A stretch of 64,000 nucleotides of DNA. Source: Lophium mytilinum (lineage: Eukaryota). A program made the position numbers and the translations under genes. Below the pieces are notes generated by a model, which worked only from the letters and a program-made list of their open reading frames with translations, made no database searches and was not told the DNA's origin. The stretch lies in contig MU004188.1 in the NCBI GenBank assembly GCA_010093605.1, positions 1,615,673 to 1,679,672 on the forward strand, read 5' to 3'. Positions 1-64,000 of the stretch are shown here, piece after piece (positions within the stretch are counted from its first letter, which is position 1; each line of letters opens with the position of its first letter).

Positions 1-36
1 CTTGAAGCGCTTCCTGGAGCTTTTGGGGCGCGCCAT
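1..36 (-). CDS. Probable 5' end of a gene running off the left edge (MARPKSSRKRFK...)
   Basis: ATG at 36-34 followed by an open, basic N-terminus to the window edge; too short to identify. Confidence 0.35.
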   Translation of the reverse strand, partial: MARPKSSRKRFK

Positions 37-901
37 GATAGTGGACTGGTGGGCGTGTCGTTGGAAGGTGGGTGGTTCGTCGGAAGCTCTGTTGTAGATC
101 CAAATCTAGACTAGCGTCCACGCTAAGCCAAGGTCCACCATTGATTGGTCAATAGCTCTGTGAAGGCAAACGAGCGCTTCGTCTTCTGGGGTGGCCCTTG
201 ACTTTAGCAACGGCTCAAATTGAAGAACGTCTGCCTTGTTTGGACTTTTCAAAGTGAGTCGGACGCCCCATGACTGTGGCAAGAAAGGGTACGCTCACCT
301 AGAGTAAGGTCGACGTCAAAACCAACCGTGTTGGTGCGTTTCCCTCAGGCGATATTAATCTCAACAAACGAGGCCCTGGGGAGGTGAAGAGATGGAAAGA
401 CCGTTGCGAAGGTGCCCAATGAGAAGCCCTAAGCCACTGTCTACCGCACACACATTCGAAGCGGCAAGAAGCGAGGAAGTTCAGGTGAGATGTAGTTTAC
501 GAAAGAGAAGACAGCGGGTAAAGATGCTAGAGAGAACATCAAGGAACACTAAAGGAATAGATCTTGATTCAACCAAGGAAGCAACTATCATGCTAACTTA
601 CGTTCGAAACCTGCAAACCAACTATCTTCTCTAGCAACGCATTCATACTCATTCAATCATCCTCACCCAGTCCTCATAACTCGTCGTCTGCCTACCACCA
701 AAACTCCCAAATCTCTCCCAAAAGAGCAAAACGCCCATAATGTTGCCGGGGGGTATACCGAGTCGTAAGAAGCAGAATAAAGAAACCAGCAAACCTCAAA
801 GCACAGCCAGACACATCACTAATCCAGCATCGCTAAAACTCAATCGCGTACCACAAAAGAGCGTTCAGAAACCACCCCCACCCCTCACACCCCCCTCCCC
901 C

Positions 902-3413
902 CTACACCGTCTCCTTCGGCGCCACCGGCTTAGCATACGGACTCACACCCGCCTCCTCATCCAAACTCTCCCGCCTACTAACCCCATCCCCCACATCCTT
1001 CCCCCCCTCCTTCGCGCGGAGTTCCCAGCTCCCCACCCGCTCCTTCGGCGCCTTCTTATCGCCATCCCCCATGCTCACGATGCCCGCGACAGCGCCGTTC
1101 TTCGGGAGCGAGAGGTCCGCGTCGCTATGCAGCTTCGTCGCGCCCTTGAACCCGCCCAGCTCGGACTTCTTATCGCGGTTTACTTTGTGGAAGCGGATGC
1201 CGCCGACCAGCAAAGCGACGATGAACGCGATCAAGAGCACGCCGAGGGTGACAGCGGCGCCGATGACGCCGGCGACTTGGGGCGTCATGGCGCTGGCGCG
1301 GGAGGTGCTGTTGGGGGTGGAGGTGGCGGCGTCGTCGAAGCCGAGGCAGAAGATCATCGTGGAGCCGCATGCGTTGCACCAGTCGGAGTCGCTGGAGACC
1401 TGGAGGGAGGTTAGTGAGTGGGGATACGGGTTTAGGGGTGGTCTAGGGGGCTTGCCATGATCATTGACATCAAGTCTTGGAAGTCGAGCCATGCCATGTC
1501 GGTCTGGCTGGGGCCGCGGTTGAACATGGGGAAGGATTGCAAGGTGCCGTTTGCGGCGATCTCGGTGCCGTTGTGGAAATGGAAGCGTATCCTGGAGGTG
1601 TTAGCTGTGCCTTTAGGGGAGACTAAGTTGATTCGGTATTTACCAGAGATCAGTTTCGTCGGTTGGGAACGCTGAACCGTCGTCACCGACGGAGAAAAGT
1701 TCGAATACCATAGCGCTAGCATACTTGGAGGTTTATGTTAGCATTGTTCAGTTCATGAGAAGATCAAGAGGCCTTACTTCTGGCAAGCCGAAGAAGTTTG
1801 AGTTGAGAAACTGAAGGTCAGCAAGTGAGAAGAACGAAACGAAAGGCTCGTGTTCGCCGACTATTCGAGATAAGTTAGCATTGATCCAGGCTTTAGATGC
1901 TCGATGAGATTTACCCATTAGAGTGAGCTTTGGCGCTTCACCTATAGAGGCCACGAGCGCTTGGAACTGTCCGAGAACTTTCGCCGCCAGAGTTTTGCCG
2001 GCCTGTTAATAAATTAGTCACACAAAGCTCGAGACCAGAAACGTTAGGATAATTACTATAGCTCTCATTTGAGAATCGTAATCTGTGGAGACGTTGCCAT
2101 AGAGTGCCCATTCCTGTTGATCTGCGAGATATCTGAGGTCGTCGTAAACGCCCGCGAAAGTATCGTTCGCTGAGAAAAGCTCAAGGGTATCTTGGTCATG
2201 CTGTTTACAACATCATTAGCGTACAGCCATAGTCGGAGAACTTGAGAGGACTTACTGAGTATTGGTAGTTTAGGTAGTCATAGATTAAGTAGGCCTGTCT
2301 GGTCAGTTGCGTCCGAGTTATCGTCGAGAATTGTGGCTCATTCGTACATGTTCGTAATTCCTTGACGTCAAATTAGATGAAACTGTTATCCCGAAGCATT
2401 AACGGAGTTGACGCTCACCATTGAGACTCTACATAGACGTCCTTCAAATTCGTGTTGAATCCGGTGCTGACGAATGTTCAGTGAGCGTACGTCCGCCTTC
2501 ACAAAGCTCACCACTTACGCCCAATAAAGTGGCTTTGACGAATTTAGGGTTTCCCAGAATTCTAGAGTGTCATAGTACTCGGTGATAGCTAAAGTGTTCG
2601 CGGGACAGTTCACCGATCCTTGTACCCAAACGGACCTTTTCACGCATTAGCGGAGCTCGACGAAGAGATTGACGGGCAAATCACTCTGGTTCCGTATCCG
2701 ATGCGGTATATATACTCGGGTATTGGTAGCCGGAGAGTGGATAGTCAATGTAGGACCCGTTCGCTAAGATGTTCGTAGCATCTAACATAAGGGCGGTAGT
2801 CTCATTCAAGGTAAATGGGGGATAGAGACCCCTGGAGCGACATCAGCAATCCTGTATATAGCAGGCGGGGTATGGTCAAGCTGTACTGCATGAATGCTTG
2901 GGCTGAAGCTATTGCGTATGAACTGTCCGGAGTGAGGATGAAAATCTCGTCATTGTTGACTAGGTATATCACATTAGGTTCTCTCCAATAGGACACCAAT
3001 GCCTGGCTAACTCACCGACATTAGACGAGAGCCCAGAAATGGGCTGCTGCCCGAGCCCAATGTGCCCGCCGAACGAGTTGATATAGCGACTACAGTTGCA
3101 TGTTAAACAGATGGCACGAACGAAGGACGTCTGGGACTCTTGGTCGCTCGTACCCTCTAAAGTTGCTTCCAAGCTCATACATCTGATTTGCGCCCAGAGA
3201 AGTTAGGACTCGAGGAGTGTTTGACATGAGAACTGGCGTTCTCTCGCCAGTGCGAGCGCTGTCGAGCTTCAGTAAGCTCGCGTCTGCAACACCACATCTC
3301 GCAACTTACAAAATCACGCTTCCATGAACCTGAATTTGCGAGTTGTCCTCGGCAGCACTGATTTCTGGCAACAGCCAGGCCGCAGCAAAGATAGCAATAA
3401 CCAGCGCAATCAT
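902..3413 (-). CDS. Secreted/membrane-anchored histidine acid phosphatase-fold protein, about 14 exons
   Basis: CCACCATG start, hydrophobic signal peptide MIALVIAIFAAAWLL, spliced HGSVIFARTGERTP (RHGxRxP-like) then LTSLGANQMYELG; later GYQYP, FHNGT and WCNACGS segments and a C-terminal TM helix (VAGVIGAAVTLGVLLIAFIVALLV). 13 introns reconstructed by eye. Confidence 0.85.
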
Positions 3414-4391
3414 GGTGGCTAGACTGGCGGGGAAGCAGTGTCAAGGAACAAGACGGGAGCGAGAGAGCTGAGGAAGAGACCAAGGCAAGGCGTCAAAGAG
3501 GTACTTAATAGCCGGATGCGCTGCCCGAGCTCAGGCAGAGGTCGCTGCAGCTAGAGCACGCAAAGCAGGGCAGAGGCAGCTTATCACAGCAGAAAACGGC
3601 GCTTGGCAGCCTTGCGTGATAGCTCGATGTCTTTTAGCTCTGCACAGCTCCGAGCTCGCCGTGTTGGAGCTATCGAAAGCTACCCCGCCGCAGCCGCCTG
3701 CATGATGATGGTGGCATGCCCGGGGGCAGCCCCCAAGGCCCTTTGTCCGCAGCCTTGTGTGCCGGCTTGGGGGTGTGTGGGAGCACGTCGATCGCTGCAG
3801 TCATACAGAGCAAGGCTTGCAACAAAGACGCTCGACTTTGGGGCCCAAGGCAGGGCTCCCTCGGCGTGCAATTGGGCATGTGGGATGGTGATGGGCGGGG
3901 TGTGGTGAGGACGAGCTTGGCAAACTGCGCTGGTGACCTTTCCGCCGATAAGCCTATCAGCCAGATGCATCTGGTTAGTATCAGTCTTACCGCACGCTGA
4001 AAAGCTGAAAGCTCGCAGCATGCACGCCGCTGGCAGCCTCTGCCAGCGGTGCTCCCATGTCGACAGCTCAGTCGCGTGGTGTAAGGCTGAATGGCTTGTT
4101 CTGCAGCTACCCTGGGAGTGCAGCGGAGTCACATCCTCGCAGTACCGGCAGATTTCCTCCTGATGTGTAGTTGTTAGTCCCGAGGCACTTGCAGCAGCGC
4201 ATTTGTAACGATGAAGAACCGCCTCGAATTATCTCTACTCAGAAGTCTGAGAATCGTATGCTACACTTGCGCACATTGTCTTTAAACTAAGCAGACCACA
4301 GCTGTGTAAGAAGCAGCAGCAACTCCTATCCCGGGCCCAATGCCAGAACACTCTTTCAATAATCATAACCCATATTCGCACAAGTCCTCCC

Positions 4392-6648
4392 TTAGAGGCT
4401 GACCTCAACACGGCCTTCGTTGCCGGGTGCTCCTCCAGCAAGGTTGGGGAGGAGGTAGGTGATGTCGTCCCACGGATGCCTGTAGAGACCAGTCCGCAGA
4501 CGCTTCTGGTCCAGGAAATGGGCAATCAAACCGATACTTCGGCCGAGCACGAACAGACCGTTGAGCACACCCATTTTCAGGTAGTCCTCAGCCTCTTCCG
4601 AGCTGAAGGCACCGCAGTTGCGGAGCAGATCAACGAAGCACACGGCAATGCAACCGTCGACGTTAAGAATGAGGTTGTCCTTCTTCGAGGTTGTCACCGT
4701 CTCGACGGCAAGCGCGTAGTCCAGCATCTTGCTGCTGGCGAAGTTCTTCTTGACGAACTCCTTCACCAGCTCGACACGGAGATCGGGGTTGTTTCGCGAC
4801 TTGATTCTGTGACCAATACCAGGAACTAGGAACTGTTAAAATATGCATCGACAGAAGATAGTAGGGCACTTACTGAGCTTGTTCTCCTTCCTCATGGTGT
4901 CGACGAAGTCACGGGGGCTCAGGCCCTTGTCGTAGGCCTTGGTGAACTCTTCGGCAGCGCCGTCGAGAGCACCACCGAATCGCGAGCCAATGGTCAAAAG
5001 ACCGCTGACTAGCGCGCTGATAAGATCCTTACCGGCACGGGTGGTGATGATCGTGTTCATGGCGCCAGACACAGCGGGACCGTGGTCGGCAGTCAACATG
5101 AGCACCATCTCGAGGAAGCGGCTGGCGTAGTCGGGAAGACGGCGACGGAACCATAGTAGTGACATGACACCACCAATTCCAATGTTGTCCCTGAACACAT
5201 CCGAGATAGGCATACCAGCGTACAGGAGCTCCTGACCACGGTCGTCGGAGATGGTCGAGATGAAAGCGGCGGGCTTTCGGACGAGACCGAGCTCCTGCGC
5301 CCAGGAGTAGTCAATGGGGATCTTGGGAACGACGGGCTCTGGCTTGGGCTTGATGGTGCCAGCCTTGAGCAGCTTCTGGTAGACCTGGGCAAGGGTGCCT
5401 GGCATGTCCTCGAAAGTTTCCGGGACAAAGAAGCCTGCCTCGCCCATCGACTTGTTCTTCACCACAGCTGTCTCAAGCTGAGAGTTGGCGAACGAACCGG
5501 CGTGACCAAACTGGACCTCAGTCTTGAGCAGGCCAGCGACAGTACCAATGGCCCATGCCACAATTGGCTTGTTCACTTGGCCAGACTTAACAGCTTCGAT
5601 CACGCGGTATTCCTCGACACCACCGACTTCACCGAGCAAGACGATAATCTTGCAGTTGGGGTCGGCCTGGTACCGCAAGACGTGGTCGATGAAAGTTGTA
5701 CCCGGATACCTGTCACCACCAATCGCAACGCCTTCAAGAACACCATCGGTTGTATTTGCGATGATGTTGTTGAGCTCGTTGGACATACCTCCGGACTTGG
5801 AGACGTATGACACGGAGCCTGGGCGGTAGAGCTTGGAGGCGACAATGTTGTCCATCATACCACCTGTATTACCAATCTTGAACGCACCGGGCTTAATGCC
5901 ACCGACAGTAGCCGGGCCAATGATGGTGATACCCTTCTTCTGCGCAACGTGGAGAATCTCGCGGGCGCGCTGTTGCACGTGTCAGCCACAACCTTATTTT
6001 CTGACATTCTGAGCATTGACACCTACTCGTTCAGGCACACCCTCGGCAATAATGGCAATGGATCGGATCTGGGGGAATTCCATCAGCTCCATTGTGGAGC
6101 TGTAGACACTGCGCGATGACGCGAAGTTGACCACAGTGTCGACATCGGAGTGCTTTGCGATGGCCTTCTCCACCGACTGGTACACGGGCAGAAGAGTCTC
6201 GCTAGTTCCCCAGTACCTGCATGGTGCGTTAGTTGAAGTCCACGTGCAAAAGCACTGTCATGTGAAATTTGGGGAAATCGGGAATTGCGCACATTTTGCT
6301 GACGAACTGACCGCCAAACGTGTAGATGATGCCTGCTACGGAGGGAGTCTTGCGCTTGCAGATGAAGTCGAAATCGAGCATGCCCTGCACGGCGCGGGGC
6401 TGGAGGCCGCTGTAGAGGAGTTCCATTAGCACCGTGTTCAATCGTCTCATGGCGGGCTGCAAGGGCGCTCACTAGACAAAGCATCGCGTCTTGGGGTGGA
6501 AGAGAGTGTGCTCGGCGGGCGGGCTCAATGGCCGGCTGGGAGCTGCGAAGCGGCGGATGTTGTCGTTGGCAGACGGGCCATCTGGGCTGAGAGAGGTCGA
6601 GGTGGCAGGAGCGGGGGCGCCGTTGGTGGTGGGCACCGCGGAAGGCAT
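4392..6648 (-). CDS. ACL1: ATP-citrate lyase large subunit (CoA-binding, phospho-His and citryl-CoA lyase domains)
   Basis: Motifs [18 protein letters not shown] (catalytic His), [22 protein letters not shown] at 6648 ([10 protein letters not shown]...); 4 coding introns. Confidence 0.97.
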
Positions 6649-7818
6649 TTTGGAAGAAGTGGTCGCGGTTTCGAGGGTAGAGAATTGGTATTATCTGGAG
6701 GGGCCGCGAGAGTTAGCTGGCTGGACGCGCGCAGTTTTGAAAAGCGGATGGTGAGTCGGGCCGTGGAAAAGTGGTGCTGACGTGAGTTCCCGACGCTGAG
6801 CAGAAACAAAAAACGCACAGCCGGACTCAGCGCTCGCAGCTCGGTGACGGGAGAAGGGCACGGCGGGCGAGGGCTCACTGTATGGGGACGTACGGGAGTG
6901 TATGTTGCTGCTGCAATTGCAATTGAGGCGAGGAAACAGACGGGGACGGGTCTGGAGGTGGTGGGAGACGGCGAGATGACGCTTTTCGGGAGAGAAGTTT
7001 GGACACCGCTTCGGCGTTGAGCTGCTAGCCCGCGATCAGGGCCACTCCCAATCCAATCCAATTGTTGGGGAAACAGCCCCGGCCCGGGCTTCAGCCACAC
7101 ACCGCCCGCCGGCCCTTGTCTGGGGAGCCGTGTGCGAGTGAGCGGTCACTGCTTGCCGTGTTTTGCTGTGTCTCGCGGCGATGCCACGGGAGTTCCTCTG
7201 CTGCGACTGTTTTCGCAACGAGACCGGCGCGCAGGCGGAACTGAGGGTGCTGGAGCTGTCTTTCGGCGTCGTGGAGCCCAGGTCAGACGCTGCGAAGATT
7301 GTCGGATTCCGTTCCCAACGGCGGCCAGGAACGCGCTTGGCGGGGCCCTGCGTTTAGTGATTTTAGCGCCCTCTCAACCTGAGCACCAACGCCCCACGCC
7401 CGCTGCCCTCACCGACAAGAATTTGAGCGTCATCTCCTCAGCTGCAACCCTCCCGACCACCTCAATTGCCCTCCTCTTCGCTGCTGCGTGCCACTGCTCC
7501 TCTTCAATTTCTCGTCGCCCTCTTCGACTGCATCCAGGTGAGTCCCAACCGCTCTTTTCGTCCGGAATGCGCCTCCGGGGATTGTCCACACCTCCGAGAA
7601 TCGTCTTCGGACTTCCATAAGCCCATTCTCCATCCCCAATAATTTCCGCCGTCGCCGGGTGCCCTCTCGAGACCGCAGCTCAGCCCTCTGTTCTTGCCCT
7701 GCCTCGCATTGCCGATACCTGATCCCGCGCCCGCCTCTTTTCTCATTCCTCAAGCCAGACCTTGCGCAGAAGCTAAACGCACCCTTCAGACCTCCTCGAA
7801 TAGCTCCAATCTTCCAGA

Positions 7819-9789
7819 ATGTCTGCCAAATCCATCTTCGAAGCCGACGGCAAGGCCATCCTCAACTACCACCTCACCCGCGCGCCCGTGATCAAGCCCA
7901 CTCCTCTGCCGGCCACCGCAACCCACAATCCCCCTGCCCGGCTTGCATCTCTTCACTTCCCCGCCGATGCCGCTCCAAAAGACGTCCTAGACCAGGCCGA
8001 GGTAACATTTCCGTGGCTGCTCGTCTCGGGCTCCAAATTTGTCGCAAAACCTGATCAGTTGATCAAGCGGCGAGGCAAGAGCGGTCTTCTGGCCTTGAAC
8101 AAGACATGGGCCGAGTGTCGCGCGTGGATCGAGGAGAGAGCAGGAAAGCCCCAGAGGGTGGAGACGGTCGATGGTGTGCTGAGGCAATTCTTGGTGGAGC
8201 CGTTTGTGCCCCATCCTCAGGATACCGAATATTATATCAACATCAACTCGGTGCGAGAGGTACGTGATTTATCTTTTTCTTCATTTTTTGACTACTCCTG
8301 GTTCCGGTTGTCGATTGCATTTTCAAAACGAGACAAAAAATGTACTGGTTGCGTGGATATGTTGTTCAGAACGGCAAAAGCCTGGTGTGGAAGGTGGTTC
8401 CAGAACATCACGGGCGGCTGCTAGGCTTTTGTTTGGCTTCTGCACGGAACTCGGCCGGACGAAGGGATACGCTTATCCAGGCCCACACGTTCTGCACCAG
8501 TCAGAAATGTCGCGTCCCTTGCATTTCTTATCGTTTGTTCCGATTCACAGCTCTTGCTTCGCTTCCGTCCCGACTGCGCTTTTGATGCGGCTCTGTTCGT
8601 GGCGTCGGCTCACTCCTTGTCGCCTACCCATCCCGCTATCACGTGCTCCCCACTAATACTGCCGCATTAGGGTGACTGGATCCTGTTCACGCACGAGGGT
8701 GGTGTTGATGTCGGTGATGTCGATGAGAAGGCTGAGAAGCTCCTCATCCCCGTCGACCTCAGCGAGTACCCCTCCAACGAGGAGATTGCCGCAACCCTGC
8801 TCAAGAAGGTCCCCAAGGGTGTGCACAACGTCCTCGTCGACTTCATCTCAAGACTATATGCTGTCTATGTTGACTGCCAGTTCACGTAAGAACTCTCCGT
8901 TATCTACACTTAACCTCTCTAACCTTCATTTGTTTAGCTACCTCGAAATCAACCCTCTTGTTGTCATCCCCAACGCCGATGCCACCTCCGCTGAGGTGCA
9001 CTTCTTGGATCTTGCTGCCAAGATCGACCAGACCGCCGAGTTTGAGTGCGGTGTGAAGTGGGCTATTGCCCGAAGCGCCACTGCTCTCGGCATACCTCAG
9101 ATCGCCACCAAGGATGCCAAGGTGACCGTCGATGCAGGCCCACCAATGGAGTTCCCTGCTCCATTCGGTCGTGAGATGAGCAAGGAGGAATCCTACATCG
9201 CTGAGATGGATGCTAAGACCGGTGCCTCCCTCAAGCTCACCATCCTCAACTCCACTGGGCGTGTATGGACTCTCGTTGCCGGTGGCGGTGCCTCAGTCGT
9301 CTACGCCGATGCCATTGCCTCCGCTGGCTTCGCGAGCGAGCTCGCCAACTACGGAGAATACTCTGGTGCTCCTAGCGAGACCCAGACCTACCACTACGCT
9401 CGCACTGTCCTAGATCTTATGCTTCGCGCGCCCGTCCACCCCGAGGGCAAGGTCCTCTTCATCGGTGGTGGTATTGCCAACTTCACAAATGTACGTTGCC
9501 ATTCTATATACTTCAACTACTTGCGACTAACCCTACACAGGTCGCCTCCACATTCAAGGGTGTCATCCGCGCTCTGCGCGAAGTCGCTCCCGTCCTCAAC
9601 GAGCACAAGGTGCAGATCTGGATCCGCCGCGCCGGCCCCAACTACCAGGAGGGTCTCAAGAACATCAAGGGCGTCGGCCAAGAGCTCGGCCTGAACATGC
9701 ACGTCTACGGGCCGGAGATGCACGTTAGCGGCATTGTGCCGCTAGCGCTCAACGGGAAGCAGACAGATATCAAGGAGTTCAGCGGTTAG
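7819..9789 (+). CDS. ACL2: ATP-citrate lyase small subunit (ATP-grasp and citrate-binding)
   Basis: [66 protein letters not shown]; introns 8261-8670, 8886-8937, 9491-9540. Confidence 0.97.
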
Positions 9790-10296
9790 ATTGTATCATA
9801 TATAATGAGAGTTCCGTTCTGTCTTCACGTTTATGTCGTCTCCGCGCGTTGGGGCTGTGATGGGGGACGGGGAAAATGGTTCGTTTCCTGGTGCTGGAGT
9901 TGAGTTGGCATTTGCTTTGAGCCCGTCTAGATGGTTGCGAGCATTTTGGACCGGTGGGAAAGGGGGGGCGAGATGTGGGGGGAGGTTATGTGCGATGATT
10001 ATGTCTAGGCACTATCGTAGAGAAGCATGGTCCTGTAAACACATGGTCTTGTAAACACATTGTCTTGTGAGATCTGATCCGGGCCTATGTTAGCCATACC
10101 GCTGCACCGGAGGGCCTCCAAATAAGTTTCTACCGTCGTGACGATACGGAGGCTAACATGAGTAGCTGAAGTGCCTCAGTGCAAGAACCGGGTAAGATTG
10201 CTACAGGTTTTCACAGATTTGACGATGTGAACGGACTTTTGCTAGACGCGCCACGCAGCGTGAAGGAGTGTGCGCATCATAGCTAGTTTCCCTTGC

Positions 10297-11160
10297 AGAA
10301 GCAACAGGTCCTAGATCAGGCCTTTAAACAAAGGCCCGAGAAAGGCTATCGAGGTGCTTCCACCTTAGAATTCCGCGATTCGGTTGCAAGAAGTCACAAA
10401 GTCAACCGCGTGAGACCTTTTTTCGACGCAGAAGCAACAGGGCCTAGATCAGGACCTCGTCAAGAGGATCAATCAAAGCTGTTGGAGCATCTCTGCTTGC
10501 TATTCCGAAGGTCCGGTTACAAGTTTAAACAGATTCAACTGTGTAAGAGGATTTTTAACAGACGCCGAGGGGTACGCCGCGTGCCCTTATCTTACTCCTT
10601 TCTTTAAGCTGGAAGCATCGGGGCCTGGATTAGGACGTCGTCAAGAGGTTCAAGGAAAGCTGTTGAAGCACCTCTGCTTTCTAAATATGGTGTCTGGTTA
10701 CAAGTTTTAACAGATTTAACCGCATGAAAGCTTTTTTGTAAGAAGCAGTGTGCCACGGCGCGTACCCTTTTTGCAACGCTTTTTTTATCTAGAAAGCAAC
10801 GGGCCCTAGATCAGGAGCTCGCCAAGAGGTTCAAGGAAAGCTGTAGGAGTGCCTCTGCTTACTAACTTTAAGGTCCAGTTACAAGTTTCAACAGATTCAA
10901 CCGCTTGAGAGCTTTTTTGTAAGACGTAGCGTGCCACGCCGCGTGACCTTTTTGCATAACTTTTCCATCTAGAAAGCAACGGGGCCTGGATTAGGACCTC
11001 GTCAAGAGGATCAAACGAAGTTGTTGGAGTACCTCTGCTTACTAGATCTGAAGTCCGGTTGCAAGTTTTAACAATTCAACCGCTTGAGAGCTTTTTTCTA
11101 CGACGCGGAGGGGTACACCGCGCGCCCTGTTTCTAAGTCAGAAGCAGCGGGCTCTGAATC
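10297..11160. repeat. Diverged tandem repeat, unit about 180 bp, about 4 full copies plus partial copies
   Basis: AGAAGCAAC(A/G)GG(G/C)CCT(A/G)GAT(C/T)AGGA-like block recurs near 10297, 10430, 10611, 10791, 10971, 11140; GGTTACAAGTTT.AACAGATT.AAC-like block in each full copy. Confidence 0.9.
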
Positions 11161-12051
11161 AGCGCCTTTGCGATCAGGATGCTTATGTGGAGGAGAGTGA
11201 CTGAAGCAATTCCGTGCGAAGTTTGAATTGGTGAAGGCGTAAGGTCGTACGGATTTATCAAAACGTAGCAGACGAAGCGTGCATGTGGAAGGGTGGGAGT
11301 GTGGCTTTTACTCAACGCAAAAGAAACAGGCTTTAGATTGGGACGGTAGCTAAAGAGTTTGAAGCTGGTGAAGTGGACGGGAAGCACTGACTGTGTAGGA
11401 AATGGGTGTAACTGGCGTGAGTTCCTACGAAACGATCCGCGTGGGATTGGGTTGGTGGATGCGACGTGCCATGCGGAGGCGGGTACACAGGGTGATTGGT
11501 TCTACTATTTATCTTATAGAGGGATTGCCGGGTTGGAAATCGGACACTGTCATAAGGTCAAAAATCACACCACGTTCAAGGTGAATCTTCTTTGGGCGTC
11601 AAATTTGCGCCCAGTTGACCAATAGGGACTCGTCGAATCTAGATCCGAGGCGGTGCATAGCTATTAGATTAGCCGTTGACGTGAGCGTCAGGGAGATGCC
11701 AGCGCAACTCCCTATCCTCTCTCTCCCTTCCTCTTCTAAGAAAGGGAAAAAAAAAAGAACATTTCAGCACATCCAGCTCTCGCGGGCGGAATGAAACGCC
11801 CACAGTTTTTACGAGCTTTTTGCCAGGAAGAGAATTATTTGATTGTTGATGCAGTAGGCGGAATATTGTTGTAGCTTATCCAGTATCATGTCGTCGAACT
11901 CTATCATTAGTTTATCAAATCTCAGGACTGCGTTGCTCGCATATTGAAATGATAATTCGTGGTAGAGATGTCATTACCTCTCTTCTTGTGAGCTACTGTG
12001 TGGTTCTCAATTCTATCCTCAGAATCATTCCGGCGTGCATTCGATGCTCTT

Positions 12052-12675
12052 CTATTCTTTCTTTGGCACAGGCTTCTGCAATGGACTTATTGTTCTAGAA
12101 AATAGACTAATATCCCCACCCAGGTACTGTCTGATGTAATTAAGAAATCGAGGACGATACTTAGCCTGCCTAAGAAGTTCTCGCTCTTGAGTGTCAAGTT
12201 CCATATAGCACCGCACATCTGGTATTCGAGCTTTCCTGGAACCCTTTCGACTAAATGAAGCTTTATACGTTTGTTCCTGGATTGCGGTAGGGTCAACGGT
12301 CGTTCCCTGATGGGCCACCGAGCCCACTTCCCCCTTTCTCAATATCGATATTGCCTGTTTGTAGAACTCTCGTATCATGCTGTCAATGTTGCTAGGGAGG
12401 CTTTTCCGCAATATCGGGACGGAATAGCAGGACCCCTTGGGGGGAATGGGAGCAAGCGATGTTGCTCTTAAGGAATACAGGTTTCTTACGCTGCATATGC
12501 AAAGCGGGTAGCCATGTACTCGCCCGAAATGTTCAAGAGGCTTATTTCCCGCTTCGATGGTTGCAAAGTCAGAGTTGAGGTCTTGCAAAATTCTGGTTGT
12601 GCGATATTGCATGATCGCTACTAGTGTTATTTTGGCATCTATGAATGACGTAGCGTGTGTCGCGAAAAGTGGCAA
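12052..12675 (-). CDS. Possible hypothetical protein or gene relic
   Basis: 207-codon open frame starting at TTG, with no recognisable motif; a CCACCATG at about 12820 could supply a first exon, but no convincing splice model was found. Confidence 0.25.
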   Translation of the reverse strand: MPLFATHATSFIDAKITLVAIMQYRTTRILQDLNSDFATIEAGNKPLEHFGRVHGYPLCICSVRNLYSLRATSLAPIPPKGSCYSVPILRKSLPSNIDSMIREFYKQAISILRKGEVGSVAHQGTTVDPTAIQEQTYKASFSRKGSRKARIPDVRCYMELDTQERELLRQAKYRPRFLNYIRQYLGGDISLFSRTISPLQKPVPKKE

Positions 12676-13010
12676 TCGTGGAATTCCAAGGAGAGGCTGC
12701 AGCTACTCAGCTTCTGGCCCAACCAGCTACAGATCCGGCCCCTTAGAAGCGTGACTAGCCGCCAGGTGTCAAAAGCAAGGGGAGGCTACCAAGGGAGCCG
12801 AGGGGCGGCTGCAGCGGCATGGTGGAGGACGTTGTGGTGAAGGTGTTAATGTATGTAAGAGGTTCGCACGCGCAACGAAGTTGATATTCCGGCGGAACCC
12901 CGGCTGCAGATATCGGCCAAGGGGGTGTACAAATAACTATCCCTATGAATCACCCTCTCTTAATATCAAAATTCACCAAAAGAATAGGAAAAGATCAAAA
13001 CAAAAGAATG

Positions 13011-13098
13011 AGGGCGTACTCGGGATCGAACCGAGGACGTTAAGATGATAATTACGTGCAAACTGCAATCTCACACTCTACCACTGAGTTACACGCCC
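13011..13098 (-). tRNA. tRNA-Cys(GCA) with 16-nt canonical anticodon-loop intron
   Basis: Minus strand: GGGCGTG TA ACTC AGTGGTA GAGT G TGAGA TT GCA G [TTTGCACGTAATTATC] A TCTTA ACGTC CTCGG TTCGATC CCGAG TACGCCC T; all stems pair, 72 nt after intron removal, T-runs downstream. Confidence 0.95.
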
Positions 13099-14712
13099 AT
13101 ATAGACTTTGGCGGCTAAAATATACATATATAACTGCTATGTAAATTTCTAGTCAGCTTAGATATTCATGGTTCCGCTGAAAATATGGATTTTTGGACAG
13201 ATGAGCGGCCAACCAATCTTAAAAAGCATCCAAACTTAAAGAGGCTAGCCGAACACAACAGGTCAGCGGAATTCTGGCCGGCAAGCGAAATTATGCGGCT
13301 AGCCATTTCGTATGGCCACAGCTGTTCTCGAGAACCTAAAACGAGTACAGGACAAATTGCAGGCATACAAGTGTTAGCGACGTGCTAATTAGACTTCACA
13401 TGGGCATTTGCTGCTAACTCGCTTTCAAATCATGATGTACATGTAGGCAGTCATCAGGCCGGGCTTGACAAGAGACACCGCCCCGCCCACATGGAAAAGA
13501 ATTCAGTCCTTGTTTCTAAACGAGCAATCTATTCGTTATTATGAAGAAGTCTATCTAGAGGAACAGTCCTTTCAGGTTATATTCCCGAGCTGTGGCATGA
13601 ATATTCTAATTGTGGTAAAGATGATAAGGGGGTTCGCCGTAGCACCTCACTTTCAACAAGCTGATTATTACATCCATCGCACGAGTGTGGAGGACAGCAT
13701 CTCAGTTCTACTTCGTGACTCATATGCAAACAATATTGGGAGGCTCCCCATCTCGAGATGATAGCATTTTCTGGAGCGTTGAGTGATTGCGGAGGTGAAT
13801 TCAGGGCTAGTTCTTAGCAATAACTAGTAACCTTACGATGACGCGTCCAATCCTGACATTTCTCATCTGCTTCACAATAGCAATTCACCCCGGCTCTATT
13901 TTCGGTGGCCAACCGCAGCCCGGAGTGAATAGCGTTGACGGTAGTATTGTTCGAGCACGGACCGGGGATTTTCTATTGTTCTATTGAGACCCCTGTCTAG
14001 CGCCTCTTATTCACGACAGCAAGCGGCAAGGCGCAGGCATCCCAACCACCCAGTTTCGCAGCACATCGTCCTAGCAACGGATACAATTGGTCAGATGCGG
14101 CTGGTCCAGGCTCAATACCGCGTGTTTATTCTATTGCGTTTGTGCTATTGTGCCCTGAGTCAGTTGAGATCGGAATGCAGGACCGGGGCGGGGCGGGGCG
14201 GGCTAGGTGACACAGTGCAGCGGTGCGAGGGTCTGAATAGGCCGTGTCACACAACAATAGGATGGACAATAGCAAACGCATGCACGTGCGGTACCGTGGT
14301 TTCAGCGCCTGATGCTATTGTGCGCTGGATGAATAGGACGGGTGGTACTGTGTCATAATAAGAGCAGGGCGTAGGGCGTGTTTGTGTCAGCCTTCTTATT
14401 GTTATCAGCATCCGGCATCCCTCTCCTCTCAATCCGTTTCTCTGTCAATACCGTCCCTGCAAGACATTGTCTGAGCTGAGGCTATTGAGAGTGTTTGCAC
14501 AATCAAAACTATAATCTATCTGTCCATATTTATTTGCGATCTATACTTATATCTGTTCTCCATCTATTCCATTCTTCAAAAGATTTTGCGCACATATCAA
14601 ACCCTCCATCGAGTCTTCAAGCCTCAAGCCTCAAACCTCAATCCATACTCCGATAATCTACATCCATCAAATTTAACGACCACTCAACGACATCAGTCTG
14701 TCAGTCGCAAAC

Positions 14713-15329
14713 ATGTCAGCCACAACAGCAGCCCCACTTCGATCAACCACACCCACGACCCCTCCACCACCCGCCTACTCGCCAACAACTCCCCTCCCCC
14801 AACCCTCTACAAACCTCCCCTACACCGCCAATGCCAACTACACCTACAACCCATACAACCCGTTCGCTGGCGACGATTCCGATAGCGAAGACGACGACAC
14901 GACTGTCGTCATCAACGCCTCGACCCAGATACGCGGCTCCGGAAACGTGATCGCTATGCCCCTCATCGACGCGCCTCGTATCAGCGCCGCGTTATTCTCC
15001 GTCCTGAAATCACACAGCACGGGGAAGAGGGGTACCGTCAATGTGCAGATTCATTGCGGGGTCTCGATCATTGGGGAGAGGAACGTAGTGGGTTTGCAGG
15101 GCGTGGGGCTACGGCCAAAGGCTGCAGCGACCACTCCGGCTGCAGCGACGCCGCAGAAAGATGGGGAGAGGGAAAGCGAGGTTGTTGAGGAGGTGAGAAG
15201 TACGGCTGGGATGAAGAGGAAGGCTGATGAGGTATGTTTGTTCCTTGATTGAAGTGTGAAGGCCAATGCTAATGAGAGTAGGATATCACGCCTCCAGCCC
15301 CCAAAGTCATCAAGGTTGAGAGCGCATAG
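14713..15329 (+). CDS. Hypothetical low-complexity fungal protein (2 exons)
   Basis: ATG 14713, PPPAYSP motif, INASTQIRGSGNVI and CGVSIIGERNVVG segments; intron 15232-15281 (GTATGT...GCTAAT...TAG); stop 15327-15329. Confidence 0.75.
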
Positions 15330-16265
15330 CCGCTTCCAATCTTACACCAGCTTTCTATTGGGTGACATCGTATAAGGCGGATATGGCTGGACTGTTCCAT
15401 CAGATGTTTACCTTTGTTCGACTGGGATTGGGGGGAGGAATAATCAGATTGTTATTTGAACGATATGGTTGTGGGTTGTTTGCATCGAGTGTGTACCGGG
15501 GGGGATTAATCCAGAGTAGAACGTCATTTTCATCAGCGATTTCGACACGGTTGTGGGCTTATTTGGGAGGAGGGTGATGGAATCATTGAATGGAAAGCAG
15601 TTATCCTTATGAAGTATATGGAGTAATGGAACCGAATTATACATAACCTCAAACACCCTGATAAATTATGTGTGGTGCAAAATATGCTTAAACTCTTGAC
15701 ACAAGTAGGGGCGTTTACTACAAACCTATCGATGCGAGCAAAGACCACTGAAAGGAACCAAAGAAAAAGACGTGTCGTGTGCATTATCTGAAAAGAGCTG
15801 TTCTTCGGGGACGCACACAGTCATACTACAATAGTAATACGCATGAAGCTCGGCTGTGAAAGGTGAATTGAACGGTTATTCGAGAGCAGTACGGCGAGAC
15901 TAATGAACTTGAAGCTCAGTTACATAATATAAGTCGTCCCATTGTTCTTAAAGCAACGACACCTTCCGAAAGTTGATGAAGGGCTGCTGAGTGTTCTCGA
16001 GCCAAGTAACGCAAGATGTAAGAATGGCGCTTCACTAATCTTGGCTATGATGATAAGTCTACCGGCTCGACACAGAAGGCTTCATACGTATTTCTTTTGG
16101 GCGAATAGACGGACACTCGTAGAGCACAGATGTCTCGGGTGAAGTGGAGGAAAAACATAACTTGATATAATCGGAAAGATGAGTACACTCATGCTGAATT
16201 ATGGACGCACAGTAGAGATGCAAAAAGGCATCCTCCATCGCCAGTGAGATAGACGGTGAAAGCGC

Positions 16266-16272
16266 AAAAAAA
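16266..16272 (-). terminator. Oligo(dT) Pol III terminator of the tRNA-Asp gene
   Basis: T7 run on the minus strand about 20 nt after the discriminator base. Confidence 0.7.
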
Positions 16273-16292
16273 GAATCCAAGAGGATATTTTG

Positions 16293-16439
16293 CTCCCCAA
16301 CAGGGAATCGAACCCTGGCTGTGACATCCGTTAGCATGATTGATAATCAGGCAATGGCTGCGGTGGTTGCTTACTCTCCCGCGCTTGTAGAGCTGTGAGG
16401 CTTGACAAGCGGAAATCATGACCACTAGACCATTGAGGA
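16293..16439 (-). tRNA. tRNA-Asp(GTC) with two inserts: canonical tRNA intron (16402-16384) and spliceosomal-type intron in the variable loop (16374-16319)
   Basis: After removing both: TCCTCAA TG GTCT AGTGGTCA TGAT T TCCGC TTGTCAC GCGGG AGAC CAGGG TTCGATT CCCTG TTGGGGA G = 72 nt, with G73 discriminator and intact A and B boxes. Confidence 0.92.
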
Positions 16440-17273
16440 TGATTTGACGTAATCCGTCGTTGTTTGATGGAAGAATGCACGAAATTTTGTTTATATGTAG
16501 TATGGACGTTGCGGAACGTACGGATGCAGCAGGCTTCGTTTGTGAAGCGAGATAAGGACTCAGGCACATTGATTACGGCGACTCACGGAAGCACACCGGA
16601 CAGAAGCGGTTGTCTGATTGGATCTTGACGACCGTATTGGAAGTATGAATAAGAGATATACAGGAGAGAGGGTGCTCATTTTGGGCTTGTGAAGAGCGGG
16701 CCTACGGAAAATTACCATAACGGAAATTCAACGCTGGCATGCAGGTGGCGGGACGCGTTGTGGGCCGATGACCACATGCCTTCTTTATGCTGTCGAAATG
16801 AGCATAACTAAACTACAGCCTACCGTTCTGCGCAACGCCTGGAAAACATATGATGCTGGATCCTAGAAGCGACAATATTGATAGAATGTATCATGACTGT
16901 GTCTAGGTAGGGGTTTGAGAGCAGATTCTAGTGTCAATGCCATCAGGTAGAGACGTAGGCTGGCACTGTATGATAAACGAGTTCTAAACCGAGATTCAGA
17001 CGCCATTAACGTGACTTAAAGAGAGCCCAGGGGTGCTTCGATTGGGCGAGTGTTGTCCAGGTGGATTCGTGAATGAGAGTGAAAATTGAGGCCGATACTA
17101 GTCACGTGCTGACGCACAGACCATGCGCCTAAGTAAACTTCGGGAGCTCTACTGCCTCAAACAACTTTCTCCAAACACCACTCCACATATCTGACGACAA
17201 ACTCCGTTGGCGCACGCGCCCTCAGATTGCTCACCTTTCTCTACGAAAACCCTAACCTCCAGCAACCGCCACC

Positions 17274-19358
17274 ATGGAGGCCTCACGAGGACCCCCGCGG
17301 GTCAAGAACAAGGCCGCAGCACCCATCCAAATCAGCGCCGAGCAGCTTCTGCGCGAAGCTGTTGACCGACAAGAACCAGGCCTGCAAGCGCCGACGCAGC
17401 GGTTTGCCGACCTCGAGGAACTCCATGAATACCAAGGGCGAAAGAGGAAGGAGTTTGAGGACTATGTACGACGGAATCGGATAAATATGAACAATTGGAT
17501 GCGCTATGCACAATTCGAGTTGGAGCAAAAGGAGTTTCGAAGGGCCAGGTCCATCTTTGAGCGCGCGCTGGATGTGGATTATACGTCGGTGGTGCTATGG
17601 GTTCGGTACATCGAGAGCGAGATGAAGGAGAGGAACATCGCGCATGCCAGGAACGTACTTGATCGCGCTGTGTCCTTACTCCCGCGAGTGGACAAGCTGT
17701 GGTACAAGTATGTTTATATGGAAGAGACCCTAGGCAATGTTGCTGGATGTCGTCAGGTTTTCGAGCGATGGATGTCCTGGGAGCCTGAGCCAGCAGCATG
17801 GTCTGCATATATCAAGCTGGAGAGGAGATACAATGAGGTTGAGAGAGCCCGGCAATTGTTTCAAAGATTCACCACCGTTCATCCAGAGCCACAGAATTGG
17901 ATCAAGTGGGCACGTTTCGAGCAAGAGAATGGCACCAGCGATCTGGTTCGGGAGGTGTATGGCATGGCTATTGAGACCCTTGGAGACGACTTCATGGACG
18001 AGAAGCTGTTCATGAGCTACGCCAAATTCGAGGCAAGTCTAAAGGAATTAGAACGCGCGAGATCAATCTACAAGTTCGCTCTCGATCGGATGCCCCGTTC
18101 CAAATCAGTCAATCTGCACAAGGCCTACACCACGTTCGAGAAGCAGTTCGGCGATCGGGAGGGGGTGGAAGACGTCATTTTGTCCAAGCGGAGGGTGCAG
18201 TACGAGGAACAAGTCAAGGAGAACGGCAAGAACTACGATGCCTGGATTGATTATGCACGTTTAGAAGAGACTGCAGGGAACATCGACCGGGTTCGGGATG
18301 TCTACGAACGGGCTATTGCACAGATTCCACCCACCCAGGAGAAGCGGCATTGGAGGAGATACATCTACCTATGGCTGTTCTACGCGCTCTATGAGGAAAT
18401 GACGAGCAAGGATGTGGACCGAACGAGGCAGATATACCAGGAATGTCTCAAGCTTCTTCCGCATAAGAAGTTCACGTTTGCCAAGGTCTGGTTAATGGCG
18501 GCGCAATTTGAGATTCGCCAAGGTCAGCTCCAAGCCGCTCGGAAGACGCTGGGGAGGGCGATAGGGATGTGCCCGAAGGATAAGCTATTCAAAGGCTACA
18601 TTGAGCTCGAGCTCAAGCTTTTTGAGTTTGTAAGATGCCGGACGCTGTACGAGAAATACATTGAATGGAACCCCGCGAATTGCCAGGGATGGATAAAGTT
18701 TGCGGAACTAGAGCGCGGTCTCGATGACCTGGAAAGAACCAAGGCGATCTTCGAACTCGCTGTGGACCAACCACAACTGGACATGCCTGAATTGCTGTGG
18801 AAAGCCTACATCGACTTCGAGGAGGAGGAAGGCGAGTACGACGCCACGAGGCAGCTCTACGAGCGGCTGCTGCAGAAGACAGACCACGTCAAGGTCTGGA
18901 TCAGCTGGGCTCAGTTCGAGATTGGGGTACCTGATGACGAAGAAGAGGTGGACGAGGACGAGGAGAGGCCGGTCAGCGAGGAGGCGAAGGCGAGAGCACG
19001 GAAGATCTTTGAGCGGGCGTACAAGAGCATGAAGGAGAAGGATCTGAAGGAAGAGGTATGTTTCCCCTCCAAAGGTACTTTCACAGGGCACATGCTAACT
19101 GTCACACAGAGAGTCGCTCTACTCAACGCATGGAAGTCGTTCGAGACAACTCACGGAACGGCAGCCGACCTAGAGAAGGTAGACGCCCAAATGCCGCGCA
19201 AGGTCAAGAAGCGGAGGAAGTTGGACGACGACTCGTTCGAAGAATACATGGACTACGTGTTCCCGGCCGACGACGAGAGCGCGGCCAAGATGTCGAAGCT
19301 GCTGCAGATGGCGCACAAGTGGAAGCAGGAGCAGGCCGGCCAGAATGGTGGGTCGTAG
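17274..19358 (+). CDS. CLF1: Pre-mRNA splicing factor Clf1/crooked neck (HAT repeats)
   Basis: [24 protein letters not shown]-terminus, repeated W..Y..FE...G...RAR..FERA HAT units, EEYMDYVFP near the C-terminus; one intron 19056-19109. Confidence 0.97.
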
Positions 19359-20635
19359 TGCTTGGTCACTGGCGTCAGGCTGGGACATGCCGGTATGAGT
19401 CTATTAATCTATTCAATCAATACCAATTGACGTCACTGCTCATGGACTCGCTACGGATGTTGATACATGCTCGCTTCCTTCTGCATCGAGCAAGATTGTC
19501 TTGAAGGAGGCTGTGAAGGATGCCGTAGAGGAAGGCTACTACACCCTCCTAGCGACCTTATCTGTTCCGAGATGCGTTGTCCCAGGATGATGGCTGTCGA
19601 CGAAACTCTACAGTCACCTGCAGTCTGAAAATAACCAGGTTGGGGTCTGACGTCGCGATTTGGCAAAAACGTGCATCAGTGACGGCGCTGGACAAAGGTA
19701 GATATAGCAAACCTTGCGGAACATAATACCGCTTCTGGACAACCAACACCAGCACCAGTCAGCCAGACGTGAGGGGCCTCCCGATAGTGATAGCGGCGAG
19801 TGCTGATAGTGCAAGCCTAACAGGGCGGGCCGGGAGTGGTGCAGCGTGTCCTGGGTGGCTGCAGATCGGGCCACCAACAGGCTGACAAGGACCCTGGAGA
19901 CCCAAAGCACTGGCACGGGCGTGCGGACGGAATGCCGGCGGCCAGGCACTCGCTGAGATCGAGTGTCTATTGGCGGCGGGCGCGATAACAGGCGGGCTGT
20001 TGGATATAAAAGAGCTGTGCTGCGCTGTTGCTGCAGACAAACGTCCAGCGCCCGCGGAGCCTCTGCAGGTTTCTTGTCGCCCTCACCGCCTCGAGCCTGG
20101 AACGCGACTCACTTCCCCTGCGTGTAGAAAGCTTCGTGGAGAAAAGCTGCCGGGTTTCCTTTGGCTCGTCGTTGCTGGGTCGGGCAGGGCTGGTGGGGCA
20201 ATCCGAAGAGCATTTTGCGGGACAGCGCGGGGCATCAGAGGCCGACTCGTAGGACACGGCGCTGCGACAACTGTCAGAAAAAAAGAAGGGCCCCGTTATC
20301 AGCCGCGTTGCAGACGGCGCGAGCACGACAGCCGCGAGACTCACCCACCGCGCAGGCCGTCATATCGCTGCACGCTGGTGATAGTCGCCCGTGTGGTGCA
20401 GTCCGACGTCCACCAAACAGCATATATCTGCCCTCCTCCTCCTCAGCCTGTGCCCCTCTTCACTCCCCGCCACCAGCCTCCCTCCTCTTCCTCTACCTTG
20501 GCCTCCTTTCCCGCCTCTACGTCTTCCACTTCTTCCTCTTTTTCTGCGACCCCGCCTCCCTCACACGGCCTGAACCCATAACCGCCTCTATCTCGCCAAT
20601 TGCGCGCCGGCTGCGCGTTACCCCCCTCCGCAAGC

Positions 20636-22448
20636 ATGGGAAAGCCAAAGGTGCTGCTGCTGGGAGCCATTGACCAGTACGTCCTCCCCCTCTCCCAGAA
20701 ACCTCTTCCGATGCCGGCCCAGGCCCCATCGTATGAGAACGAGAGCCTCTACAGCTCGCACCCCCATCCATCCCTCTACGCCGTATTGTTATGCGTTGTC
20801 ACACAATCCCCACCCATTCCTCCCCCCTACGAATTGCAGCGCCCAGTCTTACCAGGTTTCTTGCCATCATTGTAGCGCGCACGAATCATGGAACTCGCTT
20901 TCCTCGCTCGCCGATCTCGTGGCCCCCGAGGCCCGCAGCCGCGCCGACTTTCTGTCCGAGTGTGGTGCCGGGAAGTTTGACGGCGTGGTCGCGACGTACC
21001 GCACGTTCGCGAGTGTGGAAATAACGGGCGTGTTTGACGCAGAGCTGGTGAAGTTGCTGCCGGAGAGCTTGAAGTTCATCTGCCATAATGGTGAGTGGGT
21101 TTTTCCCGCGGAGTTGGGTTCCTGCATTCTCTTTCTTCTCCTGTCAGAGTCAATTGCGAAGCGTGGTGTGTTGTTGTGATTTGATTTGCCGAGTGCGTGC
21201 TCTGTGCCTGTGGCGGTTGGAGGAAGATTCACCCGGATTCCCCGGTATTTTCCCCCAGCACTTGGCGTGCAGGTGGGCCACTCAGAGGGCGAGTATTTGG
21301 GGGCCTGTTCGGGGGCTTGATTGGCGCGGAGTTGTGGGCCTGATTGGGCGGTTGCGTTGAATGTTCTGCTTGTTCTGCGTGTTCTCCTGAAAGTCAACAC
21401 CAGGTGTCTACTTCTTCTACCATTTGTATGGTTTCTTACACAATGGCTGCCAGGTGCCGGCTACGATCAAGTCGATGTCCATGCTTGCACGGAACGCGGT
21501 ATCAAGGTCTCCAACGTCCCCACCGCGGTGGACGATGCCACAGCCGACGTCAACATGTTCCTGATCCTCGGCGCGCTCCGGGGCTTCAACACGTCGATGC
21601 TTGCGTTGCGTGAGGGCAAATGGCGAGGGAATCCACCGCCACCTCTCGGCCACGATCCGGAGGGCAAGACGCTGGGAATATTGGGAATGGGCGGTATTGG
21701 CAGGAACCTCAAGAAGAAGGCCGACGCATTCGGCATGAAGGTCGTATACCACAATCGGAACAAGCTTAGCGAGGAGCTCGCCGGCGGAGCAGAATACGTT
21801 AGCTTCGAGACGTTGCTTGCCGACAGCGATGTCATCTCTCTCAATCTTCCCTTGAACGTAAGTTGTTTTCAGAGAGCACGAAGAAGCTTTGTGGGTGGGG
21901 TGGTACGATGTGCAGCTGTCCGCTCGCTTACGGTGATTCGTCGAGTCGCGGATGACTTGCAGCATCGTGAGACAGATCGTCAATGGGAGCGAAAGAAGAC
22001 TAACTTCTCGGCTAGAAAAACACGCGCCACATGATCTCCACGAAGGAATTCGAGAAGATGAAGAAGGGCGTCGTGATTGTCAACACGGCTCGTGGTGCCG
22101 TCATAGACGAGGATGCGCTGGTCAAGGCCCTCGATGCGGGTGTCGTGTGGTCGTGTGGCCTTGATGTCTACGAGGAGGAGCCGAAGGTGCATCCGGGCTT
22201 GGTGGCGAATCCGCATGTCATGCTGGTGCCGCATATGGGGACTTGGACCTACGAGGTGAGTTTGCTAGTCTCCTTTCCAAAGCGATGGAGTCGCTTGGCC
22301 GGCGACAAGAGAAAAAGCAAAAAAGAAAGACGCTGACCAATACCTACAGACCCAACTCGCCATGGAAGAGTGGAACATCGGAAACGTGCGCGCCGCTCTC
22401 GAGAAGGGCAAGATGAACAACGTCGTCCCCGAGCAAGCTGACGTTTGA
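20636..22448 (+). CDS. D-isomer-specific 2-hydroxyacid dehydrogenase (glyoxylate reductase-like), 5 exons
   Basis: MGKPKVLLLG..., ICHNGAGYDQ, GILGMGGIG (NAD binding), VNTARGAVIDE, GLDVYEEEP, PHMGT. Confidence 0.93.
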
Positions 22449-25400
22449 ACTTCCCTCATTCCCCATTGCGCCATCCCATCAATTTCCATACTTCAAGTAT
22501 TCCAATTTGCAAAACGCCTATTGCCGAAGCTAGGCTAGGCTGTGTTTAAACGGGCGGGCGGGCCACAAACTACGGAATGGAAAGGAAAAAAGCGGCTTTG
22601 CGATTGCGTACTGTGCTTTTTTTGCTACTGCCTACATGAGGGATCGGCCCTGGGAATGTTGCTGGGTTCCGACTACAAATGATTATGCATGACAGACGCA
22701 CCTGGGCCTTTCAGGGCTGGGCAAATCGGAGTCCAGGTAGCTTTTAGATAGAAGGGGATGAGAATAGGAAATAGATAGACTACACTGCCTAGTGTGCTTC
22801 AGACTTCGCTTGTGGCGATTGGCTTGCCGGTTTGATGTTTGAGATGGTAAGGGGACAGGGGGTTAATTTGGTGGGAGTGACAAGTCGCTGTGAGGTTTTT
22901 CGCCGTTCAGCCTTAGAAAGTCGCTCGCCTTTTCGACAAAGTTGCTTTTTCGCGTACGGGGGACCTAAATGACGCGTCCTGTCTCCGCTTATCTGATCGT
23001 GCCTTTTTGGCGTGGGGAGATCGGTGAGACAAAGTTGGGAAGCGCAGCAACACATTTAGCTACACCCACCTACCGTACCTGTCCTACTGCATGTACAAAT
23101 TCAGGCTAATATGTCAACTCGCGCGTTTTCTTCGGTACAGCACGTCCTCCCTGTCAGCCTCGTGTTTGACGAGCTGTCAATCCGTCAAAGTCAAATCAGC
23201 CCGGGTTCCTGCATGGCCGGCGTAACTGTCGGTCGGACTGGCAACTCGCGACAATGGCCTTCGTGGCTCTGAACAGGCAAGTATCCGAGCGTGGAGGCGG
23301 GTCGGGTCGATCATTTGGCGAACCAACAGGATGCCGCGGCGCGAGGGCGAGGTGTTTGCGGAGAAGGGAAGGGGGGAGACTTTCACAAGCAAAATTGGGT
23401 GAGTGAGGATGCGCGATTCAGGAGGTCGAAGGTGCTCGCTGGCTGGTGCCTAAGCCAAGTGCTGAACTAAATGATGAAGACATGGGCAGGCTGGAACGAT
23501 TTCCACGTGCTCGCGTTATTGTCCTATTTGAAGTGGCGGGGTTCTTGCCAGACATTCTAGTTTTCCAATTCACGGGATGCTGGGACTCGGGAGACGCGTT
23601 GCTCGCTTTCGGCTTACTCTCAGTAGGATAGGCTAGACGAGATGTGGTTGGCGGGTTCGTCTCGTGAAAAGACGCAAGCTGGACGTTTTCTAGAAGCTGT
23701 TCGTCCCGCAGTCGCCGCTTCAAGGTTCATCCCTGAGGAGCGTAGCGATGGCTGATCACTACGGATGTGCGTCGTGGATGGGCATTTCGTCTCGTCTCAA
23801 CTTCTCGCGCTCGCTCCAAGTCCGACGCTCATGCCCGTTTCAATCGCTACACGCCGAGCTTGCTCGAGATAATTCTGACGGGTCTTGACAACTCGTATGG
23901 TACAGATGCTGCTCGCATCCCCTTACTAACCTCACACAGTGACACCGAAGCCCCTGCCCGGACCGACGTGCCACGAGCGGTTCGGCTCGTTCTTCAGCTG
24001 GTAGTTTTGCCGTTTGCTACAGTTGTGGCCTGTATTACAGAGGTCCCGCGAGTGGTCAGTGTCACTGGCCAGGTTTCATGTGGGCCAGCTGTCAGTTGTC
24101 AATATCGTAGTACTGCCTTTACCCGTCTGTTTTGACAGTGACAGCTCCGGCGGAGCCAACCCCGTGTGGCACAGAACGTCCACATACATTCACCAAAGCT
24201 CTTAGCCTGCGTCTGGTATATCCGCCGTCGTCACCTCGAACAGCGGGTGCGTCAGTGGGTGCTTCTGCCTGCCACTCGTATACTCATCCCGCATGGTCTG
24301 ATACCTGATATCGAGACCTGCCTAGCCAGGAGTGATGAGGACTGGAAGCAGAAAGCGATACATCGGGGACGCGGTTGAACCGCGGCACGGAATCTCATGT
24401 AGGCTTCCGCTGTCAGCACATCCGCAATTTTGTGGTTGTGCAGAGCTGGAGGATGGCCGGCCCGCGAATTGCCTTTACCCTGCCCGCCACGCCCGCGCCC
24501 TGGTCCCGCTTCTATCGAGAAGCATGGGAGAGGGTTGGGATCGTTGGCCTGCTTGGGCCATGATCGGCAGCTGTGTTTGGTATGGTCGTGTTTAAGCGCA
24601 TCCTACCGAGTCCCAGGATGGAGTGAGAGAGGAATAGAGGGAGGCCCAGTGGCAAACCTGCATCGGCTCAACTTCATCGAAGCTATCACACAGATCCTAG
24701 GTAAACGGGCGTAAGCTTCTCGCTCACATCACTTGGTGGTCTCAACGCCACCGAGGACCACGGCTCTGTTGTTGGTGGAGAAACCCCGAACGCGAGGGGG
24801 CCGAGTTCACGTTTAGCTAGTCAGTATATCTGCGCGCTCAACGGCCAAATCTGGTGGCTGGCGCACGGCAATCTAACTGAGGCTTCGGCGCCAGGCCTGG
24901 GAGCACACCTGCGGGACCTTTTCGTGCTCCTGGCGTCTCGTCTCGCGTGCTGGCTGCTGTGTCGGAGTGGTCCTTTTGCCATCACCCACCCAGCGCCTTG
25001 AAACGCGTGCTGTGCGGAGGGACGAAGAGAGCGCCGGATGCCAGGTTCTGCAGTGGTGGGTAATATGGCCAAGGCTGAGAGCAGCCTGGCGACATGGCCG
25101 CGACATTCCACAACGGGCGGGCTACCGGCCGCTTGCACACGGGATGGAGCGCAAAGGCGATGGATGAGTGAGAGAGGTGCAGGATGACACCCTTGACACG
25201 CGTGCCCATGCGCCTGGCGAACAGTTCCACTCTGCCTCGTCGATAGGAACATGCTACATCGAGACTCGCCGCTCTGCTGGGCCGTAGAGGTCTCCCTAGC
25301 AGCCCCAGCACCACCCGGCACACGCAGGCTGAGATTGCGGCCTCTGGACGGCATCTGGCGCGGTGAGACCAGTGACGAGGTTTCGTCTGCGTGGATTCGG

Positions 25401-26699
25401 AGCACGGAAGCAGCTGGGCGCACGGCACGGGCAGCCCCCGCATGGGCATGACGGGCAGCGGGCGGGCGCGCAGAGGCCTGGAGGCTGTGTGGACATGGCC
25501 GACTGGCGGAAAAGATGCTGGAGCGCCCCTGGAGAACGAGCTGGCGGGTGTCAAGGTTGACGGGACGTTGTCGAGAATTCGAGCCAGGCCTGTCCCAACA
25601 CGGCCTAGCGCACTTTTCTCAAGGCCTTCCTTCTCTTCCGTTGCCAGACTCTCCACGTCTTCCATCCCATCCATCGCCTCACCCGCGTCCAGGCCTGTCG
25701 TCGCCCGGCATCGCTGCAGCACTCGCCTTCGACGCGCTCAAGGACTAACTTCTCTACAGCGCGCGCCAGCGATAGTCGCCTGAGGCCTTTCGCTACCGTG
25801 CAAAGCAAGGATTCCTCTAAATCTTCGCTTCCATCAAGCGAGCAGCAGCCCTCCAACGTCAGGTACGTCCTCGATGCACACCCTCCAATACACACCTCCA
25901 ACTATCAACACCCCCCTCCACCACCTCGCCCTCAGGCCTGCCCGCTGTCGCTGCTGCTCCGCTCGTCCGCGCACACGGCGGCCCTGCTGCTGCCACGATG
26001 CCAGCCCGCAAGAGGGTAGTGGGCTGTCATGCCGTCGGCGCACCGCCACCGCAGGCAGTTTTACACGCAGCCTGCACTGACCTGCCCGTCTGGACGTTAG
26101 GTCGGCGGCAGGCCAATCAGGTGGCCGGCAGCGCCCTTCTTTTCAGCGCATATTGCTCGCATTCCAGACGCAACCATGCCGCCCGCTTCTCCCCCCGGCC
26201 GTCTCGCGTCCAAGTCGCCATCAAGCCCCATCATCAAGCCGCCCTCCAGCATTTATCGCGCCCGCGGGCCTCAGCAGCCTGCAGCGCGCGTTGCCGGGCG
26301 CCAGAAGTGTGCATTGCTGATCGCGTCTGCTCTCCAGGTAGTTTCACTCATCTCGCCGTGCCTCAAACCGAGGTCCCCTAATAAGCGCACCCCCCTGGAT
26401 TCGACCTCGCCGGCCCCGATCCGCCCGATAGGTACGCCATCTGCGTCTCGGCCTGCCTTCCGCTGTCTCCCCCTTCTCGTCAAGCTTTTCGCTTCGATCC
26501 CTAGACTCGCCTGCGCCCGTTGTCCATCACAAGCAGTTCGTCCCATCTTCTCCACGCGCCAGCAGGGCATCGACTCCCACTGCCGGGTGGCACCATAGCG
26601 GCCCATTCACCGCCAGCCGTGCATGTCACACGATTACCACAAACCACAGACGTCTGTTGCGCCCTGCTCTCCTGGCCGTCGCAGCTTGAACTGGCGAGC

Positions 26700-28760
26700 A
26701 TGGCCGAGCAGAACACCTCGCAGGCCAGACAGCAGTCGCAGTCCTACCCATCGCCGCATTCCTACCCGTCGCCCTCCATGCAGCCCACCTACACCTACCC
26801 GCCGCCTCAGGGCCAGCAGTCCCAGGAGCCCTATCGCGCCTCGCCCACAGGCTCCAACATGTCGCTGCCGCCATTGAACCTGCCGCCCATCCGTCTCCAG
26901 GATGGCCAGGGACAACCTCCGCCGCAGCACCAGCCTGGGCAGCAGCCGATGGGCTCGCCGCTCCCGCCGTCGGTGCAGCCCATGAGCGCGTACTATCCCA
27001 ACCCGAACCAGTCGCTGCCGCCGCCGGGCCAGCAGATGAACGTCACGTCGTCGCCGCACCAGCTCGCGATGCGATACCAGCTACCACCGCATCAAGGCGA
27101 ACAGAGGATGATGTCGGGTGGAAGGCACAAAAAGGAGATCAAGCGGCGGACAAAAACGGGATGTCTAACGTGTCGGAAGCGGAGAATAAAGGTGAGTCGC
27201 GATCTGTTTACGCGTTGTCCCAATGGCGCGATGTTGCGACACGATCCAGGATGAGGGTTGGAGTCGCGACTTTGGACGACCTGCCGTCGTCGTAACCGAG
27301 CCACCAAAGAAGCGAACCAAACCCTCACCAGCTCAAATCCAACCGCACCTGTTGCCGCGACCGGTCGCTAATTCATCGCAGTGCGACGAAGCACATCCCA
27401 CGTGCCGTAATTGCCAGAAGAGCAAGCGGGAGTGCTTGGGCTACGACCCCATCTTCAAACAACAGCCCGGGCCCGCCCAAATCCAGCCTGCGCCCAGCGC
27501 TGCTCAACTCCAACCCTCAATACCCGCCTCTGCACCCCCGCCACCAGGTGGCTACGCCCACGTGCCACAGGGTTACGCTCCCGCTGTCACGGCAGGGTAC
27601 GCGCCGCCTCCGACGTCCGGTGGGCATCCGCATCCGCCATACGATCAGTATAACTCCGCTATCGACCCGGCCCTAGCTGCGACGGATCCGGCCCTGCAGG
27701 GTGGACCGCCGCCGTACAATGGCTCCGTGCCACCTGGGTTCAGGCCAGCGGTAGGAAGCGCAAGCCCGTACTCCTCCATCGCCTCAGATGCACATCCCGT
27801 CAAGGGTGAGTGACCTTTCCGAGCACTGCGTTGTTTTGTGCTTTTCGCCATTAATGATCTGAGCAGCAACTGACTAACTTCGCTTCTTCAGCAAAGCGGA
27901 TAAGGATCAGTGACACCTTTTCCACCAACGGACACGCTCCTCCGGAAGTGCCTCCTCGAACCGCCCCAGTCACCGAGCCAGAAGACAATGAACTCACCGA
28001 AGTCTACACCAAAGATTACGTCAACGGCCTGTGTCACATCCTAGAGACAGACTGGTTCATCACCAACAACAACGGTCTTCACAGGATGATGACTGACAAG
28101 GACTTGCATGAGGAAGCCCTGTTTTTTGTAATGACGTGTCGAAGCTACGATAGCCAGCGTATAGACTTGGCGAACCAGATTACTAGCCAGGAAATCCGTC
28201 TAGTTTGGCGGTTCCTCTGCGTCTGTAGGCAGTCACTCCCATCCACAAACGGAATTAATGGATCCGCTCCTGTCAAGGAAGAGGATGACCTGCCTGTCCG
28301 AGAAGCTCGCGGACGACTTGAAGTACTGGAAGCGCTCTTGACCAACGAAAGGCTGGAATCGAACCCCCTTCTCAGGATCGCCTATCCAGCTACTATCGAC
28401 CAAGTGAAGAAGGCACAGGTTGACTTCTGGGCGCACCTCGGCGATTTCGTCGTCAATGTGGACAACGAGTCAGCTCCTCCTGACGCGGTAGAACGGTCTC
28501 TCGCCGCTATGAGAGACATTCTGCAGCAAATAGAAGCCCGAGATGTGATCTACTCTATTGCCATCGCACGAGTCGCCGGAAATCGTGTCCCGGGGTTTCC
28601 CCACAATCTACCACCTCCGAGGAGCAACGACCCGAATGACGACGTAAACAAACTGAACATTGCAAGGGGCTTCATCACCGACGAGTCCAAAGCTAGCACC
28701 CAACAAGTCATCACTCGAATCTGCGAAATGGCCTTGACATCCTGGAGAGTCAGCCGGTAG
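26700..28760 (+). CDS. Zn(II)2Cys6 transcription factor, 3 exons
   Basis: P/Q-rich N-terminus, spliced cluster RRTKTGCLTCRKRRIK|CDEAHPTCRNCQKSKREC; introns 27192-27381 and 27806-27890. Confidence 0.93.
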
Positions 28761-29669
28761 AGTCAGCTGCAATTCTGTTATTTTGATCGATATTGGTTTC
28801 TTATCCCTTACTCAGACAAAACGACACACCACTCCTCTACGAAATCCAACGACACATGCGACACGAAGTTCCCGCTTCGTGACGCAATAATCGAGCTATT
28901 GTCTCGTTTCGCACTTCGCTTGGCGACGACCGCCGGTGCGTTATGGATTCTCCCGTGGCTCCCTAACAATGTACACCCTCCCTGTAGTGCCTTTTATTCC
29001 TTAATTGGTTGTACGCCCGGTTTTGAAAGCTCTCTCCGCGTACGCTTTTTCTGTTCCCCACTATTTTCCGGAATCAAAATACAGACCAGGTGCGCGCTTT
29101 TTCCACTGGACGACAAACCGCTTGGATTAGAACGTCTGAATCGGCCAGTCTTCTGTCACTTTCATTAATGTCACCACTCCTTGTCCGAGCTGGCATGTGG
29201 AGCGCGAGCAGTGCATCGTGCCGTTCGGAATTTTTAAGGCGTTGCTCGAGCGACTGCGATGCCAGGCCTTGGGTTGGGGAGGCGGGGTGGCTCATTTGTA
29301 ACTGTATCTTTTTCCAACTTAGCGATTCTCGGTTGGGGGGTTTATGATAGTAATTCGGACTGGCTGGGCTCTCTCTAAGGCTTTTTACGGGGCCGGCCTA
29401 CTGTTAATATGTGTTAAAGTGTGTGTAGTCAACACCATCACTGGGGGGTGTTGTGGGATCTGGCATCGTCTGGTTAGACGGGTATGCAGTGGGGAACTTG
29501 GCGGCCAAAATGGAAAAAAGTTTAATATGACTCAAGTATCGAAATGTGCGTGTATCACACGGTTATTGGGGTTGGCGTGGTGAAATTCTGATTAGTTGAC
29601 TGCAACGTGAATGCCGGCCAGGTTTTGGAGGTGGATTCTGTCACACTCTAGATTGGGTTGGTGGAAATG

Positions 29670-30085
29670 GGCAGATGTTAGTACACTGAGATGTGCTAGC
29701 GGGAGCCAGTCCGTGCGATTTGAAGGCGGTTTGGGCATGTTATTGCACGAGGCTTCAAATTAGGCGTAAGAAAGGAGGTAAATTGTAGTGCACTGAGATG
29801 TGCTAACAGGAGCCAGTCCGTGCGATTTGAAGTCGGTTTGGGCATGTTATTGCACAGGGCTTAGAATCAAGAGCAAGAACTAAGGTAAATAACAGTGCAC
29901 TGTGATGTGCTAACGGGAGCCAGTCCGTGTAATCTGAATTCAGTTTGGGCATGTTATTGCACGAGGCCTTGAATCGAGAGCAAGAAAGGAGGTAAATTAC
30001 AGTGCGTTGAGATGTGGTAATGGGAGCCAGTCAGCGTGATCTGGAGTGAGTTTGACATATTATTGGACAACACTTCAAATCAAGC
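29670..30085. repeat. Tandem repeat, 107-bp unit, about 4 copies
   Basis: CACTGAGATGTGCTA...GGAGCCAGTC...GTTTGGGCATGTTATTGCAC-like unit starts at 29684, 29791, 29898, 30005 (exact 107-bp spacing). Confidence 0.93.
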
Positions 30086-30436
30086 CGGTGGAAATGGCAG
30101 TTCAGAGACTTTAACACTTGCTTTCATTCGCCGCAACCCCCTCGCTCCCATCAAGGAGTAGCTTACCCACCACGCTCTACTATCACATACATATCATCCC
30201 AATCGCGTCTGTCTTGCCACCTCCTCGTTCCCCTCCATCTCCCGCCACGTCTATGGCAAACTGCTAGCATGCAATACCTGCCACTTTGCATACGCAGTCT
30301 ATCACTTCTTACTGAGTCCTTCAGCCTCGAATTTCGACAACGGGTGGCGTGAGGGTCAGCTGTCAGGTATAGATTTAGGGTATCCGGACGGTTGGTTCAG
30401 AAAGACCACTCTCCGACTTCTGAACAACGTGCCTAT

Positions 30437-31642
30437 CTAGAACAAGTCTTCCTCATTGATGCTGTCTCCTCTCCTCTCGGCGAGATATATGCGCCCGCTC
30501 TCGTAGACGCCTAGATACACTCCGCTCCCGATCATCGTCCACACCCCTCTCAGCGCACCACCCCTCCACAACCCCCTCCATCCCTTCTCGCGCACAATCT
30601 CCCGCCCAATCGCCATCGCACTCTTCCGCCCCTTCTCCTCCGGCCTAACGAGTGGATTCAGCGCTTGAGCCACCGACTTAGCCGTCTCCTTGGAACTCTG
30701 CACGCCCTTCCCCATTGCGTCTACCAAGGCTTCTTTCCCCATTCCCTTTCCCTTCGCCTGAACACCCCCACCGCCCTTCGCCTTCTCAGCCTCACTAACC
30801 GCATCCCCCGCGGCTGCGAGCATAATCCGCGTCTTGACCACATCCACCGGCGTCGTGATAACCGCCGACACCGCCCCCGCCGTGCCCGCACTGATCGCCG
30901 TGATAACCCCACTCTCCGCCAAACCCCCCTTCATCTCCCCCCTCCGCTCCCGCCTCTCCCGAATCCCCTGCTTCAATCGTTCAAACAGTGGGAACTGCAA
31001 CGCCGTAAAGGGTAAGTTCCGCCCCGCTAACGCGGTATACCCCCTCCATAACGCGAGCGGGTTCGAGCGGAACTTGGCGAGTGTTTGCAGCGTCGCGTTT
31101 GTGCTGGATTTGGCGGTCGAGTCGACCATTTGCGCGTTCTGCTTTATGACTTCCGCGGGCGTGAGGATGGCGCAGGAGACGAGTTCGGCGGCTGAGGAAG
31201 CGGTGGCGTGAAGGAGCGGGGTGGGGATGAGACCGTTGGGGGAGGAGGCGGTGGTGGGGTTGAGGTGGGTGAGGAGGGATTTGGTGCGTTCGTAGGTTGT
31301 GAAGAATGCTCCTGCTGTGGTGGTGTTAGGATGGGCGCATGAGGATGAGGGGGGGGGAAGTACAGGAGGGCAAGGTGGCTATTATGACACTGCCCACGCC
31401 TTGGTATAGCCCGCGGAAGAGCGCGGGCTTATTGACGGCGCTGGTCGCGGCATTGGTGTATAGGCGGGCATAGTCGGGGGATTGGATGCGGGTTTTGAGG
31501 GTGTCGAGGGGGTATACGAGGAGGTCAACTGTGAAGGCTGCGAATGCGCCGGCCTAAATGTCGAGATGTAAGCTTGTGATTTGGGAGTATATGGAACTAA
31601 ATTGCTTACGAGTAGTATGTCGGAATTGGTATTGCCCGACAT
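30437..31642 (-). CDS. Mitochondrial carrier family protein (S-adenosylmethionine carrier PET8/SAM5-like), 3 exons
   Basis: Three carrier signatures YPLDTLKTRIQ, TPAEVIKQNAQ, TPVDVVKTRIM; RNLPFTALQFPLFE. Confidence 0.9.
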
Positions 31643-32523
31643 AGAGACGAAAAGATGGTGGTTGTGAATGTTTCATGGTGTTGAGAGGTGATTAAGGATG
31701 ATTCATGGGAAAGCGTTATCAGACGTCATGCACCTTGGTAGCTAGCCCTTCATGATGCCTTCAGCCCTCTCGAGTTTTCGAAGCCAACCTATTGCTGTTA
31801 AATGAAAATACATTTCATAGCTGTGTTAGTTCATACCAGGTTGCGTTAATCTTGCCGGCTATTTCACATTTTCAACTTGACTATTGAGAATTTCACGTGA
31901 CTTCAAATGAACGGCACGTGATCTCTATCTTGCCTTCCATGCATATGTGCAGCAGCGCAAACAACGCTCTGATCTCTAGGCTCTACGATTCTTAGTTGCG
32001 TGCCAAGAGTTGCCCAATTGAGCAATACTCGGGGTTGGGCCAATTGTAGAATCGAATCATTCGTATTCCGCAATCCCGGGGTCATGCCCAAAAATGCGTC
32101 GCAGGTAAAATCCGCTAAGCAGCGCTCTGATCTCTGGACTCAACACTTCCCGACTGTATCAAAGTTTACCTAGGCTGAGAGTACTGCAAGCGTTTTTACT
32201 ATAGAAGCGGAACGTTTGTGCCAAGTTATCTCCTCCGTTGGGTTAGTGCTACATGTCTTCTTTGTAAGCAGAACTCGACATCGGCTCAGCCATTTCTCAG
32301 GATGCGATGCTAACCAGAGCACCTCTTCGACACTCATGCGTTTTGTATGCACGTTGACTCATGAGGTAAAGCCCACGTTCCATAGTTTAAGCTACGTAAG
32401 TTTAGCCGTGACTACCATTGTGAGTGGACATAACGAGTCCCGAGAACCAAATCCAGCCCACCAGCGGAACGACCGACGTGAACGATGTGGAGAGCCTCAT
32501 ATCTACTGATGCCTTGACTTCAC

Positions 32524-34753
32524 TCAAGCACTATCCGCAGACGAGACCTTGAGAGCTTGCGCAGCTTGAGTGATCAAAGTATCATTATTCTTGATCCACT
32601 CCTTCGTCTTGGTCTCCATGAACTTGATGGCTTTTTCACTCGCGTCGTCCATCTCGGCGAGATTCACAAAGTTTGCCAAGTCCTTCGTACTTTTGTCCGG
32701 ATCTATCTCCTCAAAGTTGAGGCGAAAGTATTTTGGCTGCCTTGTTTTTGGTGCGAACTCATCGAGCAGCAGCCGAAACAGCACATTGGTGGACTCGCTA
32801 TTGGTGGCGGCAGACACGAGGCCCTCACCGAAAGCCATGAGTCCCTTGGCCGAGTCTTTGGGGTGGAGTACCGAGAATTTAGGATCAGACAAGGCAGAAT
32901 TAGCTGGCATACCTGTGCCAATGCTGAGGAAACAGTCCGTTGAGCGGCCGGGCGTAAACACTGTTGCTACTTCTGTCCAAAGCCTAAGAACCACGTCAGT
33001 CAGTGAACCAAGAACGAGAACTCATGGCGTCTCACCAGCCTATTGGATTGTTAGCGGCTAGACCACCGTCGACGAGGTCTATGTTGCCGACTTTCGTAGA
33101 CGGAAAATAGGCTGGTGCAGCTGACGTTGCCCGGGCGGCTTGCCACAACTTGACTTCTGGAATCTCAGCTTTCTTGTCTGGATGCGGGTTGATGTAAGAT
33201 CGGAGGAACACCGGCGCCCTATTGTTGGTCGCTTCTTTGCGGACAGCAAGGACAAATCTGAAGCAAAGGCAGAGGCTCAGTATATTGCAGACCACCTCCA
33301 AGCATGGTAGCCACTCACACTTTGCACCCATCCGTATTGGTGGGATCATTTAGCAGGACCTCAGGGTCTTGATTTTCCTTCTTTATAGTCTCTTTGATAG
33401 CGGTTTCCAGAGGAGCAGCGTCGTAGAAATAGCCCTGACCGAAAAACGTTGTTTGAAACATGGCGAATAAAGGGGCCTTGTTCACGAAGACTGTACTCAT
33501 GAGCTTCTTGTATCTGTCGAGGCAATCCGCGACTGACATCTTCAGCCGACCCAGCATGATGGCAATCATACTGTTCAAGGTCAGTCCCCCAATCGATAGA
33601 GGCTGAATTTCACTCACCCGCCCGTGCTAGTTCCTCCAATGAGATCAAATAATTCGAACGGTTGCTTGCCGGTGGCTGCCTTGTCTAGAACAGCTTGAAG
33701 TATCAACAGCGTTGAAAACCCCTTGACGCCTCCACCATCTGCATATCTATTAGCAATGCTTTAGACGAGAGCGATCCTCATACCTAGCGAAAGAACGCGC
33801 AGCGGTCTTTCGTTGTCGGACTTGAGTGCATCAGCCTGGAGCATCACTTGCTCCGCGAGTTTCGGCATGAAAGGTGCGCCGTTGTTATAGTTGACTTCGT
33901 CAAGTGCATTCTGAACGACATTGGCCCGAGCTAATATCTTGTCATACTGCGGCGGCTCCGAGCGGTCCACTTTCGTAAAGAGTCAGCGACGACCTTAACA
34001 GTGAGAGTACAGACTCACGGCTGTCTTCGGCAATATCCAAAACTAGCAGTGCTTTCTGGGCCCAAAGCTTCCAGCCCTGGAATCGAGCACAAATGCGAAC
34101 ACCGATGGTGTTATTCTCCTGTCATGACACATTAGTGACTAAGCTCCAAGTTCCCTATAGATTCGTACCTTGAGAGATCGTAGAAGGCCGCTATTTACGT
34201 CGAAATCCTTGCCATTGTTCTAGAATTATATCAGCTTCGCATCGCTGCACATTCAGTTGAATTTATAATCTACCCAGTGATAATCTTCACTCAAAGGATT
34301 AAGATGGCTGCACCAGGCAAGTTCAATGCCCCCTTCATTGATAGGAGTGTCTGTATACTCGTCCTTAAGCAGAACAAGCTCAAGCCAAGTCCAGAGGCCT
34401 GCGGACTCATCATCGGCTTCACCTTGATCGTGTGATTCGGCGAACAGCTGTACGCTGGAGAGGCGTTGAATTATTTCTTTGGTCAGAGGCTTTATTCTGG
34501 TCGTCAGTCATCGGAATGCAGATCTAGGTTATAAGGGACCTCGAGAGTCACTAACCGGACTTCTGAACCACAATTGAGACTTGATCGTAGAGTCTTCTGC
34601 TTCTACGAATTCTTCGCCGTCTTTCTTGATCGCATATTTGCCCGCTTTCACAGATCGATTTTTTGTTGGCAGGTCTGGAAGTTTTTGGTATTTGGCAACT
34701 TCATCGGGGATTTCGTCAGACATGTTTGCAGACTTTGTACGTGTGTATGCCAC
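32524..34753 (-). CDS. Patatin-like phospholipase with an extra N-terminal SHDQG-type domain, about 9 exons
   Basis: Spliced LSLDGGGVKG, GGTSTGG, ARATSAAPAYF, DGGLAANNP motifs; N-terminal exons encode SHDQG...WTWLEL...WCSHLN...ARFQGW. Confidence 0.9.
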
Positions 34754-35640
34754 TGCTTAGGGTGCTGCAAGGTGTTATAAGAAATCTGAACAAGACAGAA
34801 ACTCTTCACTTTGGGTTTCTTGAAATTTTGTTAATGATAATGAGTTTGGCGAATAATGAGGCCTTGCAATCAGCGTTGCCCTCCTTACATTTATATGTTT
34901 TTCGACTCATCCTTCGATTTGACCGTTCTCAAGGCTAGCTGAATGGCAGAACGCACTCCACTTCTGAATCCAATTACTCCAAAAGGAGCAGAATGGTCAG
35001 GCCTAGGCTCAGCATTCTCAAGTCGAGTGCGGCTCATATGTACGAGGACGCAAGCGAGCTTCAGCCCCGCATGTACTGAAGACGCACCTAACATCTAGCC
35101 ACTCTCCAAACAGCTCATTTCGGCGCCACGAAAGGTCTATTCGCTTCTCTGCACGCGAATCACACCACCAGTGCCCGTCGTAAGCTTGAGTTGGCTAAGT
35201 CCTGGCTTAGTCTCACAAAATAACCCATTTTTACCACTGACTCTGTGGCTTGAGAATCACAGTAGACCGTTACCGACGCACCTGCAGGGAGACGCTGTCA
35301 ACTGAGTGCCTGATTGCGTCTCCTGCGCCGAACACAGCAAGCCTAGAATCGCGGAAAGAGCTTCAAAAAGCGTGCCTTCAGCCAGCCACAACTTTTGTAA
35401 CCGCCAGAACTGGCAGCCTTTCTCGTCACATCGCATAAAGAAGTACAGAAAAGCCCTTTTCAGTCAGCCAATATTTCGGTGCAAGTCAAGATTGGTAACG
35501 TTTCTCCATCGCTATCGCCCCCCGATTTCAAGCTGAACGTAAATAAGGTTGCGTGTCGAAAGAGCGGGCCGCTTCTCGTCCCGCGGCCGTACCTAGCGTT
35601 CCCGCCCCCCTACCTCGCAACTTTCAGCCGTTCGCCCAAA

Positions 35641-36000
35641 ATGGCCTACGTCATCTTTACGAACAATCAAGTCGATGCTACTGGAATGGCGGGAGAGTAT
35701 CTTAAGTGGCAGTTTCTGGGGGGCCCGCTTGTCAATCCTGCTGCTAAGGTCACTCATCACATCTCTCTGTCAGTGAATAAGCTTCACTGTTGGTCGGCTT
35801 CTGGGAAGGATGTGTACCACTATGAAGGAGAAGAAGATCAACAATACGACAATGGGGAGACAGTGGAGTGGACAGGTGGGTAAAGCTACCATGGCCTCCA
35901 TCTCGGTAATGCTGAAATACATGAAGGCCCAAATGATGATGGGATCATCAATCTGCACGGTACGGGAAGTCCGAAAAGTAGCAATTGGAAAAGAATGTGA
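35641..36000 (+). CDS. Small unknown protein, paralogue A (102 aa, 2 exons)
   Basis: MAYVIFTNNQVDAT...YDNGETVEWTG|PNDDGIINLHG...SSNWKRM; intron 35876-35926; supported by end-to-end similarity to 36512-36908. Confidence 0.75.
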
Positions 36001-36511
36001 ATATAGGATTCTTAGCACCCAGATCGAACTATTAGCGAGACAAGGGTTGAATTCGATCTGAGAAAAGCGCCCAATCACTCATGGATTTGTGTTAGCTTGA
36101 ACCTAGCCGGATGGCAATTGAAGTGCATAGTCGATGTAAGTTCGCTGCAGCTTTGGCGTGCAGCACAGGGACAAGGCTTTCGCAATGGCGGAGTCGACGA
36201 GGCCTAGCCATGACGATCTGGCTAAACTACCCAATAGAGCCTTTGCCCAGAGATTACGGAATGCTCTTATTCACTCTGCAGACAGCTTCAGCTACTCAGA
36301 ATTCAGCCACATTGGAATAAGAAACCAACACCAGGGATAGCATCGGAAGCTGAGCGACGAAGGCTCTCAACTAGTCTACACTTGGCACTCGTCCAAGATT
36401 TAAGAAGACCATCGAGGCCGTCGATATCGTTTAAGCCGCTCCATACTTTCTACCCCCCTGCGAAATTCAAAGCAACCACTTCCTTCCAGGTGAATCCTGT
36501 AATCCGTCACG

Positions 36512-36908
36512 ATGCCACATGAGAAACATGTAAACTTTACAAATAATCCGATCAACGCCACCCAAATCACGGGAGGCTTTGTTAAGTGGCGGCTCACCGG
36601 CGCTAAAGTCATCGATCCTCCCAATGTGACTACCACGCCGTTTAACTTGAAGACGAGGATCTTGACTTGTTGGCCCAACAACGGCAAGAAGAAACAAGAA
36701 TATGAATTCCAGGGAGAAGAAGAACTCTCGTATGATGGGGGCGAGACGGTTGTGTTGTCAGGTATGCATCGTTTCCTCAACCTTTCATAGCCAAGGCTGA
36801 AATTACGATATAGGTCCCACTGACGACATAATCACTTTGGATGGTGAGAAGGGAGAGTCCAGTGAATGGAAATTGAAAGATGAGGGAGGAAGTGAGAGTG
36901 ATGAATGA
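36512..36908 (+). CDS. Small unknown protein, paralogue B (114 aa, 2 exons)
   Basis: MPHEKHVNFTNNPINAT...YDGGETVVLSG|PTDDIITLDG...SSEWKLK; intron 36762-36813 at the same codon and phase as paralogue A. Confidence 0.75.
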
Positions 36909-37401
36909 GGAGGAGCTTGAGGTCAAAGCGAGACTACCTAGCATAGTGCCGTGCTTTATTCGTCGTCGTCAGCCTCTTAGACGGTTAGGGTCTGAATCCC
37001 TTAGCTCAAACAATCTTACAACCTTGCGTATAACGACTCGTTCCTGGGGTGATGAAGGATGGTGGAGCCCCCATAGAAACATTGACAATCTGACCCAGGG
37101 GCGCCATCATCCTATATGAGGAGTGATGTATCGGGCCTGTACATCGCGCAGAGTGGATGAGCGGGGCTAAGTCACCGATTGAGGATAACGATATTAACAA
37201 GGACGCAAAGAAGAAGCTTATAGGTTCCATTCAGCTCAGGTGCACCGCCACGTGGTCAGTAAGCCCGCTTTTAGCACTGTCAGACTAGCAGCACACGGCT
37301 AGCTAAGACGCTAAATGTAACGAGATCTATAACCTTGCTATGCTTACCTTTGTAGGTTCGAAAGCGGAAATGGATCTTGGTGGGATTGATTATGAGACAA
37401 T

Positions 37402-37637
37402 AGAACGTTGCGTACTACCTTCGGGCCCACTAGCGCTGCACTCTGATCTCTGTACTCTACGCTTTTCACGCTGTTTGCAAAAGTTTCCTATGTGGGTAAA
37501 GGTGGATTTTCGCGTCCATAAGAGAACGTTGCGTACCACCTTAGGGCCCGCTAGCGCTGCGCTCTGATCTCTGTACTCTACACTTTTTGCTCTACTTGCA
37601 AAAGTTTCCTATGTGGGTAGAGGTGGATTTGCGTGTC
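37402..37637. repeat. Tandem duplication, 121-bp unit, 2 copies
   Basis: AGAACGTTGCGTAC...CTCTGATCTCTGTACTCTAC...TTGCAAAAGTTTCCTATGTGGGTA.AGGTGGATTT at 37402 and 37523. Confidence 0.9.
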
Positions 37638-39011
37638 TTAGCCCGTTGCATCCTAGGGCCAATCACCTCCTCGAATTTGGAGTTCACAGCTAGTTTCGGC
37701 GCTTTCATGATTAGGCTCTACGCTTTCCATAACTCTTCCAGGTACACTTCCAAGATTGTTAGTCTTCTGGGCGCCCAGAAGTTGGCACTGTGCTCGACAC
37801 TTTTGCTGCCCAGACTTTCCTGAAGCAGAGAGTGGCGAACTGGACCCTTTGCTCCATACTTTGCCAAGATTAGGTGGAAGGCGACCCAGAGTTTTCTTGT
37901 GTGGTAACGTAACCATGGAACAGACGTCGGATTTTGAGGGTTAATCGAACGACACTCTCTCTCCAAGCTTCACTTTGAACTTTCTCTCTAAAGTGACCTT
38001 CATGCACGCGACTTACAACCTTCATTCTCAACCATCGTGAGGTGTGGAGGCCGGTAAGGTGAGCCGGTGAGGGCACGTGATATTTGGTGACCGGCTTCGT
38101 CATCCGGTTAGTAACTGCTGCAGGCGCTGAGTTGGCCGCAACCATTCAGGGATCACCAGGGAGGCAGGCTACACTTTGGCCGGTGTTCCTCGAGCGTTGG
38201 GCGGAACATGGTGGATTCGAAGAGTGCCCAGGTGGCTAATCCTGTGTCTTCAGCCCGACAGGATGCATTCTGGAGCATGAACAGTGTCAAGACGGTGAAG
38301 GGATTGAGCAAGGCCTCTTTCGCACCCAATAGCAGTGTCATGGCGACAACTGCGCCTCTTCCTCTGGCTTGCGCTGCTGGTGAGTGTGGCCATGCAGTTT
38401 GAAGGAGCGGAAAGTCATCTGCCCCTCGACGCCTCACCGGCAGCTAGCGCTCGGCTGAGCAGAGTATTCCTCGCACTGGCATTGGGCCGCAGCGAGGTTG
38501 GAGGTGGTGGGAGTCTTCGCATGCTTGCTTCTGGACAGTGTTGCATGACATCACCCCTCTGAGGGGCCGCGAAAACGACGCAGCAGGCCAGCCCGTTTGC
38601 CTTTCCGGCATCATCCACCACCCCGACCCTCCAACGACTGCCCAGCCTCAGCAACGCCGCTTGGTACCGCTCTTCCCACCTCACCGGAGAGTCAGCAGCC
38701 CTCCTGCCGCCCAGTGATAATAAAGCCCTGCTGTCCTCATCCGACTTTCCTCCTGCAAACCCCCCCTCCACCTTATCCCGTCCTTCGACCCCCATCATTC
38801 CTCCTTGACCCACCTACCTTCGTCTCTGCGCGAAGTCACTCCACCACCACCGGGAAAGCAAACGGTACTACTCTCCATGTCTCCCCGAGTTGCCCCCTAG
38901 CGTATCCTGAGGCTAATCGCAACGCACTGAAGATTACACGATTCCGCGCATCCGCTGCATTCACACCAATAAATACCCCTCTACACCCCGCCATCCGGCT
39001 GGCACGCAGAC

Positions 39012-40826
39012 ATGTCTGAGTACAGCTACGACGACCGCCCGCGCCGTGGAGGCTCCCGGCGCACCCGCGAGCGCGAGCCCGAATACGTCTCGGAAACCAC
39101 CTACATCGAGCGCGGCGGCAAAGGCGCCCCAGTCCGCGACCTCGTCTACCGCGGCCGCGAGGACAGCATCGAGGACATCCCGCGCGACTTCCCACCTCCA
39201 GGCGGAGAGTACCGCCAGAGCAGATACCGAGAGACTGACTACGCCCCGCGTGCCCGATCCGCCGGCCGCCGCAGCTACGACGACCGATCAGACTACGGCT
39301 ATGCACCCTCCAGTCGGGGCGGTGGCAGACGCCGCAGCTCCTACGACCGGGACGGCTACTACTCTGACGACTACGAGAAGCCTCGTCGCGACCGTCGCAA
39401 GTCGGTTGTCGATAATATTAAAGATACCGCCGAAGGTCTTGGCCTCGGCGGAGTCATCGCCGCTGTGACTGGCAAGAAGTCACGAAGCCGCTCTCGGTCT
39501 CGTCATGGAGGCCGGGACAACGACAGCGACCGATATGACCGCCGCAGTCGACGATATAGCGACGAGTCTACCGAGCGCAGCCGCAGCCGGGGAGGAGGAG
39601 GCCACAAAAGCTCCGCCAAGTGGGAGCAAGCCGCAAAAGCAGCCGTCGTTGCTGGTGCCATCGAAGCCTTCCGCAGCCGCAAAGAACCCGGTCCTTGGAC
39701 TGGACAGAAAGGCCAGCGCATTGCCACCGCCGCTCTTGGTGCCGCTGGTATCGACAGTCTCGTCGACAAAGACCCAGGCAACCATGGCAAGCGTCACGTT
39801 GCTGAAGCCGCCATCGGTGGGCTCGTCGCCAGCCGTCTTGCCAACGGCTCCCGCTCGCAATCTCGAGGTCGCGGCCGTGACGCGTCGAGGTCACGCTCGC
39901 GGTCACGATCCACAGGCGGTGGTCTCCGCGCTCGATCTAGGTCCCTCTTTGGCCGCGGACGTTCTCAATCTCGCGGACGCGACGGTGAAGACAAAAGCCA
40001 CACTCTCCGCGACGTCGCCGGCGCCGGAGCCGTCCTCGCTGCCGGCAAAGCTCTCTACGACCGCGTGCGCTCCAAATCCCGCTCCGCCAAGGACCGGAAC
40101 CGCTCCCGCAGCGCGTCCAGCGAAGACAGCTACGTGCCCTCGCGCGGACGCAACTACAACGACCGACGCAGTCGCAGTCGCGATATGGAATCGTACGATG
40201 GCGCATCGCGCAACAGCGGCGCAGTCGCCAAGAAAAACAGGGGAGGAGGAGGAGGAAGTGGCAGCGGCAGCGACTCCGAGTCGACGACCGACATGGAGCG
40301 CAAGCGCAAGAAAATGCGAGGTAAGGAACTCCTAACGGCGGGCTTCGCGACCGTCGCCACAATCCACGCGGCGCACGGCGTCTACTCTTCTATGGTGGCC
40401 TCGGAAAAGCGGCGTAAGCTGGTGAGCGAGGGCGAGATCACGCCCGAGGAAGCTCGTAAGCGCAAGAGCAAGAACATGCTGCAGGACGCAGCGGCCGTGG
40501 GCATTGCGGCGCTCGGTATCAAGTCGGCCTTCTCCGAGTGGAAGGAGATGAACGAGCAACGGCACACGGTCAAGGAGCTCGAGACGAAGCGCCGCAAGAG
40601 GGCCAAAGCCCGCGAAAAGATGGAGAGGGAGGCTCGCCAGGTTGCGCTTGGTGGTGGTGCTGGTGGCGGCGGTGTCGCGATCCCTAATGGACAGTATGCT
40701 AATGCGTATCCTGCGTACCCGACAGCTCCGAGGCAACAAGCGTATCCCACGACTTATGCGGATGCGAATCCGTATGGGAGCGTCCCCCCGCCGCCACTTG
40801 GCCCGCCGCCGTCGGCGAGATACTAG
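39012..40826 (+). CDS. Arg/Ser-rich conserved fungal protein (DUF3824-like)
   Basis: 604-aa intronless ORF; AAVVAGAIEAFRSRKEPGPWTGQKG and ELLTAGFATVATIHAAHGVYSS segments among RS tracts. Confidence 0.85.
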   Translation: MSEYSYDDRPRRGGSRRTREREPEYVSETTYIERGGKGAPVRDLVYRGREDSIEDIPRDFPPPGGEYRQSRYRETDYAPRARSAGRRSYDDRSDYGYAPSSRGGGRRRSSYDRDGYYSDDYEKPRRDRRKSVVDNIKDTAEGLGLGGVIAAVTGKKSRSRSRSRHGGRDNDSDRYDRRSRRYSDESTERSRSRGGGGHKSSAKWEQAAKAAVVAGAIEAFRSRKEPGPWTGQKGQRIATAALGAAGIDSLVDKDPGNHGKRHVAEAAIGGLVASRLANGSRSQSRGRGRDASRSRSRSRSTGGGLRARSRSLFGRGRSQSRGRDGEDKSHTLRDVAGAGAVLAAGKALYDRVRSKSRSAKDRNRSRSASSEDSYVPSRGRNYNDRRSRSRDMESYDGASRNSGAVAKKNRGGGGGSGSGSDSESTTDMERKRKKMRGKELLTAGFATVATIHAAHGVYSSMVASEKRRKLVSEGEITPEEARKRKSKNMLQDAAAVGIAALGIKSAFSEWKEMNEQRHTVKELETKRRKRAKAREKMEREARQVALGGGAGGGGVAIPNGQYANAYPAYPTAPRQQAYPTTYADANPYGSVPPPPLGPPPSARY

Positions 40827-43063
40827 AGAGATGGAGCAGTAGGATGATGGTTGATGGTCTCTTTGGGGGTTTCAGGCTTTTGAGGTATTAGAAGGTGAAC
40901 GGACTGAATGATTGAGAAGAGAGAGAGAAGGGTGGCGATTGATACCTGGGTATTGTATACCCGAGAGACGACTGTTTTCTTTTTTTCCTTTCTTTCTTGT
41001 GGACGGATGGGCATCTTTTTGGTTATGCTTTAAGAGTACGAATGGATGAATCAACGAATGAATGAATGGAGCGTCTCTCTTTGAATCGTGCATGGATGAT
41101 GGTTGGGATTGAAAGGTTTTTCGGGCTTTTAGGAAAGGAGGCGGGTGGGGATATACTGGATAGACTCCATAACAACTGTCACGACCTTTATGAAAAGATA
41201 TCTAGCAAGATTTGACGCTTGTGTAAGTTGGTGTAATGGTGTTCTTGTTGCAAAGGTGAGGAATGCCGCTCCCTATCTATTGTGTGCGGAACTTGGGACA
41301 AAGAATGCCTCCATCTCCACCTAAAAGTACCAAACACCTGACGTATCCCAACCATCACCCTGCATGCGGCGCGATAGTTAAAGTTCTACCTTGAGCCCCT
41401 AACCCACAACACCTAACCTTCTCCCCCAGCTACCAAATTAACTCAATCTCAACACCCCCTCCCCCCCAGAATAGCTACCTTCGACATATCATTTGCTATG
41501 CGTACTCACTTATCTCGCAAGAAACCTAACTCCAATCCAATCCAAACTCAGCAAAGATCCTGACCTCCCAGCGTTCCAGTACTTATACCCAAATCGGCTG
41601 ATACACCACGTGACATCCACGCCGCTGACTCACCGAAGGGTATATAAACTCCTCCTAGCTCCTGAGTCTCAGACTTGGAAGTATGGGAAGAGCGAGGGGA
41701 GGAGAGGAGAGAGGAAGAGATCAACTGAAGAGTTTGTCGCGATGTATGGGGGCTGTGTGTGTGGGATCAAAAAGCGGAAAAGGATGCTTATGGGTGTTGG
41801 GGGACGGAGAGGGTGATCAAAAACAGCAAGTGGAACGGACTTATGGAGGAGTGGAGGAGTGGGGTGGATCAAACCTCGTTACGGAAGGATACATGGAGAA
41901 GCTGTGGTGGGGATCAAATCTGAGGATGCTCCGGCCGATGGAGTGGAGTTGGTGAGGGCGTGGTGGTGATGCGCGTCTGTAGCTTTGTTTGGTGATCTTG
42001 AGGGTTATGGGGGGATGATTAGGAAGCATACAGCAGTGCAGAGATGACGATTACGAGTGCGTCGTATTTCTGGTGAAGCTTGAAAGGAAGCAAGTAAAGT
42101 GATGCTCTCTGGCATTGACTTTAACGTAGAGGATCCAAATTAGAGCACAAAGATGACGATCACAAGCAAAGAGAGCAGAAATATTTGTAAGGAGCATCTC
42201 ATTAAGCTTTAAGCGCGATCCCCACTTGGGGCGCAGTGTCGATTCAAACCAAGCCTTTCGAAAAAGCCTGCAGGCATCCATCTCCCTATCCCTCCCTCCC
42301 TCTCTTAGCATACACGAGTACCCTCATGCACCCCTCTTCTTCGTCGCCTTCCCCTTCTCAAATACACCACTCAACATGATTCTCCGAGAGACCCAGCCCT
42401 GTACAAAGAGAAAACCCGATACCTAACCAGAAGAAAAGACGGCAGAGAAGAAAAAGCCTCGGATCGGAGAGCTATCAGCAACCAGGAACAAGAAAGAAAT
42501 GAGAGATACAAGTTCGAAGCCAAGAAAAGAAACTAAGCAGGAGATGCTCATGCGAGGGCCCTGGGGCTACATTGCGGGTCGAGGATATTGGTACAAGGTA
42601 GGTGGGTAGGATGGAGTGGGTTGGGGTTTAGTTTGACAAAACGCCCCGGTTAGAGGGCGCAGTCGGGTATCTGTAGAGACAGGCGCAAAGCGCTGTGCGC
42701 TCTGACGAGTGTACGGGTAGCAAGCTAAGTAGAAGAAAAACACAGAAAGCAGAAGCAAACAGGCAGTCGCTAGCCAGTGAAGGGGCTAGGAGACAGCAAA
42801 AGGAGAGCCGAAAAGGAGAACGCCTGGCGCTAGTGATGATGCATGCAAGCAGTAAAAAGAGGGGAAGAAAACAAACAAAAGCCCGAAAGATAAGCCGTCG
42901 TAGGTAACCGTATCAGTCGCTTTTTGGTAAGGAAATCCGAAGTCCCCTTTTGGCCGTTTGTATGTAAAAGAAACCACTGCCCTAATTAAGCTGCCGAGCA
43001 CATGGCGCTGTGTGGAAGGGAGTTAGAATGTAATGATGGGTCCATAACCAAACGATTCGTGTT

Positions 43064-45316
43064 TCAAGTCCCGTTTGCTCCCAGATTCAGCCATGACATG
43101 TCTTGGTGAGTTCCGTTCTTCCTTACTGGAACACCGTTCTCAGGTACGCCCCTTGGAAACACAGTCACGGTGCTGTCTCGTCCTTCAGCTGCTCGTGCCG
43201 GATAGAACGTTGAGGGGGCCTCGCTCTTGGGAAAATAGGAGCTCGCGCCATCATTGTAGTAAGAGGTGGTGCCGTCTCGGACGCTACTCGTGTAGTTGCT
43301 GCTGACTGGCCTCTGGTTCCATGCGTTACCTGACGAGACAGGCGTCCAGCTCTCCGTTGCTCCACGATTGTCGCTGAAGAGATTGCTGCCATCATGTCCC
43401 AAGCTTGATACTGTACTGCCTGTCGAGTTTGCACGTGCCAGTTCCGCTTGCATCGGTTGGCCGGGAAGATTCTCTCGTGAATGTCCCAATGTAGGGCTTC
43501 CAGTGGCTACGCGACTTAACCGTTGACCCTCGAATTTGGCGAAGTTGAGGTCGAGCGGCGGCACCCCTTGTGAGGGGTGGCTGTAAATTCGAGAGTCTGC
43601 GTACTGTGAGTGGCTTCCGGCGCTCGTCCTATCAGATGTATATGTTGATCGTCCTGATTGCATTTGAGCGAGGTTGGTAGCTTCGTTGTTGGCGAAGTAT
43701 TTGCTCCATCCTGAGCTACGGCTGCGTCCATATGGAGCAGACTCTGGTGGGGCGGCCGGTTGGGGTTGTGTTGGCTTTTCGGTGATGTGCGCTATCCTCT
43801 GGTCAATCTTGGCCATCTCCACTGGCTCAGCGTAACCTAGGGGACTCTTCTTCATGACTAAACCTGCCGTGCTGGCATCACTTCCAATTCCTCTCTGATG
43901 ATTCTTCCCGGCTCGACCACTGATGATGGCAAGTGAATCTTGCGACATGTTTCGAGAGGCTGAATAGTTGTGCCCAATGGATCCACCAGCTTCGCTCATG
44001 AACTCGGCACCACGATCCGCAAAGCTTAGACGATCTTTCTCGACGTATCCTTCTCCACCGGCTCGCTTTCTCCGTTCCTTCTGCCACCTCAGCAGCAGCA
44101 ACAATATTATTACTATCGCAGCGATACCAAATATAGCACCTAACGTGGCACCGAGTACGGTTAGCATGCGGTTATGTTGATTGCCTGCTGCTGCCGGTGC
44201 GGCTGCTGCGGCCGACGATGAGGCCGCCGCTGACGCAGAAGTAGCAGATGCAGATGTAGCAGAAGGCGTGGATGAGGCCGAGGTTGATGTTGGCTCGGAT
44301 TGGATAGTGATCTGTTCCCCAGCAAACAGTTCCGTGGTGTTTACCCACGTATTTTCTCTTTGATTGAAGATGCAAAGAGGGTCTTTTGTGTCGCCACCAC
44401 TGATGACGGCGTATCCGTCCGTGTCTTGGGCAATAGAGAAGCCAGTCCGTGCTGTTGTTGGCGCAAAGGTGCTATTGTACGATGGCCAATTAGCCACGGT
44501 GAGATCTCGACTCTGCTTCTTGGCTGGTGGGCCGACAATCTGACCAGGGGGTGCTACGGCACCTCCCGCAGCAAGCAGAGCTGTGCGAGTGACCACATTT
44601 GGCGATGCGCTCATGTCGTAGGTCTCTAACACTTTGCTTCCATCATCGCCAGAGACGACAGTGCATTGGATCTGCGACTGGTTCTCGATTGCCTTCTCCA
44701 GGGTCGCACCTATGTTTTGCCAGCCGTCGGCTGGGCTGAAGGTCCACACAGCCTTGTTCTGGGTGTCCCCTCCAATCATAACGGCATGGCTGTCGTCCCA
44801 TGGCATTAGCATGGGCAAGACCGCAGGCGGTGCGGTCGAACTGTAGGCCTGTACTCCATAAGGCGCTACTGTTGAGATGAGAAAGGTTTGTGATGAAGGG
44901 CCGGTGTCTCCTGTGGTTTGCGAGCCAGAGTAGACGAGAATTGAAGACGACGCATTGAGGTAGGTTGCGGCGTGGTTCTGTCGGTTTTGGGTGACGGGGA
45001 CGACGGGGTTGACCCATTCCCACGTCCTGTCGGCGAAAGAGTAGCGCTGGATCCCAGGGTAATTCCAACTGCTAGCAGTCTCATTCACGGCACCCCCAAC
45101 GATGTAGAGGCCCGCTTGGCTGGCGTCACCGCCAGTTGGTATGACCTTGACGCATTGGCCCCCGGTCACCGACACACCCATGGGGAGCGGCTTCCATTCT
45201 GCACCTTCAGTCAAGTCGATGGACTGAAAGGCAGCGGGTGAATAGACGTAAAGAGTGTGGTTGTTAACAACGGAGCAGTGGCCGCTCAGCTCAACGAGCG
45301 GTTTCGGGTTGCTCAT
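43064..45316 (-). CDS. Kelch/galactose-oxidase-like beta-propeller single-pass membrane protein
   Basis: 750-aa ORF; LYIVGG, VMIGG, VISGG kelch-like strands, Ser/Ala/Thr stalk, TM helix (LTVLGATLGAIFGIAAIVIILLLLL), disordered tail ending DMSWLNLG. Confidence 0.85.
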   Translation of the reverse strand: MSNPKPLVELSGHCSVVNNHTLYVYSPAAFQSIDLTEGAEWKPLPMGVSVTGGQCVKVIPTGGDASQAGLYIVGGAVNETASSWNYPGIQRYSFADRTWEWVNPVVPVTQNRQNHAATYLNASSSILVYSGSQTTGDTGPSSQTFLISTVAPYGVQAYSSTAPPAVLPMLMPWDDSHAVMIGGDTQNKAVWTFSPADGWQNIGATLEKAIENQSQIQCTVVSGDDGSKVLETYDMSASPNVVTRTALLAAGGAVAPPGQIVGPPAKKQSRDLTVANWPSYNSTFAPTTARTGFSIAQDTDGYAVISGGDTKDPLCIFNQRENTWVNTTELFAGEQITIQSEPTSTSASSTPSATSASATSASAAASSSAAAAAPAAAGNQHNRMLTVLGATLGAIFGIAAIVIILLLLLRWQKERRKRAGGEGYVEKDRLSFADRGAEFMSEAGGSIGHNYSASRNMSQDSLAIISGRAGKNHQRGIGSDASTAGLVMKKSPLGYAEPVEMAKIDQRIAHITEKPTQPQPAAPPESAPYGRSRSSGWSKYFANNEATNLAQMQSGRSTYTSDRTSAGSHSQYADSRIYSHPSQGVPPLDLNFAKFEGQRLSRVATGSPTLGHSRENLPGQPMQAELARANSTGSTVSSLGHDGSNLFSDNRGATESWTPVSSGNAWNQRPVSSNYTSSVRDGTTSYYNDGASSYFPKSEAPSTFYPARAAEGRDSTVTVFPRGVPENGVPVRKNGTHQDMSWLNLGANGT

Positions 45317-48300
45317 GATAGAAGACGCAGCTCCAGGCGGATGGAGGACGAATGAAAGACAGCGAGAGGCGAATCCAGGTGGTTACAGTGTACTGGACTC
45401 GACATGAAGTAAAGGACAGACGCTTAGCATGCCAGCTGCGACTTCATAGCGAATTCAGCGATGGTGGGGTGGAATTTGAGGCTCCTTCCGGATGAGGTGG
45501 CTCTGCCTTCCAGTTACGACGGCGGATTCCAAGCTCTTTCAACGGCAGGTTGCGCGTATGCTCCCTCGAATATTCTCCAATTGTGCGGAATGATTGTGTC
45601 CAGGGTCGGCGTGTTATGGTGCGATAGGCCGCAAGAATAGTTAATAGCGAAGGGATTGTGATCTATCGCGCAGTCTGGCGTCAGAGGGGGCTCGGTGGCG
45701 GACACAGCAGGGGCTTGCAAGGACTTGCCTTCGGCCAGGTGCGAAGAGAAGGGTGTTGGCGTGTGGACAGACAGGCTGCCAGGTCCAGCAGACGTGTGGT
45801 ACAGTGTGTTTCGTGGCAGAGTGTCAGAGATTGAAACAGCACTCGCAGTAGGGAGCGACGCAGACGCAGGCTCTGTCAAAGAGGGCGAGGGGAGGGCTGC
45901 TTGAGGCTGTTCGGTGCTGGCGGGAGAGAGTGCGGGAGGCGGCTTCGAGGGTGCCGAGATGTCGTCGTCGCGCGATGAGGCCGGGCAGCGATTGTCGTGG
46001 GCGTTGGGTGAGGCACACAGGAACGGGGACGGCACACGGCTGGGCGAAGAGGAGTGCAGCAGTGGCCCGTTCGAGAGGACGTCTGTGTCGTCCGAGTGTT
46101 GGGCGCGCGAGGGATGCCGAAAGTGGTGATGACCGGGGGGTGGGCTGGCGGCTTGGGTGCTTCAGGCCGCGCGACTCGCTGCAGCTGATGGATGCAGGCC
46201 TCTGATGCGGCCGCTGATTCGCAGTCAATTGGAGTGGGCTGTTTGGGGAGAGCCCTTGTTTTGCGGAAACCTGCGATCGCCGTCGGACGTTCCGTGGCGT
46301 TGAGCTCCTACGCAGCACTCAGCTTTCTGAATGAGGTCAATGGCAAGCAGGCAGCACTTGGTGAGAGGCCGTCTGCGGTGCTTATTCTCGATGCTCGCGG
46401 CACACTCACGGCAGCTGGGGCAGCATGGCTTCGTGTTCGGCGCACGCAGCGAAAGTGTGCCTGGCGTCCTGGCCTTCACAAGCTAATTCAGGGGTCCCGC
46501 GCGCGCTAAGCTCGATTCAGCACGAAATCCAGGCACAGATGAAACGCACCATTCACACCGCCGTTTTTTCCGTCTCCCCCGTCTCCCAAGCCTTCTCCTC
46601 ACGCCTCAGGAACAGCCGATGCACCACTCACAGCATCTCTCCGAGCCCCTGCCGTCACGGCCCGGCTGCAGCATCGCAGAGAGGAGACCGACAACACCAC
46701 CGCAAAAAAGCACACCTGCTGCACCCAAGCCAAGCCGACGGCTTCGCGATGCTTCACAAAGCAATATCGCCTCAGCCGCCCTCGGTGACCGCAGCGCCAG
46801 CTTGTCACATCGTCCACCCATCTATGCGTGGCCGTTGCATCTGGCACGCTCGCTCCCCGTGGAGCCGCGCGCCACCCAGGAGACGTCGCCCCTTGGCGTG
46901 TGAATGTGAAGCGCTCGTCCCCACTCACCACCCTCACCCCAAAAGCAAACCACACAGAGCGTGGCCATCGTGAGATCCTCATTTAATGCCCTCTCGCCAT
47001 CACACCCACGCGCTCGCCTTGCCTTCTCCGCCGATGCGATCGCGAGCAATGTCGGATACGCGGCCCCCGGCCGTGCAACCACCTGTCTCCGTGGTGGTAT
47101 TCGCCGGCCTATTTTAAATCTAACCACCTCGCATCCATATACCGCCCTCCCCGACCTTCCAGAACAGCGACTAGGACCGTCTCCTTATCCGGCACGCTGA
47201 AATTGATTGCACTCTGGGCGTCTGACGCAACCCCCGTCCCCCCGCGTGGCTCCCTCGCGACATCACCGCTCGGGCTCAAACCAATGTCAAACCACACACG
47301 CGGTCCCTCCTGGAGGAACTGACCCAGACGCGAGGGCCTCCCAGTCTGTGCCTGCGCCGAATAGAGCCATCAATTCCTTTCTATCTTATCGCCCGTTGCA
47401 CACCGTGCTTCTCGTTCTCGTCTCCGCGTGTCCATAACGGCGGGGCGGGTTTCATCCTGCGTCGGGCAATTCCTTCGCACTGTCCATCGTGGCGTCCACG
47501 TTTCCTTATGCTCTGAGTCCGATGCTCTGTGCACCGTTCGCCATCTGCTTGTTTTCTTATGCGATATATCGCCTGCGCAGATCTGCCACTAGAAAAAGGT
47601 TTCATTATGCGTTTGAGGCTTTTCGCTCGCGCGTAGTCGCCAACACCCGACCATTCCGGCTGTGGTCTGAGGTGGCCAAGCTGTTGAGATGCGGTATTCG
47701 ATATGTGATCCTGTATTCGCCATCCTTGGCGATCCTTCAAAAGCGCCCCCGATCCCACCAAATCCCGCATGCACTATGGAGTGAGGCGATGGATAAAACT
47801 TATGCGTATTTCCTCGCCGCTGCCTAAGCCCCTCGGCGTTTGGCCAGAGCTTTGAGTAAGATGTGAATGCTAAATAGAGAAGACTTGAAGCAGCTTCAAA
47901 CGCTTCTATCCTGAGGCTGTTCGAGGTGTTCTAACACATTGTCTGGAATATGAGAATAATAACAAGACCAAAGGGTAAAACAAGCACCAACTTATGTCTT
48001 TTGTGAGTACCAACAATGAGTAGGCACGTAGATTACTTCCTTGTGTCTTTCGGCCCACATTTCTTTTCTTGTCGCACGGGTGCATTATGAAACAGTCGGT
48101 CATCGAGATGCGGTTTACCCTTGAAGTCAGCACCGGTTTTTGGGGGCGCTCTCCGACACTACGGACCTCACGCCTATCTTCAAACACTTTTTGGATCAAG
48201 GCCAGAGTCCGACTTCATTCATTCAATTGTTGATTCGCAGGATTTGGTCGGGAAATCCCTAAGCCAGCGGCCGCGTTTCACAATCTCCAGCCTAATTCAA

Positions 48301-49587
48301 AATCACGTACAGACACGGTCTCAACGCCTGAGCCTCTCGCAATCTCAAACGGTGTTCGGCACGCTCCGAGAGCACGGTAGGTCCCACTTCTTCTAGGTGT
48401 CGATCATCATCTTGCGGCTCAACGCGCTTGATAGCCGCATTGTGTTCCATTTTTGGTAATTACCAACGCGGGAGAATATATCACTACCTAGTCCCTCACC
48501 CATCTTTCCACCCCACAGCTACGACCGCCTGTACCGCTCTCCTTTATGAAATGCTTTGTCGCCCGACGTCATATCTGACAATATCCATCGGGGCTCCAAA
48601 AAAACCCACAGAAGACGCGTAAAGATCACTGAAAGGTTCGCATATGACGTATCCGAATGCACGTTGCTTTCCTGTGCCCTTGAGCTTTCATCGCGGATGT
48701 CGACGTCCTCTCAGTGGCTGCAAGCGTCCACGGGTCCGCCAGAGGCATATAACTGTGGGGGAAGTGATCACGGCGGAGACGATCCATTCGCACCTCTAGT
48801 GTCCGAGTATGGCGGCGGCGGTGTGAAAATTTGAGGGCCTACTGGAACCCTCTTACACGATACACAACGCTTAGCAAATATCCAGAAGAACCGGCTGAAA
48901 TGGCGAATGGACAGAAAGCACGATGAGATCAGTCTACACGTTCGTTTGCATAAGCCTCGGTGCCGCTCTTAGATGCATGACACCACCCTGAGTAGTGATG
49001 CAGATAGTTGATCGAGTAGCATGCTCGAAGGCCTTACGACTGTGTGGCGTGCCCTAAATCATCACTGAAATCCACATCATAGGTATGTATCATTCTCGAG
49101 TCTGCGAAGTGCGTCGACTTGCAGGTAAGTACGATCCGATCTGCTTATCGGTTTGTCACTGTTTGGGGTACTACTAGGAAAAATTGGGGCGAGATGTAGC
49201 ATTCTCGAGACTGCGAATTAGACTGCCAACTACATGCGACTCGCTTCTTTTCTCAATATCTAGGATAGACTCACAGCGCTCCTTTAGATCCAAACATGGT
49301 GCAAATTCTTAAGCCGTGAAACGAAGGAGTTTTCGATAGCTTATGTGCTAACCTAGGACGACATGAAAGGTTCCTCGAGTCGGTTATACAACACGAAAAG
49401 TTCGAACGCCACCTCCACGACTTGTAGTCGGGAGCTGCAATGGCTCCCCGCCCCCGCTGCCCCTCTGTTCGTAAGACAATAGCGACAGGTAGAGCTTGAG
49501 CTAAAAATCCCGCTTCTCCGTGAAATGCTTCCAGATCCCCGGCGCTGTTTGAAACTACCTACTCGCCTCCTATACGACCTAGAAGCC

Positions 49588-50530
49588 ATGTCCTCCGTTA
49601 AAGGCAAACTCTTCGCAATCACAGGCGCAGCATCTGGAATTGGCCTCGCAACCGCAACACTGCTCGCTTCCCAAGGCGCTCTGCTCACGCTCGCAGACAC
49701 GGATGACGACCGCCTGGACAAGCTGGAACTTGACCTAGCACACCCCATCAACGGAGTAAAGGTACACACGCGCAAGGTGGACGTCCGCGACTGCGCCCAA
49801 GTCGACTCCTGGATCGCAGACTCGGTGCGAGACTTCGGTCGGCCGCTCGATGGTCAGTTATGAACCACCCTCCACTCCGCACCAACCTACGTCGATATCC
49901 CAAGAAGAGTGTGACTCACTGACTTCCCAACCCCCAGGCGCCGCGAACCTCGCAGGCATCGCCGGCACCCTCGGCCCCGCGCGCGCCTTCGACGACGCCG
50001 ACTACGACGCCGTCTTCGCCGTCAACGTCAAAGGTACCTTCAACAGCTTACGCGCCGAGCTCGCGCACATGCGCGTCGCCGACCCCGCGAACGGCATCGG
50101 CGGCGGCAGCATCGTCAACGCGGCCAGCGTGGTCGGCGTCAAGGGGCTGCCGGGCGTGGGGGTGTACTCGGCGAGTAAGTTCGCTGTGGTAGGGATTACG
50201 AAGAGTGCGGCGGCGGATGAGGGGGCGACGGGGATTAGGGTGAATGCTATTGCGCCGTGAGTTGGATTTTTGGTTTCCGATATGCGTGGCATGTGCAGGT
50301 GTTGTTGGATGGGAGTTGAGGCTGACGTGTTGAGGTGTAGGGGGTTCGTGGATACGCCGCTTATGACGAAGCTGGATGAGCAGATGGAGGAGCCGCTGCC
50401 GCCTGGGTGTTTGTTGGGGAGGAGGGCGTGGCCGGAGGAGATTGCGAGGTTGGTAGTGTTTTTGCTGTCGGATGATAGTTCGTATGTGACTGGGTCGGTG
50501 TATGGGATTGATGGGGGGACTGTGTTTTAG
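49588..50530 (+). CDS. Short-chain dehydrogenase/reductase, 3 exons
   Basis: TGAASGIG, ANLAGI, YSASK catalytic motif, IRVNAIAP|GFVDTP; introns 49853-49937 and 50257-50340. Confidence 0.93.
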
Positions 50531-51161
50531 AAATAGGATGGAGAGTTTGATGGGCATAGTCGTTGAGACAGGATAGTAGGGGTAAAAAATCGGGAGTATC
50601 AGAGCCCATGAAGGTTGCCCTAAGGAATGACCACCGTTTTGCACACGGCTAATACGTTTTGCCTGAAAGTTGAAACGGTAGACCTTTTGTTCTTTAAACC
50701 CCGGGAAGATTGGATGAATTATAGTAGGAAATATACTCGTCTTTCCTCGTCTCCAACAGCTCGTCCTTCGTCGTTTCTGAATATTCACTATTCCGTGCAC
50801 CTGACAGTTCATATTGCCTCATACGCATAAGTGAAACTATCAATAGAGAAAGCAAGTGGCACTGGTGCCTGGAGCAACACAGTAGCGCTGAAGGTTAGTT
50901 ACACGGCGGTTGGAAAAAGATGACCAGAGATTAGCTACAGTTCATGGACCGAGGATTGCAAGTTTGATTCAACATTTAATTTTTCTTTCCGCGGATCAGC
51001 CACGGCCGCTGTCATGTGACCCAATATACAACTGTACAGCCTGATAATTACAGCATTCTTAACATGAAGAAGTTATGCAATTGAGCCTTGAACTCCCCTA
51101 GCACATTGCTCCGAAATACTCCTCTTAACTTTCCCATAATAGATAATCTGCTTGCCACAGT

Positions 51162-53217
51162 CTACCTCTGATTACGCGGATTCATCTCAATAACCACAGC
51201 GTCAACTTCCTCCTTGGACGTCGCGTACTGGCTCCCAAATTTCTCCTGCGAATTGCCGCTCCCTAGCGACGCCGCCGACGGGTCGCGAGGCTCGTTGTGG
51301 CCGAAGCGGCCGGAGACAGTTTGGGCGGCGGATATGAACCAGGGCAGTTTTCCCTGCTGCGGTTTTACTATAGAAGAGTCAGCGGTCGAAGGGTCAAAAC
51401 AGGGGTTTGGCAATGGCTTACCGGTCCAGTACTCGCGGTGATCTTCGTCATCAGGCACGATACGGCCGCGGGAGATAAGCTTGGTGAGGTATATAGGGCC
51501 ATTGAGGGCGGCGTAGACCATTATCCCGGCAATCAAGCCATAGGCTGTGGAGTAACCGAAGGGGATGAACATGACGGTGACAAATGCTGGGATGGCATCG
51601 CCAATGTAGCGCCAATTGATGTTGACGATTTGGCGAATCATTAAGCAGCCGACCTAGGATGTGTTAAAAGAAATCTCATAGGAGGATTGTAGACATCATA
51701 CCAGTATCAAGGTGCAGCCAGTAGCCCAGGGAGGTATCGAAGCGAAGATTGGGGCGAAGAACATGGATACTAAGAAGCAGAACCCGCAGGTCATAGCCGT
51801 TAAGCCAGTCTTGCCGCCCTCGGCAATACCAGCGCCAGACTCGATGAAAGCTGTGACAGGAGAACAGCCGAAAATCGCACCGATCGAGATACAGAGAGCA
51901 TCGGTGCAGTACGCGAGTGTCGAGCGAGGGAAGTCCCCGGTCTCCGGGTCGACGACGCCGGAGAAGCGCGCCATGCTGTAGAGAGTGGCGGTACAGTCGA
52001 TAATATCAACATAAAGAAATGTGAAAAGAGCGAGAGCGAAATGAGTGGGTGCTGCGGTGATGTCCCAGTCCATAGCGTTGAGGGTGGAGTGGATTGGTTT
52101 GAATGCAACAACTTTCTTGAAAAAGTCAAAGCGAGATTCTCCAGCCTCATTGTAGGGGAAGTAGGTAAAAGATGTGGTTCGGGGCCATGACATGATGGAA
52201 ACGATGGCGATACCGACGAGAATAGCGCTCTTAACTTTGTATGACATAAGATAGGAAGTCACGATGCCTCCACAAAAGATGCCGATCCACATGGTAGGAC
52301 TGGTCATCTTGTGGCTTGTACAGAAACCATTCGCATCCAAATATTCCGGTGGGCAACCGGCAATGTCCAAGGGCGTGGCCGTTCCTCCGGTGATCGCACC
52401 AATGCCAGCAGAGTAAGTGAGGCCAATCTCAGCAAGGAATAAGCCAATACCGCAACCGCTCGCAATCTTGATGGAGCTCGGGATCATCTTGACCAGCCAC
52501 TGCCTCATTCCTATCAAGGAGAGGAATATGAAGATGAAGCCTTCAATGAAGACAGCGGTGAGAGCAAGCCGGTATGAGACGCCGCCGGTGCCGTGGAAAC
52601 CGACAACTTGGTAGGCGAAGTAGGCATTGAGGCCCATTCCGGGACTATTTGGCTCATTGTCAGAATATACGCAACCGCACAAAAACAAGACACCTACGCT
52701 AGGCAGACTGGCATGTTGGTCATAAAGCCGAAGAGGAAAGAGCTGAATCCTGCTATGGCGGCAGTAGCAGTGACGAGATCTCGGTTCAGATCTAGCTCGT
52801 ATTAGCTATGTACGTCAAAAAGACGAAGTCAGCACAAGCTCACCGAGAAGGCAAGCATTGTAGGCAGGGTCTGCAGCACAAGTAGGGTCCGTCGTGTCAG
52901 TGCAGACGCATGTTCCTCCAGAGTCAGTCAATATCGAGGCCTTCTGTTGTCAGTGGTTTTCGATATGAAGGGAGTCAGAACGCACGTTAACGGCAATAAT
53001 ATACGCCATGGTGAAGAAGGTCGTAATTCCCGCACGAAGTTCGGTCAAGAACCTCGTGTTCGGGATTTCCTTGTCCTTGAGAGGGGTCAGTATCAGAGGT
53101 GTGCTCACCGCGGGGTAGACTCACATGTCCAGAGCCCTCAAGCCGGAAGATACGTCCAAAGGTAGACGCACCCATCCGATCATTGATGGTGGTGCATGTC
53201 TGCCGGATGGCGTCCAT
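51162..53217 (-). CDS. AzgA-like purine (adenine/guanine/hypoxanthine) permease, multi-exon
   Basis: ELRAGITTFFTMAYIIAVN, PGMGLNAYFAY, FIESGAGIAEGGKTGLTA, IPPWAT motifs; ATG 53217 (MDAIRQ...). Confidence 0.92.
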
Positions 53218-53930
53218 GGCGAAACGAAAGAAGTGGCGCGGAAAACTGAAGAGTCTGTGACCTTCGGAAGGGAAACAAATTCTCTGGTTGGAACGAACGT
53301 GGGGAGCGAGGGACAGCAAGTGACTGTGCTTTTGGGCTCGGAGAATATATAGCAGATAGCCAGAGCACAAGCAAATATGACGGAAGATGAGATCAATACC
53401 AGTGCTCCTTGATCAAATACTCTTGGAAGACAATTCGGGGATCCGGGGCGTAGAAAAACAGGGTAGATCATCAAATCAGTCCCAAAGCCATAGAAGCCCA
53501 CTGGAGGCCAGACATCTGCGGCGCCATAGGCCAACAGAAGACAGCTGAACCGGACGCATGGCGTCGTTCCTGGGCGTGACAGAAAACGCCTGCGCCTTAA
53601 CTTTGTTTTGGCTTGGTGCCAGGCACACGTCGCTGGCTAGTGGGCAAGTAAGGTTTTGCCGGACGGCGTCGGTTAGCGGCACGTCTCGTCGGCTCGATCT
53701 GGCGAATCCTCGTATGGGCCCCTTACCAGGCATGCCCTCCACTGCCCTCGTGGGTGAAGAGATGGTGTTCGTCCAGCGAGTCAGGGAGGTTGGAGGTTGG
53801 CGGATGGGCCCGCCATGCACGGAGCATCCAGCATCTGGACCGGCATCGATTCCGCAGGGCCAACCGAGCAGATCTCCACAGGAGATCGATCGTTCCGCCC
53901 TATCATCCACCGCGGGCTGCTGGAGTTCGA

Positions 53931-53957
53931 CTGAGTCAACTCAGTCAACTGAGTCAA
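53931..53957. promoter_or_regulatory. Two TGAGTCA (Gcn4/CpcA-type bZIP) sites in a 9-bp triplication
   Basis: CTGAGTCAA CTCAGTCAA CTGAGTCAA in the divergent intergenic region. Confidence 0.4.
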
Positions 53958-54660
53958 CACGTTTCAGTGCGGCATCAGGGTAGTAACGGTGCAGTAACGG
54001 TACGGTGTTTACTCCGTCGTGACGCAGGAACGCATAATGTTGAGCAAGGACGCCATGAGTAAAAGGATGGCATATTGCAGCCTTTCGACGGCGGCATCGG
54101 GAGCTGCATCGCCAGCTGCATCTCGGCCTCCCCGTCACACCCCTCATGTTGTTCCCAGCCAAGCGGCGCATGGCCCGCCTGTGGCTGCCCCCTTCTTCCA
54201 GAAGATGGTGTCCGCTGTCACTTCGGCCTCGTATCACTACGTGTGGCGCCCCCTCCGCTAGAGCCTGCGCCAGGAACAGCACCAGCCAGCAGCCGGACTG
54301 CGATCCACGGGGGCTCGATTCCATCTCATCTAGGGCATATCGTACGACACCAGCGGCCCCAATCATGTCGCTTGCCGCGCGTGGCCAGTGAGATTCGAGC
54401 ATCGTGGCAGCTTGATTAAGCCACCACCACGTTGTGCCGAGTGATTTCTCTTTGCTTTCGGGACAAGCGCAAGAGACGTGCTTCCAGCCAGCCGCATTGC
54501 TGGGAAATGCGTCCGAGGCCTTCCTGTCAATCTCCCATGTCGTCTCCTGGCCCTTGGGATTTGAAAGTCCAGACTGCCGGCCCGCCTTCCTTGTGACGTT
54601 TAGTGTTTTTGATCCCCAGAGCCCGTCTCTCCACATCTTTCCCTTGAAGCTTTGCCGACC

Positions 54661-56783
54661 ATGTTCGCCGCCGACTTGTCTTGGACAGACCCGACAGACA
54701 TCAAGGTCGGGGCTCGTAAAGAACAGAAGTTGAAAGAAGAGCAGAGCCGGCCTCCTTCTGCTAGAAGTGCGAAACCTCCTTCCGTCAAAAGTTCTAAATC
54801 TAGCAAAAAAGATAGCCTCTGGCGTTCTTCAACAAGAGACACCAAAAACTTGTCTATCCCGACAATCACGCCCTCAAAGAAGTCGAAGACTTTACCGAAA
54901 GCTTCGACTTCGCCCAAGTCAACTGTGGAGAATGGCCCTTATGAGTTGGAGGAAACACGAAAGCGGTCTCCAAAATCTCCTCCGAAACATCTCAACTTAT
55001 CACTAAAGGACCCATCTCTGCACCCAGCCTGGACCTATTCGGGAACTCTTTCGCCAAAACTTCCTTCAGGTGACTCTTTCGATCTGCCCGGAGTACTTCC
55101 AGACCCCCCTCGGACATCGTGGTCTCGCAAGTCCAGCTCGAGAGGCTCGAATACCTCTAGTAAGTTTGCATTCGCCCAGGCGCATCCCATAACTTCGCTA
55201 ACAATCAAATTAAGGAGAGAACCCACCCGAGCAAATATGCACCGATACGATCATTGACGAGGTCCACGAGATCCAGCAACTGTCCCCTACATCCTTCGTT
55301 TCCCGCACAACGCGGCGCAGTACCGAGGTTAGTGTCGACAATCTCCCTTTCGGATATGCCAGCAAGCTGAAACCTCTAGAGGTCTGCGCCGTGGAACGAA
55401 CGCCAGTGCCCCCCGTGACTGTGCAAGAGAATGTGAAGTACGACAGGTAAGACTGTTTTCTAGATCTGCCAGAACTAGTTTGACTGGGTATAGGATTACC
55501 TCAATCGTCGAGATCCAGGGATGTCTTGATCCTTTACAAGACTTTAAGCTCGATGAAGCCAGCGATGTTAAGCTCAGAGAAAACTCCCCGCTTGACAATA
55601 AGATTCCGGACATTGCCTTCGTGGCCACTCCTGCTACAAAGGAGATAGCGCCATATTCGAGCAGCATATCTCCGACTCTAGTGTCTTGGAAGGCACCCTT
55701 AGAGTGGGAGGTGAACTTGTCCTGCGCCTCGACCCTGAATGATCATCGTCTATCGTCAGTCACAGAGCTTTCGGCAGACAGTACCGCCGATGACTTGACG
55801 CACTTTCAGCGCTTCATTCGCCGCATGGAGAACGCTGGACCCAGAATCATCCTTGATAGACTAAGAGAGGAATGGCATGACGTAGACGAAGAAGCAGACG
55901 ACGAGTTGAAATTGGAAAAACAGCTCTGGGTGTTGACAGCATTGCAACTGCAAACCCTTGACAAGTCGACCGAAGATAGCCCAGGACAGCTACTGCGGGT
56001 GCCCTCAACAACCCAACCGATAGGCCACAAGAAAAACATCCTGGAGCTGTATGGCAACATCGGTAAATCAACCCAACCATTATCGCAATTCGAAGTCTAA
56101 CACATTACCCAGCTGAGGTCTACCAACTCTCTGCCATGCAAGCAAAATCAAAAATATACTACCTCTCCACAAAGCCACAGGGCCAAGTCACGTTACCCGC
56201 AAACGTCTCATACCTAAGCGTTCCCCAAGCCGGCTCAGTGCCCTTCCCCTATGCCGCGAACTCGTTCAACCACATCCGAGCAAGTTCTCTACCATCTCTC
56301 GTCCCCAGCGCCAAACTTCCCCAACTCTTCCGAGAATGCTACCGACTGCTCGCTCCGGGCGGCGTGCTAGAGATACGTCTTATGGACTCATGCCCAGACC
56401 GGCAGACAGCGGGTCCCAAGATGCGCATGTGGACGGAAGACAGAGTATCGCTCAACCTCGAAAAGTCCTTCCGGTGCTCGAGGCCATGCACGCTCGTGCC
56501 GACTTGGGTGAAGGAGGCTGGGTTCAGCCTGGAGAATGAAGACTCCGGGAGTACGATACAGACATTGCAGATCCCCACGGCGGTGGATTCCGCTGACGGG
56601 ACTGTTAATGATGAACTCTCCACGCTTGTGGGGCGGGCGCTTTGGAAAGACGTCTGGGGAGAGTTTGTTGATGATGTACCCGGAGAGCCCAAGTGGTTCT
56701 GGGAAGACGAGTCGATTATGGAGGAGTGTTTGGCGAGGAAGACGGTTATTGAGTGCTGTACGCTGTTTGCGTTCAAGAAGTGA
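54661..56783 (+). CDS. Conserved fungal protein with C-terminal class I SAM methyltransferase-like fold, multi-exon
   Basis: MFAADLSWTD... low-complexity start; FQRFIRRMENAGPRIIL; PFPYAANSFNHI...ECYRLLAPGGVLEI; several GT-AG introns. Confidence 0.8.
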
Positions 56784-58371
56784 CGCTATCCTTCTTTCTA
56801 TGGCTTTCATTTGTATCGGGACTCCGTTTCCTTGCTTCCTTTTGTTGGAGTAGGCTAGCTGTAATAGCAGCAGGTGATTGTCTTCTCTTATACCCTAATC
56901 ATGTTATGTCGCTGATCGAATTCTTACTTGCTCCTATGTAGTTCGTAGAAGTGGCCCCGTAGAAGTAGCTTCGCCGATTATTGTCAGGAACAATGACAGT
57001 GTATTCTGTAGTGTTATTTAATGATCAATGCTTTGAGTAAAATACAGGTATCTTAAGATGAAGAGAATTTTCGAAGTGGAAGACATGACTTAGCAATTGG
57101 GCCCCCCAAATATCGTCTCCGTTTCCCAGTGGAACTTTTCCCTTGATAAGGCGATCGCCCGTTCTGGCAAATCCAGAGTCTCCCTAGTCCGCTCTCTCGG
57201 CCATTTTCGGAAAGATTTCGACTCGCCCTTGCATATCAGATTCGACCAAGAGAGTCCCTGCTTGGCAGTCTGTCAAGGACACAAGATGGAATATTCGCGT
57301 TTGAGATAGAGTGCGCGAGGTGAATAGCTAGGTCCGCGTGAGCAGTAAATATTGGGAGACAGGGATTCACTGAATGGTCGACCGCCGCTCTAAGACCGTA
57401 TATGCTTGCATGCGTAATTCCGAAATCAGTCGCAGGATCGGTAGAAAATCGCCCTTCATAGGGGAAATGAAATGGTAGATACCGAGTCTTTTCTCGCGCA
57501 TGGCTCGTATTGCTTTGGGTATAGTAACATCGAAGTCGATATCCTTGCTGGGCGTATAGTCGATATTACACATCCCGGCCCAGTAGGCTACCAGAGCAAC
57601 CTCGTACTGTGCTTCGTGGTGGCTTGATGCAAAAGACGACAGCGTAAGGACGAGTCGAAAATAGAAGTAGGATCATTCATCTTGATAGGCGATAAAGTAG
57701 ATACTCGCGGCAGATCTCGGACGCGAGGAGCGTGGATCCCCTAATATGATTTATGTTTCAGTTTTCATGTAGCTAGAAACCTACGAAATATATATGATAC
57801 ACTTCCAAGTCTCGTCAAGCTTCTGTAAAGAGTGCAGCTATCTCGTCAGAGTCCTAGGTCGATTTACCGCAAATATGTCTGGGTTGACGGATTACCTTCA
57901 AGGATCTGTCATGAAATGTGCACTGCACCCCAAGAACTGGCAATTGAATTTTAGTATATTTTCTGAGATATCGCCGATCGTGAAAGTATCGGTTTGTCCA
58001 TCGACAGCTTACCGAGCTTCCCCGCTCCGAGAAATTTACCTCCTAAGTCAACGACTAAGTGCTGGAGGACTATTATGGATACATATATACCCCTGGGTGT
58101 CTGAGCTCCCACGTGCAGTAGTAATCAAGCATGCGTGGCCCAACGAGCTGGCTATCTTATAGTGTGATGAGTGCTGAGATTCTCGTTGCTGTGATGATAC
58201 TGCGGCCTTGACCTCCACGATAGTGTAGGTTAGAGATGATTAAAGCAGCCTTGGTCGAGGAAAGAGACCTAGACTTCAAGTCCGCAGAGTGAGATACCCT
58301 TGAGGAGTGCCAGCTCAGCCGAGAACGTCGTCTTCCATATTCAATACCAAAGGTTGCTCTTATGCCGGCAC

Positions 58372-59220
58372 TCAATAGTCCCTCGAACTGTCAATAATGT
58401 CCGACTCATTGGTCGCCATCTCGCACTTGGCCTTGCTTTCCTCAATCCACGTTTCGAACTTCAGCACGCCTGCTTGGATGGCCCTAATCGGCGTGACTTT
58501 TACGCCACCCAGATCTTTTCCCGTCTTTTCTACTTCGTCGTCACCACTCTCCTGCGTGGCGTCCCACGAAGGTCTGTCTGAGAATTCTGGTCTGTCACGA
58601 AAATCCAAAGCAGAAGAATCACTCTGTAGCCCAGGCTCTACAGGTATCCACGGCTGCGGGTGTCCAACTGGCGGATCCACCTCTTCCTTCAACTCAATGG
58701 CGATATTGAAGCTACAATCATGTGGCAGCGGCGCTAGCTGAGCACAACGGGTATGCAGCAGCGTGAGTGCTGCACGAAATTGCTCTGACAGATTTGGGCT
58801 CGTAGATGCATCTAAACGTGGCGTCTTCGCTTTCGCTTTCCCTTTATCATCCACAACCTCGGGCTCCGGCGCAAACTGCACATCCGTCTCCCAGTCTGCT
58901 TTCCCGACCTTCGGAAACGAGGCCACATCGATCACGAACCGCTCCATCACATTTACGCGCCGTGAGTCGGCTGCATTGTATATAGCCACGACTACCCTCG
59001 CGACTGTGCCTTTGAGTAGCTCGGTGCGGACAGCAGCGATAGCGTCGGTAATCCAGCCGCAGACGGCTGGGTGGCGATTTTGGAAGATAGCGGTGTTGTG
59101 GAAGCGGGCGGTGAGGAAGGTGGCGCGGGGGTACAGGTTGCGGAGGGCGAGGAGGGTGTGAGTATAGGCGGTCAGGAAGGTCGTGAAGTGGGTGAGGTTT
59201 TGGATGTATGTTTCCGGCAT
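58372..59220 (-). CDS. REV7: HORMA-domain DNA polymerase zeta accessory subunit
   Basis: HTLLALRNLYPRATFLTARFHNTAIFQNRHPAVCGWI, MERFVIDV, PIRAIQAGVLKFETWIEESKAK. Confidence 0.85.
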   Translation of the reverse strand: MPETYIQNLTHFTTFLTAYTHTLLALRNLYPRATFLTARFHNTAIFQNRHPAVCGWITDAIAAVRTELLKGTVARVVVAIYNAADSRRVNVMERFVIDVASFPKVGKADWETDVQFAPEPEVVDDKGKAKAKTPRLDASTSPNLSEQFRAALTLLHTRCAQLAPLPHDCSFNIAIELKEEVDPPVGHPQPWIPVEPGLQSDSSALDFRDRPEFSDRPSWDATQESGDDEVEKTGKDLGGVKVTPIRAIQAGVLKFETWIEESKAKCEMATNESDIIDSSRDY

Positions 59221-59851
59221 TGTGGGTCTGAGACGGGATTAACAGCTCTCGGGGGTTGTGTTTCGGAAGCGGTATGATACTTTATAAGGTCCTCTCGAAG
59301 ATTGTTGGTGGCGCTCAGACAGTGAATGTTGGTGAGATGTGAAGGAGGGAAGGTAGTGTGAATTGCCACAGTGCGGCCACCAAGCAACTCGAAGCTAGGC
59401 ATTGCGTAGATCCATCACTCCTCCTCTGCATGCGAAGCAGAATGGGTACAATGGACACTGGGAACGAAAATGTGCTAAAACTGTTTTCCATGGTGGTTCA
59501 ATGATTGTGACTGGAATAAGCTTTCCCCGCAATTTGGGGTAGCCTAGGGATGCTACCTAGGTATTCTCCGAGCTCCAGCTTCAACGCTGACTCGCCCGCT
59601 TCCTGCTTGCCACCTCCGTCAACGCACCTTGCAAGCCTCGGCTGAATGATGCCCCTCAGAGTGACGGCACTTAAGAGCTCCCCTGCGGTGATGGCCCCTC
59701 AGTTGCTCTGTGTGTGCCAAGACCGTGCCTTCAACTGCATTCTTGTTTAGTCTGGTGGATATACAGCTTTTCTTGCATTTGAATGCGTCTTGTGTCGTTT
59801 TGCTCTTGTCTTTGATATTTGTGCATTCGAATAGGAAATTGAGCTGTGAGC

Positions 59852-62124
59852 ATGGCGCGTAAGTTCGAGAGCTTCTCCCAAGTCATCACTTTACTCCATA
59901 TCACATCCTTTCTTCTTTCCATATGTTTTTTCCACTTTCAAACTACAAATCACCCTCCGGGTCATCCTCTAGCCTTTATCCTCATAGACGGCCTTATTAT
60001 TGTGGAAATCACGGCTTACGCCCGCAGTTCCCATCCTCGCCGGCGTAGCTGGCACCACCGCCCTTGCGGCCTATCTAAATGCAAAACACCACCTTGCCCA
60101 CGACCTATCTAAAAGCACCCTTACCCCTACAGATGCCGAGTTTGCCTGGCTCGCCAAGCGCGTGGCCATGCGTAAATTGACCACCTACGACATCTTCGAA
60201 GCACAGGCATTGCAGAACGTCCCGAACCAGATCTTCCTCATCTTTGAAGGCCGTGAGTTCACGTACCGAGAATTCTTCGACTATGTGACTAAAGCGGGAA
60301 ATTGGTTAATGAACGACCTGGGAGTTCGGCCAGAAGAGGTGGTCGCGTTGAACGGAGGCAATTCCCCAGAGTTTCTGATGCTGTGGCTGGCGTTAGATGG
60401 CATAGGAGCAGTGCCCAGTTTCATCAACTACAACCTGACCGGAAACGCCTTAGTCCATTGCGTAAAGGCGAGTAAAAGTTCTTAGAGCTCCCCTACCAAG
60501 CCTGATAGAGTGCCTCAACATTACATATGACTCGTTGGATACGACTAACAGTCTACAGCTTTGCGAGAGTAGATACCTGATCTCAGACAGCGACGTCCAA
60601 CCCAACGTCGAACCATGCGCTCCAGAACTTGAAGAATCCGGAGTAAAGCTCCTCTACTACAATTCCGACTTCATCAACGGCCTTCCCTCCTCGGGACCGC
60701 TCCCTCAATCTCGTCGCGACTCAATCACTCTTGAGAGCCTTCGCGGCCTCATATATACCTCCGGAACCACCGGGCTCCCTAAAGGCACGCAAATGACTAC
60801 CGGACGGGAACTTCTCGTGGGCCATGTGACCGCCCGCTACCTTAACTTAAAGCCCTCCATCCGCTTCTACACCTGTATGCCCCTGTACCATGGCGCAGCT
60901 CATGGTCTGTGTCTCACTCCCTCTATCCATGCTGGTTGCACATTAGTGCTAGGCCGCAAGTTTAGTCACAAGACCTTCTGGCCGGAAGTGAGTTCAAGTA
61001 GGGCAGATATCATCCAGTACGTAGGCGAGCTATGCCGATACCTGTATACCGCAGCGCCCTCGCCCCTAGAACGCGCCCACAACGTGAAAATGGCGTGGGG
61101 CAATGGCATGCGTCCAGACGTCTGGGAGCCTTTCCGCGAACGGTTCAATATACCGTGTATCAACGAGCTATATGCCGCCACGGATGGATTAGGTTCGTCC
61201 TTTAATCGGAACCATGGACCCTTTACGCAGCACGCAATTGGGCTAAGGGGACTTGTATGGCACTGGAAAAATGGAAAGAACGAGGTCAGGGTTAAGATGG
61301 ATGTGGATACCGAGGAAATTGTGAGGGATAAGAATGGTTTTGCGGTGAAAGCGGGGCCAAACGAGCCTGGCCAGGTGTTGCATAAGCTCGATCCTGCGTT
61401 ATTGGGTAGCGCGCCTACGTACTACAAGAATGAGATGGCGACAGTGGGGAGGAGGATGAGTGATGTGTTTGAGAAGGGAGATCTGTGAGTGTCTCTTTGC
61501 TTTTCAGCACCTTGCCATGTCCACAACGTTCTACATATCACCTGCCTGATCATTCATTGGGATATGTATGACAATTATTACGGCGTTATGGGAAGGCAGA
61601 GCTAACCCCAAGCTTGTTGTAGATGGTTTCGCTCAGGCGACATGATGCGGCAAGACGCTGACGGCCGCGTCTACTTCGTCGACCGCCTCGGCGACACATT
61701 CCGTTGGAAATCCGAAAACGTTTCAACGAACGAGGTAGCAGACGTTCTGGGCCAATTCCACCAAATCGCCGAAGTCAACGTCTACGGTGTGCAAATCCCG
61801 CGCTCCGATGGGCGAGCAGGTGCTGCGTGTTTCGTTCTTGCTGGGGACGTGAAAGAGAGCGATGTTGATTACAAAGGGCTTGCGGAGCATGCGCTAGCGA
61901 GGCTGCCGCGATATGCGGTGCCGATATTTCTTCGTCTCAGCCCAGCGCTGGAATACACGGGGACTTTGAAGATTCAGAAGGGGCGGTTGAAGATGGAGGG
62001 AGTCGACCCAGAGAAGGTTTCTGGAGGTGATAAGGTGTTTTGGTTGCCGCCAGGGGAGGAGTGCTATGTGCCGTTCCAAAAGGGGGATTGGGAGGGCCTA
62101 GGTTCGGGGAGGGTGAAGCTATAG
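59852..62124 (+). CDS. FAT1: Very-long-chain acyl-CoA synthetase / fatty acid transport protein, 4 exons
   Basis: 7-nt first exon ATGGCGC|GTAAGT spliced to 60028 (MALPILAG...); IYTSGTTGLPKG, YVGELCRY, FVDRLGDTFRWKSENVST; ends GRVKL. Confidence 0.93.
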
Positions 62125-62645
62125 GTGTAGAAACAAGCAAGAGTGGCTCATTAACATATCGAATGAGACATTATTCAAAGTTTTATTGGACCAATCCACC
62201 GCTTGCATGTGCGGGTTTTCGAGATTCAACTATTGCGTCAGAGTCAGAAAAGACTTGGCAAACTAATGTGCTATCAGTATCTTCTCAAACCATAGTCGCT
62301 ATCAGTGTGATAACACGGGCTTAATACCGCAACCGGGATATGTTGCCCTGAAGAGAGTCGTGCTGAGTGTTCATCTCACAATGGCTGTTCATAGAAATCC
62401 GTACTCTCGTTGACAACTACTTGAGGAGCCCCATGGTGTTTTCAGCGTTCCGAATAAGAGAACAGCACGATATTTTAGACTACGAGTAAACTCATGAGGC
62501 TCCTCCAGGCAGCGTCAACATAGTGTCAACAAGTTGAAGGCATATACGTTACCCCCGGTTTCTAGTAATACGTTGGGGCCCCTCCAGCATTGGTAGGTAA
62601 GCGTACGGATATCTATGGGTGTATGCTCCACATCGGGTCATGTTC

Positions 62646-64000
62646 CTAATATACAGAACGATGCCCAGGAGATGGCACCTAGTGTAAGAGAACGCAGTTA
62701 GCTTCCCTAGCGCGACTACGAACAATTGATCGGAAACTCACGTAGTATCTTTCTCCTCCTGCTCCTACTTGAAGCTGCCCGCTGTATGTAAACTCCCTCA
62801 TTTCTGCCTCTGAGAGATGGGCAAAGATTCTTGACCCCACTACAGCTTCGTGAACTTTCGAGATCTCAAAGCTATCGATATGGGTAGTTCTCAGTATGCT
62901 ATCCACGACGTCTGACCACTTTCCTTCGATGAGGCTACATCTTGAGTAACGGACTTCACGAAGCGTGCTGGCGTGTCGAAGCGCAAGATCAACAAGTTCT
63001 TGAGCAGAAGCATGCACGCCTCCGAGGCTCAGAAAGCGCAGGTGGGGCCAGGTAGTGGTCTTCCCCAACACAAGTGAAACGGCTGAGGTGTTCGGTGCCC
63101 ACGACTGTGGACTCGGGTGCCATTTGTGCAGATGAAGAGATAGAGTCCGCAATTCCTTAGCGCCACGAAGAAGTCCCCGAAGCGCTGTAAGGTGACTAGG
63201 TATTGACGATGACGTACCGAGTATCGCTAGTGAAAGAGGTAAGTCTAGATTGTGCAGCGTGCTGAACAGATGAAGGCCGGCTTGTAGTTGTGCCTGGTCG
63301 GGCAACTCAAAGGCGTAGCTAGTGAAGATCGTGCCCTGGGGCTCGGAGGGTCTATCCGCGGCTTCTACGCGAAAGGTTCGAATGCCTGAGTATTTGACTA
63401 GAGCTAGGGCGCCGATCAGGTAGTGGAAGCCGCGATGGCTGCACTGCTGAACAATGCCCTCAGAGCCACCGAATGATGGGGTAGAATGAGGCTCTCCGCG
63501 TGGAAGAATGTCCTTTGCCTCTTTCTTTTCGATTGGGACGTTCCGTGGCCCGGGCGAGTAGGTGATTGTGGTGACATTTGGCAGCGATTCGAGGCCTCGT
63601 TCCAGAGTACGAAAGAGAATGAGGGAGTCCTGAATGCCTTCCTGGTCGTGGTAGAGTTGTTGGTACTGCTTGAATCTCTTACGTCGGCCCCAGCTGTCCA
63701 AGCGATAGGCATCACACTCGGCTCGACTCAAGTGAGCCATGTAGACTTGCTCATTAGTAGCGAGGCCCGCGTCGTACACCGAGCCATCGTAGACAATCTC
63801 CTTCACGTACTTGTGATATACAGCATGCTGGAAAATAGTTTGGAACGCGCCCAATGCTTGATACCTCGGAGCAACGAGCACACGTTGGAAAATGCTGGGC
63901 GTTGATATCTCAGCAAACCTTCTGCAGACGCCTCTAACAGCTTTCAAGTCGAGGCGATCCAGATAGGCGAAGGTGTCGATGAGTAGCTCCGAGGGGAGAT
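62646..64000 (-). CDS. F-box-like protein with LRR-like C-terminal region; 5' end outside window
   Basis: Frame open from the edge: LPSELLIDTFAYLDRLDLKAVRGVCRRF (F-box-like), later LRTLSL/LRFLSL repeats; final intron about 62741-62679, stop at 62648-62646. Confidence 0.75.

Follow-up and report, generated by a model that had tools for sequence, protein, structure and literature searches.

On the minus strand of the window (the whole stretch of 64,000 nt of DNA that was analysed), positions 16439-16293 read as a tRNA-Asp(GTC) gene in five pieces, with two interruptions. The locus is intergenic and lies between an unnamed open reading frame that ends near 15252 and a gene starting near 17256 whose translation reads as Clf1/crooked-neck-like. 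An ordinary tRNA-Cys gene is also present in the window, at 13010-13098. The features of the tRNA-Asp locus are the following:

16403-16439, minus strand: exon 1 (37 nt), tRNA positions 1-37, comprising the 5' strand of the acceptor stem, the D arm with the A-box-like TGGTCTAGTGG, the 5' strand of the anticodon stem and the anticodon GTC; placed by alignment to Rfam RF00005 and by ARAGORN after in-silico removal of the interruptions.
16384-16402, minus strand: canonical tRNA intron (19 nt) between positions 37 and 38, TSEN-type by position; placed by ARAGORN with introns allowed on the insert-free sequence.
16375-16383, minus strand: exon 2 (9 nt, CGCGGGAGA), positions 38-46, comprising C38, the 3' strand of the anticodon stem and the first three variable-loop bases.
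16319-16374, minus strand: insert of spliceosomal type (56 nt) in the variable loop between positions 46 and 48; placed by sequence and by a strict intron pattern.
16293-16318, minus strand: exon 3 (26 nt), positions 48-73, comprising the T arm with the B box GGTTCGATTCC, the 3' strand of the acceptor stem and the discriminator G73.
16266-16272, minus strand: run of seven T (T7), the likely RNA polymerase III (Pol III) terminator, at a distance of 20 nt from the tRNA 3' end.

The Rfam tRNA model RF00005 aligned in full over 16293-16439 (model positions 1-71 of 71) and treated the 56 nt as inserted into the variable region, with a score of 33.7 bits against a gathering score of 29. With default settings, ARAGORN did not call the tRNA-Asp gene on the native sequence. 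Once both interruptions had been removed in silico, the same default search called tRNA-Asp(gtc), with the anticodon GTC in a 7-nt loop and a normal cloverleaf, and when only the 56-nt insert was removed, ARAGORN reported a tRNA-Asp with a 19-nt intron at 37/38. Joining the sequence at GT/AG restores a 4-nt variable loop and a 72-nt cloverleaf. The model and the program are thus in agreement with a preliminary description of this DNA, in which the variable loop of a tRNA-Asp(GTC) was said to be split by 56 nt, a separate 19-nt intron was placed at 37/38, and exact cutting at GT/AG was said to restore the 4-nt loop and the 72-nt cloverleaf. The same description expected that tRNA scanners would probably miss the gene, which is what default ARAGORN did, and the Rfam score lies just above the gathering score. 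Within the 64-kb window, no further split tRNA was found down to E = 5.

The gene body contains no run of four or more T, which the preliminary description had said of the insert, and the B box, G73 and the T7 run are all in place, as it had stated. Its claim that boxes and stems are intact needs qualification for the A box, which departs at one position from the consensus, and for the D stem, which has a T13/T22 mismatch in the ARAGORN drawing. The two interruptions widen the spacing from A box to B box to about 107 nt. The aspartate identity elements, which we take from yeast to be G73, G34, U35, C36, C38 and a G10-U25 pair, are all present at the sequence level and in the ARAGORN drawing, and CGCGGGAGA is presumably a conserved sequence of eukaryotic tRNA-Asp.

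The insert begins with a 5' splice site, GTAAGC (16374-16369), that fits the extended donor consensus GTRWGY; it contains a branch site, GCTAAC (16335-16330), that fits (R)CTRAC and places the branch A at 16331, 12 nt from the insert end; and it closes with a 3' splice site, CAG (16321-16319), that fits YAG. All of these signals had been named beforehand and were recovered in the sequence. Matches to the strict intron pattern somewhere in the window are not rare in themselves, since both strands together gave 12 where 100 dinucleotide shuffles averaged 5.45. For a random 56-mer anchored at both ends by the tRNA discontinuity, the chance of all three signals is about 1e-6. The 11 other strict matches in the window span 47-94 nt, a range that includes the length of the insert, and GTAAGC starts two of them and GCTAAC occurs in two, in keeping with the earlier remark that the insert resembles the local mRNA introns in size and signals. 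When these 11 matches were taken out in silico, six of them gave an open frame of 40 codons or more on each side, as would be the case if most were real mRNA introns. An introner-like or mobile intron family would have near-identical members in unrelated genes. No second copy of the insert was found within the 64-kb window, where the best other blastn-short match was 11 nt long, and the copies seen in contigs of sequencing runs (below) all lie inside tRNA-Asp genes. Two short strings, CATGCTAAC and TGTCACA, are common to the insert and one intron of the Clf1-like gene (19056-19109), with 16 bases matched and a 3-nt gap; we rejected the derivation of the insert from this intron, as the shared stretch is too short to be told from common consensus.

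Folding of the insert revealed no notable structure and no stable hairpin, with a z-score of 0.19 relative to shuffled sequences and 112 of 200 shuffles folding as well as the native one. We also looked at the insert ends for a bulge-helix-bulge, defined as two 3-nt bulges with the cut sites and a 4-bp helix between them. The best central helix over 16 registers had 2 of the 4 bp, and in a constrained fold both insert junctions fell outside any such motif. Because no bulge-helix-bulge can be drawn, the insert does not belong to the ectopic type of intron that is cut by archaeal and red-algal tRNA endonucleases.

For a view of other copies of the gene, Logan contigs of four runs (X1, X3, X4 and X8) were aligned to 16050-17450 at 80% likeness, and differences were listed only if they lay at least 31 letters from the end of an aligned piece, which defines the zones called judgeable here. 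Run X1 is a DNA run of organism A, which may be the source organism of the window, and the single-copy flank of the window has a depth of about 159 in it. One 128-nt contig of this run (record 3) covers 16300-16427 at a depth of 379, or about 2.4 times single-copy by contig depth, which is a rough and poor measure of copy number. In this contig the insert is free of listed differences over its 45 judgeable positions (16330-16374), compared with five differences in the 19-nt canonical intron (16389, 16390, 16394, 16396 and 16397; Fisher p = 7e-4). On the 5' side of the gene, three different flanks (records 5, 7 and 8) join at 16439-16441, and on the 3' side two different flanks (records 1 and 2) join at 16293; the likeness to the paralogous loci stops at the mature tRNA ends. 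These distinct flanks, together with record 3, indicate that the genome of organism A holds several tRNA-Asp genes, with at least one paralogue type carrying the insert. Exon 1 recurs without differences at multi-copy depth in X1 (records 4 and 6) and in X8 (records 20 and 21), and the unrelated 3' flanks of two paralogous loci contain runs of five or six T within about 20 nt when read in reverse complement. That the paralogues in organism A share an identical insert and differ in their canonical introns fits gene conversion (or recent spread) and constraint equally well.

The second informative DNA run, X8, comes from organism D, a relative. Its records 17 (35,965 nt) and 18 (46,242 nt) represent two separate loci, both with the insert. 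Past the gene, record 17 passes into a diverged counterpart of the 3' flank of the window locus, and in record 22 the 5' exon is connected with the neighbouring Clf1-like gene, for which reasons record 17 was read as the syntenic orthologue. Between the window and organism D, there are 53 substitutions and 13 gaps over 297 nt of intergenic flank (66 events, about 22%) as against 11 differences in 185 for the Clf1-like coding part, and the 3' flank, unlike the coding neighbour, cannot be aligned beyond 16267 at 80% likeness. Over the judgeable part of record 17 (16297-16401), the only changes are at 16322 and 16358, one base inserted after 16359 and one lost at 16367; none is listed in the 22 judgeable bases of exon 3, in the 9-nt exon or in the 18 judgeable bases (of 19) of the canonical intron. 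With four events, the 56 nt of its insert thus changed less than expected from the flank, at 66 in 297 nt (Fisher p = 0.01). Record 18 carries the other type of canonical intron (16389, 16390 and 16394, as in record 3 of X1) and four single-base insertions or deletions in its insert. Across both loci of organism D, none of the 8 distinct listed events touches one of the 15 signal bases, a pattern that agrees with the spliceosomal reading but is weak when taken by itself (p = 0.08), the last three bases of one locus being outside the judgeable zone. Exon 2 is likewise without listed difference in the paralogue contig of X1 and in the two loci of X8.

Since both types of canonical intron occur in both species, the duplication predates the species split, and the distribution of the copies suggests that the insert was present before both events. 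As far as can be read from these contigs, what the follow-up adds is that the insert is not a one-off lesion, being found in paralogues and in a related species. The view that the gene looks maintained gains from the paralogues and from the orthologue in organism D, which have the same insert and no listed change in signals or exons. Two further contigs hint at possible copies that lack the insert or are otherwise built. In X8, a 54-nt contig of depth 389 (record 19) has as its first letter a mismatch at 16374, immediately next to exon 2; record 4 of X1 reaches a depth of 527 compared with 379 for the insert-bearing record 3, a hint of an extra copy by the same coarse measure of depth, and contigs also drop variants.

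The two remaining runs differ in what they cover. Run X4 (organism C) is confined to 17190-17450. Run X3 (organism B), from a single study and guessed to be RNA, contributes five pieces without any difference and has no cover over 16332-16660. Its depth ranges from 15 to 543, and a 122-nt minus-strand intron with GT..AG ends that lies upstream of the tRNA (16823-16702) is represented in it by both joined and unjoined forms. One 676-nt contig of X3 (record 9) fits 16050-16318, running through the T7 run and stopping at the 3' boundary of the insert with four letters unplaced; it was not counted as evidence, and its stop at 16318 is explicable by a splice junction, by a copy that lacks the insert, by the end of a transcript or by a break in the assembly. 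Taken with the guessed kind of the run, it may reflect use of the CAG acceptor in vivo, either by a tRNA precursor or by a read-through RNA of RNA polymerase II (Pol II). No join skipping 16319-16374 (16375 to 16318) was found in the contigs of the four runs, in which short contigs and popped bubbles can hide such forms. Upstream on the minus strand, GTGAGT at 16586-16581 provides another possible donor. None of three open frames across the locus has a Pfam match, and a search for their homologues gave no candidate among the DNA of relatives and one irrelevant match among 1.84 billion representatives; the downstream open frame used as bait likewise gave no candidate.

Relatives were also sought outside organisms A and D, and none was seen among the loci retrieved by two scans. 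A metagenome scan for the end of exon 2, 40-70 bases and the start of the T arm, in which GT/AG was not required, returned 42 loci, none with an insert of spliceosomal type (0/42); many of these loci read as tandem tRNA genes. A scan of prokaryote genome contigs with a GT...AG pattern returned three loci, none of them tRNA-Asp (0/3). The preliminary description had known of no spliceosomal intron in a tRNA, and a literature search on such an intron, or on a tRNA as a substrate of the spliceosome, likewise found no report, with subscription-only papers lying outside the search.

Taken together, we favour the reading that the insert is probably a real, maintained intron of spliceosomal type in a tRNA gene family, and that it is removed as such from a working tRNA-Asp gene, with a probability of about 0.6. 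The analysis shows the anatomy of the gene, the low chance level of the signals, the lack of an endonuclease motif and the fact that paralogues and a second species also carry the insert; transcription by Pol III, removal by the spliceosome and function of the product we infer. The spliceosomal reading put forward earlier stands in so far as the gene appears maintained, the insert has the anatomy of an mRNA intron and lacks an endonuclease motif, and paralogous and orthologous copies exist; a spliced junction or lariat was not seen. The widened spacing of the boxes and the slightly irregular A box and D stem also weigh against it, as does the lack of relatives outside organisms A and D among the loci of the two scans. 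The gene would then be a working member of a small tRNA-Asp(GTC) family in a filamentous-ascomycete-like fungus, a family whose genes carry two kinds of intron. Transcription by Pol III would be driven by the internal A and B boxes and would end at the T7 run, and the cloverleaf would form with the insert looped out of the variable loop. In a tRNA, a large extra arm is tolerated in this loop alone. In such a looped-out insert both splice sites would be single-stranded, allowing U1 to pair without the opening of a stem. Recognition of GTAAGC by U1 and of GCTAAC by the branch-point machinery would lead to excision of the 56 nt by the spliceosome as a lariat, as for fission-yeast U6, and the 19-nt intron at 37/38 would fall to the tRNA splicing endonuclease and ligase. 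As a sub-variant, the RNA that is spliced may be a longer Pol II read-through product, with the tRNA cut out of it afterwards. A more far-reaching version, in which most or all genes for the lineage's only aspartate tRNA carry the intron and decoding of GAC/GAU depends on the spliceosome, is a tentative extension that we think somewhat unlikely to hold.

Several other explanations have to be set against this reading. The interrupted copies may be dead or nearly so, with uninterrupted tRNA-Asp genes supplying the cell and the Pol III transcripts left unspliced; the insert would then be a genuine piece of intron inserted once, for example by reverse splicing and reverse transcription or by break repair, and spread by duplication or gene conversion. 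Several observations lean this way, including the hints of non-insert sequence beside exon 2 (record 19 of X8) and of an extra copy (record 4 vs record 3 of X1), the 100% identity of the insert among the paralogues of organism A at judgeable positions, as after recent conversion, the lack of a spliced form among the contigs of the four runs and the lack of a precedent in the literature searched. If insert-less copies supply the tRNA, the interrupted ones need not work. We nonetheless regard this account as unlikely, because the interrupted form occurs at at least two loci in each of two species with about 22% intergenic divergence (66 events in 297 nt), and because exons and splice signals are without listed change and the likeness between paralogues ends exactly at the mature tRNA ends, which is the pattern of selected tRNA genes and not of decaying pseudogenes. 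The T runs kept in unrelated 3' flanks speak against it as well. It is also conceivable that the branch site and CAG serve a minus-strand Pol II transcript to which the tRNA-like gene is a bystander. As proposed, this transcript would start near 17027, lose the 122-nt intron at 16823-16702 and extend to about 15650, past the T7 run, using GTGAGT at 16586-16581 or GTAAGC at 16374 as donor and 16319/16318 as acceptor. The RNA-like character of X3 (depth 15-543; joined and unjoined forms across 16701-16822 with CT..AC ends), the stop of record 9 exactly at the 3' boundary of the insert with its four unplaced letters, the presence of GTGAGT at the position named and a frame that is open for 69 and 86 codons once the 56 nt are removed in silico all point in this direction. 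However, X3 is a guessed RNA run whose four letters are unplaced, the open frames lack a Pfam match or homologue and the upstream one, read in translation, lacks an ATG, and in organism D the 3' flank, unlike the coding neighbour, is not alignable beyond 16267 at 80% likeness. As the same GTAAGC insert at loci with unrelated flanks in two species would also be left unexplained, the bystander role and the proposed transcript are jointly improbable.

Two accounts do without the spliceosome altogether. If the tRNA endonuclease alone removed everything, the interruptions would be either a single 70-nt canonical intron in a 78-nt tRNA or a canonical intron accompanied by an ectopic one. ARAGORN with introns allowed does report, on the native sequence, a tRNA-Asp with one 70-nt intron at position 38, and ectopic introns, including in the variable loop, are described for archaea, a red alga and a nucleomorph in passages of PMC3978253 and PMC4033280. 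The 70-nt solution, however, discards CGCGGGAGA, which is without listed change in every copy seen, leaves a C31/A39 mismatch and an over-long variable loop when the sequence is read accordingly, and takes into its would-be exon positions 16322 and 16323, which vary in organism D. The ectopic solution is opposed by the failure to draw a bulge-helix-bulge at the insert ends, and either would leave the arrangement of GTAAGC, GCTAAC and CAG to chance (about 1e-6), which makes removal by the endonuclease alone very improbable. The insert might, lastly, never be removed and instead form part of a tRNA or other RNA with a 60-nt variable region. The variable loop is, as established knowledge has it, the site of the long arms of class II tRNAs, but the insert forms no stable hairpin (z = 0.19), the six single-base insertions or deletions among the copies in organism D argue against a conserved arm structure, and the splice signals would be unexplained, so that of all the accounts considered this one has the least to commend it. 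We therefore retain, with the reservation expressed by its probability, removal of the insert by the spliceosome from a working gene.

Should the insert be spliced in this way, it would be the first spliceosomal intron for a tRNA, and a tRNA that needs both machineries would constitute a new class of spliceosome substrate. It would also be a second natural Pol III transcript, after U6, to require the spliceosome, and, since the host gene is tiny, multi-copy and conserved, it would offer a system for asking how spliceosomal introns enter new genes. Genes of this kind are missed or barely caught by tRNA finders, so that counts of tRNA-Asp genes in these fungi may be wrong. If most or all tRNA-Asp genes of the lineage were interrupted, this would amount to an obligate splicing pathway with two machines, which couples tRNA supply to the activity of the spliceosome, and to a datable case of the gain of a spliceosomal intron by a tRNA gene.

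Among spliceosomal introns in genes for small non-coding RNAs, the closest known counterpart is the mRNA-type intron found in U6 snRNA genes of fungi, Schizosaccharomyces pombe among them (Tani and Ohshima 1989, 1991; Canzler 2016; works cited in PMC5855946). There, as at the tRNA-Asp locus, a short intron with GT, branch site and AG sits in a small, structured, non-coding gene of Pol III, and U6 introns are the same sort of case in being lineage-specific within fungi and in concerning a Pol III product that visits the spliceosome. The two differ in that U6 is an RNA of the catalytic centre of the spliceosome whereas the host here is a tRNA, whose transcript additionally carries an intron for the tRNA endonuclease, and the usual origin proposed for U6 introns, reverse splicing into a neighbouring snRNA, is not directly applicable to tRNA-Asp. 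Splicing has been shown experimentally for S. pombe U6 and is predicted for the tRNA-Asp insert. Other fungal genes outside the mRNA repertoire also contain introns of spliceosomal type, namely ascomycete rDNA (Bhattacharya et al. 2000) and the U1, U2 and U5 snRNA genes of Rhodotorula (Takahashi 1993, 1996), again via passages of PMC5855946, and the rRNA transcript among them is not made by Pol II. These cases resemble the present one in kind and differ from it in polymerase and in host RNA. The list of intron-bearing non-coding RNAs in PMC5855946 comprises U6, U2, U5, U1 and rRNA, and in that list no tRNA is named.

On the side of tRNA splicing, non-canonical or multiple introns are described in passages of PMC3978253 and PMC4033280 for archaea, including one in the variable loop in Thermofilum pendens (Kjems 1989), for Cyanidioschyzon merolae and for the nucleomorph of Guillardia theta. 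These share with the tRNA-Asp gene the two interruptions, one of them outside 37/38, and in the one archaeal case also the location in the variable loop. According to the same passages, however, such introns are substrates of the tRNA splicing endonuclease, which acts on them mostly at a bulge-helix-bulge, whereas the tRNA-Asp insert has no drawable bulge-helix-bulge and possesses the full set of spliceosomal signals. Current accounts treat the two systems as distinct: in the parts of PMC12530127 that deal with intron types, spliceosomal introns are assigned to mRNAs and other Pol II transcripts and the three eukaryotic types of intron are called unrelated, and PMC10275265 contrasts the tRNA and spliceosomal pathways in its corresponding part, so that, across the relevant sections of these reviews and of PMC5855946, the two splicing systems are kept separate with a few exceptions among snRNAs and rRNA. 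Overall, spliceosomal introns in non-coding RNA genes are thus already known, and what would be new, if confirmed, is a tRNA as their host and the action of two splicing systems on one transcript.

The canonical intron of the tRNA-Asp(GTC) gene (16384-16402) occurs in two types across paralogues, which differ at no fewer than 5 of 19 positions and are both present in organism A, the possible source of the window, and in organism D, a related species. Within organism A, the 56-nt spliceosomal-type insert is nevertheless the same in both types at all judgeable positions, that is, those at least 31 letters from the end of a piece. This odd contrast between differing canonical introns and an identical insert suggests either gene conversion restricted to the insert side of the gene or constraint on the insert itself.

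Upstream of the tRNA-Asp gene lie contigs from run X3, a sequencing run from organism B whose kind is only guessed to be RNA, and a possible alternative donor:

16673-17027, minus strand: X3 transcript pieces (contigs) around a 122-nt intron
16702-16823, minus strand: 122-nt GT..AG intron, with joined and unjoined forms both in run X3
16586-16581, minus strand: consensus donor GTGAGT, 147 nt upstream of the tRNA-Asp gene

The 122-nt intron lies upstream of the tRNA-Asp gene and is divergent from the neighbouring Clf1-like gene, and the X3 pieces around it look like an unannotated spliced RNA directed at the tRNA-Asp gene. When translated, the sequence yields short frames, one of 50 codons from stop to stop upstream of the intron's donor and one of 38 codons from the ATG at 16680. 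Paired with the branch site and CAG of the insert, the GTGAGT at 16586-16581 would delimit a 268-nt intron, and removal of this candidate would leave a frame that starts at the same ATG and stays open for about 118 codons, with no Pfam match and no homologue for its product. A further X3 contig approaches the insert from the other side:

16050-16318: X3 contig of 676 nt, extending about 400 nt further left judging by its size

It spans the 3' exon of the tRNA-Asp gene, crosses the T7 run and reaches the downstream flank, and its fit ends precisely at the 3' boundary of the insert, with 4 letters unplaced.

Two other features of the window can be set beside the tRNA-Asp introns:

19056-19109, plus strand: intron-like stretch of 54 nt in the Clf1-like gene
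13010-13098, minus strand: ordinary tRNA-Cys(GCA) gene of 89 nt (Rfam, 49.9 bits)

The intron-like stretch and the insert, in its 3' part, both contain CATGCTAAC and TGTCACA, which align over 16 matched bases and a 3-nt gap. Rather than shared ancestry, this likeness probably reflects the consensus of branch and acceptor sites in this locality. The tRNA-Cys gene, 3 kb from the tRNA-Asp gene, has by sequence reading an intron, 16-17 nt long, at the canonical position, and shows within the same window what a normal tRNA gene with an intron looks like.
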